A stretch of 64,000 nt of DNA from Oikopleura dioica. Its lineage: Eukaryota; Animalia; Chordata. Below are positions 1 to 64,000 of the stretch, one piece after another. A program made the position numbers and the translations under genes. Every line of letters begins with the position of its first letter. Position 1 is the first letter of the stretch. Location: assembly GCA_907165135.1 (NCBI GenBank), contig OU015568.1, positions 6,572,001 through 6,636,000 of the forward strand. Direction: 5' to 3'. The notes under the pieces are model-generated. The model was not told the origin of the DNA. It saw only the letters and a program-made list of their open reading frames with translations, and did not search any database.

Positions 1-80
1 TTCTTTTCATCATTTTTTGAGAAAGCAAGAGTCGACAAGTTAAGGGTTCCTCGGGGTTAATGAATTTTAAGTGAACATAT

Positions 81-206
81 TGACACCCTTATTTTCTGGG
101 CTCGTCAAACAGTGTAGAAAACCTGAGTCAGGTTCGGAAGAGCTTTCTTCAGAAGCTGGCTCAGATTTTCGAAACAGGTTGATGAGCCCAGAAAATAAGG
201 GTGTCA
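81..206. mobile_element. Family-A palindromic MITE-like copy 1 (short) with extra TGACACCCTTATTTT arms
   Basis: TGACACCCTTATTTTCTGGGCTC..AAAACCTGAGTCAGG..GAGCCCAGAAAATAAGGGTGTCA. Confidence 0.75.
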
Positions 207-470
207 GTACGTTAACTCAAAATTCATTCACCCCGAAGAACCGTAAACTTGTCGGTAATTACTTTAATTATTGAGTTTCTATGTCAATTTTAATTGATTT
301 AGCAGCGTTTTCAATTCATCGCGTCTAAGTGTCAATGAAATTGAAGCTGCTGTTATGATGATAACTTTGAGTAATCAGCGACCTTTTGATGATATTCAAT
401 TCAATATCGAGTTCGCCAGAACATGACGTGGCGAATTCTAAAAAAATAACGATGGTTGAACCAGTTTCAG

Positions 471-608
471 GCGCACGCAGATGGAAATGTCGAAGGTTTT
501 CTTGACCCAAACGACTTTTCGTATCCGGCAATCAACCCCGAAACCGGCGAAATCGAAAATGTTCAAGTCAGTGGCAGCGAACTCGGCGAAAATTCAGCGC
601 TCTACTAG
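471..608 (+). CDS. Probable terminal exon of an unidentified gene
   Basis: TTTCAG acceptor then open frame AHADGNVEGFLDPNDFSYPAINPETGEIENVQVSGSELGENSALY*. A 43-nt GT..AG segment (428-470) precedes it. No recognisable family. Confidence 0.35.
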   Translation, partial: AHADGNVEGFLDPNDFSYPAINPETGEIENVQVSGSELGENSALY

Positions 609-936
609 CTGAAAATTAAATTATTACGTTCTACTGCACCTTTCTTTTTCAACTTGTACAGTTTTTATTATATTTTCGCCGAAGTGAGGAGAAAAATGGC
701 CGCCGCTCGAACGTAATTTAATGAGTTCGTGAAAATATACGCCCACAGCTCGGTGGGTATTGCGACGACTCATTGGATTTGACAGTCGGATGATCGGATG
801 TGAGATAATTTCGCCGATTCCGACTGTTGATCAAACAGATTAAATAATTTAAAATTCTACGATCATCATCATCTTTCTTTAGTCTATGCACAAGATGTTC
901 TCGTATAAGGTCCAAGAATGTCATTAAAATTTCGAA

Positions 937-1353
937 AATTCGATATCTATTCAGTAATAAAAATTGAGTTAAAGAAACCAATAGGGTTTAAGAATTTAGT
1001 GTGCTGATTATTAAATTCTTTATAGGCGGAACTCGAAAATTTACGACTGTATCTTTACTATAACAAACGCTGTATCTATTGAAAACTCATTATATGGAGA
1101 ATCTGTGAACCACAAAAGCCCTGGTTAAAGTCGGCAATCTTCGGAAAGCCCTGTCGATTCTGAAACGCCCTTCATTTTTGGAAAACACCACTGAGTTTCC
1201 AATAGATACAGCGTTTGTTATTAGTAAAGATACAGTCGTAAATTTTCAAGAACGCAAGTTTCGCCCATAATGAATTTGATAATCAACGCACTTAATTCTT
1301 TAACCGGATTTGTTTCTTTAACTCGATTTCTATTACTGAATAGATATCGAATT
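937..1353. mobile_element. ~415-bp foldback/MITE-like palindrome
   Basis: Arms of roughly 150 bp: AATTCGATATCTATTCAGTAATA../..TATTACTGAATAGATATCGAATT, plus inner AATAGATACAGCGTTTGTTA / TAACAAACGCTGTATCTATT. Confidence 0.8.
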
Positions 1354-1532
1354 AGCGACATCGATTCAAATTCTCCTCATGACGCCCCGCTGCCGCAATT
1401 CGCCAAGACAATAAATAAACATCAACCTTTACATTTGTTATTTTGTCTCGCCATATTTCTTGAAATCGAATCTCCTAATAAATATGTTTTACATCTCCCA
1501 ACACGCAACCACCAAAAATGAAACAAATTTAG

Positions 1533-4500
1533 CTTTATCTGGAACAACTCGTCATGTTACGATCCATATTGGAGCATTTTGCCGATCCTGATTCTCGGAC
1601 ATCAGCTGTCGGAGAAATCAGCACTTGTTGGACGAGATTATGTCATTGCCACGGTTGTTCTTCTTTGGGGAGTCAGACTGACTTACAACTGGATGCGGAG
1701 CTTCAGAGCCTGGTCTCATCAAGGTAAGGCATTGGTATGTCTATGCTTTCGATCTAGGCTCGGTAACCTGTGTTGAAAACCTGAGTCAGGGTCGCAAAAT
1801 AGTACCAATAATCATTACAATTGTAATACATTTGTATTTTACCCTTAGCGAAGCCGCTTCGTGGCTTCTTTTTTGAAAAAGCCGCGTTGCGGCTTTTCGT
1901 TAAAGATCTTTCAAATCCTGACTCAGGTTTTGACATGCTGCCGAGCTCAGCTTTCGATTTTTTGGAGTTATTTCCGCTGAAAAATCGAGGTTTTTTTTCG
2001 TCGATTGTTATTTTTGAGCATTTTTATTGGTCAGAGAATCGAAAGATTTGACCATGGAAAATTTACAATCACATATTTTTGGCATTCTTGGCAATGCCAA
2101 AAACATGAAATATGGAATGTTTTTAAAGGTCTTTTTGAGTAGACAGTCTGTAACTTCAAGGCTTCTAATTTGGTTAGACAGACCGGTGAGTCTAGCTTCG
2201 TACAGCCAGAAGGGAAGTCTTAAAATTCCGGCACCAGCCACAACCTCCCGTTTGGCTTAAAAAAGACCTGAGGAAAGGGAGCTGAACATGCCACGGAATG
2301 AATTTTTGAGTTCATGTTGAATATCGTTGGTAGTTTTATTTAGCGATTATCTAAATCGCTCAACCCACAGTACAAGGATGTTCTTGTACCGGGAAAAGCA
2401 GGAGTTAGTTATCAGCGACGGTATAAAACGTGGAATAGGAGCAGGACAAGATAACCGTTTATCTTGTTATTTCGTAATTGGCATACAGACATTCGAAGGC
2501 TCTGAATTTCGTAAGGCGGCAATTTGGAACGTTTCTCGCTTTTTACAGTATTTTTCTGTAGAAAGTCGTACGGGGACGGGAAGGCTTTTTTCGCAGGCGT
2601 TATCTGCTAGTAGCTTTTCCAGCGCAAGCAAAACAAATGGGTACTTAAGGTCGTTATCACGGGATCAGTATTCAGCGTCCTGGGTAGCTAGTACGCTGAT
2701 AACCGTCGGCTTAGATGCGGCTCGATGCAGCGACAAAGGGGATAAACCAAAAAATCATGTTTCAAAGGAGCTATTGTAAGAAATGTCCTCCTCTCACAAT
2801 ATTCAGCGAATTATATCTCCTCGAATAATAATATCCAGACACTTCAAGGAGAGTCTTGTGCTTTTCGAGGGTAGCTTTCAACGGAAAAAACATGTTGATT
2901 TTTTTTTCTCACGAAATTGAGGTTGTAATCTGAATTTAATTCAGGGTCAAATCAGGTGAAGAAACTCGCTATTTTCGATGTAATGTAGTGGTAGATTCGC
3001 GGCACCTGAAATGTGCCAACTGCAGATTAGAAAAAAATAAGTTTCACTTTTCTCCGAAGTGAAGGTTCTAGTGGACCAATCAAGGGATGGTAGATAGTCT
3101 GCCGATGAGACGCTCTTTTATTATATACGATAAGAAAGCGAGCCCTTGTCGCGCATTAACTGAGTGGTGCTTAATTGAGAAGGAAATATTATGTAACACG
3201 TCGTTCGTTGGAAACGATGCTCGATCATGAACGCATTTGTTTTTCTCATTAATTAATCAGCAATGAATTAGTTGCGTTAAGCAGGTGCTGCGGCAGTTTT
3301 GTGGAAAAACGGTTTTTCCAAGAACCAAATATTTTTCGACAAAGCAAAGGGCCTTTTTCAATGGATTGAATTTCCATCTCATGTGAGTTTTGATTATTAA
3401 GAGACTCTGATTTGCGGATGTAACTCTCGGTATAAATATTTTGACATTTTAATGTAAATAAATAATATATAATAATAAACAATATTAAGACAAATTGAGT
3501 GAATGAAGTAGCTGGAAAGTGATTTGAATATGTTTTTTTTGGTTGTTTTCTCATAATATTCATTTTTCTAATGGTACGTATTTGAGCTTTTATTTACAGT
3601 TGTTGTACCTGAAATCCGGAACGAATCTAGTTTAATTTTAGCTATAATAATCAGAAAGCAAGATTTGCCTTCTAAGATTGTCGACAAGACAGTCTTGACA
3701 ATGTCGATGGCAACTGTCGATTTCCGCAAATCGTAATTACGATATGTCGAGTCTTCATTGTCTAGTCGACAATCTTAGAAGGTACCTTGATTATTATAGC
3801 TGTAATCAAACTAAATTCGTTCCGGATTTCAGATACGACAATTGCAAATGAAAGCTCAAGTACGTATCATTCTCTGGTATTACTATTATTATTAACATCG
3901 ACTCAAGATAATTAACTTTTTCCTGCCCGAATCCACGAATTTGCGTGTTTGAATTACAAGAATTCAAAACTCCACATATAAAAAAATTAGTACTCTCAAA
4001 ATATTAGCGGTTCAAATTCATTACCAACGAAAATATTTAGATTGGCGATACACTTATCTACGCGATTCAAACATTGGGTGGATGTCTCCTGTTTTCGGAT
4101 TGGTTACGTACTGGGTTGTATTCAGTGGTCTTGCCTTTCATATTTATCCGACCTTGAGCGTATTTGGCGGTCTGCTACCCGGAATCTATGCAATCGAAGA
4201 CGGTCAGACGGCGCTCAACGTACTTGATATTGTAGGAAACGGATAACTTAATTTGCGGATCAGAAATTCGAAAATCCAGCTTACTCTCTTCTACATGTCA
4301 TCAGATCATCATTCTAACTCTCAAGTAGGATTGATGCTAGGAGGATTAATGATTATCGACGTAGACAGGGCTGAAAAATGAACTTTCGGCTACTAAAAGC
4401 TGAGCTCGGCAAACTGTGCAGAAAACCTGAGTCAGGGTCTGAAAGATCTTTAATGAAAAGCTTGCAAAGCCGCTTTGCGGCTTCATATTTTCATTAAAGA

Positions 4501-6412
4501 TCTCTCAGACCCTGACTCAGGATTTCTACAGAGGTTGCCGATCTCAGAATAAAAGTCCTTTTTTATTTCAATAATTGAAATAAAGAGGTTTTCCAGTGGC
4601 CAAAGCTTATTTTTGGCGCATTATTATAAGGCTCAATTCTGAAACTACTCATTTTTGTAGGTCAACTTGAGAGCTAATTATGTTCTCAATAAAACTTGTA
4701 ACTTGTATTTCTGCGGAGCGAAATTATTGATTTGACAAGGCCCGCGAAACCACGTTTTCGGAGTGCCAGCAAGAGCATGGGTATCTTGATAAATGATAAT
4801 TGAAAATCGAGGTGATCCGTCAGCGTTATCCGATTTCAGGTGCTTCGATTTCCATTGCCGGTGTGGTGGTGCAGGGCGCCGCGGATAATCAACTTTATGA
4901 TTTTCGAAAAAGCATCAATTTCAAGGAAGAGTTAATTAAGCTTCTATGACGGCCTCAAGGTCATGTTCCGCCTCATTTTTAAAACAACTGAATCTGGTGA
5001 TTAACATTTCCTAAAATTTCGGTCGAGCCACGTTTTTTTTTCATCGTACAAATCCTCCTTGATGGATACAGAAACTATGTATCACATCACTCCTTATGCT
5101 ATAATTGCCAAACAACGAATTGATTGGCTTACAAACGCAACGATTTTTTCATGCGTTTCGCAACTTTGGAAGGTGTAACTTATTTTGATGTTAAATAAGA
5201 ATACGATTTAGTGACGTCAATGATCTTATCTGAAGCAGCAAAATTATAAAAAAACACACCTTTTCAATTTTTCAGTTTTCAGTATAAAAGTAAATAGCGA
5301 ACCGGTTGTATATGATCATATTTTGGAAAACTGACGTCAGTTATTCAGGTGCTTGGCTTATTTCCTGCTTCCAAAAGTTGGCAGTTTATTTGAATGGCAA
5401 TAAATTGACAGCAGTTGTAAGCTCTACTTTTAGGATAACATGTAAGTTGCCTTCCTGCCGCGTTTTTAAATTGCTTCCGTCTATATCGAGAATAGAAGGT
5501 AACTACACGTAACTTGGCATCATGGCAGTTACAGTGTACTACCTGGAAAAAAAAGTTTGACCTAGTTCGGTCCTAAAAAGATAAGTTTTCGATTTCGAAA
5601 GCTGATTTTCTTCAATGGTGCTATCTAAGTACAATTAACAAGAAATCGCCAGTAAGGTTAATTACAAGTTGTCAAATGTAAAGAATATTGACACTCAAAT
5701 AAGCCGGCGAGCATATTTTTTATGTGAGCCAAAACAACTTGCATATTATCGAGCTCTAATATTATTGTCAATAATTTTTATTGAACCCCAATTATGTTAG
5801 CTGAATTATACTGAAAACATGACTTCCTTGAGGCATTTGATCGTATTATGTTAAAGTTACAGCTTCATTTTTATTTAATCAAATGATCGTCACGTGGTCG
5901 GTTTTAGAAAATTGCGGCGCTAGAAAGAACTAACTTCTAACGACTCTTTTTGTAATTATCCAAATTGTGCTCTGCTATTTACTTCCGCCCATTTAACTTG
6001 CAACTAACTCGTGTTAGCCCGGCAGTATTTTGAAAACTGGTTTGTGGGGACGAGTGCGCCACCCCAACTACCTCGGAGAAATGCTCTTTTGGATCGGTTT
6101 AGCTGTAATTGGCTTTGCTGGCACCAACAATGCGTATCTATTCGCTGGAGCCGCGCAGATGATCATTTTGTCTACGAGTTCAAAATTGAGGCAGTGCAAA
6201 AATCGACAGTTATGTCACTAGAATCGATTCCGAGAAGCCTCGTTTTCTTGAAGAAGTTAATTTAGATAGTGAAAGTGGCCCTCTTTTGAACTCGACTTCA
6301 GATTACATGCTATTCAGCCCCGGCAATGGATAAAAAGATGCTTGACTCACGCGGAAAATCATATAAAGTTTACGCTGCCAAAACACCGTCCTTCATCCCT
6401 CGAATTTTCTAG
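1533..6412 (+). CDS. DUF1295 / steroid 5-alpha-reductase-like membrane protein (5' end unresolved)
   Basis: Exons 1533-1723, 4041-4235, 4840-4925, 6018-~6170 and 6302-6412 give NSSCYDPYWS..WGVRLTYNW..HQDWRY..ADNQLYDFR..TGLWGRVRHPNYLGE..TPSFIPRIF*. These are the hallmark DUF1295 motifs. Confidence 0.85.
1757..1947. mobile_element. Family-A copy 2 (intron of DUF1295 gene)
   Basis: GGCTCGGTAACCTGTGTTGAAAACCTGAGTCAGG..AAGCCGC hairpins..CCTGACTCAGG..GCCGAGC. Confidence 0.8.
3570..3871. mobile_element. ~300-bp palindrome with an inner CCTTCTAAGATTGTCGAC..GTCGACAATCTTAGAAGG unit (3668-3782)
   Basis: Inverted arms TACGTA.TTGAGCTTT..GAAATCCGGAACGAAT..CTATAATAATCA are directly visible. Confidence 0.8.
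4400..4547. mobile_element. Family-A copy 3 (intron of DUF1295 gene)
   Basis: Inverted arms with CCTGAGTCAGG/CCTGACTCAGG and one central AAGCCGC..GCGGCTT hairpin. Confidence 0.85.
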
Positions 6413-6751
6413 CCACCTTTGGCCTTTCAATTTTACGATCCTGATGTGCTTCTGATTGATTCTTCAAAAACATGTTCTTGCTTTAGCGAATTTCTCAATT
6501 CTAATTCTGCTGTTCTGAAATTCCGATTCCAAGGGGCGGAAATCAGCCCCTCGTTTGCCCGTGCCAAGGTATAAGAAAATATTTAGAAATTGAATTGAAA
6601 ATGAAGTCGAGTTTTGGCGACACGGCGTCTCTAGTGGAGACGAGCTCCGCCGTCCACAATCCTGACTCGTTATGCCGAAGGTAATCCCATTTGAAAATCA
6701 AATTCAAGAAAAGAAAATAGTTTTTTCAAACGCATGCGCGTTTTTTTCCTG

Positions 6752-6988
6752 AAAATGATGGAAACGCTCGGTTTTAGAAAAAAAAATTATAAAAATTTCC
6801 ACCAATCAGAAAGTCGAATTTTCAAATTGAGCCAATAAGACTGCTCTATTCCTAATTTTCTATATTTGACAAATTTATGCAAATTAGGAATAGAGGATTC
6901 TTATTGGCTCAATTTACAAATTCGGCTTTCTGATTGGTCAAAAATTTTTTATATTTTTTTTTCTAAAAACAAGCGTTGCCATCATTTT
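6752..6988. mobile_element. ~235-bp palindrome with CCAAT-box arms
   Basis: AAAATGATGG..ACCAATCAGAAAG..GAGCCAATAAGA / TCTTATTGGCTC..CTTTCTGATTGGT..CCATCATTTT. Confidence 0.8.
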
Positions 6989-7506
6989 GCTTCAGTAAAT
7001 TACGTTAACGCTTCTTCCTGGAGTTATAACATCTAAGCAGTAGTTACCCCCTTTAATTTATTATTCGCCCAAATAGTAGCTACAAATATCCCGAACAAAG
7101 CATCAGTTGTTCTCAGCTTACACCGACGTACTCAGAAAAATGCACCGTTTCAGATATTTTCGTATTTATTTATATTAAGAACCGCAAACGGGCATTTTCA
7201 TCCCGAAGTAGTATTTGTGAAGAATGTGTATTTGCAACGCAAATAGCGAATTACAACGCTTATTTGGGTGATAGCAAGAAGCGAGTTATTATTTCGTCCT
7301 AAATGCTTTCCGTAGTACTTTGTTGGGAATAGCTAAATATGGAGAAATTTAACAAAAAAATACTGGACCTAATATTGAATTTGAAAGCAAAACAAAATAA
7401 ACGTTTTTTATTTGGTAATCAAAAGGATTACATTGGGTTACTTCCTGGTAGTTTAGAGATCAGTTAGGGCCGGAAACTCAAATTATTCGTTTGATTTTCC
7501 TACGGT

Positions 7507-7935
7507 TCTAAAACGATGACACCCTTATTTTAATTTGCAGATGATAAAATAACGGTCTCATTTCTATAGCTTGAACTTTCTTTACAGAATCCCACCCTTA
7601 CAGTGGGTTGCGCAGTAGGTTGCCCCTTTGCAATTGCAGCTTTGGTTGCCCCTTTGCCCGCGCTTTTTCTATTGTTCCTTTCTTGACTCGCTCAAAGTGA
7701 TTGCAGGATTGGTTGCCCCTTCACCCGCACTTTAGGGGGCAACTACCTGCGCAACCCACTGTACTTCAATTAATAGGGGTTGGTAAAAAAGGGTGCCACT
7801 CTTAAAATAATACCCGTATTTACACCTGTTTATTGAAATAAGGGTGTCATTACGTTAAGTAAGTAAGCTCAAGCTAACGAAGTGGCACCCTTTTTTATCA
7901 TCTGTAAGTTAAAATAAGGGTGTCATCGTTTTAGA
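7507..7935. mobile_element. MITE-like element with TCTAAAACGATGACACCCTTATTTTA inverted termini
   Basis: 26-bp perfect TIR, with internal GGGTGCCACT/AGTGGCACCC repeats. Confidence 0.8.
7601..7761. mobile_element. Tc1/mariner-type MITE nested in the previous element
   Basis: TA|CAGTGGGTTGCGCAG..CTGCGCAACCCACTG|TA: CAGTG termini and a TA target duplication. Confidence 0.85.
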
Positions 7936-8832
7936 TACATAAAATGGTTTTAGAACATCCGTTTCAGTAAGGATAAATTTCTAATTCATTTTTATAAAAA
8001 CGAATCAACATTATTTTGGCCGGAAATGTCCTCAACCTTTTTCTATTGCCGTAAACATGCCTCGTTCATTTGTTCAAATTCAATCTCAACGTCATTTTTT
8101 TCAAGAATTCAAGAACTGCATTTTAGCTCTCAATACCGTTCCTGCTTATTCCGCAGCGGTTCCGATTTTCTTTCCAATCCGAATCTCAGCTCGCCGAAAA
8201 AGCGCTCAACAACTTCTTCAACGCTGGAGATCTTGCAAGACGCCGCCGACTCGATCACGTGCGCGACCGATGCGACAACATGTAATACAGAAGGTAGGAG
8301 GGCCCTTTAAAGCTTTGGTGCAGCTTAGGTCCGCCGCTGCTTATTTTGGTAGTCAATTTTATCACCCGCATTCTAATGTGGCTCTACATCGTTTCTTTCT
8401 TTACAACTTTTGTCGTAATGGCAAGTTTTTTTTTAAGAAAAATACCTTATGAATTCTTTCATAATTGAAATCAACTGAAAAGCTTGATTTGGGAAAGTCC
8501 GTAATGAGAAAAAATAATACCCATGTCGAGAACTAACTAACAATGATAAGAGACTCTCATTACTTGCTCTTTGGCGTCCTGTGTACGGTACTGGCTTATC
8601 AGTCCGAAACACGACTTACACTTGAGCCACTCACTTCAACATGATCAATATCGGAGATATTTGAACCCGTAAACATGCCTCTTGCGGTGGAAAGTCGAGT
8701 TATCCAGAGCTACTAATTGATTTCTGGAAGTGAGGTCACTTCTCCTTTTCTAACGTATCTACTTTGTAACACTTCCACTTGAATTTAATTCTCCTCGGAC
8801 GCCCTTAACTTTTTTTGATAATCACTAATCAA

Positions 8833-9003
8833 GGCTGGGTTTGAAATGTGTAGAAGACCTGAGTCAGGGTCCTTTTGGAGGCAACATAAACAGCTCTTTC
8901 GAGACCCTGACTCAGGTTTCTCAGTCTTTTTCAGTCTTTTTTAACCAACGGCGAAGCCGCTCTGCGGCTTCGATTTTTAAAAAGCCGCTGCGCGGCTTTC
9001 CAT
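8833..9003. mobile_element. Family-A copy 4 (rearranged)
   Basis: TGAGTCA arm pair at 8860-8915, followed by two AAGCCGC hairpins outside the arms. Confidence 0.65.
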
Positions 9004-9008
9004 TATAG

Positions 9009-11904
9009 CTTTCCGAACCTCACTCTCAGAGAGAGGGTAGACCCCAGTATTCAAAAACGTTATCTTCGATTCCATGAAAATCACCGTGCGGGTAGACTCA
9101 ATTCGAATGTATAAAATTGTCCGTGTTCAGAGCTGATAAGCCCGGAGTTTCGCCCAAAATCGTCGCGATCGCGGTTCGACAAGAATCCTGTGCCGTCGGG
9201 CTTAACGCCTATCAAGCAAAATGATAATGACACGGTTCACTTATCCATTTTCGGACTAGCTGAAGTCCAGACTCTCCTTGTTTCTTGAAATAAAAGAAGT
9301 TCGCATTAGAAAATCCGGTTCAAGGAGTGTTTGGACTCTCTAAAGTGGAGCTTTTAGTAAGTAACCGTTCTCAAGCTTTTGAATTATGGCTAGTCAAGAA
9401 GCTCAAAAAGGAGGAAGATGCGAAACAAGCTAAAAAGAAGGCTCGGTTCTTAAAATTCACGTTTTAAAGAGCACTAAAGTAGCCGTAGCCAATTTGCCAT
9501 TTTACAATAACTAATAAGTGAACTTAGAAAAGAGTTCGTTGAAAAATTCCGGTTTTTAATTAACATAGTAATGAGAACCCTAGAAAAAGTTAGAAGCTGA
9601 GCAGCGAGAGCGAGAAGCTAAAGAGGTTTGTAAATAAAGAAGCTTGGCTTGGCAAGAACCTGTGTAGAAACCCTGAGTAAGGATTTTAAAGGGCTTATTA
9701 TAAGATTGAACTACCTATTTGGGCGAAGAAGCTTTGCGGCTTCGTTCTTATATAAGCCGCTACGCGGCATTTTATTTAAGTCGTTTCAAATCCTGACTCA
9801 GGGTTTTTACTCAGGTTGCCAAGCTCGAATCCGAAAGAAAGGGGATTATTAGACAGTTTTCTTTATGAAAAATTTTTGAATATGAATTACTATGGTCTAA
9901 AAATCCGCTTTATTTTGGTCTTTGCCCGGTAGTGGGAGACTTCACCAGTTTCGAGCGTTGCTGAAATCCGCAGCTCGTGTTGTGCCAACCAGGCTTTTTA
10001 TTTATTTTTAAGAAGATAAAGCGAAATTCGGAGGGCTATCAAAACTGGCTCAAGCAAAAGGAGGAACACGAGAGACGCCTGAGGGTAAGAACTTGTGCGA
10101 GGGTTGTGGGGCGCAAGAACTTGAAATTATTGCGAAATAGAATCGAACATCCTCGAGATCATTCTATATTCGCGATTGAGCGCTGGGCTCGGCTAAGAAA
10201 CCTGTGTGAAAACCTGAGTCAGCTTCTGAAGAGCGGCTTGGCCAGTATTTAGACAAGATTGAAACTGACTCAGGCTTTTACACAGGTTTCCGAGCCCAAA
10301 GAGTAATGGCTTGGTTTTGCAAATTTCTAATGTAACTCAGAATGACATGTTTTCTTTTTAGGAAGAAAAAGAACGCAGGGATGAGTTAAGAAGCAAAAGA
10401 GCTGAAAAGGAGCGACAGAAGAAAGCTGAAGAAAAGGTCAGAAAAGTGAGGACTTACACTTTCTTTTTGTCTAAACAAAAACGTGGCTGAGAGAACCAAG
10501 GGTCTTGATTCTTGAGCTGAAAGACAGTAGATTTCGTAATTGCTTGTGTATATTTTAGGGAATAATATTGATTATAATTTATAATTGGCCAATATGAACA
10601 CGCCCGTTAGATAACGACTATCAATTAATCATAATAACTATCAATAAGAATATTTCACAAACAAGCAAGACAATTGCTAGTTGAATTGGACGCTAGAATC
10701 TTAAATCAAAAAACGACTAAGCCGGAAGCAATTAGATAAAATCTGGGTCAGCTCGGCAAGCTTGTAAAAGACCAACGCCATGATCAGAAGGACGCAATTT
10801 TAATTGCAAATTTCGCGCCTGTTCAAAATTTCAAATTTTCGCCGATTCAATATTTCCAATTTTTTTTTCAGCCAACGTTTGAAAAATTCAAAATTTGCAT
10901 TTTTCTTCTGGCGAATTCTAAAAACAGCTTCTTTAGGAAAAGGCGGAGGAAAAGTTTCAAGAGTGGCGAAAGGCCAAGGACGAAGCGGAGAAAAAAGCCA
11001 AACAAGCTGCCAAGGAGAAGCGGATTTTGGAGCAGAAAGAGGCGGGGAAAAAACGAGAGGTAGGGTTCAGATGCAAACCAGCGTGGTCACGGCAACCTGT
11101 GTTGAAAACCTGAGTCAGGTTCTGAAAGAGCTAAATGATAAGCCCCTAGCGGCTTTTTTCAGCCGCTTCGCCAGAATTTTTATGGAAGATTTTAGTGCTA
11201 ATATTTAGCTCTTTGAAAACCTGACTCAGGTTTTCAACACAGGTTGGCGAGGCTAGAATCTTTGCAGAGGGCGAAGAGAGCGTAATTGCTTCTTTGAACC
11301 GGAGCTGACGGTGTTTGGGAACAGCTCCAACTCATCGTTTGATTATCAAATTCATTCTCGAGTAGTTAATACGAGAGGCACTAGGGTCAAAGTGGCTTTC
11401 CAAAGTCACCAGTGGAAGCGAATCGCGGGAATTGCCACTTGACACGTTTCAAGCTCGCTAGATTTCAAATTGAAAAGCAACAGCGAACTGGATTAACTTA
11501 TAAGCGTAAAAATCAAAGTCTGAGAATCTGAATCTTTCAGATTCAGGCTATTTTTGGTACTCCTCGAATAATAACGAAATAAAAACAGTCTGTAATAAAT
11601 CTTGTGCTTCAAGTTTGTTTGTAGGAAAACGAAAAGAAATTCAAGGAATGGCTCAAAAAGGTCAATGAAACTAATCCAAAGGAGAGTGAAGACGTGTTTA
11701 CAAACAAACCGTGGGTGCCGCCAATTCCGAAGAGCATTCCGACCAAGAGAAAGCAGAACCGACCGCAGAGCGCGAGACCTGCTGGCCGTCCTCGATCAGG
11801 TAAACAGAACAGCAACAATAATCCAGCTCATTTCATTTTCAGCGATTCAATCCAAGCCGCTGATTATTACTCGTCAATCTACTTGCTTCGTCAACTGGTC
11901 CTGA
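9009..11904 (+). CDS. CCDC34-like coiled-coil protein (5' end unresolved)
   Basis: Short charged exons with recurring W-containing helices (QAFELWLVKK, GYQNWLKQK, KFQEWRKAK, KFKEWLKK) and NKPWVPPI. The last intron is 11800-11842 (43 nt) and the last exon AIQSKPLIITRQSTCFVNWS*. The family call is from motif recall. Confidence 0.6.
9646..9824. mobile_element. Family-A copy 5 (CCDC34-like intron)
   Basis: GGCTTGGCAAGAACCTGTGTAGAAACCCTGAGT..CCTGACTCAGG..GGTTGCCAAGC. Confidence 0.8.
10184..10298. mobile_element. Family-A copy 6 (CCDC34-like intron)
   Basis: TGGGCTCGG..AAAACCTGAGTCAG..CTGACTCAGGCTTTTACACAGGTTTCCGAGCCCA. Confidence 0.8.
11085..11253. mobile_element. Family-A copy 7 (CCDC34-like intron)
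   Basis: GGCAACCTGTGTTGAAAACCTGAGTCAGG..CCTGACTCAGGTTTTCAACACAGGTTGG. Confidence 0.85.
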
Positions 11905-12180
11905 CTCTGTCCAAATCCACCTCCTCTACAATAACACGTTCTTGACTGTAACTCTTTTTGATCTTCGGAATCTCCTCAACCTTTTTTTCGCATTCAAACT
12001 TTCTTTTAAAAAATTTTTTTTTCTATTTCAACAATTTTATTTTTTAAAAAAGAATAAACGACATTTTTTACAAAAAAAAAAATGATGCATCTTCGAATAA
12101 GAAAGCTCTATTTTCTTATTTACAGATGCTTGTTTTTGATTTTTTCATTAAAAAATGATAAACTTCGGTGATTCCGAGGT

Positions 12181-12471
12181 CTAAACGCTCAGTTTTGAAG
12201 TGAGTGGTTTACAGTTTTTTATTACCGTAGAATCTACGGCGTAGATTTACCAGACGACCTTCATTTCTAACCTTGGCTGGGCTCGGCAGTCTGCGTAGAA
12301 AACCTGAGTCAGGGTCCTGAAAGAACTAATTTCATCACAGCGCTAACAGGACCCTGACTCAGGTTTTCTACACAGGTTGCCGAGCCCAGCCGAGGTGTGA
12401 AATGAAGGTCGTCTGGTAAATCCACGGTAATAAAAAACTGCAAACCACTCATTTCAAAACTGGGCGTGTAG
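12181..12471. mobile_element. ~290-bp palindrome with Family-A copy 8 (12277-12389) at its centre
   Basis: Outer arms CTAAACGCTCAGTTTTGAAGTGAGTGG../..CCACTCATTTCAAAACTGGGCGTGTAG enclose a clean short Family-A copy. Confidence 0.85.
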
Positions 12472-13152
12472 AATAATCGATTTCACCCCTTCCTCACGAG
12501 CTCCGTGCGATTCCGGCAATTATCCCCTGCACAGTGCGTGTCTACCCTCTCCCAAAAGAGTCTGCTACGTGTCCACAAGCGTACATCGAAGCTCAACTCA
12601 AATTTTCACTGTTAGGTTTGTCTTGTACAACGCACAAGCGATAACAGCAAAAGAATGATCTTATCGCAGTTCGTATTTTTGCGAAAGAGCTCTGTTTTCT
12701 AGCGATAAAAATTTCGCTACGTCGCCGGGTTTTGATAGTTGCGAGATAAAGTAAATGCCGCTGAGTATTCGGAATTCCTGACATTTGTCTCTTTCGATGA
12801 GAAAATTTTGCGACGGAGAAGAAATAGCTTCGCGGCTCTCTTTGTCGCCCAGCTTTTCAATTTCTCGCGAATTGTAAGGCGAAGACTTCGAATTCATACA
12901 GAAGTACTCTACCTTGCTGCAGTAGCAATTGGACGGAGACTTCAAGGAAAAGAGGCGTGTGCTGATTTTATCCTATTCTTTCAAGCCGCAATTGTGGCAC
13001 GTCGAAATTAATTGAACCCGCAAAACTTGGTGGCATTTTTAAGAAAAAAAACCGTTTCTTAAATTTTGTTCATTTTTATTAATCTCTTACAGCAAACAGA
13101 GAGAGCTGTATGGATTCAAACGGGGTTTTTCTCAATTGATAATTGCCTTCTT

Positions 13153-14329
13153 TCAATTGGTCTTCTCGAGAAGGCAGATCGCATAAGCCCTTAAAAATTC
13201 AACCCATTGTTCAATTTTAGGTCACTGTTACTATACCTGCTTCCGTGAACCCGACCGGTATGAACATTGCCGTTATAAAAATATGCTCCTTGAAGTCGAT
13301 TGGGATTATTTGGGCACCAAGGAATTCCGATTTCTTCGCTTAAATCGTCCTTTGGCATGTCCGCTGTTAGATATCCACTTAGAATCAACTCCTTCATTGA
13401 CGTCTTTTTCGATGTAAGTTTCCACTTTTTGCCCTCCAATTGATCTATTTTGTCGGTTTTCCATAGGCCGTATTCGTCCAAAAACGACGAATTTAACTAA
13501 AAAAATTGAGTCCTTTCAATAACCAGTCTCTTACCTTGAGCAATTTGCAGTTGATAGTTTTATTAATTTGAATCAGAATTTTTTCATCTTCAAAAACTTG
13601 AGTTTCGCAGATAAATTCAAATGTTGAAAATTTTGCCACATCGTCATCAACATGATTGTTCAAGCAATCTCTTGGCAAGCTCTCATTTGCAAATTGCTTA
13701 CAGTCTCGGCAGACGTAGACAAAGTCTTTTCTTTCTTTTGCAGCTTCAAGTTCGTTTTCGATTTTGCGGCGGATATCCTTGTTCATGTCGATAATCTGGT
13801 AATCAGAAGTGTACTCCGCGTAGATCCAGTATTTGTATCTCGATTGGCGGATGAATTCGGGAATGGGCGAGATCATACTTGTCGTTCTTCTCAGAAGAGA
13901 GCTGTTTCGATAGGCACAGAAACCCTTTGCCTCTTCATAAGCTTAGTAGAATTTTAGATTAGTTTCCTATTATTAATCTGACTTAATCTTGTACTAGACA
14001 TCACTGCTGGCCACCTAGTTCCATCAACATAAGCGTTTATCTCCGCGGACGAATTTAGATTTGCATAGAAGTTATCGTACAACTTCTCCTGATTCTCAGT
14101 AAAAGAGAAAATCGGTTTAAAACCCGGGTTCTTTGAATTTGGGTTCGTAAAGTTCGAATCTTCCTCGGGCTCGGGCTCGCGCACTTGTTCTTTTGTAGGC
14201 CAGAACTTGATGACCAGAATCACGGAACAGCCAATTATGGCAGCACTAAAAATTCAAACTCAAGATCAAGCAAGAATAACTACCCGGCTATGATTGCTAA
14301 AAAATCAAAATCATTCTCTTCATTTCCAT
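13153..14329 (-). CDS. Type II membrane protein with divergent C-type-lectin-like domain(s)
   Basis: N-terminal hydrophobic anchor (MEMKRMILIFLAIIAG/AAIIGCSVILVIKFW), then TYEEAKGFCAYRNSSLL..KYWI..IPWCPNNPN..AYAICLLEKTN*, with short GT-AG introns. Confidence 0.5.
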
Positions 14330-14527
14330 TTTTCTACTTTTTCAAATGAAAAGAATCGAAAATCCTTACAAGATCATAACTTTTTGTATCTACTCACCCG
14401 ATAAAAAACATATGTTTCGTATATGACTGAGTGCGTTCTCAATACCAGGTATCAGATAGTGACTATCAGATAGTCTACCTGACATAGCCTCCTTCATGCA
14501 GGGGTAATTAATTATGAATAAGTTCTT

Positions 14528-14582
14528 TTATATATTATATTATATTATTCAATATTATATTATATTATATTATATTATATTA
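14528..14582. repeat. (ATATT)n microsatellite
   Basis: TATATTATATTATATT.. run directly visible. Confidence 0.9.
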
Positions 14583-15317
14583 AAAAGTTCTTGAACTTAA
14601 TTATATATCACAAATTATGATTCATAACGTATTAATTTGTAAAAGTTATTGTTACCAAATGCGTACGTTTTACTGCAACGAATAACTAGATAAGGTTACA
14701 CTCATAATTAGGTTCCTTTCTTTTTCCACTAGCTAAGGCCTCGTCTTTGCGGTTTTGACTAATTGCCCGAAACGACAAAATTGTGGTCAATACGCGCTTT
14801 ACGGGAAGCAGTTACGGGAAGTCCAACAAGCTCACGGTTATCGATACAGTAAAGCAAGCGATAAGGCAGTAAGTCGGTGGATTTCTGGAGAACAGGAGCA
14901 TTTTAAGCCTCTTAGCACGTTTTCCCGCGCTAAGGATTTTTGTCCAAACTTTTAGTCCAGAAATTTCCGAAAGAATGCACGGGAGAGAGTACCCCACTCA
15001 TAGCTGCCAGTTCAGTCTGTCAAATAGTCAATCCAGATTAGCAAGAGGCAGAATATTTGAAGGAGAAGGAGGCTTTTTCGATCGCATCTGCCGAAAAAAT
15101 TTGCTCCTGCGGTGGTGCCTCGAGCTTGACTTGGTTCTAAAAACCGACCGCAACGTTTCGATATCACGTGATATCACTTCATGTTGGTTGCTGCAGCTGA
15201 ATTATCGCGAGTATGCGTGTTGACCAAAAGTTAAGCGGAAAATTCAAGGGCCGTTGCGAAGAAATCAAACTCATTTTTTTCTGAATAATTGATTTCTAAA
15301 TCAGCGATTCTGATTCC

Positions 15318-15554
15318 AAAGTGATTGATTTTGGCTCGAATTTCAATATTTACTAAACTAGAATAAGTTATTCTGAATAACTACTGTAAATCGAGAAGCC
15401 GCTTGCGGCTTCGAGCAATAGAAGAAAAAGCCGCGCTTCGCGCGGCTCTAGTTCCATTACTCGAAGCAAGCGGCTTCTCGATTTACAGTAGTTATTCAGA
15501 ATAACTTATTCTAGTTTAGTAAATATTGAAATTCGAGCCAAAATCAGTCACTTT
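15318..15554. mobile_element. ~235-bp near-perfect palindrome with a three-hairpin AAGCCGC core
   Basis: Arms TGATTTTGGCTCGAATTTCAATATTTACTAAACTAGAATAAGTTATTCTGAATAACTACTGTAAATCGAGAAGCCGC and its exact reverse complement. Confidence 0.9.
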
Positions 15555-15759
15555 ATATATTTTAAGATCTCATCAAAACGTACTTTTTTTACCTTCTCAA
15601 ATTGGAAAAACTCGTTGTTCACCGGAACAAGAAAGCTAATTGAATTATCGAAAAACAAGTGCAGTGCCAATTGATACCGTTTTTTGCGGGGACACGTCAG
15701 CAAAACAGAACTTTGTTGCGCCTCAGAACAAACTCGCGTTTCCATTTTTAATGAGCTTG

Positions 15760-15905
15760 ATAAGTCGATAATGATCCACTTTTTTCTTCTATATATTTTT
15801 ACCAATTCAATCCAAGCCGCTCATTGCTACACGTCAATCTACTTGATCCATCAAACGATCCTGACTTTGATCTGGCCCACCTGCTACTACATGTACACGT
15901 TCTTA
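15760..15905 (+). pseudogene. Degenerate duplicate of the CCDC34-like last exon and 3' flank
   Basis: 15803-15905 aligns with 11844-11945 (ATTCAATCCAAGCCGCT..CGTCAATCTACTTG..CCTGACT..ACACGTTCTT). It has a premature TGA and no AG acceptor. Confidence 0.5.
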
Positions 15906-15909
15906 ACAC

Positions 15910-16103
15910 GGTCTCAGTAACCTGTGTAAAAACCTGAGTTACAGCCTGAAGGGTCACTTGTGAAAAGCCGCAAGTTACCTCTCCGATCTTTTTCAGAATT
16001 CTCGAGGCCGCTTCGCGGCTTCTTTAAAAAAAAGCCGCTGCGCGGCTTTTCACTTGAGATCTCTCAGGCTGCTACTCAGGTCTTCTATCCAGGTTGCAAA
16101 GCC
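15910..16103. mobile_element. Family-A copy 9 (diverged)
   Basis: AACCTGTGTAAAAACCTGAGT..GAAAAGCCGC..GCGGCTTTTC..ACTCAGG..AGGTTGC. Confidence 0.75.
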
Positions 16104-16769
16104 TAATTCTTAACTGCAGCTTCAAGAACATGCTTTTCTATACGAGCCAATAAGAAGTCGCTATTTTTAATATGCCATGCTCGGTTTTGATTGGTCAATG
16201 CAAGAAAAAGAGGTAGGCTTTGATTTTTTTGTAAGTTTTTATTAGATTTTTGTTTCTAAATTACAGGCACTTTTTTAAAAATGGTTCAAAAGCAGTTCAA
16301 GGATGGTCCAAAGTATTTAGATCGCATCGCACTTTTGATTTGGTGAAAGTTTTTTAAGATTTTTCTTTTTGACGGGAATAAGAAGAAACTGGCGTTTTTG
16401 GGCACACACAAGGCCGAATAGAAAAAATGATTGAAAGCAAGTCTGATTATTCAAACTATGTACAAGCAAGGCAAATCAATACTCAAACCGCTTTTTTTTT
16501 TGACAGAGGGGATGAAATGTCGGGTCTCGCTGCTTTTACGCTGGGTTCACGCGATCTCGGTCGACCGGTCCAGACGGGTCCGGGTCGGGGCGCGCGGTTG
16601 GGCGAGTGGTTAGGCCAATCAAAGTTACCGGGGCCCGGTCGCGGCAGGCTGGTCCGACCCAGCGCCGACTGGCCGACCGATCACGTGGCAAGGAACAAAA
16701 GCAAGGAGCATTTCTTGGAAGATGGATTTCGTGGTAGTAGTGTGATTTGATTTTTTAAATAAAACAAAC

Positions 16770-17030
16770 AAGATAGTGGTCAGAAATTGGTCTGAACACT
16801 CTCAGATCTGCCACGATAAAGAGGCCAGTCTTTATCGCGAAAAGGGCGGAGAGTGCTTAGACGTGGGAGACCTTCGGGGCCAGGTGTCCGTGGCGGCCCA
16901 GCGGTAGACGAGGTGTTACGGCAGCGCGGTCGCGGATTTCGAACGGCGTCGATGTTAGTCCAGTTGCCAGTGCTTTGCGACGGGGTCCCTGAATGAAGAT
17001 CGTTAGAAAATTGAAACAGAAGCATTTTTT
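16770..17030 (+). other. GC-rich, potentially structured non-coding island (candidate ncRNA/SINE)
   Basis: 9-bp stem CGATAAAGA/TCTTTATCG, a C(TTCG)G loop, partial 5S-like 3' half, and a downstream T9 run. No family identified. Confidence 0.3.
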
Positions 17031-17496
17031 TTAATAAAAAGTTTTGAAAATTCAAGCTTTTTTTAAATAAAAAGGGAAGGTAAATTTTTTTTTTGATCGA
17101 AGAAAATTTTTTTTTTACGAAGATAGTCCCTTAATCAAAAATTGCCCCAGATACGTCACAAATCAAATTTTCTAACTGTCCCGCGTCACAGCCCCCATCA
17201 TCAGCTTATTGCGATTTTCGTGGCTTTGATCCCTCTTTCGCCCAGGTTAAATCCGCCACTTTACGAAAAGCGAAACGAAAGTCGGCAGAATGACTTTTTT
17301 CTAACATTTGATTTTGCAATTGGCGAGGGGAATTATCCAGACGGGCCCTTCTTAATCCGATACGCCACCCTTGAGAGACTAATCCTAACGTGATCATTTT
17401 TTTCTAAGTTTTTGAATAAAATTTCTAATGCAGAAATTATATGTCGAAAGCGCTGTAAATAAGCTGGTTTTACAATGTAATGAAAAAAGTTGTAAT

Positions 17497-17728
17497 CTGG
17501 GCTCGGCAATCTGTGTTGAAAACCTGAGTCAGGCTCTGGAAGAGCTTAAATGAAAAGCTGCGTAGCGGCTTTTTTAAACACGAAGCCGCGAAGCGGCTTC
17601 GCCAGGAGTTTAGACAAAATTAATATGGTTTATTTGCGAAGCCGCTTCGCGGCTTCGTTTTTGAAAAAGCCGCTACGCGGCTTTTCATTTGAGCTCTTCC
17701 AGAGTCTGACTCAGGTTGCCGAGCCCAG
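17497..17728. mobile_element. Family-A copy 10 (four-hairpin form)
   Basis: Loops GTA, GAA | TTC, TAC between CTGGGCTCGGCAA..TTGCCGAGCCCAG termini. Confidence 0.9.
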
Positions 17729-18316
17729 GCTCAACTGACGCGCGCTAGAATTTCTTTTCATTAGACGATGCCCGCAAGTAGGAAAAGGGGTCAAAAAGAG
17801 GGAAAAAAGGATGATCAAATTGTCATTTTACGTTATAATGAGGAACCACGTTCAGTCCGTAATCACGTGGGCGCAATCAACTCTCAACCCTTCCAAGCAA
17901 TTAGAAAGAGCGCTAGGAGAGCGAACTACTCGTTACAGACTTTTGCGAGGGGATTAATTGTTGAGTCGTAGATTCTAGCGCAGTTCTAAAACGAGCGAGC
18001 GCGCCGCGCAATACCAACCACCGTGGAAATCGTGCAAAATTATTCGCGCGGTTTTCTTATGCAAAGCATATAAAAACAGATATAAAAATTTAATCGCCGA
18101 ACGAGGAAAACCTGGAAAGCACCAGCGCGCCGCTGCTCTTTTTAGAAAGCCGGTCCCAGGGTAAATATTAAGAGGCCCCATTCTTGATACCCAAGAACGC
18201 GCCGCTCAAAGCCGGGTGGATTCGCTTTCGACTAAGTTTTCCAGAAATTCGCACGGTTTATTTATCTCGGATATCTTACTGCATTTACGATGGAATGCGC
18301 TCATTCCAGACCAAAT

Positions 18317-18556
18317 GAGATCAGAAACCTGCGTACAAAACCTGAGTCAGGCTCTAAAAGAGCATGAATGAAAAGCCGCGTAGCGGCTTTTTTAGAGCCA
18401 AAGCCGCGAAGCGGCTTCGCAAGAGCTTCCAATCAATCTATTTTGAAGTCTTTGCGAAGCCGCTTCGCGGCTTAGTTTTTGTAAAAGCCGCTGCGCGGCT
18501 TTTCATTAATGCTATTTTAGAGCCTGACTCAGGTTTTGAGCAAAGATTGCTGAGCC
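18317..18556. mobile_element. Family-A copy 11 (four-hairpin form)
   Basis: Loops GTA, GAA | TTC, TGC, with a TGAGTCA/TGACTCA pair. Confidence 0.9.
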
Positions 18557-21500
18557 AAAAGTTACATGACGAGCTCTTTTTTTTTTGCTTAAAACAATGC
18601 GACAAGAAGTGTCGTTTGGAAAGGTCAGCTCGTGCACGTGGGCTGCGCAAAATATAAAAATTAAGAGGCTGCTTTTCATGGTATCGAAAAAATATGAGCA
18701 TGTTTATAGCATAAATGTGCGGCGAGCTTGGGCTTAACCTGTTATACGAGGGTTCGGGGCAATATTCGGGCTGCATTTAATTTTAGAAATGAAAATTATT
18801 TAGCATACTCGCGGGCGATGAGAAGTGTTTAACCAGTTGGGTCTAAATTTATTTGGAAAAAAGAGATGGTTTTTTGAAATACCGCGAGTACCGTATTTTT
18901 AAACGACCCGTGATTGGAGCAGAACAAATACGCCAGACGCCTAGTTTTGTATAAGCCAATTTAAGAGAATGCTTAGTGCTGGCATTATGCTTTGACGGGA
19001 GCATTGAGTATCTTGAAGGCTGCGGCTCGAAAATACGGAACACAAGTTGAGAAACACTTTCCCATCAGCGACCGTAGGCCTTGACATTTAGAGTATCGAA
19101 TGGCAAAGAGGGGGAAAGGAGATGTCTGGGAATGTTATAAACGAAAAGAGAGAGAGAGGGAGGATTGATTTAGCACGAGCAGGAAAGTGCTGAAAAGCCA
19201 GAGTACTAGTAATTGAGTGAGCAGCTAAATCCGACCATTTTTCTGTCAGCCCGGAAACCAGGGCTTCCGTTGACGGCCCCAAGAATTTTTCCCATGGATC
19301 ACGAAAAAGATGAAGGAGAAATTCGCGAGAAACAGAGCAGCTTGATGGATTTTCAGTAATTTTGAGGATTAAGTGAGTTAGTTCCGAATCAGTTTAAATT
19401 CAGCTCCTCCGCGCCGGATTTTCGAGGAAAAAACTCGCTTCTAACAGGAAGATCCGTTAGAACAACTGGAAGCTTACAGGCAAACTACAGGGCTTGGGTT
19501 CCGACTCTCTCTGTTGATTAATTTTCCTTGGGCTTTATGACTTGCTAGTATTGGAATTCCGAGGCGGCGGTCGTGTTGGGCCCTTGGTCCCGAAGCAGCC
19601 GTACTCTTTGTCTGACATCCCGTGGCGGGAGGGGGAAATTCTAGCGTCGAGAAAAAAGCCCACAAGTTTTAAATTTTATTCTCCAGTTTTATGCCCTTGT
19701 TAAACAACAAAGAGAGGTGATAAGATAAAGAGCTGCAATCTGTGTTCGCCCCTGATTAAAAATTTCGAAATTTTGAATATTCGATTCATACAGTATGAAT
19801 ACTAGTGCTGCTATTTTGCTGGTCAAAAACATGCAGGGAAAAAACGAAGGTTCTCGATAAGCATCGGCGACTTCCTATCTTTGAGGGGCGAAATGAAGGG
19901 GTACAAATTAGCAGGGCTCTTGAAAGAATGTACAGAGACAGTAAGGACTTACTGATACCAGTAGGGGCTCGAACGAAAGAATGATGATAAAAGAAGAGGG
20001 TTCAAAAAGAGACCATAATTTTGATTTTTTTATGGAAAATATGGCTTTTTATAATTTAAAACTCAACGAATAAAAAATACAATTCTATGAAAAAACCGAT
20101 AAAGCAAAAGTCGTGATAAAAATACCGAACAAATATTCACATAAAAAAGGTTGAGATGATTTACCTGGGCTAGCCCTAGAAAAATAACAAGTCCAGAAAG
20201 GACGAATCCTATAAGCGCAGCTGGAGCAAATTCTTCAATCATTTTCTTATATTAAGTTTTTTTTTGCGTAACTTTCTTCTTTTCTTTCTTCAATAATTTT
20301 ATTATCTTGGACGTTCTTCTCTTGATTTTTAGTGTTCTCTCTTTTCTTTACTGGGCATAGCTTTGGCAAAAATCTAAGACCAGGTTCAGTCTCTTTGAGG
20401 CGCGAATTAGCTGCTTACGGCTTTTTTTCTCGTTTTTTTCGGTAGCACGGTTTCTTGCTGCTCGCCAAGGCCAGCCCGCGCGGTGGCGCTAGCACGACTT
20501 TTCTGAGTGTTCAGGCTGAAACCTCAACTGGGGGCTCTCTGTGCAGGACCTCGCGCGCCTTCTTTTTTTCGCGCGAAGCCTATTTTACAGGCTAATTTAA
20601 TACTGACCTACAGACTAACTAATACTTTTGGCCGGATTTTGGGAGTTTTTTTAAAATAATAATAATAAAAAAAAATCAACTTTGAAAATTCTTGCGCTTC
20701 TTGCAACGAAGATTTTGACAATTCAAAAAATATTTTGAGTTGTAAACATAAAAACGTCTCTTTGGATTTTTTCTTGAGCTTGTTGATAGAAACTTTCTTG
20801 TTCCAGATTAATAGATCATCCCTTTTCTAGTCGAAACAGTTATCCTTCTCTTTTGGGATTCTTAAATTGAGTGGGGTAGAAAGAAGGTAACAGAATTCGT
20901 ATTTATATAAGTCCTTGGAGAGTGGTAGTTACTCGCCGCTTGATTAGTGATAAGCCCCCGCTGTGAGGTCGGAATCTGTGGCCGGACATCCTTAACGCTG
21001 CCCGAGCAACTTCACGAAGCACAACACTTCTCGTAGGTCCCCAAGGTATCTTTGTGGCTTTTTTATCGAAGATTAAAAATAATAATCTAAATTTCTTAGG
21101 AAAGGCTTAAAGTAATCTAACTACCTAAATAATCTAATACAAGTAGATTTTCCCTGAATAAAAACTGGCATTACTGTAGTTACTGTATTGTTTTCGTAAA
21201 GTTGAGTTACTGCGGAGGATTAACAGTAGCTAGTCGAGTTTCGATGATGAGGCAGGCTCAGTTCTGGAGTTCCTGCCCGCGGGCTTTGCACCATTAGGTC
21301 GGGGTCGATTGCGAAAAAGGGAGCTCTTCCAGTGAAATCCCCCGAGCCAAACCACTGACCAAGAATTTCACTTCACGCAACAGTAGCTGGAAAAGGCACT
21401 TCCACTCCTTAACTGACCTTCGTACTGACCCAATAATTGACTTCCATTGTCAATAAAGAAATTTTGAATTAAGGGTATCAATCCGTTAAGAAATTCATCG

Positions 21501-22621
21501 TGTTTTCATGTATTAAGGACCCCCTATCGCATTATCATCGAAAATCATCAACTTTTCTGATAGAAATTTTTTTCAAAATTAAGGGCGTCACCGCGATATC
21601 GCCGTTTGAAAATATGCATAAAACAGGATCAAGTTTTGAGCAAGTTTATTCTTCAAAATGTCACCATAATGAATTATTCAGAACTGCCAAAAATGAACAT
21701 TTTACATAATTTTAAACACATACTATTCAAAAAAGAGCACTTTGGCAATAATAAATATTATTTTTTTGAACAACTGACAAAGTCGAACAAGGCATTCGAG
21801 AACAAACATAATCACGTTGACAAGGTTGTATAATTGAAATAATAATTTAAGGAGGCAAGGAGAGGTTTTCTTTGTTTTTCAGAAAGACTAAGTTGAAGTT
21901 TAGCTGGATTTTGGTTTGCTCGGCTCGGCGATTTTCTTCTTGATGTATTCTAAAAAAGAGATTTTTGAAAAATTTTGAACGCTAATAAAAAAATTAATAA
22001 ATAAGAAAATCGTTTATTTTGCCATGTTCTAGTGCGGTTTTCTCGCCAAGGAAAAGGGCTGTTTCGCCTTTTTATTAAACATGTTCGTCGCCAAACAAAA
22101 AGAATGACATGTGGTCTTACAAATGAAAAAAACTTTAAACTAAAGTTTTAGAGAGACCCTTTTTTCTGAGAAAAATGAAGGAAAAGAGTATTTTTGCACC
22201 TGTCTCAAAGTTTGATACAGGCGATAATTTTCAGCGGAACACGTTTTCGCCCGAATCGAAAATTATACACTTGGGCGCATCTGTATTTTCCCCTCTTTGC
22301 GCAATAGTGGGTTAACTGCTTAGGAAACCGATAAGGTCAATTTTCTCCTTATATATTTGAAAATAGCGGTTGTTTCTCCCTTTTTCTGAGCCTCTTTTCT
22401 TGTTTAATTTCCGAAAGTTAAACAGAGACTTCATTACTGTCGTTTCAACGCTCATGAGCAGTCGGCTAATGACGAGGCGCGGGGGCCGAGCCGATTAGCC
22501 AGACGGCAGGGGGTTAAAAGTGAAATCATTTTGGTTAGAATGGCAATAAGTTAACGATCAGCTGGATCGTTTTAAATCAAGAGCTTCAACAATTTGCTTG
22601 CTTTAAACGTGACTTGTGCTT

Positions 22622-22853
22622 TCAACTGTGGAAAAGCTGAGTCAGGATTGTGAAAAAAAAGGAATGAAAAGCCGCGTAGCGGCTTTTTTAGAATCAAAGC
22701 CGCGAAGCGGCTTCTCTAGAATCACAATTTCGCTCCATTCTATATTCTAGAGAAGCAGCTTAGCGGCTTTGTTTTTAAAAAAAGCCGCTACGCGGCTTTT
22801 CATTTCATGTTTTCAGGACCCTGACTCAGCTTTTCTACACAGGTTGCCGAGCC
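22622..22853. mobile_element. Family-A copy 12 (four-hairpin form)
   Basis: Same layout; lies just 3' of a TLCD4 splice donor. Confidence 0.85.
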
Positions 22854-22869
22854 AAAGTCAGAAACTTAC

Positions 22870-25081
22870 CCGCAGACATGAGATAGAACCAGACAGTATT
22901 CAAAATATCCAGCACCAGTCCACAAACAACCCAAACAAACAACAGCTCCGCCGAGGCCTTCCAAATCTCGCCCGTGCTGACATGATGCCAGCTGCAGTAG
23001 TAAAAGAGCGGAATGCAGAGTGGACGACAGACGGCGAAACTCCAGAATATCAGCTCCTGATTGATTTTGTGAATCTTGGAGTCCTTCAAATTGAGCAGTT
23101 CCAGCATGAAATTAATATTCATGAAAGGCGTCGACAGCTCGGACAAGAGGCGGAAGCTGCACAGCCACATGCCTGAATAAAAATTAGTGGATTTTTCTTC
23201 TCTTTTTCGAAAATATTAAAACGGATGGAGATCCAGAGTCAGGACCCCTAAAACCTTTAATAAATGCCGCCTAGCGGCTTTACCAGAAATTTTGAATAGA
23301 TAAGGAGGGAAATTTAAACGAAGCCGCTTGCGGCTTCGAGAGAACAACGAAAAAAGCCGCGCGAAGCGCGGCTACGATTATTGTTTCTCTAAGCCGCAAG
23401 CGGCTTCATTTAAATTTTCCTCTCAATATATTTAAAATTTGTGTTAAAGCCGCTACGCGGCTTTTATTAAAGGTTTTTCTTGATCCTGACTCAGGTTTTC
23501 TACAGAGGTTGGTGAGCCAAGTCTGGCCCTAAGAATGAAAATCTTGAAGCAGAACTTAACATTGTGGCGTTTTACGATATCTCGCCCTTGAGAAAGAAGA
23601 GCTCAGACCTCAAATAACCCAAAACACCAACAATTTAGAACTTGAGTGCTGAGTCTGCTGACTCAGGCGCGTTAGAAATCGTAATCAGCGTTCGTCCCTT
23701 TCCGCGAAAATGATTTCGAGCGCTGCTCATCGAAAATCCGCCGTTCTAAACCGCTCTTTGCCGAGGCTCAGAATGCTTATTTAAAGTTCTCCACAAGGCT
23801 AAATCCGAGCTGGCGCATCTTTGATTTGATCTCATTCTCTGATCGCATTTCTGAGATTCCGAGTTTCCGAGGCCATTTTCGGATTTTAAACTTCAACGTA
23901 CCTCCATCCCACTTGGACTGCGTCAGGCCAAAGATCGAGACCAGATGGTGGGTGTAATATACAGTCGACATGCTTCCGTAGTAATTTCGCAAAACGTAGC
24001 AGACCACCAAATCGCTCCAAAAGTAGCCGAGAGAGAAGTCTAACCCTTTTGAGACCAATTCGGAGTGGCTGAAATGAAAAAATGAGAATCACCACCTGTG
24101 TAGAGAACCTGACTCAGGGTCTGAATTTCAGATCTTTGATGAAAAGCCGCGAAGCTTTGTGGCTCCAATAAAAAAAAAAGCCGCTGCGCGGCTTTTCATC
24201 AAAGATCTGAAATTCAGACCCTGAGTCAGGTTTTCTACACAGGTTGCCGTGCTCAGGGCCATAGTCTAGGGGAAAAATAGTTCGAACTTCGAACTCTCTC
24301 AAATTTACTTTGGATCTCGTGAGCAAACTACTATTCCAATTTTGAAATTGTAGATTTCAGGAAAAGATGATTTTCTCCTTTTGCTCGCGCATTTTATTAA
24401 ATTTGCTAAACAACTATTACATGTTTTCAGTGGCGCTGAGACTGAGATAGTTTTTGATTTTAAACGATTTACCTGTAAAGATCTTTGAACGAATAATTCT
24501 TATCCGCACACATAGCATAAGCATTTACAACAAAACAAATAGCTTTGCCGGGGTTTAAAATAATTCAACCGGCAAATTTTAGGTTGAAATCAAGGAAGAA
24601 ATTTTCATTTAAGACTTTCTCAAAGATAGATGGCTAGAAACTCGGCTCGGCAACCTGAGTAGAGAACCTGAGTCAGGGTTTGAAAAAGCCGTGAAGGCTC
24701 TCTCAAACCCTGACTCAGGTTTTTACTCAGTTTGTCGAGCCGAAAATTAACCCTTTTCCCGAGATTGCGAATAAAATTTCCTTTATTGGTCCCAACATTA
24801 TCATTTTTTTGAGTATTTTATTTGATTTTTAACCCCGTTCCGGAATGTAGCGAAGCAGAAACGCGAGCATCCCAATCGAGCCGTTTTTCCGAGGACTGCT
24901 TTTTGTACCATTCTCCAATTCGAGGTAGATTTCTGGAGACAATTGGACAAATTACGAATGTGAAAAGCTTCAACCACCGGTTAATACTTTTTCCACCTTA
25001 AAATCGCTAACTTACCAGCCAGCAAGGGGTCAGCAAAAAGCCCGGAGTTCCTTTTTCGACCAAATTTTGTATTCTCTCCAT
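22870..25081 (-). CDS. TLCD4: TLC-domain protein, TLCD4/TMEM56-like (3' end unresolved)
   Basis: Exons give EKRLDWDARVSASLHS, FSLGYFWSDL..YYTHHLVS and FRLLSELSTPFMN..FAVCRP. These are TLC-domain motifs. Confidence 0.78.
23232..23518. mobile_element. Family-A copy 13 with a nested three-hairpin core (TLCD4 intron)
   Basis: Its centre AAGCCGCTTGCGGCTTCGAG..AAGCCGCGCGAAGCGCGGCT..AAGCCGCAAGCGGCTTC resembles the core at 15395-15480. Confidence 0.8.
24083..24255. mobile_element. Family-A copy 14 (TLCD4 intron)
   Basis: 36-bp perfect arm match; the TGA(C/G)TCA box is swapped in both arms. Confidence 0.9.
24642..24743. mobile_element. Family-A copy 15 (TLCD4 intron)
   Basis: TCGGCTCGGCAACCTGAGTAGAGAACCTGAGTCAGGG..CCCTGACTCAGG..TCGAGCCGA. 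Confidence 0.85.
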
Positions 25082-26084
25082 CTCTTTTTTTCTAGTAACT
25101 CGTGTTTTCACGGTACTGTAGCTCTTCTTTAGAATCTCTTAATTCTTCTTTTTCTTTTCTTCTTTTTCGTTTACGAGGAATCGAAATCACGCCATCATTA
25201 TCTGAAAAATTCGTCTTGTTAGAATAAACACGACCCAAGCATTCGTAATATTTGCGCTTCAGAAAGAGAGAAAACGCCTTTTACAATCGGCTATTCAAAA
25301 TGCTGATAATAAATGTTAAAGTAATTGGTACTCATTTCTTTCGGTTCTCAGCAACCTGGGTGGTCATAAAGTTTTTTCCCGAACTTGAAAGATGAAAAAA
25401 CGATGGTGATTGATTCTAGAGCTGTGAAAATCATCGTCGCTTTCTCTGTTTTTTATGAATCTTCAAAGGTCTACTCTGACTCTATCGCAGGTTATTGATT
25501 TCTTAGCGGTCATAAAACGCGCTATAAACGAGGAGATGTTGGAAAAGCGGAGAAAAATAAAGAATCGATATCTCAAAGATATATTCTTTCTTTCCATTTC
25601 AGGAAGTTAAACAAAGTGTCGTAAAAATTAGCGAAGCATTAAAAGATTTGCCGAAAATATCAAACTTCTCAAGTCCTTTTTTTCCAATTTTTCCGCTGGA
25701 ATTTGCTTATTTTACCATTTCCTGCTGATTTTTTCGGGTCGAAAATTAGCTCGCTACTTGCTTTGGTCCCTGGAGATCTTCGGTAGTAACTCTTTCTTTT
25801 AAAACGTCTCTGTATTTAGCTTGTAAGAAGCTTTTTCACTTAGAAGTTGAGGAAAAAAAATGCTGCTCAGAGTCTGAGCCACTGAGTCACCTGCTTTGAG
25901 CCTCCCTGGGGGCGAAGAAAAAGAAAGAAATTGACAAAAAAGGGAACCGCGCTCGTTTCGACTCTTCAGTAATCGACTCTTCAAAGTGTTAAATCTTTCT
26001 AATTACAGTAATGCTTTTATTTGCGGTCTGTGATTATGAAAGAAAGAGAGGGAGAGAGATTAAAACCGCAGGACTCCTGGATCG

Positions 26085-26358
26085 CTGGGCTCCGCAACCT
26101 GTGTAGAAAACCTGAGTCAGGGTCCAGAAAAAGCTACGATGGAAAGCCGCGTAGCGGCTTTTTTTCAAAACGAAGCCGCAACGCGGCTTTGCCAAGATTA
26201 CTATCTCAATCTATTTTCACTTGAAATTGAAATGGATTGAAAGGGTAATATTGGCGAAGCCGCTCTGCGGCTTCGTTTTGAAAAAAGCCGCTACGGCTTT
26301 TCATTATAGACCTTTTAAGACCCTTACTTGGGTTTTCTTTACAGTTTGCCGAGCCCAG
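26085..26358. mobile_element. Family-A copy 16 (four-hairpin form)
   Basis: CTGGGCTCCGCAACCTGTGTAGAAAACCTGAGTCAGG..GCCGAGCCCAG. Confidence 0.85.
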
Positions 26359-26371
26359 CTGGAGTCTTTAT

Positions 26372-27510
26372 TTATTTCAAATGCTCAGGGTTCTCGGAAA
26401 GGCAGATCAGTAGATTATCAACAGTAGAATTTAGGTAGTACTCTTGGATTTCTTTCTGTGCTTGTTCTTGCTCTAGAATCTCTAGAAGGTGGAACTGTCC
26501 GTTGAAGGTTATTTCTTGGCCGAGGATTTCTAGGCGCTCTTCAGTCTGGAGAATCGCGCTTGTCAAATTGGTCGCTTCTTTGCAAAATCTTTCGATGTCG
26601 AGTTCTCTCCTTCTTTTTGCTTTTTCCATGTTTTTTCCGTGAATTGAAATGGTGAATTGGACGCTGTTTGCAGAGAGGTTTCCTTGCAGAAGGGAAAAAA
26701 AGGACACTCATAAAATGTTAAACAAATGTTTCTTCGTCAGAAACGCTCTTTTGGACAAAGTTACGAGTTTTCGATTACAATAAGACATTTATTAACAATC
26801 AGAGACTTTCTCAGCATATTTGAAAGTTTTTACAGGAACATTCAAGAGTTATGGCAGCTGTAAGTTCGTCGAGTCCGAGTCTTCCGTTGACGAAGATTGA
26901 AGCAGTTTTTGTTGCCGCGCAGCCAGATGTTATTTGTGCTCCAGAATAGGTTGGCGTACTGAAGGAAGAATAAGGTTGATTAATACTTTTGAGGCTTATT
27001 ACAAGTTATCACGAAAAGTATTCGGCGTCTTTTGACAGTAACCGACGCATCTTCCAATGTCGATTTTGTTTCCTGAATGTTTCAGCTTATCAACGATTTT
27101 GATCGCTTACCGATGATATTCTTATTCTCCCGGCCAATTCGGTACCCAGAGCGTTGAAAGATCTAAAATAAAAATTGTGATTTACGATAAATTATTTCTT
27201 ATTTACGTCAATGTCGATGAAATGAGGTTCTCTAGCGCATTTTATCGGCTTGCATTGGTCGTGATTCTTGCCTCCCTGAAAAGCGATCGAGGATGAGTCT
27301 TCCTTGATTTCAAACCTTGAACATCTCATAAGTAGATCGTCTGTATCTTGCAGCGTAATCAGATGGCCTTGGTGGATCGGCTCCATCGAATGCAAAACTA
27401 ACGAGTTTCAGAACTATTTTTCAAAGATGGCTTACTGTACCTGGCGCAATCGCGCTGAAAGCTCATCATAGGATTTTCCATCTGTCGGACGCAGTCTAAG
27501 TAGTGCTCGA
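26372..27510 (-). CDS. Multi-exon gene of unknown function, partly coiled-coil
   Basis: Several open segments with splice-like borders (MEKAKRRRELDIERFCKEATNLTSAILQTEERLEIL; LQDTDDLLMRCSRFEIKED). The model is incomplete. Confidence 0.35.
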
Positions 27511-27947
27511 TTCTAGCATGGGCGAATCCAAATAAAACGCACTAGAATTTCTTTTTCTTAGTTTTTTTCATTTTCTTACCGTGAGCTTCATTTTCTAGCG
27601 CTCTCTTTCTCGGTCCAGCGTTAGGGATACTTTTTTAAATAAAATTTCAATGCTTCAAAATCAATTTACGATTCCATGATCTTTAGTTCTTGTTGTATGT
27701 ATGACTACGCCTTTCTAAGATGGGTTATCTCTTCTTTATATACTGTCAGGGCTCTCTGGAAGTTTTATTATCTTGTTTACATTTATAATGAAAGGATAAG
27801 TATGATAAGGTTATGACGCTTAATTATTTCAGCAGACTCAGAATAAAAGAGGATTTAAAGCAATTTTCGAGTGTATAGATAACTCTTTTAGCGGGTAGTT
27901 TATTGACATGTTTATTTACAAAAAATAACAATAATTTTGAGCAGCAG

Positions 27948-30900
27948 CTAGACTTTTTGATACCAGTTGATTTTAAATCCATTCCAATTTCCCTCTATTC
28001 CCGATCTAGATCTGTTGCCAGTTTTGAAAACAACGGTCGCAAGCGCATTTGGTCCGTATCGAGCGTAAATGGTTACTGGAGGTTGTGAACCAGTTCCGCA
28101 GGTTTTGAGCATTGATTTGTGGTGTGGGTCTTGGGGGCTTGCTTCGAAGATCTAAAGGAGTTTGGAAAGGGTGTTGGTTTTTGGATTGAGAACCTGTAAG
28201 TATTCGTCGTCAAAGCAAGAAGAACCCTTGTCAGTTCCGTTGGGGAAAATGTTCAACTCCTTGATCTTGACATACATGGCCGTATCGTCGGCTGATTGAA
28301 TCTGCCACTCGCAGTTTTGGTTGCTATCGTACATTCTCGGCCAGTCGAAGGGGTAAAGATAACCGTTGTAGCCGCTGACTTTTCCGCCGCAGCCGGCGTG
28401 ATTGCAAGTGTAGTCGGCTTTGAAACCCTCGCCAACGACTTCGTTGATGTCAGTCGTGAAGCTAGAATTATCAATATTTTTATATCATTAAAAGTAGCCC
28501 TTACTCAAGTTGAAGATAATTTCCCGAGTAAAAATGCGGCTCAGGCAGCTCCTTGCAGCAATAAGTCTCTCTACTTCCAATCACCAGCTTGTCATTTCTA
28601 CAGCTATCCGAGCATTCCAAATCGAAGAACGAAAAGAAGACTGCCATTTTGCTCCCTTGCTCTCCTTGGATTCGAATTTGGCAATTGAGGTTTTTCGGAT
28701 AGTAGCCTCCACCAAAGTGCGACAGAATCACGCCACTTGAGTCTTCCAAAACTCGATTGCAAACTTCGCCTTTTACTCGAGCGGTGAAAGTTGGATTTCG
28801 TCCAGAACCATCGTGCTAGAATTATTTTCTCATAAATCAGTATCCATTCGATCTCAAACCTGCGTTGTTATTGTAGCATAACTTCCAAGAGAGGCAAAGA
28901 TCGGAGGTTTTTGACTTCCGCAATATCTTTTTCTCTGCCCAACTCCGTGTTGAACATTGATGTCGGCGAACTCAACAAAGCTGTTGTCGCAGTTGTGGTT
29001 GTTAGCGCACTCATATCTGTTCAAAAATCCCATCAAAAATCCTGGCATTTCCGAGCAATCGTCTGTGATCGTGTCGACAAGGACACATAAATTAGAAGCT
29101 TCTTGATAGACGAAACCAATACAGCGGAGGTCGTTTTCGCAAAACATTTCGCACTCAATGACGCCTTTGTCGACCATGTGTGTGTCGTATCCGGAGTCGT
29201 CGCAGTTGCAGAGAGTTTCGCGCTTGAAAGACCAGTCGGAACAGGTGCTGTCCTTTTTAAGGTTCGAAAGTGAGATTTTTGATCGTATTCTTTATCAGTT
29301 CGACCCAATCCTGTGGATAGGAAACACAAACATGGCCACTGGCACCAGAAGCAGCAACCGCTGCGAGCATGTCAGTAGTGCACCCTTCATTCGTATTGTG
29401 TGTATTTCCAGAACAGCAGAAGCCAACCGTCCCACAGAAATCACACGAGCCAGTTCCTCCACAAGGCTCTCGGCAATCCTCGCCCGTGAACACCTCCCAG
29501 CTTCCATCGCCTAGAAGCTCGTTATTTTATTTTTTATCAGGCAAGTTTACTTTGAGTAGTGATCTTCAAATTGCGAATCTCGGCATGGGCTGCATCACTC
29601 CATGGATTGGACGCATAGACAAGCATATCGACATAATCACGTGGTTGTTCCTGCACAACTCCGGCGTAGTTTCGTCCGTCAACTTTAATGTCCAGGATGT
29701 ATTTGCCATTTGAGATCTTCGATTGAGTTATTTCGAGGTGAATCCATTTTTGGAGAGGTTGATTGTCCGTGATCGTCACATAGTTGCTCTGCCCGTTGAG
29801 TCCCCAGGAGATGTGAAATTGAGAAGAAGTCGGCTAGGGGAATTTTTCGAAAAGAATTTCGAATTATGAGCTTACCTGAAGACTGATAAGAGGCATTCGA
29901 TCTCCATCAACACTATTTCCTTGGTCGTTATTGAGTGTCACTTGAAGAATGTTCACCCATGTATCCAGGTCATTTCTTGCGTCAAGCTTGACGTCTAGTT
30001 CGACTGAGACCGTTTTGTACATTCTCTCCAGCTCTCCAAGCTTCTTTCCCTTGGAGACCTGCATCGGTTCCAATTGGAAGACCTGCGTTGCTCCACTGAC
30101 GCCATAAGCAACTTGGGTAACAGTGAAAGTACCGGGGAATTCTTGTGTTTTCACCTTCAGCGTCGTCAGTTCTTTTCGATCGATGAATGCGTTTTCGATC
30201 GAATCATCTACTTCTATAAAAAGCGCGCCCGTGTCCTTATTCCAAACTCCAATGTAATGGTCTTCGATTCTAAGTTCGATGAAGTCGAGAAGATCGTAAA
30301 AATCCTGCACTGTATGCTGAACTGTCGCAAGCTTTTCATACTGAGCGTTGGAAATGGTCGTTTCGTACAAATCAGGTTGAGTGAGTTTCACAGCGAATTT
30401 GATGTAGAATCGAGGGTCTTGGTTGTAATCGTCGAAAAGACCAAGGAAAAAGGGAAGTGAGAAAAGGACTGTTTTGTTGATGTCAGCTGTAATATCGATT
30501 CTAGTTACTCGGCGAGCTACGAGACTATCCAGAAGAACTTGATAATTTTCCGTTGCGCGCAGGCTGATCGGAAGATTATACTCGTCAGTGGGCGCTAAAA
30601 AAGGTTAGTATTCGAGATTCAGATGATTTTCTAACCTGGAAGACTCATGGTCTGAGTCTCAATGGAAATATAGTGATGCTTGTCAGTTTTTAGAGTCCAC
30701 TGGCAATGAGAATTGTCTCCCATGTAATTCCAGTTTACATTCTTTCAAAATGTCTAGAAGGATTTTCCATTTTTTCTATGTCTAATTTTACTGACATTTT
30801 CCTGATACTCATCACTAACAGCAAGCTCTCCGCCACACTGCGAAACATACGCCGTCACTAGAATTTCAAACCCACTAGCGCCCGTGACCTCGTCAGAGAC

Positions 30901-33900
30901 AAAAATCATCACATTTTGTTGATGCGTTCCTTTGACCACCTGGTGTCCGATTTCCCCACAAGCAGGTCCGAACATAACTCGATCTTGGAAAGAGGCTCCG
31001 TCGATGATTTCAACATAGTCGTAGCAAACTCCCGTGAAACCTTCGAGCGGCTCGAGGTCAAAGTGTTTGATTTCATATTTTAGTGATATTCCCGGCTCCT
31101 CGCTGTAAATATTCCAGACGCATTCGAGATTATCTGGGTAGTCCGCGGCCGGATACAGTGGCGATTGAATCGTAGCAGTGGTTGTGACTCGAATATCACC
31201 TCCACACCCGTAAGTAGCACCGATGGTTTGAGCCCATTTCAGTTCAAAACCGGCAGATGGAATTTCAGCATCTGTTTTGTAACGCAAAGTCATTGAATTC
31301 GACTTTGACTGCAAAAACCTCGGTGGACTCTTTCCACAGTATCGTCCAATAAGATCGGCTTCTTGGGTACTATCTCCTTCAAAAGCGGCGAGATAACTTC
31401 CATGTGTTCCAGAAGAGCAGTTCACATTGACAGGGAGGTCGAAATGAATCCAGCTAGTGACTTTGACTGAATAGCTCGTATCTTCTGTTCGCAAGAGCCA
31501 GATACAATCGAGATTCTGATGCTGGCCGACAAACCCGTCCGGATGCCAGTTTGCAATCCTTCCAAATGCGCCTTCATAAGTTCCACCACATTCGTCAACA
31601 GTAAATTGCATTTCAAACCCGCTCTTTTCCACCTTATCGTTTGTCACAAAATTGACAATCATCGACCCGCGAGCACTTATGAAGCCACTTGGTCGATCAG
31701 ACCCGCAAACTTTTCGCACGAGATTCTCTTGTGCCTTTTCATTTTCATAAATCGCGACGAAATCGCTCGAGCAACCAGGAGAATCTTCAACGTCAAATTC
31801 TAAGAAACGCGCTTCAATCAGCGAGTTTTTATCACTCATCGTAATGTTCCAGTAACAATCTGTATTCGGGCGGTAGCTTCCGAGACCGAAGCCGACATTT
31901 GTGATGTAACCGATGTATTCGTCGACAAAGAGTGTGCCACAAACTTGTTCGTATTTTGCAGCGAAGCCTTTGTATTCCAAGTTGCCATCAGAGATCATGT
32001 TCAGAACCAAATGATCGAGATTTGATCTGGCTGGAGGAGGAAGTCTTCTACCGCAGTACTGGCCGATTCTGTCTGTATTGACTTCCTTTCCGTTCCAAAC
32101 ATCGACATAATCAGTCAAACATAAGTCGTTATCCGGCTCTTGCAGCCAGAAATCAGTAAATGTAAGTTCGACATGGGCATTTTTCTCAGCATTGATTGTC
32201 CAGACGCAGTTCATATTCGCCGGATAGTTAGTAGCTGGGGTACTGAAATAGCCTGGAGAGCTGATTGTTCCTTCTTGTTCTTGGAGGATTTGATTGCCGC
32301 ACTCGTTGCCTGAGAAATTCCACTGCATCGCGTAGCCAGATCGTTCGCCTCGATTGTCGGTTTTAAAGATGAACTTGAGCATGTTCTGACTTGAGTGCAT
32401 TTCTTCTCCGATTGTTGGCTTGTTCGTCGAGCACCAGAAATGTTTTTCACGTGATTGAAAGATTCCTTCGTAGACCTTTAGCCAATCATAGTCTCTGCAT
32501 TCAGATGGAGTTGTAGCGCCATCTAGATCAAAAGTGTCAAAGTAATAAGTCAGAATTTTTCCCTCAGGAGCAACAAGGTACCAAATGCAGTAATCATCAC
32601 TGTCATAGTTGTCCGGGTAGTTAGGCGAGGTCATTCTGCCGCCAACTTGCCAGTTGACTCCTACGGCTCCGAAAATTCCACCACAGGAGTGCTCCGTTAC
32701 AGTCATGTCGAATCCCTTGTAGTTGGTGTTGTGATTGGTAGAGAAGCGGATGTCATTAACAGGTCCAGGAATACCGAATGGTTTTGGATTACTCTTGCCA
32801 CAAAGAGTGTGCTGAGGGGCTTGAAGCTGTGGCTGATCATAGGGTCCTACGAGATAGAAATCGAGCTTGTCAACGCATCCATCTTCGACCTCGAGATCGT
32901 TGAACTCGTAGTAAATCGTTCCAGTAACCCAGGTGTTTTGAACGGTCCAAATGCACTCGCTATTGTCTGTGTAGTTGTTTGGATAGTTTGGAGAGCTGAT
33001 TTCAGTCGGCTCGTCCAGTACAACTGGTCCGATGCTTCCGCATGTTTTTGGAGCGATTTGTCCGTTATAATCAGCGATAAAGCCTCTGCCATTAGGTGCC
33101 GCGTCGTTTCCAATGTCAAAAACGATCTTCATCGTATTTCCCTGAGATTGGACGGGCATCGGAAGGGCAGCTCCACAAAGACGCTCGGTAAGTTCTGGTG
33201 AGTCGATGTAAAGACCGCCATAGACCTGGACATAGTGATTCAAGCAGCCATACGTATCATCAGGAGCCTTTAGATCAAAATCAGAGAAGGTCAAAATGAT
33301 GCTGTTTCGAGGATTGACAGTGATTCGCCACTCACAGCGCTTATTGGATTCATAAGGATCTGGATATTTAGGACTGAGAATGGTTCCAGCGTCTTCAGTG
33401 AGTTCTTCTGCGCAATTATTGGGAGTAGCAGTCCAGTTTAAATTCCAAGCGCTGCCAGAATGACCAGCTTGAATGTGATGGAGAACAAGCACTCCTGGTG
33501 TTCGACTTTTGATGGTTTTCTCTGGCATGTCTGCTTGATTGCCGCAGAATTTGCCGAGCGATCTTCCGATCTTTGTGTGTTCTTGTTTGAAGTCAGTAAG
33601 GACTCCTGCTGTATCGCATGGCTGCATGGAAAGAGCAGGTTCGTATGGATGCGCAGCAATGCATAAATTGATTTCTTCATCGATGAGTCTGAGCTTTCCA
33701 TCGGAAAGCATCCATTTTTGAGTATCAAGCTGCATAAGCTTGCTGACTTTCAACGGATCCCCAGCTACTGGGCCATCTGCGCGAGAGTCGATGGTAATAC
33801 CTCGCGAGGGAAGCTGAACATTTCGCAGATAAACATGATCCCACTCCCAGAGCTCGTCGTAGATGCCATCTGGATCTGCTTTTGGAAGGCGCATCACTAA

Positions 33901-36900
33901 ATCTTTTGTTTCTAGGTCCATTGCCATTACTCGTTGAGTGAGAGGATCGACGATCAAAAAGTACCCCTCGTCTGACCATTCCACAATTTCCAAAAAGTCT
34001 CCGGAAAGATAAGAGCCTCCTGACTTCTGGCACGGCACATCGAAATCTCCATAGAAATCAATAGAGACTTCATGATGATCTGGCGACTGAATGATATTTT
34101 CACAGTTGACGTCCGAAACCCGTATCGGCCTAATGGGCTCTTCAGCGGAAATAGAACCGCTCGTTCCTGTATGATATCCGCCACATGCATTTCTAGTATA
34201 GTTTGCCTCCCACCCCCTCACTGCTTTCGATTGGTGATAGACAATCTTCATCACGTTACCGACTGTTTTCGTTGTTGGAGGTTTTGTAGACCCGCAAAAG
34301 AGCTTGAAGACATCATCGTGGCTAATCAAAGTGTCGTATATCGCCACATATGCCTCGAAACAGTCATTTTTTCCGTCGGTTTTGAGATCAAAGCGTAAGA
34401 AATCAAGCATGATTGTGTGCTCTGGCTCAACAGTAAGAGTCCAAATGCAGTCAGTTTTTGTTTCAGTGATTGATGGAGATTCAATCGTTTGCAGAGCATC
34501 TGTGACTTCCAATTCTTCGCCGCAGCCGAGCGTTGGTTGTCGCCAGGAGACCTTGAAGCCTTGGTATTCTCTGTTGTTCGGGCCGGCTTTGAAGAGAAGA
34601 GAGATTGTGTTCGTTGTTGATTTAAATGGAGGCATGGCTTCATAAAAACCACAGTATCTATCGTAATGGCTCCACTCTCCTTCTGGGAAGAACGTTGGTC
34701 CATCTGGATAGCCATTGTGCAGCTCTAAATAGCCATCATCATCGCCTGTGCAGTTTCGTTTCTGATCGCCGTCGATTCCAAAGGGACTTGCAAAGTCGAG
34801 CTTTGCCACCACTCCGGGATCCAGTTTGATGATATACTCGCAAATGTCATCCGATGCGTTGTAAGCCTGAGGATAATTCCAAGACTGAATTGTGCCCGTT
34901 GATCCTTTGAAAACGCCACCGCAGATTTGTCGATAATACGCTTTGAATCCAGGATCTGTGTGAGCAGCGTTCGTGTGGAAGTGAACGATTGCATCAGCTC
35001 CTGTTGTTTTGACCGTGACGTTCTCAGCGTTGCCGCAAGGTAAGAGTGTTGCTTCGTTAGCAGTTGTTGGACCATCATAAACTTTGATGAAATCTGCTCG
35101 GCAATCGTGATCTCTTTCAATTTCGATGATCTCGAAGTTGAATAGAATCGATGCATTGTGGGTCGTTTTGAAATACCAGAAACAGTCCAAATTATTTTGG
35201 TACCCGTTCGGAAAGCCAGGAGAAATGAACGGCAGCCATTCCATTCCAGCAATGACAAGTTCATTTCCACATTCTCCCTGATTAATTGGGTCGGGATACG
35301 GAAAGACTGGAATTTCCCCTGATCCATCAACATGCGTGTAGTTCAGGAAAAAGCCATGGCCTGAGATTTCCGAGTTTGTAACGAGCCTCAATGTCAAAAT
35401 ATTCCCAGAAGAGATGCCCTTTGCTTTTTCTGGATTTTCTTGAAGATAGTCGCCGCAGCCATCGAAAAACTGAGGACTAGAGCCGAGTTCGCCATTGATC
35501 AGCATGAACCTGTCTGTGCAAATGACGTCGAAGAAAGATATCTCGTATCGAATGACACTTGTTGATTTTGCTTGAAGTGTCCAAGTCGCGTCGATTCTCT
35601 GAGGATACAGTCTTGGGTAGAGTGGAGAGGTAATTTGCCCGGCCGGGGACAAAAATGGCTTCGAGGCGCCAGAATTCATCACGAGAGTTCCTTCAAAGCT
35701 GTGTCCAAAGAGAGATCCATCAGAAACGTATCTGATTTCGTATGTCTCGTAATGGTACTGCACAAGCCAGTTTGATGCGTTTTGCTGCTTGTCACAGTAG
35801 ATCAACTCCTCAGAAACGCCATCAAAAGTGGCATTGATCCAAAGATAGTTCCTAGAGCAATCGGGGTTGTTGTTCGTATTGAAGATAAGTGTCAGCTCGA
35901 CTGGATTTCCAGGAGACTGAAAAACGTTCCAAGTACAGTCAGCTTCAATTTGATCAGTCGGAGGGTAGCGAATGTTGCCCGTGATTCCGCTCCAGTCACC
36001 TCCGCAGCGATCTTCTTCCGTGGAATAGTCGAAAGTGAACCCACTTCGTTTATTGTCACCAGAATCGTAGGTAGCGTCAAAAAGTACACGAACAATGGAG
36101 CCTTTTGAGTGATAAGGTCCAGGTGCACTTATTCCGCAATGCTTGTCGATATCGACATCATCGGGCGCAGCACCTTCGAAGATTTGGACATAATGAGCAT
36201 TTTTGCATCCCTCTTCTGTGTGATCAAAATAAGTGTCAAAGTGGTCAAAGTGAAGGAGAACTCGTTCGCCGGGAATCGAAGCTTGAATCGTCCAGGTACA
36301 ATAAGCAGGAGCGACGTAATAACTTGGATAATTTGGCGTCGCGAGAAACTGTTTCGTTCCATTAGCAAAATGATAGCCTCCGCAATTATCATGATAAGCC
36401 AGCTGAAAACCTGTCTTTTCGACGCTACTGTCACTCTTGAACTTGACCAGCGCTCGTGGGCCAGTAGACATGACTCCTTCCGGAAGCTCGTCAGGCTCAT
36501 ACGTTCCACAGAATTTCCCAAGACTTTCATCGTAAATGCTGGCTCCATCAAAGAACTCAACATAATCGGGACAGCTGTAAGTTTTCTCAAGATCCATTGC
36601 AATCCATGAAAATCGAATAATTTTATCACTGTCGGAACCGGGGCTCAGGTCAATTTGCCAAAGACATTCAGTTTTTGGCGGATACAAGCCAGGGAAACCA
36701 GGAGACTGGATCTTTCCGTCGTGCTCGTGAAGCTCTCCGCCGCAGATGCCTGGAACAGAGCGGTAAGTAGCTTTGAATTTGATGCCACTGGTGTATCTCT
36801 GCTCGTTTGCCATCAGAACAACGAGCATTTCTCCTGTATGAGAAGTTAATTTGCTATTTCCAGCACGAGACCAAGTTGCCAGCAAGTTTTTCTCGTCCAT

Positions 36901-39900
36901 GACGCTTCCGATGTACAAATTGACATAGGTCGATGAACTACCGAGGTAAGTTCCAGAAGCCATTGAAATCTCGATCATATTTCCAGTCGTCGTATTTTGA
37001 GGAACCTGTATTTGCCAAAATTGAGCCATATTTTCAGTGATGCCATTTGAGTTGAAATTGAGACTCTGAAGTGTTCCGGACTCTTCGTTTAGTTTCTCAA
37101 AATATCCTTTCGGCTGGTACTGCAGCTCAAAACCAGTTCCAGTCTGAGTAATATCGCTTCGCATCGGAACGAAATCAAAATATACCAGTCCTTTTTCCTC
37201 TTGCACTTCGATTGCATTCGCGGTTTGTCCGCAAAAGCGTGCTTTTCTGTCATTTTTGTTGTAATCTGTGTAGATGTCGAGGTAGTCGCAGTTTTGCTCA
37301 AGCGGGCAGCTGCTATCGCAACCGCCGAGATTGAAATTGTTGAAAGAAATGTCGATGTTGAAACCGGGGGAGAAATAGACAATCCAGTAGGTGTTTTGAA
37401 GTGGATAGTGGCCTGGGTAGTTGTGTGATTGAATCAAACCTTCTAGTGCCAAGCTGATTTCGTTAAATCGAACAGTCGACCAATGCAGCTTGAAGCCTCG
37501 TTCATTATTGCTGTTTGACATATCCGAGTGCATTTCAATCGCAACGACGGAAGAGTTCGATCTTACTGGATCATCGCCGCCTTCTGTTCCACACAGTCGG
37601 TCGGTAAGAGCAAATGAAGTGGTTGTTGGCCCATCGAAGAATTGGACCCAATCGCGTGTGCAACCATGAGAAGTGCCCGTCTCCAAGAAAAAGTCGTCAA
37701 ATTCGAAAAGGATCGCCGACCCAGCATTAGTTGTGACGATCCAAAGACAATCCATGTTGTTCTCATATCCACTTGGCCAACCAGGGCTGGAAAGAATTCC
37801 TTCTGTTCCAGTTCCAGTGCCGCCGCAAGTGCCCAGTTCTGATTCCCACTTCAGCTTGAACTTGTTTGGCGAGTCTGGATTGGTGTCAAGTCCATCAGAG
37901 CTTGAATCTGATACAAAATGGAACAAAAGAGTATTCATGGCGGAGTGAATCGGTTCATCATTTTGATGCGGTGGAGAGTTAGTGCTTCCATACGCGCCGC
38001 AGTATTTTCCGATCAGAAGGTTCTCGCTGCTGCCACCATCGTGGATCGACATAGAGTCAATAGAGCAGTCAGAAGATGGTCGAAGATTGAATTCAGGAAA
38101 GAAAGCGTCGATTTGATGACCCACGAGGACTTTGATGGTGATGAAACAGTCCAAAGATGGTCGATAAGAGCCAGGATATCCAGGCGAAAGATGAACACCG
38201 TCCGGCGTTTGAATTACTCTCGAACAGACAAAATCTGGATGCACTTGTCGGTATGCAAGCTCGAAGCCTTCGTATGCTGTCGAGAAATCAGTATGGAACT
38301 TCATCGTCAAGTATTCAGAGCTCGAATGGATCATATCTGGCGGATCTCTGCAAAATTTGCCGAGGAAGGTTGGATCATCGGTTGTGTTGCCGACGACGGG
38401 AGCATCCCAGATTGCGAGGTAATCAGTGCAAGTCGAGTAGCCTTCTAATTTCAAATAAATGAACTCCAGTTCTATCAAATTTCCAGAGTCTCCTCGAATA
38501 AAATAAACACAGTCGAGATTATGCGGATATGGCTGAGGATATCCAGGGGATCGAATAAAACCACTATCACCAGTGAAGGTTTGTCCGCAGCCTTCATAAT
38601 CGAACGTCGTTTTGAGCAAGAAACCGTGATCATCTTCAGATGGAATATGATTAAACATCATGAAGATGTTTCTGCCGGAAGAAAAGATCGTTTCTGGAAT
38701 CTCATTGCCGCATAAATATCCTAACTGAGGGCTCCCTCCATTTGGCCCATCGTGAATTGTAAGAGAGCTTTTACCGGGGCAGTACGAGTCCAAGCTAAGA
38801 GCGAAAACTTCAAAATTGAGCTGGATAATTTGGTTTTCTGGCGCTGTAATGTAATAAGAGCACATCTTCGCGAACGGTATCGTATTGGGAAAATACGGCG
38901 AGGAAATGTAGGTCTCGGTGAAATACGAACCGCCGCAGGTGGTCTCCCAAGATCCTTTAAAACCTTTACCGTGGTTCGATCGATCCGACTTGAATTCAAT
39001 CACCATCGTATTTTTATGAGAAACGATCGTTCCCGGCAGTTCTCGGCAAGTTTTGTTCTCGCAAATTGCATCGTTGAAATCGGCCTTATGGTAGCCGCAG
39101 AAAACGATTTGTTCTGGATCTCCTTTGTGGTCGAATCCTTTGAAGACCTTGAGCGAGTCCCATTTGCATCCGTAAGAGTAAGAATCCTCCATGTCAATCT
39201 CATCGAATGTGAATCCCACATGATCATGCATGCCCACTGTAATGCTCCAGAAACAGTACTCATCGGCTCCGTAACCTGGGTCTGGGTAGTTCACGCTCAT
39301 GAGAACTCCAGCATCTTCCTCAAGATTTTCCCCGCACTCGTTTTCCGTCGGCATTGGAACAAGTCCCAACTCGAAACCTTTATTGAAAGAGTTCATTCCC
39401 GAAGTACTAAAGATCACATAAGCGATTGGCGTTTCCGTACTCAGAGTAGCGTCGCTTGTCGTGTTACAAATCTGACCAAGACGGGTTTCAGTCTGCAGTC
39501 CGTCGTAAACCTCGACTTGATCTTCGCACCGACCAGAGTAAAGATCAATATTTGTAAACGTCAGTTGTAGTTTTTCTTGCGGATCTGCTTCGAAGACCCA
39601 GACGCACTCGATAAATGGATTATATGGTTGAGGATAGACCGGAAGTGAGAGCTGAGCAGGTCCATTTACGCGAATAACTCCGCCGCATTTTGTCTCTTCC
39701 TGCACCCACGACATGGTGAAACCAGTGTATTGATTGTTGTTGGAGCTGTCAGCAGCGAAGACCACTTGTAATCTGTTGGTGTAAGTATTGTTTACTTGGG
39801 GAATGATATTGCCGCAGTATTTGATCGCATTTTCCTCCTCATCTCCATCAATGAGTTCAACGTAGGTAAAGCAAGTCGATCCATGCTTCGGTGGCAAATC

Positions 39901-41356
39901 AAACTTGGAGAAATCCATTGAAATCCCGAATCCGCCATCAACAACGATGCTCCAAATGCATTTAGTGTTCGGTGAATAATAATCAATTCCTGTTGGATAA
40001 TCAATCACTCCACTAGATTCTTCAATGTCTCCACCGCATTGTCCAGCAGGCAAGTTGCAAATTTTACCCGTCCAGTCATCGGGACAAGTGCATCTGAAAT
40101 CAGTTCCGCCGTTGATAGTCTCGCACTCTGCATTATGAAAACAAGGGTTGGGTTTGCAAGGATCGCCTCGTTCGTCACAGTGAGTTCCCGCCCAGCCTTG
40201 GTAGCAGATACAGACAGGGGAGCCGTTCTGAATGAGACAGACTCCATTGTTGCATTCAAGATTGCAGTCGATTGGGTCTGGCCCAGGTCCATCAGCTTTG
40301 CATCCATCCGGGCCAATACCATTTCCAGAGTAGCCATGACCGCATTTACAAGAGAACTCGCCGTTGTTGTCGGTACAAGTAGCAAATGGGGAACAAGGGT
40401 TACTATCGCAAGCAGAGTGTTTTCTGCAAAATCGTCCGTCACCTTCATATCCATTCGGACACTCGCCACAACTGGTTCCAGTCGAAGATTTGCGACAAGA
40501 AACTTTTGGATTTTGGCTGCAGCCACCATTGTTAATGCTACAGTAATCGACGGATTCACATGCGACGCCATTTCCTGCCATTCCAGTTGGGCAAGCTCCG
40601 CAGCTGTAGGATCCAATGTTGTCAATGCAGTCAACTCCTGGGTAGCACAAGTGCGCTCCAGTTGCACACTCGTCGATATTTTCGCAAGTCTTTTTGTTCT
40701 CATCGTATTCGAATCCTTTTTGGCAGATGCAGGAGTACTTAGCTGTGCCAGGATGAGTTCTGACTCCGTCCACGCAAAAACCATGTGGGCCACATTCATC
40801 TCCTTTCGGACAATCGTCATGTTTTGACTCGCAATGAGTTCCGTAAAATTCCGCTGGGCAGGTGCATGAAAATCTCTCCGGCGGTTTCGAATTAAAACAA
40901 GTCCCACCGTTCAAGCAAGTGTAAACGCCATGGTCAGTGCATTCGTTGTAGTCGTCCTGGCAGGTAGATCCGGTCCAGCCGTGAGCGCACTGGCAGCTGA
41001 AGCCGGTATTGCCACTGATGCAAGTTGCTCCGTTGTGGCAGTTGTTCGAAGAGCAATGATTGACTTTGAGGCCATCGACATCGCTGTTTAGCTGGTCGAT
41101 GTCTTCTGCGACTTGGGCGAAATCTTTGTTGTTGATCAGAACCGTCCCTGTCTGTTTTTACAGTTAGATAATAGATTTCGATTTCTGAAAGAAAAAAACT
41201 TTGCTAACTTCCCTGATCAGTAACAAATAAAATATCCTTGCCATTGCCAGGTTCAAATCGAAGGTTGCCATTGACAGAATTGACTCTTGGCTGCGAATCA
41301 AGCTGCGCTAGAATCGGATTTAAAACGAGAATGAAGAGCCTTTTCAAGCGCTTCAT
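27948..41356 (-). CDS. CUBN: Cubilin orthologue: signal peptide, N-terminal stalk, 8 EGF and 27 CUB domains, with two domain insertions
   Basis: MKRLKRLFILVLNPILAQLDSQPRVNSVNGNLRF resembles the cubilin N-terminus. A manual count gives 8 EGF repeats and 27 CUB domains when the split CUB25 is counted once. The giant exon is 30796-41151, and the stop follows GFKINWYQKV. Confidence 0.92.
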
Positions 41357-41479
41357 TTATGATAATTATTTCTCTTTTTTGAGAAGAGTGAAATTAGAAG
41401 CGAGCGCATCAGTGTTAGTGCTGCACTGCTAAATACAAATAGAAAATGCGTGAACATGCTTTATCATTATTCAATAAAA

Positions 41480-42250
41480 TCACCATTCGAAGGTGATTTT
41501 TCCCAGCTCTGCAGTCGTGACGGTCGACAACACGGAGAGCACTTTCAAGGCAAGTTTGTGGTCCCGCTTGTCCTCAAGCTCGATGTAGGCGAAGCTCTGT
41601 TGAGTTTTGACGTGAAGAGCGACTTTCAATTCCAAAAAAAGGCCCTTGACTCCGTTGTCGACCAGAATCTTCTTGATCGAATCCGCTTGCACGCCGTTTG
41701 GAACGCCACTAATCCAGATGCCGTTCTTGACTCCAGTCGCTGGAGATGCAGCCCCAGCTTCATTCTCAGCGTTTTCGGCCGGCTCTTCTTCTTCATCCAA
41801 GTCCTCCGCCGGTGAGCTTTGATCAACATTCATCGGAACAGGAACGTGTCCTAGAAAATCATCAGCTATTACGATCCCTTTTCTTTTTTATTTACCAGGG
41901 TCTTCTTCGGTCATTTCCGCGACCACATTTTCATCTTCATTTGCCGCAAGCATCTTTTGTTCTTTGGCTCGGGCTAAACGAAATGAAGCTTTCGATAAAA
42001 CGATGATGACTCCTACCTTTGCATCCCTTATTTCCACGATGCTGCAGCATCCTATACTTTTCGCGGAATGCATGGCCACAGATATCGCAGGCAAAGGGCT
42101 TTTCTCCACTATGGATCATCTGATGTCTTGCCATGTCGCGTCCCGCCCGAAACTTCTTTCCACAGGTGGAGCACTGAAAAAATTGTTTCTGAGATCTCTC
42201 AGTCTCGTGTCTACCTCTTCCATGATTTTTCCCATATCTCTACTGTAGAA
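41480..42250 (-). CDS. Two C2H2 zinc fingers + acidic linker + C-terminal RRM-like domain (5' end unresolved; may include 42283-42612)
   Basis: CSTCGKKFRAGRDMARHQMIH-SGEKP-FACDICGHAFREKYRMLQH, spliced in frame to ..GIWISGVPNGV..QSFAYIELED (RNP2/RNP1-like). Confidence 0.7.
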
Positions 42251-42949
42251 AAACAAAATTTCAAAAAATAATTTAAGCGGAGATGAATCCGCTTGATCGC
42301 CGGTTCCAGCGAGATGTCTCCGAACGAGGAGTCATTTGAATCTAGAAAGAAGAAGATCCAAATTTTATGGTTTTCAGATTAAAAAAAATCAAGAAAAAAC
42401 TTGACGTTTCTTTCCTCTTCCGAAAAGCTTCGAAATGTACATCCGAATTGATCAAAAGGCTGAACTCGCCTAAAACCAACTGATTCGTTCATTTTCTTCT
42501 GTAATGTCATAAAAGCTGAACCCCGGAACCCGCCAAACTCAAATCCTTTTGGCATTTCCTCGCGATCTGGCTTGGAAAATTCACTCTTCACAGCTTCAAA
42601 AATATAAGACAATGTCTACCTCTTCAGAGAAAAGCGCCTTCAACTACAGTAAGCAATGAAATAAAGTTCTTTCTATTAAGACTTAGAAATTAAGACATAT
42701 TCGAGTCGCTGTCAGACAGAATAATAATCCTACTGCAGATCACTTGCATCCTGCAAATCATGTTTCTGATTTTCTACTGCTCTAGAACTTATACCAATAA
42801 AAGATAGCCTGCATTTTATGATCAATTATTTCGAAAAGAAAGTCAGAAGAAAAGAGGCTTCCTTCATCAATTTTTGATTTCAAGAATGTCTAATTTTATT
42901 TGTCAAAATCGGTGTGTTGTATTGCACTAGAATTGAAAGCAGGCGATAG

Positions 42950-43477
<528 letters not shown>

Positions 43478-43668
43478 CTTTGCGAGTTTTTTTATTTACT
43501 CTTTCTAAATAGATAAAATTCTAGCGCTAGTTTAGAAAAATATTTTAGTCAACATAAAAAAAATAAACAATCACGGTATGAAACAGAAAGCAGATTGAAA
43601 AAGAGCACTTTTGGGAATTGAAAAATTTGAATAAGAAATTGATTTACAGAGAAGAGAGGGTTGGAATG

Positions 43669-45506
43669 TTACTGTTCTACGTAGACCTTTCTTTTGGAGA
43701 AAGTTTTGATGGCTTCGTCGAGTTCGTAGATTTCGCGCTCGAGGTTTTCTTTACGATGCTTGTAGGCCAGACTGTCGCATTGGCGAACTGGAAGGGTTGC
43801 TAGCTGAGCTTCGTAGTCCGCAAGAGCTAGAAAAAGGCGGTTATTGATGAAATGATATTATTGGCCAGGATGAAATTTCAAGGGATCTGATTGGCTGTAT
43901 CTAGAAAAATAGAGTGGCTATCGCTAGAATTTAATTTAACGCAATTTTATTGGCTAAAAATTGCAATGAGCTATTCTTATTGGTTAGAAATCAACAAACA
44001 ACGATCTTATTGGCCAAAAGAAAATTGGAGACTTGAAAGTAAAAACAAACCTTTTTGAAGCTTTTCCAGCGTTTCTCGTCGTTGAGCCTCTGGAAGAAGC
44101 ACGTGACCTGGCGGACACATTGGATCAGGATGAGTTCTAGCGTATTCCTCTTCCTTTACTCGTTGCAGTTCCTTTTTTCTTTCTTGCAAGCTAAAAAGTC
44201 GCTAGAAAGTGCGGTTTTCGTCAACCTTACTATTGAGGAACTGTCCCGCGAATCTGAAGATCATAAAATTCTTGAGCTCGTTTTTTCTCTTCATTAATTT
44301 TCTCTACATGAGCCACATTCTTCGTCTTTTTAATTTTATTCTCCGCATTCCACGCATTTCTAGCATTTTTCGCGATAAAGTCTCTTCAAAATCGGCTCAA
44401 AAACGAAATTCTCTTTTGAAAAATTGTGTTTTTGGTCAAAAAACGAGATTTTCGAGCCATTTTCTGGATTTGGCTGGGGCCGAGCTCGGACGTGGTGCGT
44501 TTTGCGTGGGCGGCCGCTGCCACGTATTGTCGATTTGGACGCGCGGCTCCACCGCCGCGTATTTTCCGCTGCGCCAAAGCGCTTTCACGGGCGTCGCGCT
44601 GACCTGAAATCGTTTATGAGCTTTTTTCCTCTTTAGAACTTTTCAGATTTCGAAAGGGCGTGAAAAATTTCTAGAATCTCGGGTGAGCATAATTTTAGAA
44701 ATGGTGGAGAGTGGGGGCCCCCACTTAGGGGGTCGTGGAGCCAATAACAACCGAGCTATCCCCCATGAACCCCCCCTCTCCAACATTAAGCCCACCCTAG
44801 TTCTGGAACAAACTCCCTCGTTTCTCACCTTATTTCTCTCATTCGCCCTTGCTTTCTTCTGAATAAGCCGCATCCTCTGAATATTCGCCTGAATATGATT
44901 CTTTGGTTTTGGAACTTCTCGCAATCCATTTTCAATGTTCTTCCTTCTCGCATCTTCATAACTCTCCGCCATCATTTTCCCCACATTTCCATGTTGTCCA
45001 AGTTCCGCGTTTCCCCCTGCTTCTGGCTTTACTCGTGGCACTATCACTGCTACTGTCTTGTCTGGCGAATGCTCGGTGATCGTTTGCGTGACTGACTCTT
45101 GAATGGTAGCTGGCTCTTGGAAGGATTGAGTGACGAAGGCGCGATTTGGAAGATCTTGGGTGAGAACACCTGCCATTCCAGCGCCACTTGCTCGGCGCTT
45201 GTTTGCTTCTGCTTCTGGCTTGACTCGGGGAACTGTGGATAATTGAGTGGTCACCAGAAGGTTTTGAAAGCCGGGAATTGGGTTGGCTTCCCTTCGACTC
45301 GCTGAAAGCAAGTTGAAAATTTAAATTGAAATCAAGGATGAGAATCTACCTGGAGATGGAGCTGTAGCGGGTCGGCGCTGACTGTAAATCATGGCCGAAT
45401 GCATCCCCTGGCCCTGATGCCTCCTTGCATTCAACACCGCATCATGTCGCAATCGAGGGCCCTTGATATCGTCTCCTATTCCGATGACTACTGGCCCGCC
45501 GGACAT
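43669..45506 (-). CDS. ENKD1: Enkurin domain-containing protein 1-like
   Basis: KNHIQANIQRMRLIQKK, HPDPMCPPGHVLLPEAQRRETLEKL and the terminal exon DSLAYKHRKENLEREIYELDEAIKTFSKRKVYVEQ* match the enkurin domain. Confidence 0.8.
43860..44013 (-). promoter_or_regulatory. Five CCAAT boxes at ~30-bp period in the last ENKD1 intron
   Basis: ATTGG on the + strand, with the TGG at 43862, 43892, 43951, 43981 and 44011. Confidence 0.45.
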
Positions 45507-45830
45507 GTCCCAATTCTTCAAATGTTCAAGAGTTAATGAGGTGTTATTTACATTTTTATTCGTTTTTTGAATTGATTGGATAAAATTATATTCTGCGAGA
45601 ATAATAGTTATTTAAAATATTAATAATATTAAATAATACTTATTATTGTCAACTTTGAAAGTTTTGGATCAGAGGAATCAGAGGTAGAGGGCTAGAAAAT
45701 GAACGCACAAATATACAGAAATTGATGAATAAAGGAAGAATAGAAGAGTGACTTGCAAACTTGCGAATTTTTTTCTAGGTAGAGGCTTGATAGAGTTGGA
45801 AGGGACGAAATTTATTAGATAGGGATTGAG

Positions 45831-47281
45831 TTAGAGGTTTGAACTCGCCGAGTTGATAGAGTTTACTGTTAAGCTGTTTGGAAAAGTTTTACGTGTTTTT
45901 CGCGGCTGGAATGAGTAATATTGCAAGAAGACAACTGTGGTGATGAAGATGCCGATGAGGCCACCGACGATGACGTCGCTCCCGTGATGCCTGTAGTCTT
46001 GAGTTCTACTGACGCCGACGTAGATTCCAGGGAGGAAGAAACAGAAGAGAAACGCGCTGCCGACCGAGGAGCCTGGGAAAGGAATAGACTCTTCTCCGTA
46101 TGATAGCTTCAGGGATGAACTCCAGCGCCGCAGCCAGTAGAAAGAGTACAACGCGCTAAGGACCGAAATAGAGATTAAGAAGAGAGAACTCTCGCTTACC
46201 AAAAAGTAGAGCCCGCGAAAGCCATCGAGGTATGTCCAGAGGGGAATGATTTTCGCCCTCCCTTCTGAATCAGCTCCAAGTTTTCGTCGTTAGTCAATCC
46301 ATTCACCACGCAATCTTTCTCGTGGTCGACGAGAGGAGGCACATCTTCAATGTAAATCATGTTTTGACCAGGAATAGAGTTGTTGAGACGTCTGCTTGGA
46401 AGAGTGTACCAAGAGTCAAGATCAGTTCTGGTTGAATAACATCTTGACAGGAAGTCGGGCCTTGGTCTTCCGTATTCAGTCTGATAGAGCTTTACAATTT
46501 GCTATCCTGAAATTATGGCAATAATTCTGAAAAGCTTTCCTTGATGATGTCTGTAATTAGTTGCACTAGAATGTAGGACATACTCGCTGCCAAAAGCGCA
46601 ATCATGTATTCAACGAAAACACGAGAAATCCAATTGCTTGTGTTTTTATTATCTTTATTTCTCGCGTACTTTTTTCGCCATCTTCGACTGGCATGATCTG
46701 TGCGGCAAAGGTTGAATAGCACGACGAGCGTGACTAAAATGGTTGGCCCTAAAATGACGAAGAGGACCACCCCGGAGAATGGAATCGACGATGAGTCTTT
46801 GTGTGGATAGTTGTAGTTGTGCCACTCAGTGACTTAGAAAATGAAGTTCGGGGTTAAATATAGCGTGAGCTTACCTTCAATTTGCCTCTGAAATGGAATG
46901 CGTATTTCCGAGAAGTAAAAAATCACCCCTCCAAGAACAACTCTCAAAGCAATTTCCCATATCCAGCTGATGCTCTTCAATTCCACTTTGAAAGCCGACT
47001 TTTCGCTGGATTTAAAAACAATTTCCTCCATAAAATAATAAAAAATACTCTTTTTCTTCAGTTCACGTAAAAAATTGGCTATAAAAAGAGCAACATGGAG
47101 GAACGTAATTATGTTTGATCCGCTCCTGCTGCGGCATTCTCCTTGACGTACGATTTGGAATTAGAGCTAAAAATACGCTGTCAGAAAAGCGGTCTTTTTG
47201 TTTGGATTGATTACCCTCATTTTCAGAAGAAAAGTGAATCGTATTTAAGTTTTTCTGGATCGATGAAGACTCAAGAGTCAT
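45831..47281 (-). CDS. PAP2-family phospholipid phosphatase (PLPP4/5-like)
   Basis: Catalytic motifs K..GRPRPDFLSRC, KSFPSGH and SRTQDYRHHGSDV, plus several transmembrane segments. Confidence 0.9.
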
Positions 47282-47836
47282 TCCATACCTGGGCTCAAGA
47301 ATCCCAACGTAGCTAGGACTAGCTTAATCTGAAATTTATTATGCTGAGGTTACGCTTTTTCCGTGGGTGATATAAATACAATATTAAGTATTGAGTAGTC
47401 TTTTCTATAAAACAAGGAAAAAAGAAGAGAAAGAGAGAGAGATCTGTGAGTTTAACCTATTTACAGGCGTTTTTAAAAACTGAAGAAGAGGGCTCATTTC
47501 ACTTTTTCAATAATAATTAAATTGCATCTTCTACAAATGCATCTCTCGATAACGAATTTTTCCATCCTGGGCACTGATTGGTCGGTAGAAAATGCGTTAT
47601 TATGAGATGCATTTGTATCTCGTCTTCTCGTCTTTGAAACAATATTAGTGAGCGTCCATGATTTGAGGACAACGATGATGAAAAATTAGAGTTTAAAAAA
47701 TATGGACTCAGACTGAAAGCAGCATTTTTATCAGAGTGAGTGGCAGCGTGAATAAAAAAGAATGATAACTGGGGCAGGGAAAACGTGAGTCTGTATCTAT
47801 TAGGTGGTGATAAACGAGAATGTTCAAAATTCAAAT

Positions 47837-50572
47837 TCAGAGAAAAATGGGCTCATTTGGGATGATTTGCCGCACTTGGGGGCGTCCACTGGCGCCGGAA
47901 ACGACGATGTCTTGGCGGCAAACTGAGAATTTCTTTAGAAAAGAGGGGAGACGTAAGAAGTCCTACCTGGGCATGTTTTATGCTTCTCTACCCAAGGTTG
48001 AAGACAAGCGGTGTGGAAATCGTGCTTACAAGTCGTAAGACGGTAGAGCTTTAAAAAGAGTATTCTCATTAAAAATAAATATAGGAATAGAATAAAAAAT
48101 CATAGGAGCTATTTTTCTTTTGTCTCCAGGGTCTGAACTATGTGTTCACCTCTTGGCCATTTTCAAAGTCATTCAGGCAGATGTGGCAGCTCTCGTGCAT
48201 GGTAGATCGTGTCTGTCGAAATTTTCGTCGAGGAAGTCGCTCGACTTGCGACTTTGTGAGCCTAAAAGACGTTTTCGTCCTTGATTTCACCATTCCGCAC
48301 TTACCCTGCATGATGATTTCCAATGTTGAGCAAGTCAAACTGCACCAAGTCGGACCAGAATTGCAACTGACGCACATTCACTAATCCTCCTGAATCATCT
48401 ACGAATCGGTCCTCTCGGTTCTCAGGGTTTTGCGGTTGAAGAAAATCTTCAATATCTGCTGCGTTGGCAGCTGGTTGACGCCGTCGTTCAAGTTGCTGGG
48501 GAGGTGTGCGATGGGCTTTTTATAAAGGTCCAGACAGTAACTCATTTAACACGCTTATTAGAAAATGCGAAGGATAGACTATTGAACGAGTTATAAATAA
48601 CAAGTCTTAGACCCTTTCCGTCAAGCCAGGCGTTGTAGCTCGGGAGCGATGTCGGGCCAATTCTCTCTCTGAGGCCACTCATCGCGTCAAGATATGCATG
48701 TCCTGGAAGCTGCCTATTATCACGAGCTTGTGTTTCTTCTCGCGCAGCCTGGATTCTTCGTCTTGCAGTCGGTGGCCGATTGGCTCGAGCAAGACTTCTC
48801 CAAGGATCATATCGCTGGGATCGTGAGGCGGTGCTGATTCTTGCTGTTGGGCGGAAGGGGTGCTCCCTGCGAATCGCGCTCAATCGTTCCAGAAAGCTTT
48901 CTCCACGAGTCTGACCACGATCGCGATCAGACTCATTCATTATTTCCCGAACTCGCTCGACGCTTGGCTGCTGAGGAGTCTCTCTTCCTGGGCGATAGTC
49001 AAAGTCCCCGAAATCAGGGAAATTTGCAAATATCCTGTGTCTACGGGCCCCTGGCGGGCGAGGAGGAGTTACTCCTGCAGAATTAACTTGATTGTGATCA
49101 TTTTGGGAAGGCTGCTCTTGACCTCGTCGAATTCGATTGCTTCGTCTTGGAATCAATGACTGCCGAGGTTGTTGCGCCTCTCCTCCTTGATTTCCTCGAT
49201 TCTGCGCGGCGTTGTTGCTAAAGCTGAGATAAAGAAAACTTTTAAATATCAAGCAGGCTAAAAAGCAACCTCATTCGCTCAACGCGCACAACAACGTCTC
49301 GCACGGCATTCGTTGCTGTCTCCGCTCCACGGACATGTGCCGCCAGATTTTCCCAAGGGTCTGGGACATCAGAGCCGCTATCGCTTGAATCGCTCGAAAT
49401 GTCAATAGCTAAAAAACGAAATATAAAGAAGGTCTACTTTAAAAGAAGATTACCTGTGGTGATCTCAGACACTTGTCGCTCCAGCCTTCGGAAATCCGTA
49501 TCTATTGCCTCTTCTTCGTCCGAGGAAATAAAAAGAGTCGGCGTTGCGTTTCGCCGCTCTCGCTCAACAGTGCTTCTGATAATTTGAGCACGGTTGACGT
49601 AGTCGTTGATTTGCCGACGCTGTTCTTCAGCAACCAGGTCTGCTGGAAGCCCAATCGCTCCTGATAAGTCGACATTTCCGCTCTCTGCATCTCTGACCAG
49701 CTGATCAGCTCGTTCCAGTTGTTGCTGCCATCGCCGCTCTCGTCGTTCGACCACCTCTCTTCGTGCCAGTAGTCGATCAGCACTGGCAATCTGTGCTCGC
49801 GCTTCTTCAATCACCATTTCGTGGCGTCTCTCCTCTCTGGCCGCTTCTGTCCCAAGAGGAAGTCGAAGTGGCGCAGCTCTTGGGACTACCCGCTGTCTTC
49901 GTTGTTGGCGGAGGCGCTGATGGAAGCTGGCCACGCGGCGCGCGCGTACTCGCCGCCGTGTTTCTAGATCCATGTCGTCGGTGACGATTGGACCCAAGCT
50001 GTCGGAAGATGGCGATCGTTGGACTCTTAACAATTTTAATGAAGGATGAAACAAGATGTTCACTGTTCAGTACCTGACTCGTCTTCGAGTTCTTCGTCTT
50101 CGACGATTCGACATCAAGTTGTCGAAAAAGGCCCTCGTACTTGGCCTTGATTCACTTTCATTCGGAGTCGGAGACGAAGCTGGCGCTGGACTCTGATCAG
50201 TCTCCGATCTGTCCCGCCTTGTGCGTCGCCCGACGACACCCGCAGTTGGAGGACGATTGCGTCGTCGTCGAGTTGGGAGTGCAGAGTTTGCATTATTCTG
50301 TTGAGATCGGATCGAACGGGAGCGCGGAGTTCGAGAATTCGCATTTCTCGTGTTCTGATTTTGGTCAGGTCCCCTTTGGCCGCTCTGTCTGGCGCGTTCT
50401 TGGAGTCGCTTTTCATCGGGTTATTCATCATCGGCGAAAGTCAAATATGATCAACGGTTATGAAATTTTAATGAGAATTCGTTCATGAATCATGATTCAC
50501 CCGTTCCTTTATCCGGCTACTCCTTCTAACTGGTGTTTGTTCTCCACCCGCTGGAGGTGTATCTTCAGCCAT
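47837..50572 (-). CDS. C-terminal RING-H2 E3 ligase with a long Arg/Ser-rich disordered N-terminus (RNF6/RLIM-like layout)
   Basis: Spliced RING-H2: CHICLNDFENGQE/LYRLTTCKHDFHTACLQPWVEKHKTCP/VCRQDI. Confidence 0.8.
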
Positions 50573-51249
50573 GATTACTCTAATTCTTCAAATGTTTTCT
50601 GAAATGAATGTCGTGAAATTTCAGCCTATCGAGCGAGCTATTTTTTTTTTGTTGAGTAACAATTATTGTGGAATTGTTTTCTGTTACAGGTACGAGTCGT
50701 ACGACAGGTACAGTCGTAGTAAGCGTCTTACAGACTCTGCATCGACATTTATACAGTAAAATTTTTACACGAGAAAATAGACAAGAAAGAGTACTACAAA
50801 AAGATAAAGTTGGTATTTGGGGCATCAGGCGATGATGGGTGACATTTTTTCTACGGTCGAAAGGTTTGATGAAAAAGATTGCGAGATGAACAAAAGTGGC
50901 ATAAGGAAAAAGTATCATAGAAGCGGATTTCATGTGAACTCGAAAAGAAGGGAGGAAGTTTCTCAATCAGCAGGGCGGTCTCTCAGCATTGCGAGTTTTT
51001 CTCTTTTTCCCAGAATAAAATAGCTAGTGCAGCACTTATTGCTTTTATCAGCGAACCCCTTTTCCCGTTTATAGCTCGAGGAAAAGTGTTGCACTGAAAC
51101 CATTCGAAACAAGGGAAAAGGCTTGACTCTTGAATTCAAGAAGAAACCTCCCACTGATTCAAAAGCATTTGCTACTGTAGTAGACCCTTGAATTCGATGA
51201 TGAAACACTCCCGTATCAAATTTAAAAATAGAATGAACAAATATGAGTA

Positions 51250-51928
51250 TCAGTATTTAACAGAATTCCTATAATAACTTCGAGAAGAGTCTCTTTTGCG
51301 ATTGTCCGATTTCGGCGATCTAGAGCGGCGTCTACGCGACGTCGAGCGCTGTCTACGTGACGAGTTCCGCGACTTGCGAGATTTTGATTTGCGACTTCTC
51401 TCCTCTTCGCTCTCGCTACTTGAGGCTCTGGTTTTGGACGAGGATGAGGACGAAGAAGAAGAGGAGGAATAGGAGCGGCGGGAGCGCTTCTTCGACTTTG
51501 CGGCTTTTTCGCGGCTTCTTCTTCGCGACAACGAGCGCGACTTTTTCTTCGACTTTTTCTCTGATTTTTTCTTTGATTCTTTTTTGTCGAGCTTTTTGAG
51601 TTTTTTCTTCAGCCGGTCGCGCTCTTTCTCGAGCTCCAGAACGTCCTTGTCGATGTCGCTTTCTGAAAAGATTCTGATGATGACTCAATGATTCATTAGA
51701 GTTAATTCATTGACTCAAAATCGAGTACTTTGATACAAGGTGTCACTTTTTAAACGCTAGCGGAGACATATTTGAATACATGTCCTCCGGTCTGGTCAAT
51801 ATCCAACCTGAAGAAATAGTATCTGTCAAATCATCCGTCGACAAACTGGACGACCTGGAATGTACAGAGCTGCCAGCGCTAGTAGAAGAGCTTGATGACG
51901 AGCGCGAGCGCTTCTTCTTGAGCGACAT
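51250..51928 (-). CDS. Small Ser/Arg/Lys-rich (SR-like) protein
   Basis: MSLKKKRSRSSSSSS..GWILTRPEDMYSN followed by an exon of RS dipeptides and Lys runs. No ortholog recognised. Confidence 0.6.
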
Positions 51929-52536
51929 TTATGAAAGAAGCTCGAACTCTTTTCTCTTCGAATTGTCTGAAAGAGAAGCTCAAATCTTCCGATATTTTTT
52001 CGAAGCCATGTTTATTTTGAATATTGAGCCGGCAGTCATGTACGGTAGCAAAGAAAAAATTTAGTAAGTTGCAGAAAAATCGGAGAAAGAATGAAAGAAA
52101 AAGACGTTTCCGAAAATTGGTGTGTACCAGTGGAAATGATTTCGATAAAGAAAGTGATGTCTTCCGATATCTTTCTATGTGGCTCTGAGAGCCAATCAGA
52201 AAGAACTAGGAGCGCCTACGTTTTTTGGACGATTTTTTATTGATACATGTAATACAGGCAAGTTTTTATTTCTTTCAGAAGTTCTTGGTACAAGAAAAAC
52301 TAGCTCAGAAATACTGTTACTGTAATTGCTTGTAAAGGAGGAGGAAGTTGAGTAGTACACAGTACAGGTTGTGGTTTGTTGTTGAACTTTTTTTTTAGTT
52401 GTCGATTCAGGGTGGTTCTTTTGAAGTGGATTTTTGACTATTGTAGAAGATGAGAAAATACATGACATTTGGTGTTTTTTTTTGTTGTTGATAACTTGGG
52501 AATCTGTGGCAGGGCATGATAAAAATATTTCTAAAG

Positions 52537-55500
52537 TCAGCAAGAGACGGCGTCTCCCGCCTCGGTTGGTGTTTCCTGAGTTGTGCTCTTTTGCTCGGGC
52601 AGCGAATTGTCTAGGGTCTCAACTAGGCTTTTCTCGATTTCCGAGTTTGGGCTGGCTTGCGCTTCTTCCACTTTGGCCGCAGGAGCGTCAGCTGCTTCTT
52701 CTTCCAGTCTGGCTCGCTTTGGTTGCGAGGCTGAAAATTTAATAATTAAAAATTCATTTCAAAACGCGTTTTTTGAACTTACAGTCAGGGTTTTCCGACG
52801 ATTCGGAGTCTCGTTTGTCGCCGACTTTTAGTACGTCTTCACTTTTCTCTGTTTCATTCTTCGTTAGATCCTCTTTCTCGGCTTTAGCTTCATCCCCCTG
52901 TTCCTCCTGCTTGCTCTCTGCACTTTGTGTATCTTTGGCGCCGTCTATCGACATTTCTTCTTCATTCTGCGCGTTGTTCGCCTCTTCCCGTTCCGCCTCG
53001 CCGCCTTCGCCTTCTTTCGACGTGCTCGCACTCTCGCCTGGCACCGGTGTTTTGTCTGGATCCGTTTCGCCATCAGAGTCCGAGTCTTGGTAGTCGACCA
53101 GCGCTTTGCCGAGCTTGTCGGGTTTATCGTCGTCGTCGATTTCGAACCAGTTTGTTTCGGCGCGCTGAAAGCTCTTTTAGTGAAGTTATTTCAAAAACGC
53201 AATCTTTGCAAATCAAATCTTTGCATAATCATGGTAATTTCTCTAGAACGGGAATGTAGAGAGCAGGTTTTGATGTCCGACTTCAAAAGACAACGAGAAT
53301 GCGGTATTTATTTGAGATATTAAGAGCTCTCGCCAGTACCCTATTTATTGTAACGACCGTTACAAATTGGAAAACTGAAGAGTGGCGAATGGGCTTCAAA
53401 GTCCTACTTCATGCTAAAACGTGCCTTATGAATCCCGAAAACTTCCAAAAGAATTGGCCATATGCAGGTTGTGGTATCTTGTATATTCTGAGTAAGTAAC
53501 TTTAGTTTAAAATTTAAACTATAAATTACTTAATTTTCACTTTTTAGCGCTCATCTCTGAGATTTATCTGATCCACTCTAATATTCTTGTACTTTTGATC
53601 CGTGGTAGTTTTCAGGGTAAGTTTTCAGTTTAAATTTACATTCATCAAAACTGGTTTTAGTTTTCCAGACATGTTGCGATATGGAAAAACGTAAGTTCTT
53701 ATAAGTTATAACTGAAAAAAATGAAAGTTTGAAAGCTTCCTACTTTTGAAGGTAGACTCAATTTTGAAGGGATTTGGAGGAGTTATATGCGGCGAGACCG
53801 ATTGATTTTCGCGAAATGGTTGCTGCATGATCGGATGAAAAGATTATACAAGCCGAAAGTAGAAAAAAGAAGAAGAAACGATGAGATGGAAATTCTAGCA
53901 GATTTGACAGATTTCTTCGCGGAGAAACCTACGATTTGCAACAAGAAACTCGAAAGACAATTGAATGGAATTTGTCGAAAGATAGAGACGATCCACAATC
54001 AAATGTTCGCGAAAAATATTAAACTAAGAGTCGATTGGGACCTCAGAGGAGTCGAGGTCAGAGACCATCGAGGAAGACCTCGATGGTAGTTAGTGATTTG
54101 CTCAAGTCACTTGTTTAAATCTTAATTTTCTGCATATCTATTCGAATATTTTTAATAAAAATTCATGTTTCAAACTGACCAACTATTTTTTTAACAAGGA
54201 ATGATCCCTTTTTTTAAACTTACCGAATTATTACTACTTGGCGAGGGATGTGGCCGGAAACGAGCGCTCCAAGATCTCTGATTTTGCTGAAAGTAGAGTA
54301 GTTATTCTCACAACATTTAGATGGAAGGCAGAATTACCTGTTCATCGCCGTCTTGTTGGACCTTTGTCTGGATTTTTTCGAAGATGTCTGTGTATTTTAT
54401 TGTTTTTAGGCGCTCGCCAAAGGTCTCGTGCGTGTGTTCGAGGAGGGTTTTGACGTTTTCGTCGTGGACGTACTTGAATAGTTCGAGTATCGAAGAGTTG
54501 AGGAGGTTGTATCTGCTGCCGTTGTTGAATAAAGCGTCCACAACTGGAGTCAGCAAGTCGTTCTAAAGCGGTGAAATCAAGGAAGAGAACAAAGCAGAGT
54601 TCGAAATCCCGCGTTTGCCCGGGGGAAGATACGGGCACGGGCAAGAAAGTGAAGATTCCCGAGGGCAAAAGCGGTCACGGGCAAAAAAACGAATTTTCCC
54701 GCGGGCCGAGCGGGCACGGTCACAATAAAAAATATTCCCGCGGGCAAATTCGGGCACGGGCAAGATTCCCGCGAGCTTAAACGGGCACGGGCAGATTCAA
54801 TGCACCTTATGAAAAAGTGTTTAAACTATTTAAATAGCGCGGAAATAGACACCAAATACTTGAGGGTGTATATTGAAAACTAATCTGCATACAGAACTGT
54901 TATGACGTGCTTTTTTTCAGGTAAACGAAGTTTTCCAGCCCATTTCCGCCTTATAGACCCCCGAACATTATACCTTTACAAATCAACAGAAAATTTTAAG
55001 AACTTTAACGGTTCAAAATTCTAGAAAACTCCACTTCCGGTCGGTTCTAGAGCCGGAAGTTGACGTAATTTAGGTGTTATGGTGAAGTGTGACCTATCAA
55101 ACTGATGCTCAGACGATTTCCTATCATTTTAGACCAAGAATCAAGACCAACCGCGGTTAAATAAACCGGAAAAAAGTGAAAAAAAAATCATCACTTTATA
55201 CCTTTTTTACATTATTTTAACGGTAATAATTTTCGGTTTGACCAGGTTTGGGACTGTTTCTTCAGAAATATTGATTTTAGGATGACTCGAAATCTTCTGA
55301 GCATCAATTTGATAGGTCACACTCTACCATTTTAACTAAATTTCGTCAACTTCCGGCTCTAGAATCGACCGGAAGTGGAGTTCTCTAGAATTTTAAACCA
55401 TCAACGTTTTTGAAATTTTCTGCTGATTCTAAAAAAGTATGGTGTTCGGGGGTCTATAAGGCGGAAGTGGGCTGGAAAACTTCGTTAACCTTAAAAAAGC

Positions 55501-58500
55501 ACGTCTATATGCTAGGATCGACAAATGCCCCCGAAATCCGGATCGGGTTTTCATCGGATTTTCTTGAACTCTGATTTTTCAGATCGGGTTTTTGTCGGGT
55601 TTTCGTCGGGTTTTTGTCGGGTTTTTTATCGGGTTTTTGTAGGATTTTTTTCGGGTTTTTGTCGGGTATTTTTTGGGTTTTTATCGGGTCTTTGTCGGGT
55701 TCTCGTCGGGTTTTCACAACACTGAAGTTAAATCAAATAAATTAAATCAAAATCGGCGAAAATGGACATAATTTTTGGCTAACAGAAGTTTTGGTGCTCT
55801 CTTTAAAGAAATTGATGATTAGATACGAAGAGAAACCCGACAAAAATACCCCACAAAAACCCGATAAATGACCCTACAAAAACCCGATTTTCTAGGGTCG
55901 CCAAAATTTCAACGTCGGGTTTTTGTAGGGTAGGCAGAATCCAACAAAAACCCGACAAAAACGTCGGTTTTCGATCGGGTGTCGGGTGGGACTTGTCGAT
56001 CCTAGTCTATATCATATAGACTATATGCAAAAATAAACTCATGGACGATGTACAATGCACATTGTGCATGCAGAATAGTTCTGCAAAATGCAGAATTGTT
56101 TCGATCAGAAATCGGAGTGGTCTCCGTTTGCCCAAGTCGCCGTTTGCCCAAATCGCCGAGAAACGGAGATCTTGAAAAAAGTTTATATTAATTGATCATT
56201 AGACATTATTTGGCTTTTTTAATGTCAATCCTGGCTTCTTCAACGCCAATCCTGGCTTCACCAACATCAATCATGTCTTCTCCAATATCATCGACACTAT
56301 ATCAATTATGGCTTCTCCATCGCCAATTCTCGCTTCACCGACTTCAAATATGGCTTCTCCAATGTCCATCTCGGGTTCTTCGACGTCAATCCCGATTTCT
56401 CCATCGTCGATCCCGACTTCTCCAACGTCGATCCCGGCTTCATCCACCTCCATCTCGGCTTTTTCAACGCCAATTTTATCTTGAAGAAGCCATGATCGAC
56501 ATTCGAGAAGCGATGATTGACAACTGAGAAGCCGGGAGTGACGTTTGAGAAGCTTGGATTGAAGTAAGTGACGCCCGGATCAGCATTGAAGAAGCCGGGA
56601 TTGACGCTGGAGATGGCAGGATTCAAGTTTGAGCCACCAAGATTGACGTCTGAAAAGCTAGGATCGAAGTTTTTGAAGCCGGGATTGAAATAAGTGAAGC
56701 CGGGATTGACTGTGAAGAAGACAATAAAAGTTATATGATCAATCAATATAAATTAATTCACATCGCCGTTTGTCCAAGTCGCCGTTTCCCCAAGTTGGCC
56801 AAACTCAAAAATTTCGTCAACTTCCGGCTCTAGAATCGGACCGGAAGTGGAAATTTCGGAAACTAAAACGGTCAAAGTTCTTAAAATTTCCTGCTGATTC
56901 CAAATATGTATGGTGTTCCAGGGTTTAAAATCAAGAAGTGGGTGAAATAACTTGCCCAACCTTAAAAAAATCGCGTCTTAGCAGTAGAAAAAAATGTTCC
57001 CCCGGGCTGCCCTCGGGAATATTTCGTGCGGGAACGCGGGCAAACCGCCCGTGCCCGTTTACGCCCGCGGGAATCTTCTCATTCATGCCCGTGCCCGTAT
57101 CTGCCCGCGGGAAAATTTGTTATAGTGCCCGTGCCCGCTTGGCTCGCGGGAAAATTCGTTTTTGTGCCCGTGACCGTTTTTGCCCCCGGGAATCTCAAAT
57201 ATTCTGCCCGTGCCCGCCCGCCCGCCGCCCCCTTGCCCGGGAGCCGCAAAAATTTCGAACTCTGGAACAAAGAGGGCGAGACTTACCCTGACGACGAGTT
57301 TGTTGTAAGTGTCGTCTCCTTTTCCGATGATTTTGCGAAGAAGTCTGAGCGCGGAGAGCGAGAGGAATGTGTGACGCGATTGGATAAGCATCATTGCTCG
57401 TTTTAGCGTGTCTCGGTGCAACAGGTGATTTTTTATATGATAAGTGTGGTTCTCAACCATCATCATTAGCAATTCCATGATGATGACGCAGCTAAATGTA
57501 GAAATCAATTTTTTGAGAAAGTAAAAAGTTTCTCTTACGTTGAGGCTGTGTGATAGTCGTCTCTGATCATCTTGGTCGGCGTCGCAACAGAGCTAATGTA
57601 GTGAGTGAGGCGGCCGACGCATTCTTTGTAGAAAAAGCCGAGGAAGTCGGGCTTTTCCGTCGCGTTGCGAATCATGTTTTCCGGATCCAAAATCGCCTTG
57701 ATTGAGTACATCATATTAAAGGCCATGGCGGACTCGGAGTCGGGATCGTTTAGCGCCACGCACAGCAGGAGTGACATCAGATTGCGAGGGTTGGGGTAGT
57801 CCTAGAGCGGTTTTTAGGAGGGGGTAATAGAAAAGCCCGCGTTGGAATTGCTACTTACGTTGTTATATCGAGTTTTGAGAATGTGCTCTCTGATCTGCGA
57901 CGCACAATTGTGAACCTCGACAATTTGGCAGATGAGATCTGCCCCCAAAGTCCTCACTTTGGCATACTTAGAGTCGAGCAAGACCTCTATCGCAGAGAGA
58001 ATCCCATTTCTGATCAGCGTGTTTATAAAATCATCCTTTTCTGGCGCCTGCAGATGTTGAGCGTAGATAAAAAATTCTAAGAATTAGGTTGAATCTAATC
58101 GGAGGGAGGGATTGAGAAGTCTACCTTTGAGGAATCGACAGAGCTCGACTTGTCGTTTTGGGCTGGTTTTTTCATCTTTCAGATCTTTGACGCAGGAATC
58201 GATGAGTGTTGGATCTTTTAGGATCATTTTCAGCAGGTCGACCTGAAAGTGGGGATGGAAGAGGAAGGAGAGGGGAATGAGGTACCTTTTGGAAGAAGAT
58301 GTAGCTTGCCAGACTGGCAAGGTTGTCTGCTTCGAACATGCTTGGCGCGGGGAGAACTGACTCTTGAACGTACTGAAAGCCGTTATTAGCTGGCTCGTCT
58401 CGACAGTATATATAGCTTTATGTTTTTCCGCATTAGTGCATGCGCTGAAATCAATACTGATTTCCTTCTCTTTCTTACTTGCATCCTGTAGAGTTCTGTG

Positions 58501-59591
58501 ATTCTTTCTGCGATGACTTCGTCAACGTTGAGCACGTTTTGAAAAGAGCAAATGTTCTTCAGGTAATCTCGGTGTTTTAATTCGTCTTTTCTCGTCGGGT
58601 TGTATTCCATCACCCCCACCACATCCTAATTTTATTATCAGCGCAAATTAAGATAATCTCTATGTAGAAATTATTGCGCAAAATTGCTCTTTTACGAAAG
58701 AATATCAGATTCTGAAACAACCCAAAAGAAGCTTGAGTCCAAAGAAGAATTTTCGAATCTTTTTTATTTTCGATCTGATGAGTAAAAATGCGTTGAAAAA
58801 ACACAAATTCAAGCCTTTCGCATTCCTCTACTTATGTAACAAAGAGTGTACTTACAAAAATGTATTCTGGCTTAAACATGATCTCGTATAGATCTGCTTG
58901 ATTGAGCAGCCAGATAGATTTGAATATTTCGTACAAGACACGGAGACTGTTTGCGTCTTCCAAATCCTCAACAGAGTGGAAGACCTCCAAGAGCTTTGGA
59001 ATGTAGTTCTGGCCCTTGATCGCAGCTGCGAGTTTCTCTCGGCGTTGCATTCGACAGTGATTTTGAATGCTGTCTCTAGAGAATCGCAGTTTAGCAAACA
59101 TTAGTCTTCGTTGATTTCAATTTACCTGATTTGCTCTATATTTCTGACTTCCGGCGAGGGCAGTTCCAAGTCATCTTCTGGCTCCTCATCTGACGATTGC
59201 AGCGGATCAGTTTGGTCTGGATCGCGCCCCTGGCATTGGCAGATGCGTTCCCAAATTTCCTCGCATCCCTGTCGCTCTTGGAAGGACAGAGCCAGGTCGT
59301 TTTGATCCTCACTCCAGACAATGAGCGTTTCTTGTTGCTAGAATTTGTGAATAGAAGGGATATCGGACCCTTTGGACTCACTTTTGAGTAGTTTGTATCC
59401 TGTCTGATTTCGCTGTCGAGCAAGATGCTGTTGTCAACCTCTGAGCGAACAAGTAGCGAGACGACATCATCTGGACCCGTCTGCGCTGTCACGTGACCAG
59501 TGCCTCGGTCGTCCCACTGGCGATCGTCGTTCAGCTGGTAGACTTTAACCCGACGACGCGTGCCGCCCGTCGTTTCCCCCGCAGCTTGCAT
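52537..59591 (-). CDS. PPP4R3: Protein phosphatase 4 regulatory subunit 3 (SMEK)
   Basis: EVH1-like N-terminus [51 protein letters not shown]; also [10 protein letters not shown] and [16 protein letters not shown]. Confidence 0.93.
54904..55505. mobile_element. ~600-bp MITE nested in the hAT element
   Basis: Long inverted arms GACGTGCTTTTTT..AACGAAGTTTTCCAGCCCA..CACTTCCGGTC; TAT on both flanks. A diverged single arm recurs at ~56810-56977. Confidence 0.85.
55512..56005. mobile_element. ~495-bp foldback element with (TTTTGTCGGG)-type subrepeats
   Basis: 13-bp TIR CTAGGATCGACAA/TTGTCGATCCTAG; tandem TCGGGTTTTT units on the left and CCCGACAAAA units on the right. Confidence 0.85.
56182..56752. 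mobile_element. ~570-bp foldback element built from 21-bp tandem units
   Basis: Termini TTTATATTAATTGATCAT / ATGATCAATCAATATAAA. The units (AATCCTGGCTTC..AACGTC) invert at ~56480. Confidence 0.75.
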
Positions 59592-60295
59592 ATCACTCTG
59601 GCGGAGGCGGCTGAATACGGAATCGATTACTCTCTGATAAAGGGCTATCATAACAGCTTTCTCGCAAGTTTCAAATATTTGATTATTTCATGCCCTAAAG
59701 TCTAAGACTTTGCGCGCCCCGACTCTCGTACTGACTCAAAAATAAAACCAACCGAGAGCATTTTTCATCAGCACTCTAAGATAGGGTGGCGACATGGGTT
59801 TTACGCTCTCCCCCATTAAAAACGTACCGTAAAAGCATCATGAGGTTTGCTCCTAAGTCAACCATGAAACTAATGATTCTCTTTTAACGAATAAAATGAA
59901 AACAGCGTCTGTTAGAAACGGCAGAGAAAAACTCTTATTTTCAAAATCATCTAGAAACTTTTCAACAACTAATTCCAAAATCTCCCCTTGGCTCTTCCCT
60001 TTTCAAATTTTTGTTCCTGCGAGAAAAACTGAGGCAAGTAAAAACGCATGTAGAAAAATAAAGGTTTTATGAATAGATAAATAAGTGAAAATGAGGCAGA
60101 GAAATGGCACACAAGTAAGCATGGTATGTTTTTTTTGGTTTCGGTTTGGAGGTCAGTTCAACTGGCGACATATTCTTTTTATGGCGTTATTTTGGGGAGA
60201 CTCTCTATTTTGCTTCGGAGACTGACGGATTCGGAAATGAATGAAGGAAGTTATACAGAAATGAATGAATAGAAAAAACGCAAAGAAATCAGTTT

Positions 60296-62042
60296 CTAGT
60301 TCTTTTTACGCTTTTTCGCCGAATTATTATTCTTATTCTGAGTCTTTAGTTTCTTATCCTTGTCAGATAAATTTGACTTTTCTTTCGGAAGAGGAGCGGG
60401 TGAGGGCTTCGGTTTCTTGCTCACTTCGAGCTTGGGAAGCTGCTGCGGGTGGCTTTTGCCATTGAGCGTGAATGGCGGAATCTTCATCATTTTGGACTGC
60501 TTCGATTGATGGTTGATTGCGGGGAGCTTCTGCGTCGTCATCTTAAAATTTGAGGAAAATTGAAATCAACAAGGAGTAAAGCTCGTTTACCTTTTTCTGC
60601 GCCGGCTTTACCGGGTTCTGGCGCGGCTTGAACCGGGGGAACTTCGGAAAATTCGGTTCTTTTGGGTTATTCGGGTGTGTAGCTAGCGAGCGGTTAACAA
60701 GGGTCTTTGGTTTCTTTTTTTGATTCTCGTAGTTGGAAGCGACCGAATGGCTTTCAAAGTCAACACCGGAGTCTTTCGATCCTTCTCGGTTTCCTAAAAG
60801 GTATTCTTCTATGATTCTTTCAAGGGATGTTCATGACTCACCGATGTTCTGGGAGCCGCGTTGAACGAGCTGACACCACTCTGAACGAAGCGCCTGCCGG
60901 GCAGAAATTCTCTCGTCTGGATCGTATTTGATCAGCTTTTTCAAGAGCGAAATGCCATGACGGGACATGACATTGCTCAGCCCTCGCTCGATTCCGATTC
61001 CATCTTTCTAGAGAAAAATAAGAGGAGGAAGACAAGGATAAACTTACGATCGGGAATTCCCAGGGGATCTGGCGATTCCTGCACTTGTAAAACTTGTTCA
61101 AAAGTCTTTCAGGAGGGGAGCCAAGAATCGTATGAATTCTATGAATCTGATCCAATTCATTAGCTCCAGGAAACAAGGGTCTGAGAGTGGCAACTTCGTA
61201 CATGACGCATCCAGCCGCCCAAATATCCATCTTCCAGCCGTAACTAAAGCAACTTGTCAGAACCGGAGTGGATTTCCCACAAAGTACTTACACTCCTTCC
61301 GTCAGTAAGCATTCCGGCGGTCTGTACCAGCGGGTCGAGATGTATTCTGTCAGAGGCTGTTTGGAATGGACTGATCGACACGATCCGAAATCGCCGAGTT
61401 TCAGATGGTTGTCGGAAACGAGGACGTTTTCTGGCTTGATATCCCTGAAAACAAGGTGTGTTTACGAGGTCAAAAGGTCGATGGGGGGCGAATGACCTCG
61501 GTTGATTTACCTGTGAAAAATCCCCGCTCGGTGCATGTGATCCAGCGCAGTTAAAAGCTGAAAAGTGAGGTAGGAAACGACTTTCTCGCTGAGCGGCCTT
61601 GAGCGACCCCGAATCATTTCGTACAAATTCTGCTCGCATAGTTCACAAACCAGGCTCAATGTTCCTGCCCTTCGATCGAATATAATCTCTATAAAACGAT
61701 TGATGGGGGGATGAAATTGAGGCTAGTACCTTTTAACGCAATAATGTGATTATGCGGGTTGAGGCGTCGCAGCGCTTGGACTTCGCGCAGACTGTTAACC
61801 TGCTGGACGGAGTGAAACTTTTGTTTCATCCGCTTGATTGCTACATGTTTGTTGGTGTGACAGTGTACCGCCTAAATCAGCCGGTTAATTGGAGCTCTTT
61901 TCTTGATTGGCTTTTGGAAAGAATACAGACTTCTTATTGGCTGAAAACTTACTTTTAGGACCTCTGAAAAGGTTCCTTCTCCTGCTTTTCCCAGGACCTT
62001 GTACTTGTGTATAATCTGGCCATTCTCGAACGACTCACCCAT
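60296..62042 (-). CDS. MOK: MOK (RAGE) MAPK/MAK-related kinase
   Basis: GEGTFSEVLK, NSLREVQALRRLNPHNHI, HRDIKPEN, KLGDFGSC, TEYISTRWYRPPEC and LFPGANELDQI. Confidence 0.88.
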
Positions 62043-62234
62043 CCCATCAAGAAAATTTCTGAAAAGCAAACATTCTAGCATTTTTGTTTGGTCCGTACAA
62101 TACTTTATCATAACTGGAACGTTTTGGAAGTATAAATGGGCAGTTAGTTTGAACTAAAAATTTGTAACTACTGTAACAGGCACTCTTCTCCTTGCATTTT
62201 AAATTTTCCTGTTTTCTTGTGTTTCTTCTTTTTT

Positions 62235-63691
62235 CTAGAGGCAGACGCAGCGGGACTTCTTCTTCATGCCTTTCTTGCCCATCAAAGCCGAGGTGGTTGC
62301 CATTTGGAAAACCCCTAAATAAACAATAACACCGATAACCTCTTTGTACAAGGCAAACAGGGCTAAATCGCGGATCAAGACACGAAAAAGGACAAATCTG
62401 ATAAGGGTGTGATCTTCAAATAATGATAAAAAAGCAGCTAGATTATACATTTTCCCAGAAGATTTGAAGTAAAAAAATCCAAATTTTCGACTTCTTTCCC
62501 TTCTGATTCGATGATATTAAACATAATCGCGTTTGATTTGCTAAAAAACCCCATATAGGAAAAATATAGGCAAATATTAGTGGCCATAAATGCCATTTAT
62601 AAGTAAAAGATTTTTGCCCTCTTGATCAATTTATAATAGAAATATACGTACGGATTTTAGAAGCTGATTGTTAAATAAAGACTTCTGATCTCATTTTATC
62701 ATTGAACATAAAAATTACTCTCAAAAATTGACAAATTTCAGCGTCTCCGCAAGGGCGTCATAAAGCAGAATATGTCAATATTGTTTCTTTTCACTTACGC
62801 TCTACGCCATCGTTTGTCAAAGCGGAACACTCGGCAAATCCAGCCGCGCCGATGTCCTGGCTCAAGCGCTCTCCAGAAATGTACGAGACGCAGCCGGACT
62901 CGTTCTTCTGACTGAAAGATCTAGCGTTATTCTTTGCTTTTCTGCCGAAGAGGAAGTGATAAAAGCGGTGATAAAGAAGAGATTGGTGTGTTAAATGAGA
63001 TGAGCATGCATGTGAGTGACTAGGGCTAGCAACAAAATGAGTTGTTTTTGAGAAACTCGTTCTATTGCTAACCCTGGAAGTGAGTGATTTAGGAATTACC
63101 GGAGGTCTTTTTTGAGACCGACAAGAATAATCGGGACATTTGGGCAGAAGTGCTTCACTTCTGGATACCACTTTTCTACACAATGATTAGCAAGACTGAG
63201 CGGACTTTACTGGCTTTGATTATCTAGCAAAATCATGTTCTAGTAGCTGGAAATGTCTACTACTGCCAAAAAGAGGAAGAAGAAGCGTACCTCGGATGTT
63301 GTCAAAAGAGTCTGGGTTGGACATGTCGTAGCAAATTAGAATGACATCAGTATCTGGGTAGGACAGAGGGCGAAGACGGTCGTAATCTTCCTGGCCAGCT
63401 GTATCCCAAAGTCCAAGCTCGACGTGTTTGCCAGAGTGGACATCGATGACGTCGGCGATGTAGTTTTCAAAGACAGTGGGCACGTAGGCTAAAAGAGTCG
63501 ATTATCTTGATCTCTACTTACCCAAACCCAAGGGACCCTCTAAGTACTCCCGATAAGTACTCCCAGTCCCATTTATTAACTGTATAACTCGACTTACACT
63601 TTGGGAACTGATCTTGCGAGAAAACCATGAGAAGACATGTCTTTCCGGAGCATCCGTCTCCGACAATCACTAACTTCTTGCGTACACTCAT
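62235..63691 (-). CDS. RhoA-like small GTPase
   Basis: [68 protein letters not shown] and a polybasic tail ending CVCL*. Confidence 0.93.
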
Positions 63692-64000
63692 TCTAGAGAC
63701 TGATAATACTGTAATTTGCAAAACTACTGTATTTGATTTGTACAACTATATTTGTTTTTGTTTTTATCAAATAAATAATATTCATACTATTCAGTACTGC
63801 TCAATCGCTGTTAGAAGAAAAAAGGGTTGAAGAAAAGTTTAAAGTCTACATAATTTTTGTGTACTGCGGTCGACCATAAATACAGTCTCTCTCCCTCGAG
63901 CGCACATTGAGCCGAGGGATGAAAACACTGAGAAATGCTAGAATTGGATAAGGACCGAAGATGAGCCGTAAATTAAACGCGCTGCCCTTCGAGTAGCTAA

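What the first reader, a model, noticed from the sequence alone, without database searches (positions are those of the whole stretch)
29010..30600. Cubilin CUB25 is split by a ~500-aa multi-domain cassette
CUB25 begins CGGELAVSDE..NSHCQWTLKTDKHHYISIETQTMSLP and stops. Its second half (ECANNHNCDNSFVEF..RYCGSQKPPIFASLGSYATITTQ/HDGSGRNPTFTARV) appears ~1.6 kb later. Between them are a possible SEA-like region, a ConA/LamG-like module (WVNILQVT..GDRMPLISL..VYASNPWSDAAHAEIRNLKI), a Cys-rich CREPCGGTGSCDFCGTVGFCC motif and a PAN/apple-like domain. Joining the halves restores the canonical count of 27 CUB domains, which supports insertion into a CUB loop rather than fusion of two genes. With CUB17 this makes two independent lectin-like insertions in one receptor.
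Basis: partly seen in the sequence, partly recalled or inferred. Interest (0 to 1): 0.75.

Follow-up and report, generated by a model that had tools for sequence, protein, structure and literature searches.

The report
Lectin-like cassette nested in cubilin CUB25
In the tunicate Oikopleura dioica, the nutrient-uptake receptor cubilin keeps its usual 27 CUB domains, but the 25th is cut in two by about 480 conserved amino acids of lectin-like modules. This is a rare nested insertion in an otherwise very stable protein architecture.

Summary
The window is Oikopleura dioica (Okinawa OKI2018_I69). Its minus strand carries a cubilin gene: one 10-kb exon followed by eight small exons with 40-60 nt introns.

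A CUB profile built here matches CUB25 as two complementary pieces, positions 1-51 and 47-109. Pfam's CUB profile gives 15-48 and 49-93. About 480 residues lie between them. Counting the two pieces as one domain gives 27 CUBs, as in 97 other cubilins.

It is one gene, not two:
- In the Atlantic lineage, CUB24, the CUB25 first half and the first cassette exon form one intron-free open frame.
- In both lineages, the last cassette module and the CUB25 second half share one exon.

Cassette and halves are under purifying selection (pN 0.05-0.21, pS 0.5-0.9).

- The "SEA-like" part models as a galectin-like beta-sandwich, distantly related to the FAMeT domain.
- The LamG-like module is supported.
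- The Cys-rich stretch has no family match.
- PAN is below Pfam's cut-off.

CUB domains split by an insert are already known in complement C3 and alpha-2-macroglobulin, so this is a new variant of a known kind.

The parts
30802..30837 (-). Start of CUB25 (CGGELAVSDEYQ), at the end of the 10-kb giant exon
   Evidence: Own CUB HMM positions 1-12. Public model P0001 residues 3627-3638.
30742..30801 (-). 60-nt GA-AG intron. It is absent in the Atlantic lineage.
   Evidence: The P0001 junction reads ..DEYQ|NVNW... Atlantic genomic DNA reads straight through with the same length (..DEWQDINW..).
30636..30741 (-). Exon B: the rest of the CUB25 N-half (NVNWNYMGDNSHCQWTLKTDKHHYISIETQTMSLP), ending in phase 1
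   Evidence: Pfam CUB profile 22-48, E 0.014. Own HMM to position 51. 83% aa identity to the Atlantic lineage, pN 0.08 against pS 0.59.
30098..30594 (-). Cassette module 1 (exon C residues about 4-165): galectin-like beta-sandwich, distantly FAMeT-like
   Evidence: No Pfam hit. phmmer hit to P0123 (E 2.8e-4), which is Pfam Methyltransf_FA at 6.4e-12. hhalign to the FAMeT family: 83%, C-terminal half only. AF2 model has pLDDT 70-90 over residues 8-165. VIA-align Z 14.0, rmsd 2.4 A, 136 aligned residues to the galectin-8 N-domain.
29876..30070 (-). Cassette module 2, first third (end of exon C): LamG/ConA-like module
   Evidence: hhalign to module family A1: 75.5%, E 2.4e-5. phmmer hit to P0122, residues 178-234.
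29551..29833 (-). Exon D: cassette module 2, last two thirds (LamG/ConA-like)
   Evidence: hhalign to A1: 98.5%, E 2.2e-15. A1 members match Laminin_G_3. A1 member model matches neurexin LNS, laminin LG and galectins. pN 0.13 against pS 0.69.
29311..29510 (-). Exon E: 8-cysteine stretch (CREPCGGTGSCDFCGTVGFCC...C...C) with no family assigned
   Evidence: No Pfam, Atlas or regex relatives. All 8 Cys are conserved in the Atlantic lineage. 87% aa identity, pN 0.10 against pS 0.52.
29016..29252 (-). Exon F, first 79 codons: PAN/apple-like domain
   Evidence: PAN_1 E 8.6e-4, 19.5 bits against cut-off 21.4. PAN_4 E 2.5e-3 in the Atlantic copy. 63% aa identity.
28860..29015 (-). Exon F, last 52 codons: CUB25 C-half (YECANNHNCDNSFVEF...YCGSQKPP...ATITTQ), in the same exon and frame as the PAN-like part
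   Evidence: Own HMM 47-109, iE 1.6e-8. Pfam CUB profile 49-93. PDB 3KQ4 cubilin, E 5.5e-5. 90% aa identity, pN 0.06 against pS 0.66.
28774..28815 (-). First 14 codons of exon G: last strand of CUB25 (HDGSGRNPTFTARV)
   Evidence: Own HMM up to position 109. 93% aa identity to the Atlantic lineage.
27948..28773 (-). CUB26 and CUB27 (rest of exon G, exons H and I) and the stop codon
   Evidence: Pfam CUB 8.7e-9 and 5.2e-8. Own HMM. Best position-specific profiles are CUB26 and CUB27.

Best explanation
This is the single cubilin gene of Oikopleura dioica. It keeps the ancestral run of EGF repeats followed by 27 CUB domains.

In CUB25, the loop between the strand ending '..F..F.lE' and the third conserved cysteine (Pfam CUB position 48/49) carries a nested insert of about 480 residues that appears to be always included. 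The insert has four modules:
- a galectin-like beta-sandwich distantly related to the FAMeT domain;
- a LamG/ConA-like module of an uncharacterised family from marine eukaryotes;
- an 8-cysteine stretch;
- a PAN/apple-like domain.

Shown: one reading frame runs through both junctions; the cassette is single-copy; cassette and both CUB halves are under purifying selection in two deeply diverged lineages.

Inferred: the two halves still pair into one CUB beta-sandwich, as the CUB of complement C3 and alpha-2-macroglobulin does around its inserted thioester domain. The cassette would then project from the loop face as an extra binding head, probably for glycans or glycoproteins, near the far end of the receptor.

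The cassette was most likely captured from a secreted lectin-like gene that this genome no longer holds.
For: Complementary half-domain matches: own HMM 1-51 and 47-109; Pfam 15-48 and 49-93; C-half to solved cubilin 3KQ4. All four canonical Cys are kept.

The total is 27 CUBs only if the halves count as one, and 97 other cubilins have 27. The summed position-specific score is highest for CUB25, but narrowly: 45.0 bits against at most 43.2.

One gene:
- Atlantic genomic L002:5122-6345 translates without a stop through CUB24, the CUB25 N-half and exon C.
- The PAN-like part and the C-half are one exon in the Okinawa lineage and in the Atlantic-type contigs L008 and L009.
- Public model P0001 joins all these exons.

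Selection: pN 0.05-0.21 against pS 0.52-0.93 in every cassette exon and both halves. The C-half is the most conserved piece, at 90-93% aa identity.

Module identities. No paralogue of exons C, D, E or F in the genome. The precedent of a domain inserted into a CUB is stated in bioRxiv 10.1101/2022.05.10.491262.
Against: - No transcript data were available here.
- Each half alone is below Pfam's CUB cut-off (14.7-16.1 bits against 21.4).
- The residues that bind Ca2+ in ligand-binding CUBs are replaced in CUB25 (..MSLP, CDNSF..), so the domain may be structural only.
- A four-module insert must loop back for the halves to meet.
- No sugar-binding residues were identified, so 'lectin-like' describes the fold, not a shown activity.
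- Position-specific profiles put CUB25 second for each half taken alone.
Confidence: 0.75

Rival explanations
1. The two CUB25 halves are relics. The insertion destroyed CUB25 as a fold, and the halves survive only as linkers or as extra strands packed onto neighbouring domains. Functionally the cassette would then replace CUB25.
For: Each half is below Pfam's cut-off. The Ca2+-site residues are lost. The long multi-module insert makes re-pairing geometrically demanding. The fold was not tested.
Against: The halves are the best-conserved parts of the region: C-half 90-93% identity with pN 0.05-0.06, N-half pN 0.08. All four disulfide cysteines are kept and the HMM coordinates are exactly complementary. 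C3 and A2M show that a CUB tolerates a large insert.
Confidence: 0.15
2. The halves pair between chains. Cubilin is a trimer, so the N-half of one chain could complement the C-half of another and tie the far ends of the trimer together.
For: Only indirect: the distance spanned by a four-module insert would favour swapping. Trimeric cubilin is established knowledge and was not tested here.
Against: Nothing in the sequence calls for it. The nested CUB of C3/A2M pairs within one chain.
Confidence: 0.05
3. There are two genes or an optional cassette. Either cubilin ends near 30.6 kb and a separate lectin-like gene follows, or the cassette is skipped in the main isoform.
For: No RNA data were examined. 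Exon B is flanked by introns in the Okinawa lineage.
Against: In the Atlantic lineage there is no stop, no intron and no start between the N-half and exon C. The C-half sits in the same exon as the PAN-like part in both lineages, so skipping the cassette exons also removes half of CUB25. The only strong internal acceptor-like site before the C-half (29019-29029) is out of frame with exon B (reading). Every exon keeps the frame through to CUB27.
Confidence: 0.04
4. The arrangement is an assembly artefact of the Okinawa genome.
For: None found.
Against: The same order appears in the Bergen assembly FN654755.1 and in two JGI metagenome contigs.
Confidence: 0.01

Closest known systems
Cubilin (CUBN) of vertebrates and other bilaterians
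   Same: EGF repeats followed by 27 CUB domains. The best database matches are cubilins, at 26-30% identity over 90-99% of the queried part. CUB18, CUB26 and CUB27 match their own position-specific profiles best. An amnionless-like sequence is present in the genome.
   Different: None of the 118 other cubilins retrieved carries a comparable multi-domain insert. The largest in-domain gaps are 174 aa in one frog model and 33 aa in Owenia CUB22, the latter in the same loop. Here CUB25 holds about 480 extra residues and CUB17 about 128.
CUB domain of complement C3/C4/C5 and alpha-2-macroglobulin, with the thioester domain nested inside
   Same: A CUB beta-sandwich made of two sequence segments separated by a large inserted domain. 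From my own recollection of the C3 structure, not tested here, the split there also leaves about 50 residues before and about 60 after the insert.
   Different: That insert is a single alpha-helical domain whose two ends lie close together. Here the insert is four modules in tandem, mostly beta-sandwiches. There is no sequence relationship, and the host protein is a different family.
Uncharacterised LamG-like module family of marine eukaryotes (for example P0122 with EGF plus three modules, P0127, and Clytia hemisphaerica protein P0130)
   Same: Module 2 aligns over its whole length to this family, sharing the motifs W.NI..T, GDR.P, W..V.I.Q and DPW...A.A.I.N. P0127 also combines the module with PAN domains.
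   Different: The family's conserved cysteine pair (LHIC...C) is replaced in O. dioica (FHIS...Y). Here there is one copy, nested in a CUB, rather than tandem repeats.
Methyltransf_FA (FAMeT) domain, Pfam PF12248
   Same: Weak sequence similarity over the C-terminal half and an all-beta sandwich model. Metagenome fragment P0121 shows the same neighbouring order, module 1 then module 2.
   Different: No direct Pfam match in either lineage. The family's invariant EIVLGGW motif is not recognisable.

Membership tests
Cubilin | 27 tandem CUB domains | tested here: met
   25 whole and 2 split CUBs in P0001. 97 of 118 other cubilins have exactly 27.
Cubilin | EGF repeats before the CUB array | tested here: met
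   EGF, EGF_CA, EGF_3 and cEGF hits in the first ~290 residues of the giant exon. The number of repeats was not counted.
Cubilin | Closest relatives are cubilins | tested here: met
   Apart from the two O. dioica proteins, all named hits among the top 120 are cubilin, cubilin-like or CUBN, or unnamed or hypothetical models of cubilin length and domain content.
Cubilin | Partner amnionless present in the genome | tested here: inconclusive
   One exon-sized PF14828 hit just above the cut-off (32.5 bits against 30.4). The gene was not examined.
CUB domain (PF00431), for the split CUB25 | The profile is covered once, in order, by the two halves | tested here: met
   Own HMM 1-51 and 47-109. Pfam 15-48 and 49-93.
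CUB domain (PF00431), for the split CUB25 | Score above Pfam's gathering cut-off | tested here: not met
   Each half scores 14.7-16.1 bits against a cut-off of 21.4. That is expected for half-domains. The joined sequence was not scored.
CUB domain (PF00431), for the split CUB25 | Four conserved cysteines (two disulfides) | tested here: met
   CGG.. and ..HCQW in the N-half..NCDNSF.. and ..YCGS in the C-half. They are conserved in the Atlantic lineage.
CUB domain (PF00431), for the split CUB25 | The halves fold into one beta-sandwich | not tested
   This needs the joined sequence.
ConA-like / Laminin_G_3 (PF13385), module 2 | Direct Pfam match | tested here: not met
   No hit at E<=1 for exons C or D in either lineage.
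ConA-like / Laminin_G_3 (PF13385), module 2 | Homology to a family whose members match the Pfam model and have the fold | tested here: met
   hhalign 98.5% and 75.5%. 5 of 14 members match Laminin_G_3, best E 1.3e-15. The member's model matches LNS/LG and galectin structures. The Atlas lead points the same way.
Methyltransf_FA (PF12248), module 1 | Pfam match and the conserved EIVLGGW core | tested here: not met
   No Pfam hit. hhalign 83% over the C-terminal half only. The motif is not seen. Treated as fold-like and possibly remotely related, not as a member.
SEA domain, module 1 | Alpha/beta SEA fold or a Pfam SEA match | tested here: not met
   No SEA hit. The model is an all-beta galectin-like sandwich.
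PAN/apple | Pfam match above the cut-off | tested here: inconclusive
   PAN_1 scores 19.5 bits against 21.4. PAN_4 scores 18.3 against 27 in the Atlantic copy. The Cys pattern is compatible.

The most novel reading that the evidence does not exclude
O. dioica cubilin has been turned into a glycan-reading endocytic receptor. CUB25 would refold around, or swap between chains of the trimer around, a two-lectin-fold plus apple head that binds dietary or house-derived polysaccharide or glycoprotein. That would be a ligand class and a binding mode that no other cubilin has.
Probability: 0.15. Interest if true: 0.65.

Novelty: new variant of a known kind. Interest (0 to 1): 0.42.

Why it matters
Cubilin's 27-CUB layout is almost invariant from annelids to mammals. 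Here that layout is kept while one CUB is opened to host a conserved four-module cassette. This is a natural test of how much a CUB beta-sandwich can carry in one loop.

It is a second, independent case besides the thioester domain of C3/A2M. It is also a concrete example of a fast-evolving chordate adding binding modules to an old receptor.

The work also gives a first context for two poorly known module families: a LamG-like family with no Pfam model of its own, and a FAMeT-like sandwich.

It does not open a new kind of system. The exons are already joined in the public gene model, although none of the papers searched describes the arrangement.

Tried and rejected
- Pfam on each cassette exon in both lineages gave nothing for exons C, D and E, and only sub-threshold PAN.
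- An exhaustive HMMER search of exon C against 1.84 billion representatives gave only three weak hits. It did not return the O. dioica proteins themselves, so the absence of other cubilins there is not conclusive.
- Own-genome searches for paralogues of exons C, D, E and F found none. Methyltransf_FA gave no hit in the genome, but the controls were silent too.
- The Atlas search on the Cys-rich exon gave no usable hit. A regex for its motif found nothing in the 146 proteins held at that point.
- Position-specific CUB profiles, tried as an orthology test, were only weakly informative, and several control domains failed too.
- Literature searches found nothing on Oikopleura cubilin and nothing on split CUBs apart from A2M.
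- An internal acceptor-like site before the C-half was considered as a way to skip the cassette. It was rejected because it is out of frame with exon B (reading).
- SEA was rejected on fold.
- My first splice model used GT donors at 30795 and 29304. It was replaced by the GA-AG junctions of P0001, which fit the Atlantic sequence.
- Searches failed on coordinate or length slips and were corrected.

Full report
Source and gene. The giant minus-strand ORF at 30754-40914 is 100% identical to Oikopleura dioica protein Oidioi.mRNA.OKI2018_I69.PAR.g10227.t1 (P0001, 4465 aa). All other strong matches are cubilins at 26-30% identity. The window is therefore tunicate DNA, not human. Introns are 40-60 nt.

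Exon model. On the minus strand the giant exon ends at 30802. It is followed by exon B (30741-30636), C (30594-29876), D (29833-29551), E (29510-29311), F (29252-28860), G (28815-28505), H (28461-28194) and I (28151-27948, including the stop). All junctions keep one frame, and the model agrees with P0001. Two introns (30801-30742 and 29310-29253) are GA-AG. The Atlantic sequence supports these junctions rather than the nearby GT sites I tried first.

The split CUB. I built a 111-position CUB HMM from ten cubilins. On P0001 it finds 25 whole CUBs and two pairs of partial hits.
- CUB17: HMM 1-67 at residues 2511-2582 and HMM 64-110 at 2711-2760.
- CUB25: HMM 1-51 at 3627-3674 (iE 2.8e-4) and HMM 47-109 at 4154-4217 (iE 1.6e-8).

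By reference, Pfam CUB matches the N-half at profile 15-48 (Atlantic copy, E 0.04; Okinawa exon B 22-48, E 0.014) and the C-half at 49-93 (E 0.034). The C-half also matches solved cubilin CUB5-8, PDB 3KQ4 (E 5.5e-5). The N-half weakly matches the spermadhesin PSP-I CUB from its first residue. The break lies in the loop between the strand '..ISIETQTMSLP' and the third cysteine, and all four canonical cysteines are kept. With the halves counted once the total is 27, and 97 of 118 other cubilins have exactly 27 full CUBs. Position-specific profiles put CUB25 second for each half and first by summed score (45.0 bits against at most 43.2). That support is weak, because several control domains also miss their own index.

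One gene. The Bergen (Atlantic) assembly FN654755.1 (L002) has the same order. There, CUB24, the CUB25 N-half and exon C are one uninterrupted frame with no introns: L002:5122-6345 translates without a stop. Its exons F and G fall in an N gap. Two JGI marine metagenome contigs of the same lineage (L008, L009) supply them. Exon F is again one frame containing the PAN-like part and the C-half. Both junctions of the cassette are therefore seen inside continuous exons. Skipping the cassette exons would also delete half of CUB25, and the one strong acceptor-like site ahead of the C-half is out of frame with exon B.

Selection between the Okinawa and Atlantic lineages. Synonymous sites are near saturation (pS 0.52-0.93), while pN is as follows:
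- N-half: 0.08
- exon C: 0.085
- exon D: 0.13
- exon E: 0.10
- PAN-like part: 0.21
- C-half: 0.05-0.06
- neighbouring CUBs: 0.08-0.10

What the cassette is.
- Module 1 (exon C residues about 4-165) has no Pfam hit. An exhaustive HMMER search gave three weak hits. One of them, P0123, is a Pfam Methyltransf_FA protein. hhalign of the exon C orthologues against eight FAMeT proteins gives 83% over the C-terminal half only. An AF2 model (pLDDT 70-90 over residues 8-165, with an alignment that includes those FAMeT proteins) is an all-beta sandwich. Its best match is the galectin-8 N-domain (Z 14.0, rmsd 2.4 A, 136 residues), followed by other galectins and L-type lectins. It is not SEA.
- Module 2 (end of exon C plus exon D) aligns to a repeated module found in P0122, the Clytia protein P0130 and others, with hhalign 98.5% and 75.5%. 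Five of 14 members match Laminin_G_3. A member's model (pLDDT 80.8) matches neurexin LNS, laminin LG and galectins. The Atlas lead agrees.
- Exon E is an 8-Cys stretch with no relatives found.
- The PAN-like part is below the cut-off in both lineages.
- Metagenome fragment P0121 has module 1 followed by module 2 at about 30% identity, so that pair probably existed as a unit before capture. No paralogue remains in this genome.

Comparison with known cases. None of the 118 other cubilins has a comparable insert. Owenia CUB22 has 33 extra residues in the same loop. A CUB split by a nested domain is known from alpha-2-macroglobulin and, from established knowledge, from complement C3. Nothing on Oikopleura cubilin was found in the literature searched.

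Steps left out. Exons were searched by reference. Where a spliced product was needed, I used the public protein P0001 as returned, and only in local scripts. I left out folding or profile-scoring of the joined CUB25 halves and of the whole cassette, so whether the halves refold into one CUB remains an inference.

Verdict. This is a new variant of a known kind and of moderate interest.

Noticed in passing
window 41204-42134, minus strand: Public model P0001 begins with a C2H2 zinc-finger and RRM-like segment spliced onto cubilin. An ORF at 41204-41356 starts with a signal-peptide-like MKRLKRLFILVLNPILA followed by a cubilin-type N-terminus, so the annotated gene is probably a chimera of two genes.
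   Followed up: partly
window 30742-30801 and 29253-29310, minus strand: Two GA-AG (non-GT) introns. The first is absent in the Atlantic lineage. At the second, the Atlantic lineage also lacks any GT at the donor.
   Followed up: partly
L009:195-438; L002:6908-7066: In the Atlantic lineage the E-F intron is enlarged by a palindromic foldback insert of about 200 nt. It sits beside the assembly gap that hides exons F and G in the Bergen assembly.
   Followed up: no
window 33586-33969, minus strand: CUB17 is also split (own HMM 1-67 and 64-110) by 128 residues, in a different loop from CUB25. That insert has no Pfam hit at E<=1, so its ricin-B reading is not verified here.
   Followed up: partly
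P0084 residues 3086-3118 (Owenia fusiformis cubilin, CUB22): A 33-residue insert in the same CUB loop as the O. dioica CUB25 cassette, which suggests this loop tolerates insertions.
   Followed up: no
G000:C4:6778452-6778562 (L010): An amnionless (PF14828) match just above the family cut-off. It may be the cubilin partner gene.
   Followed up: no
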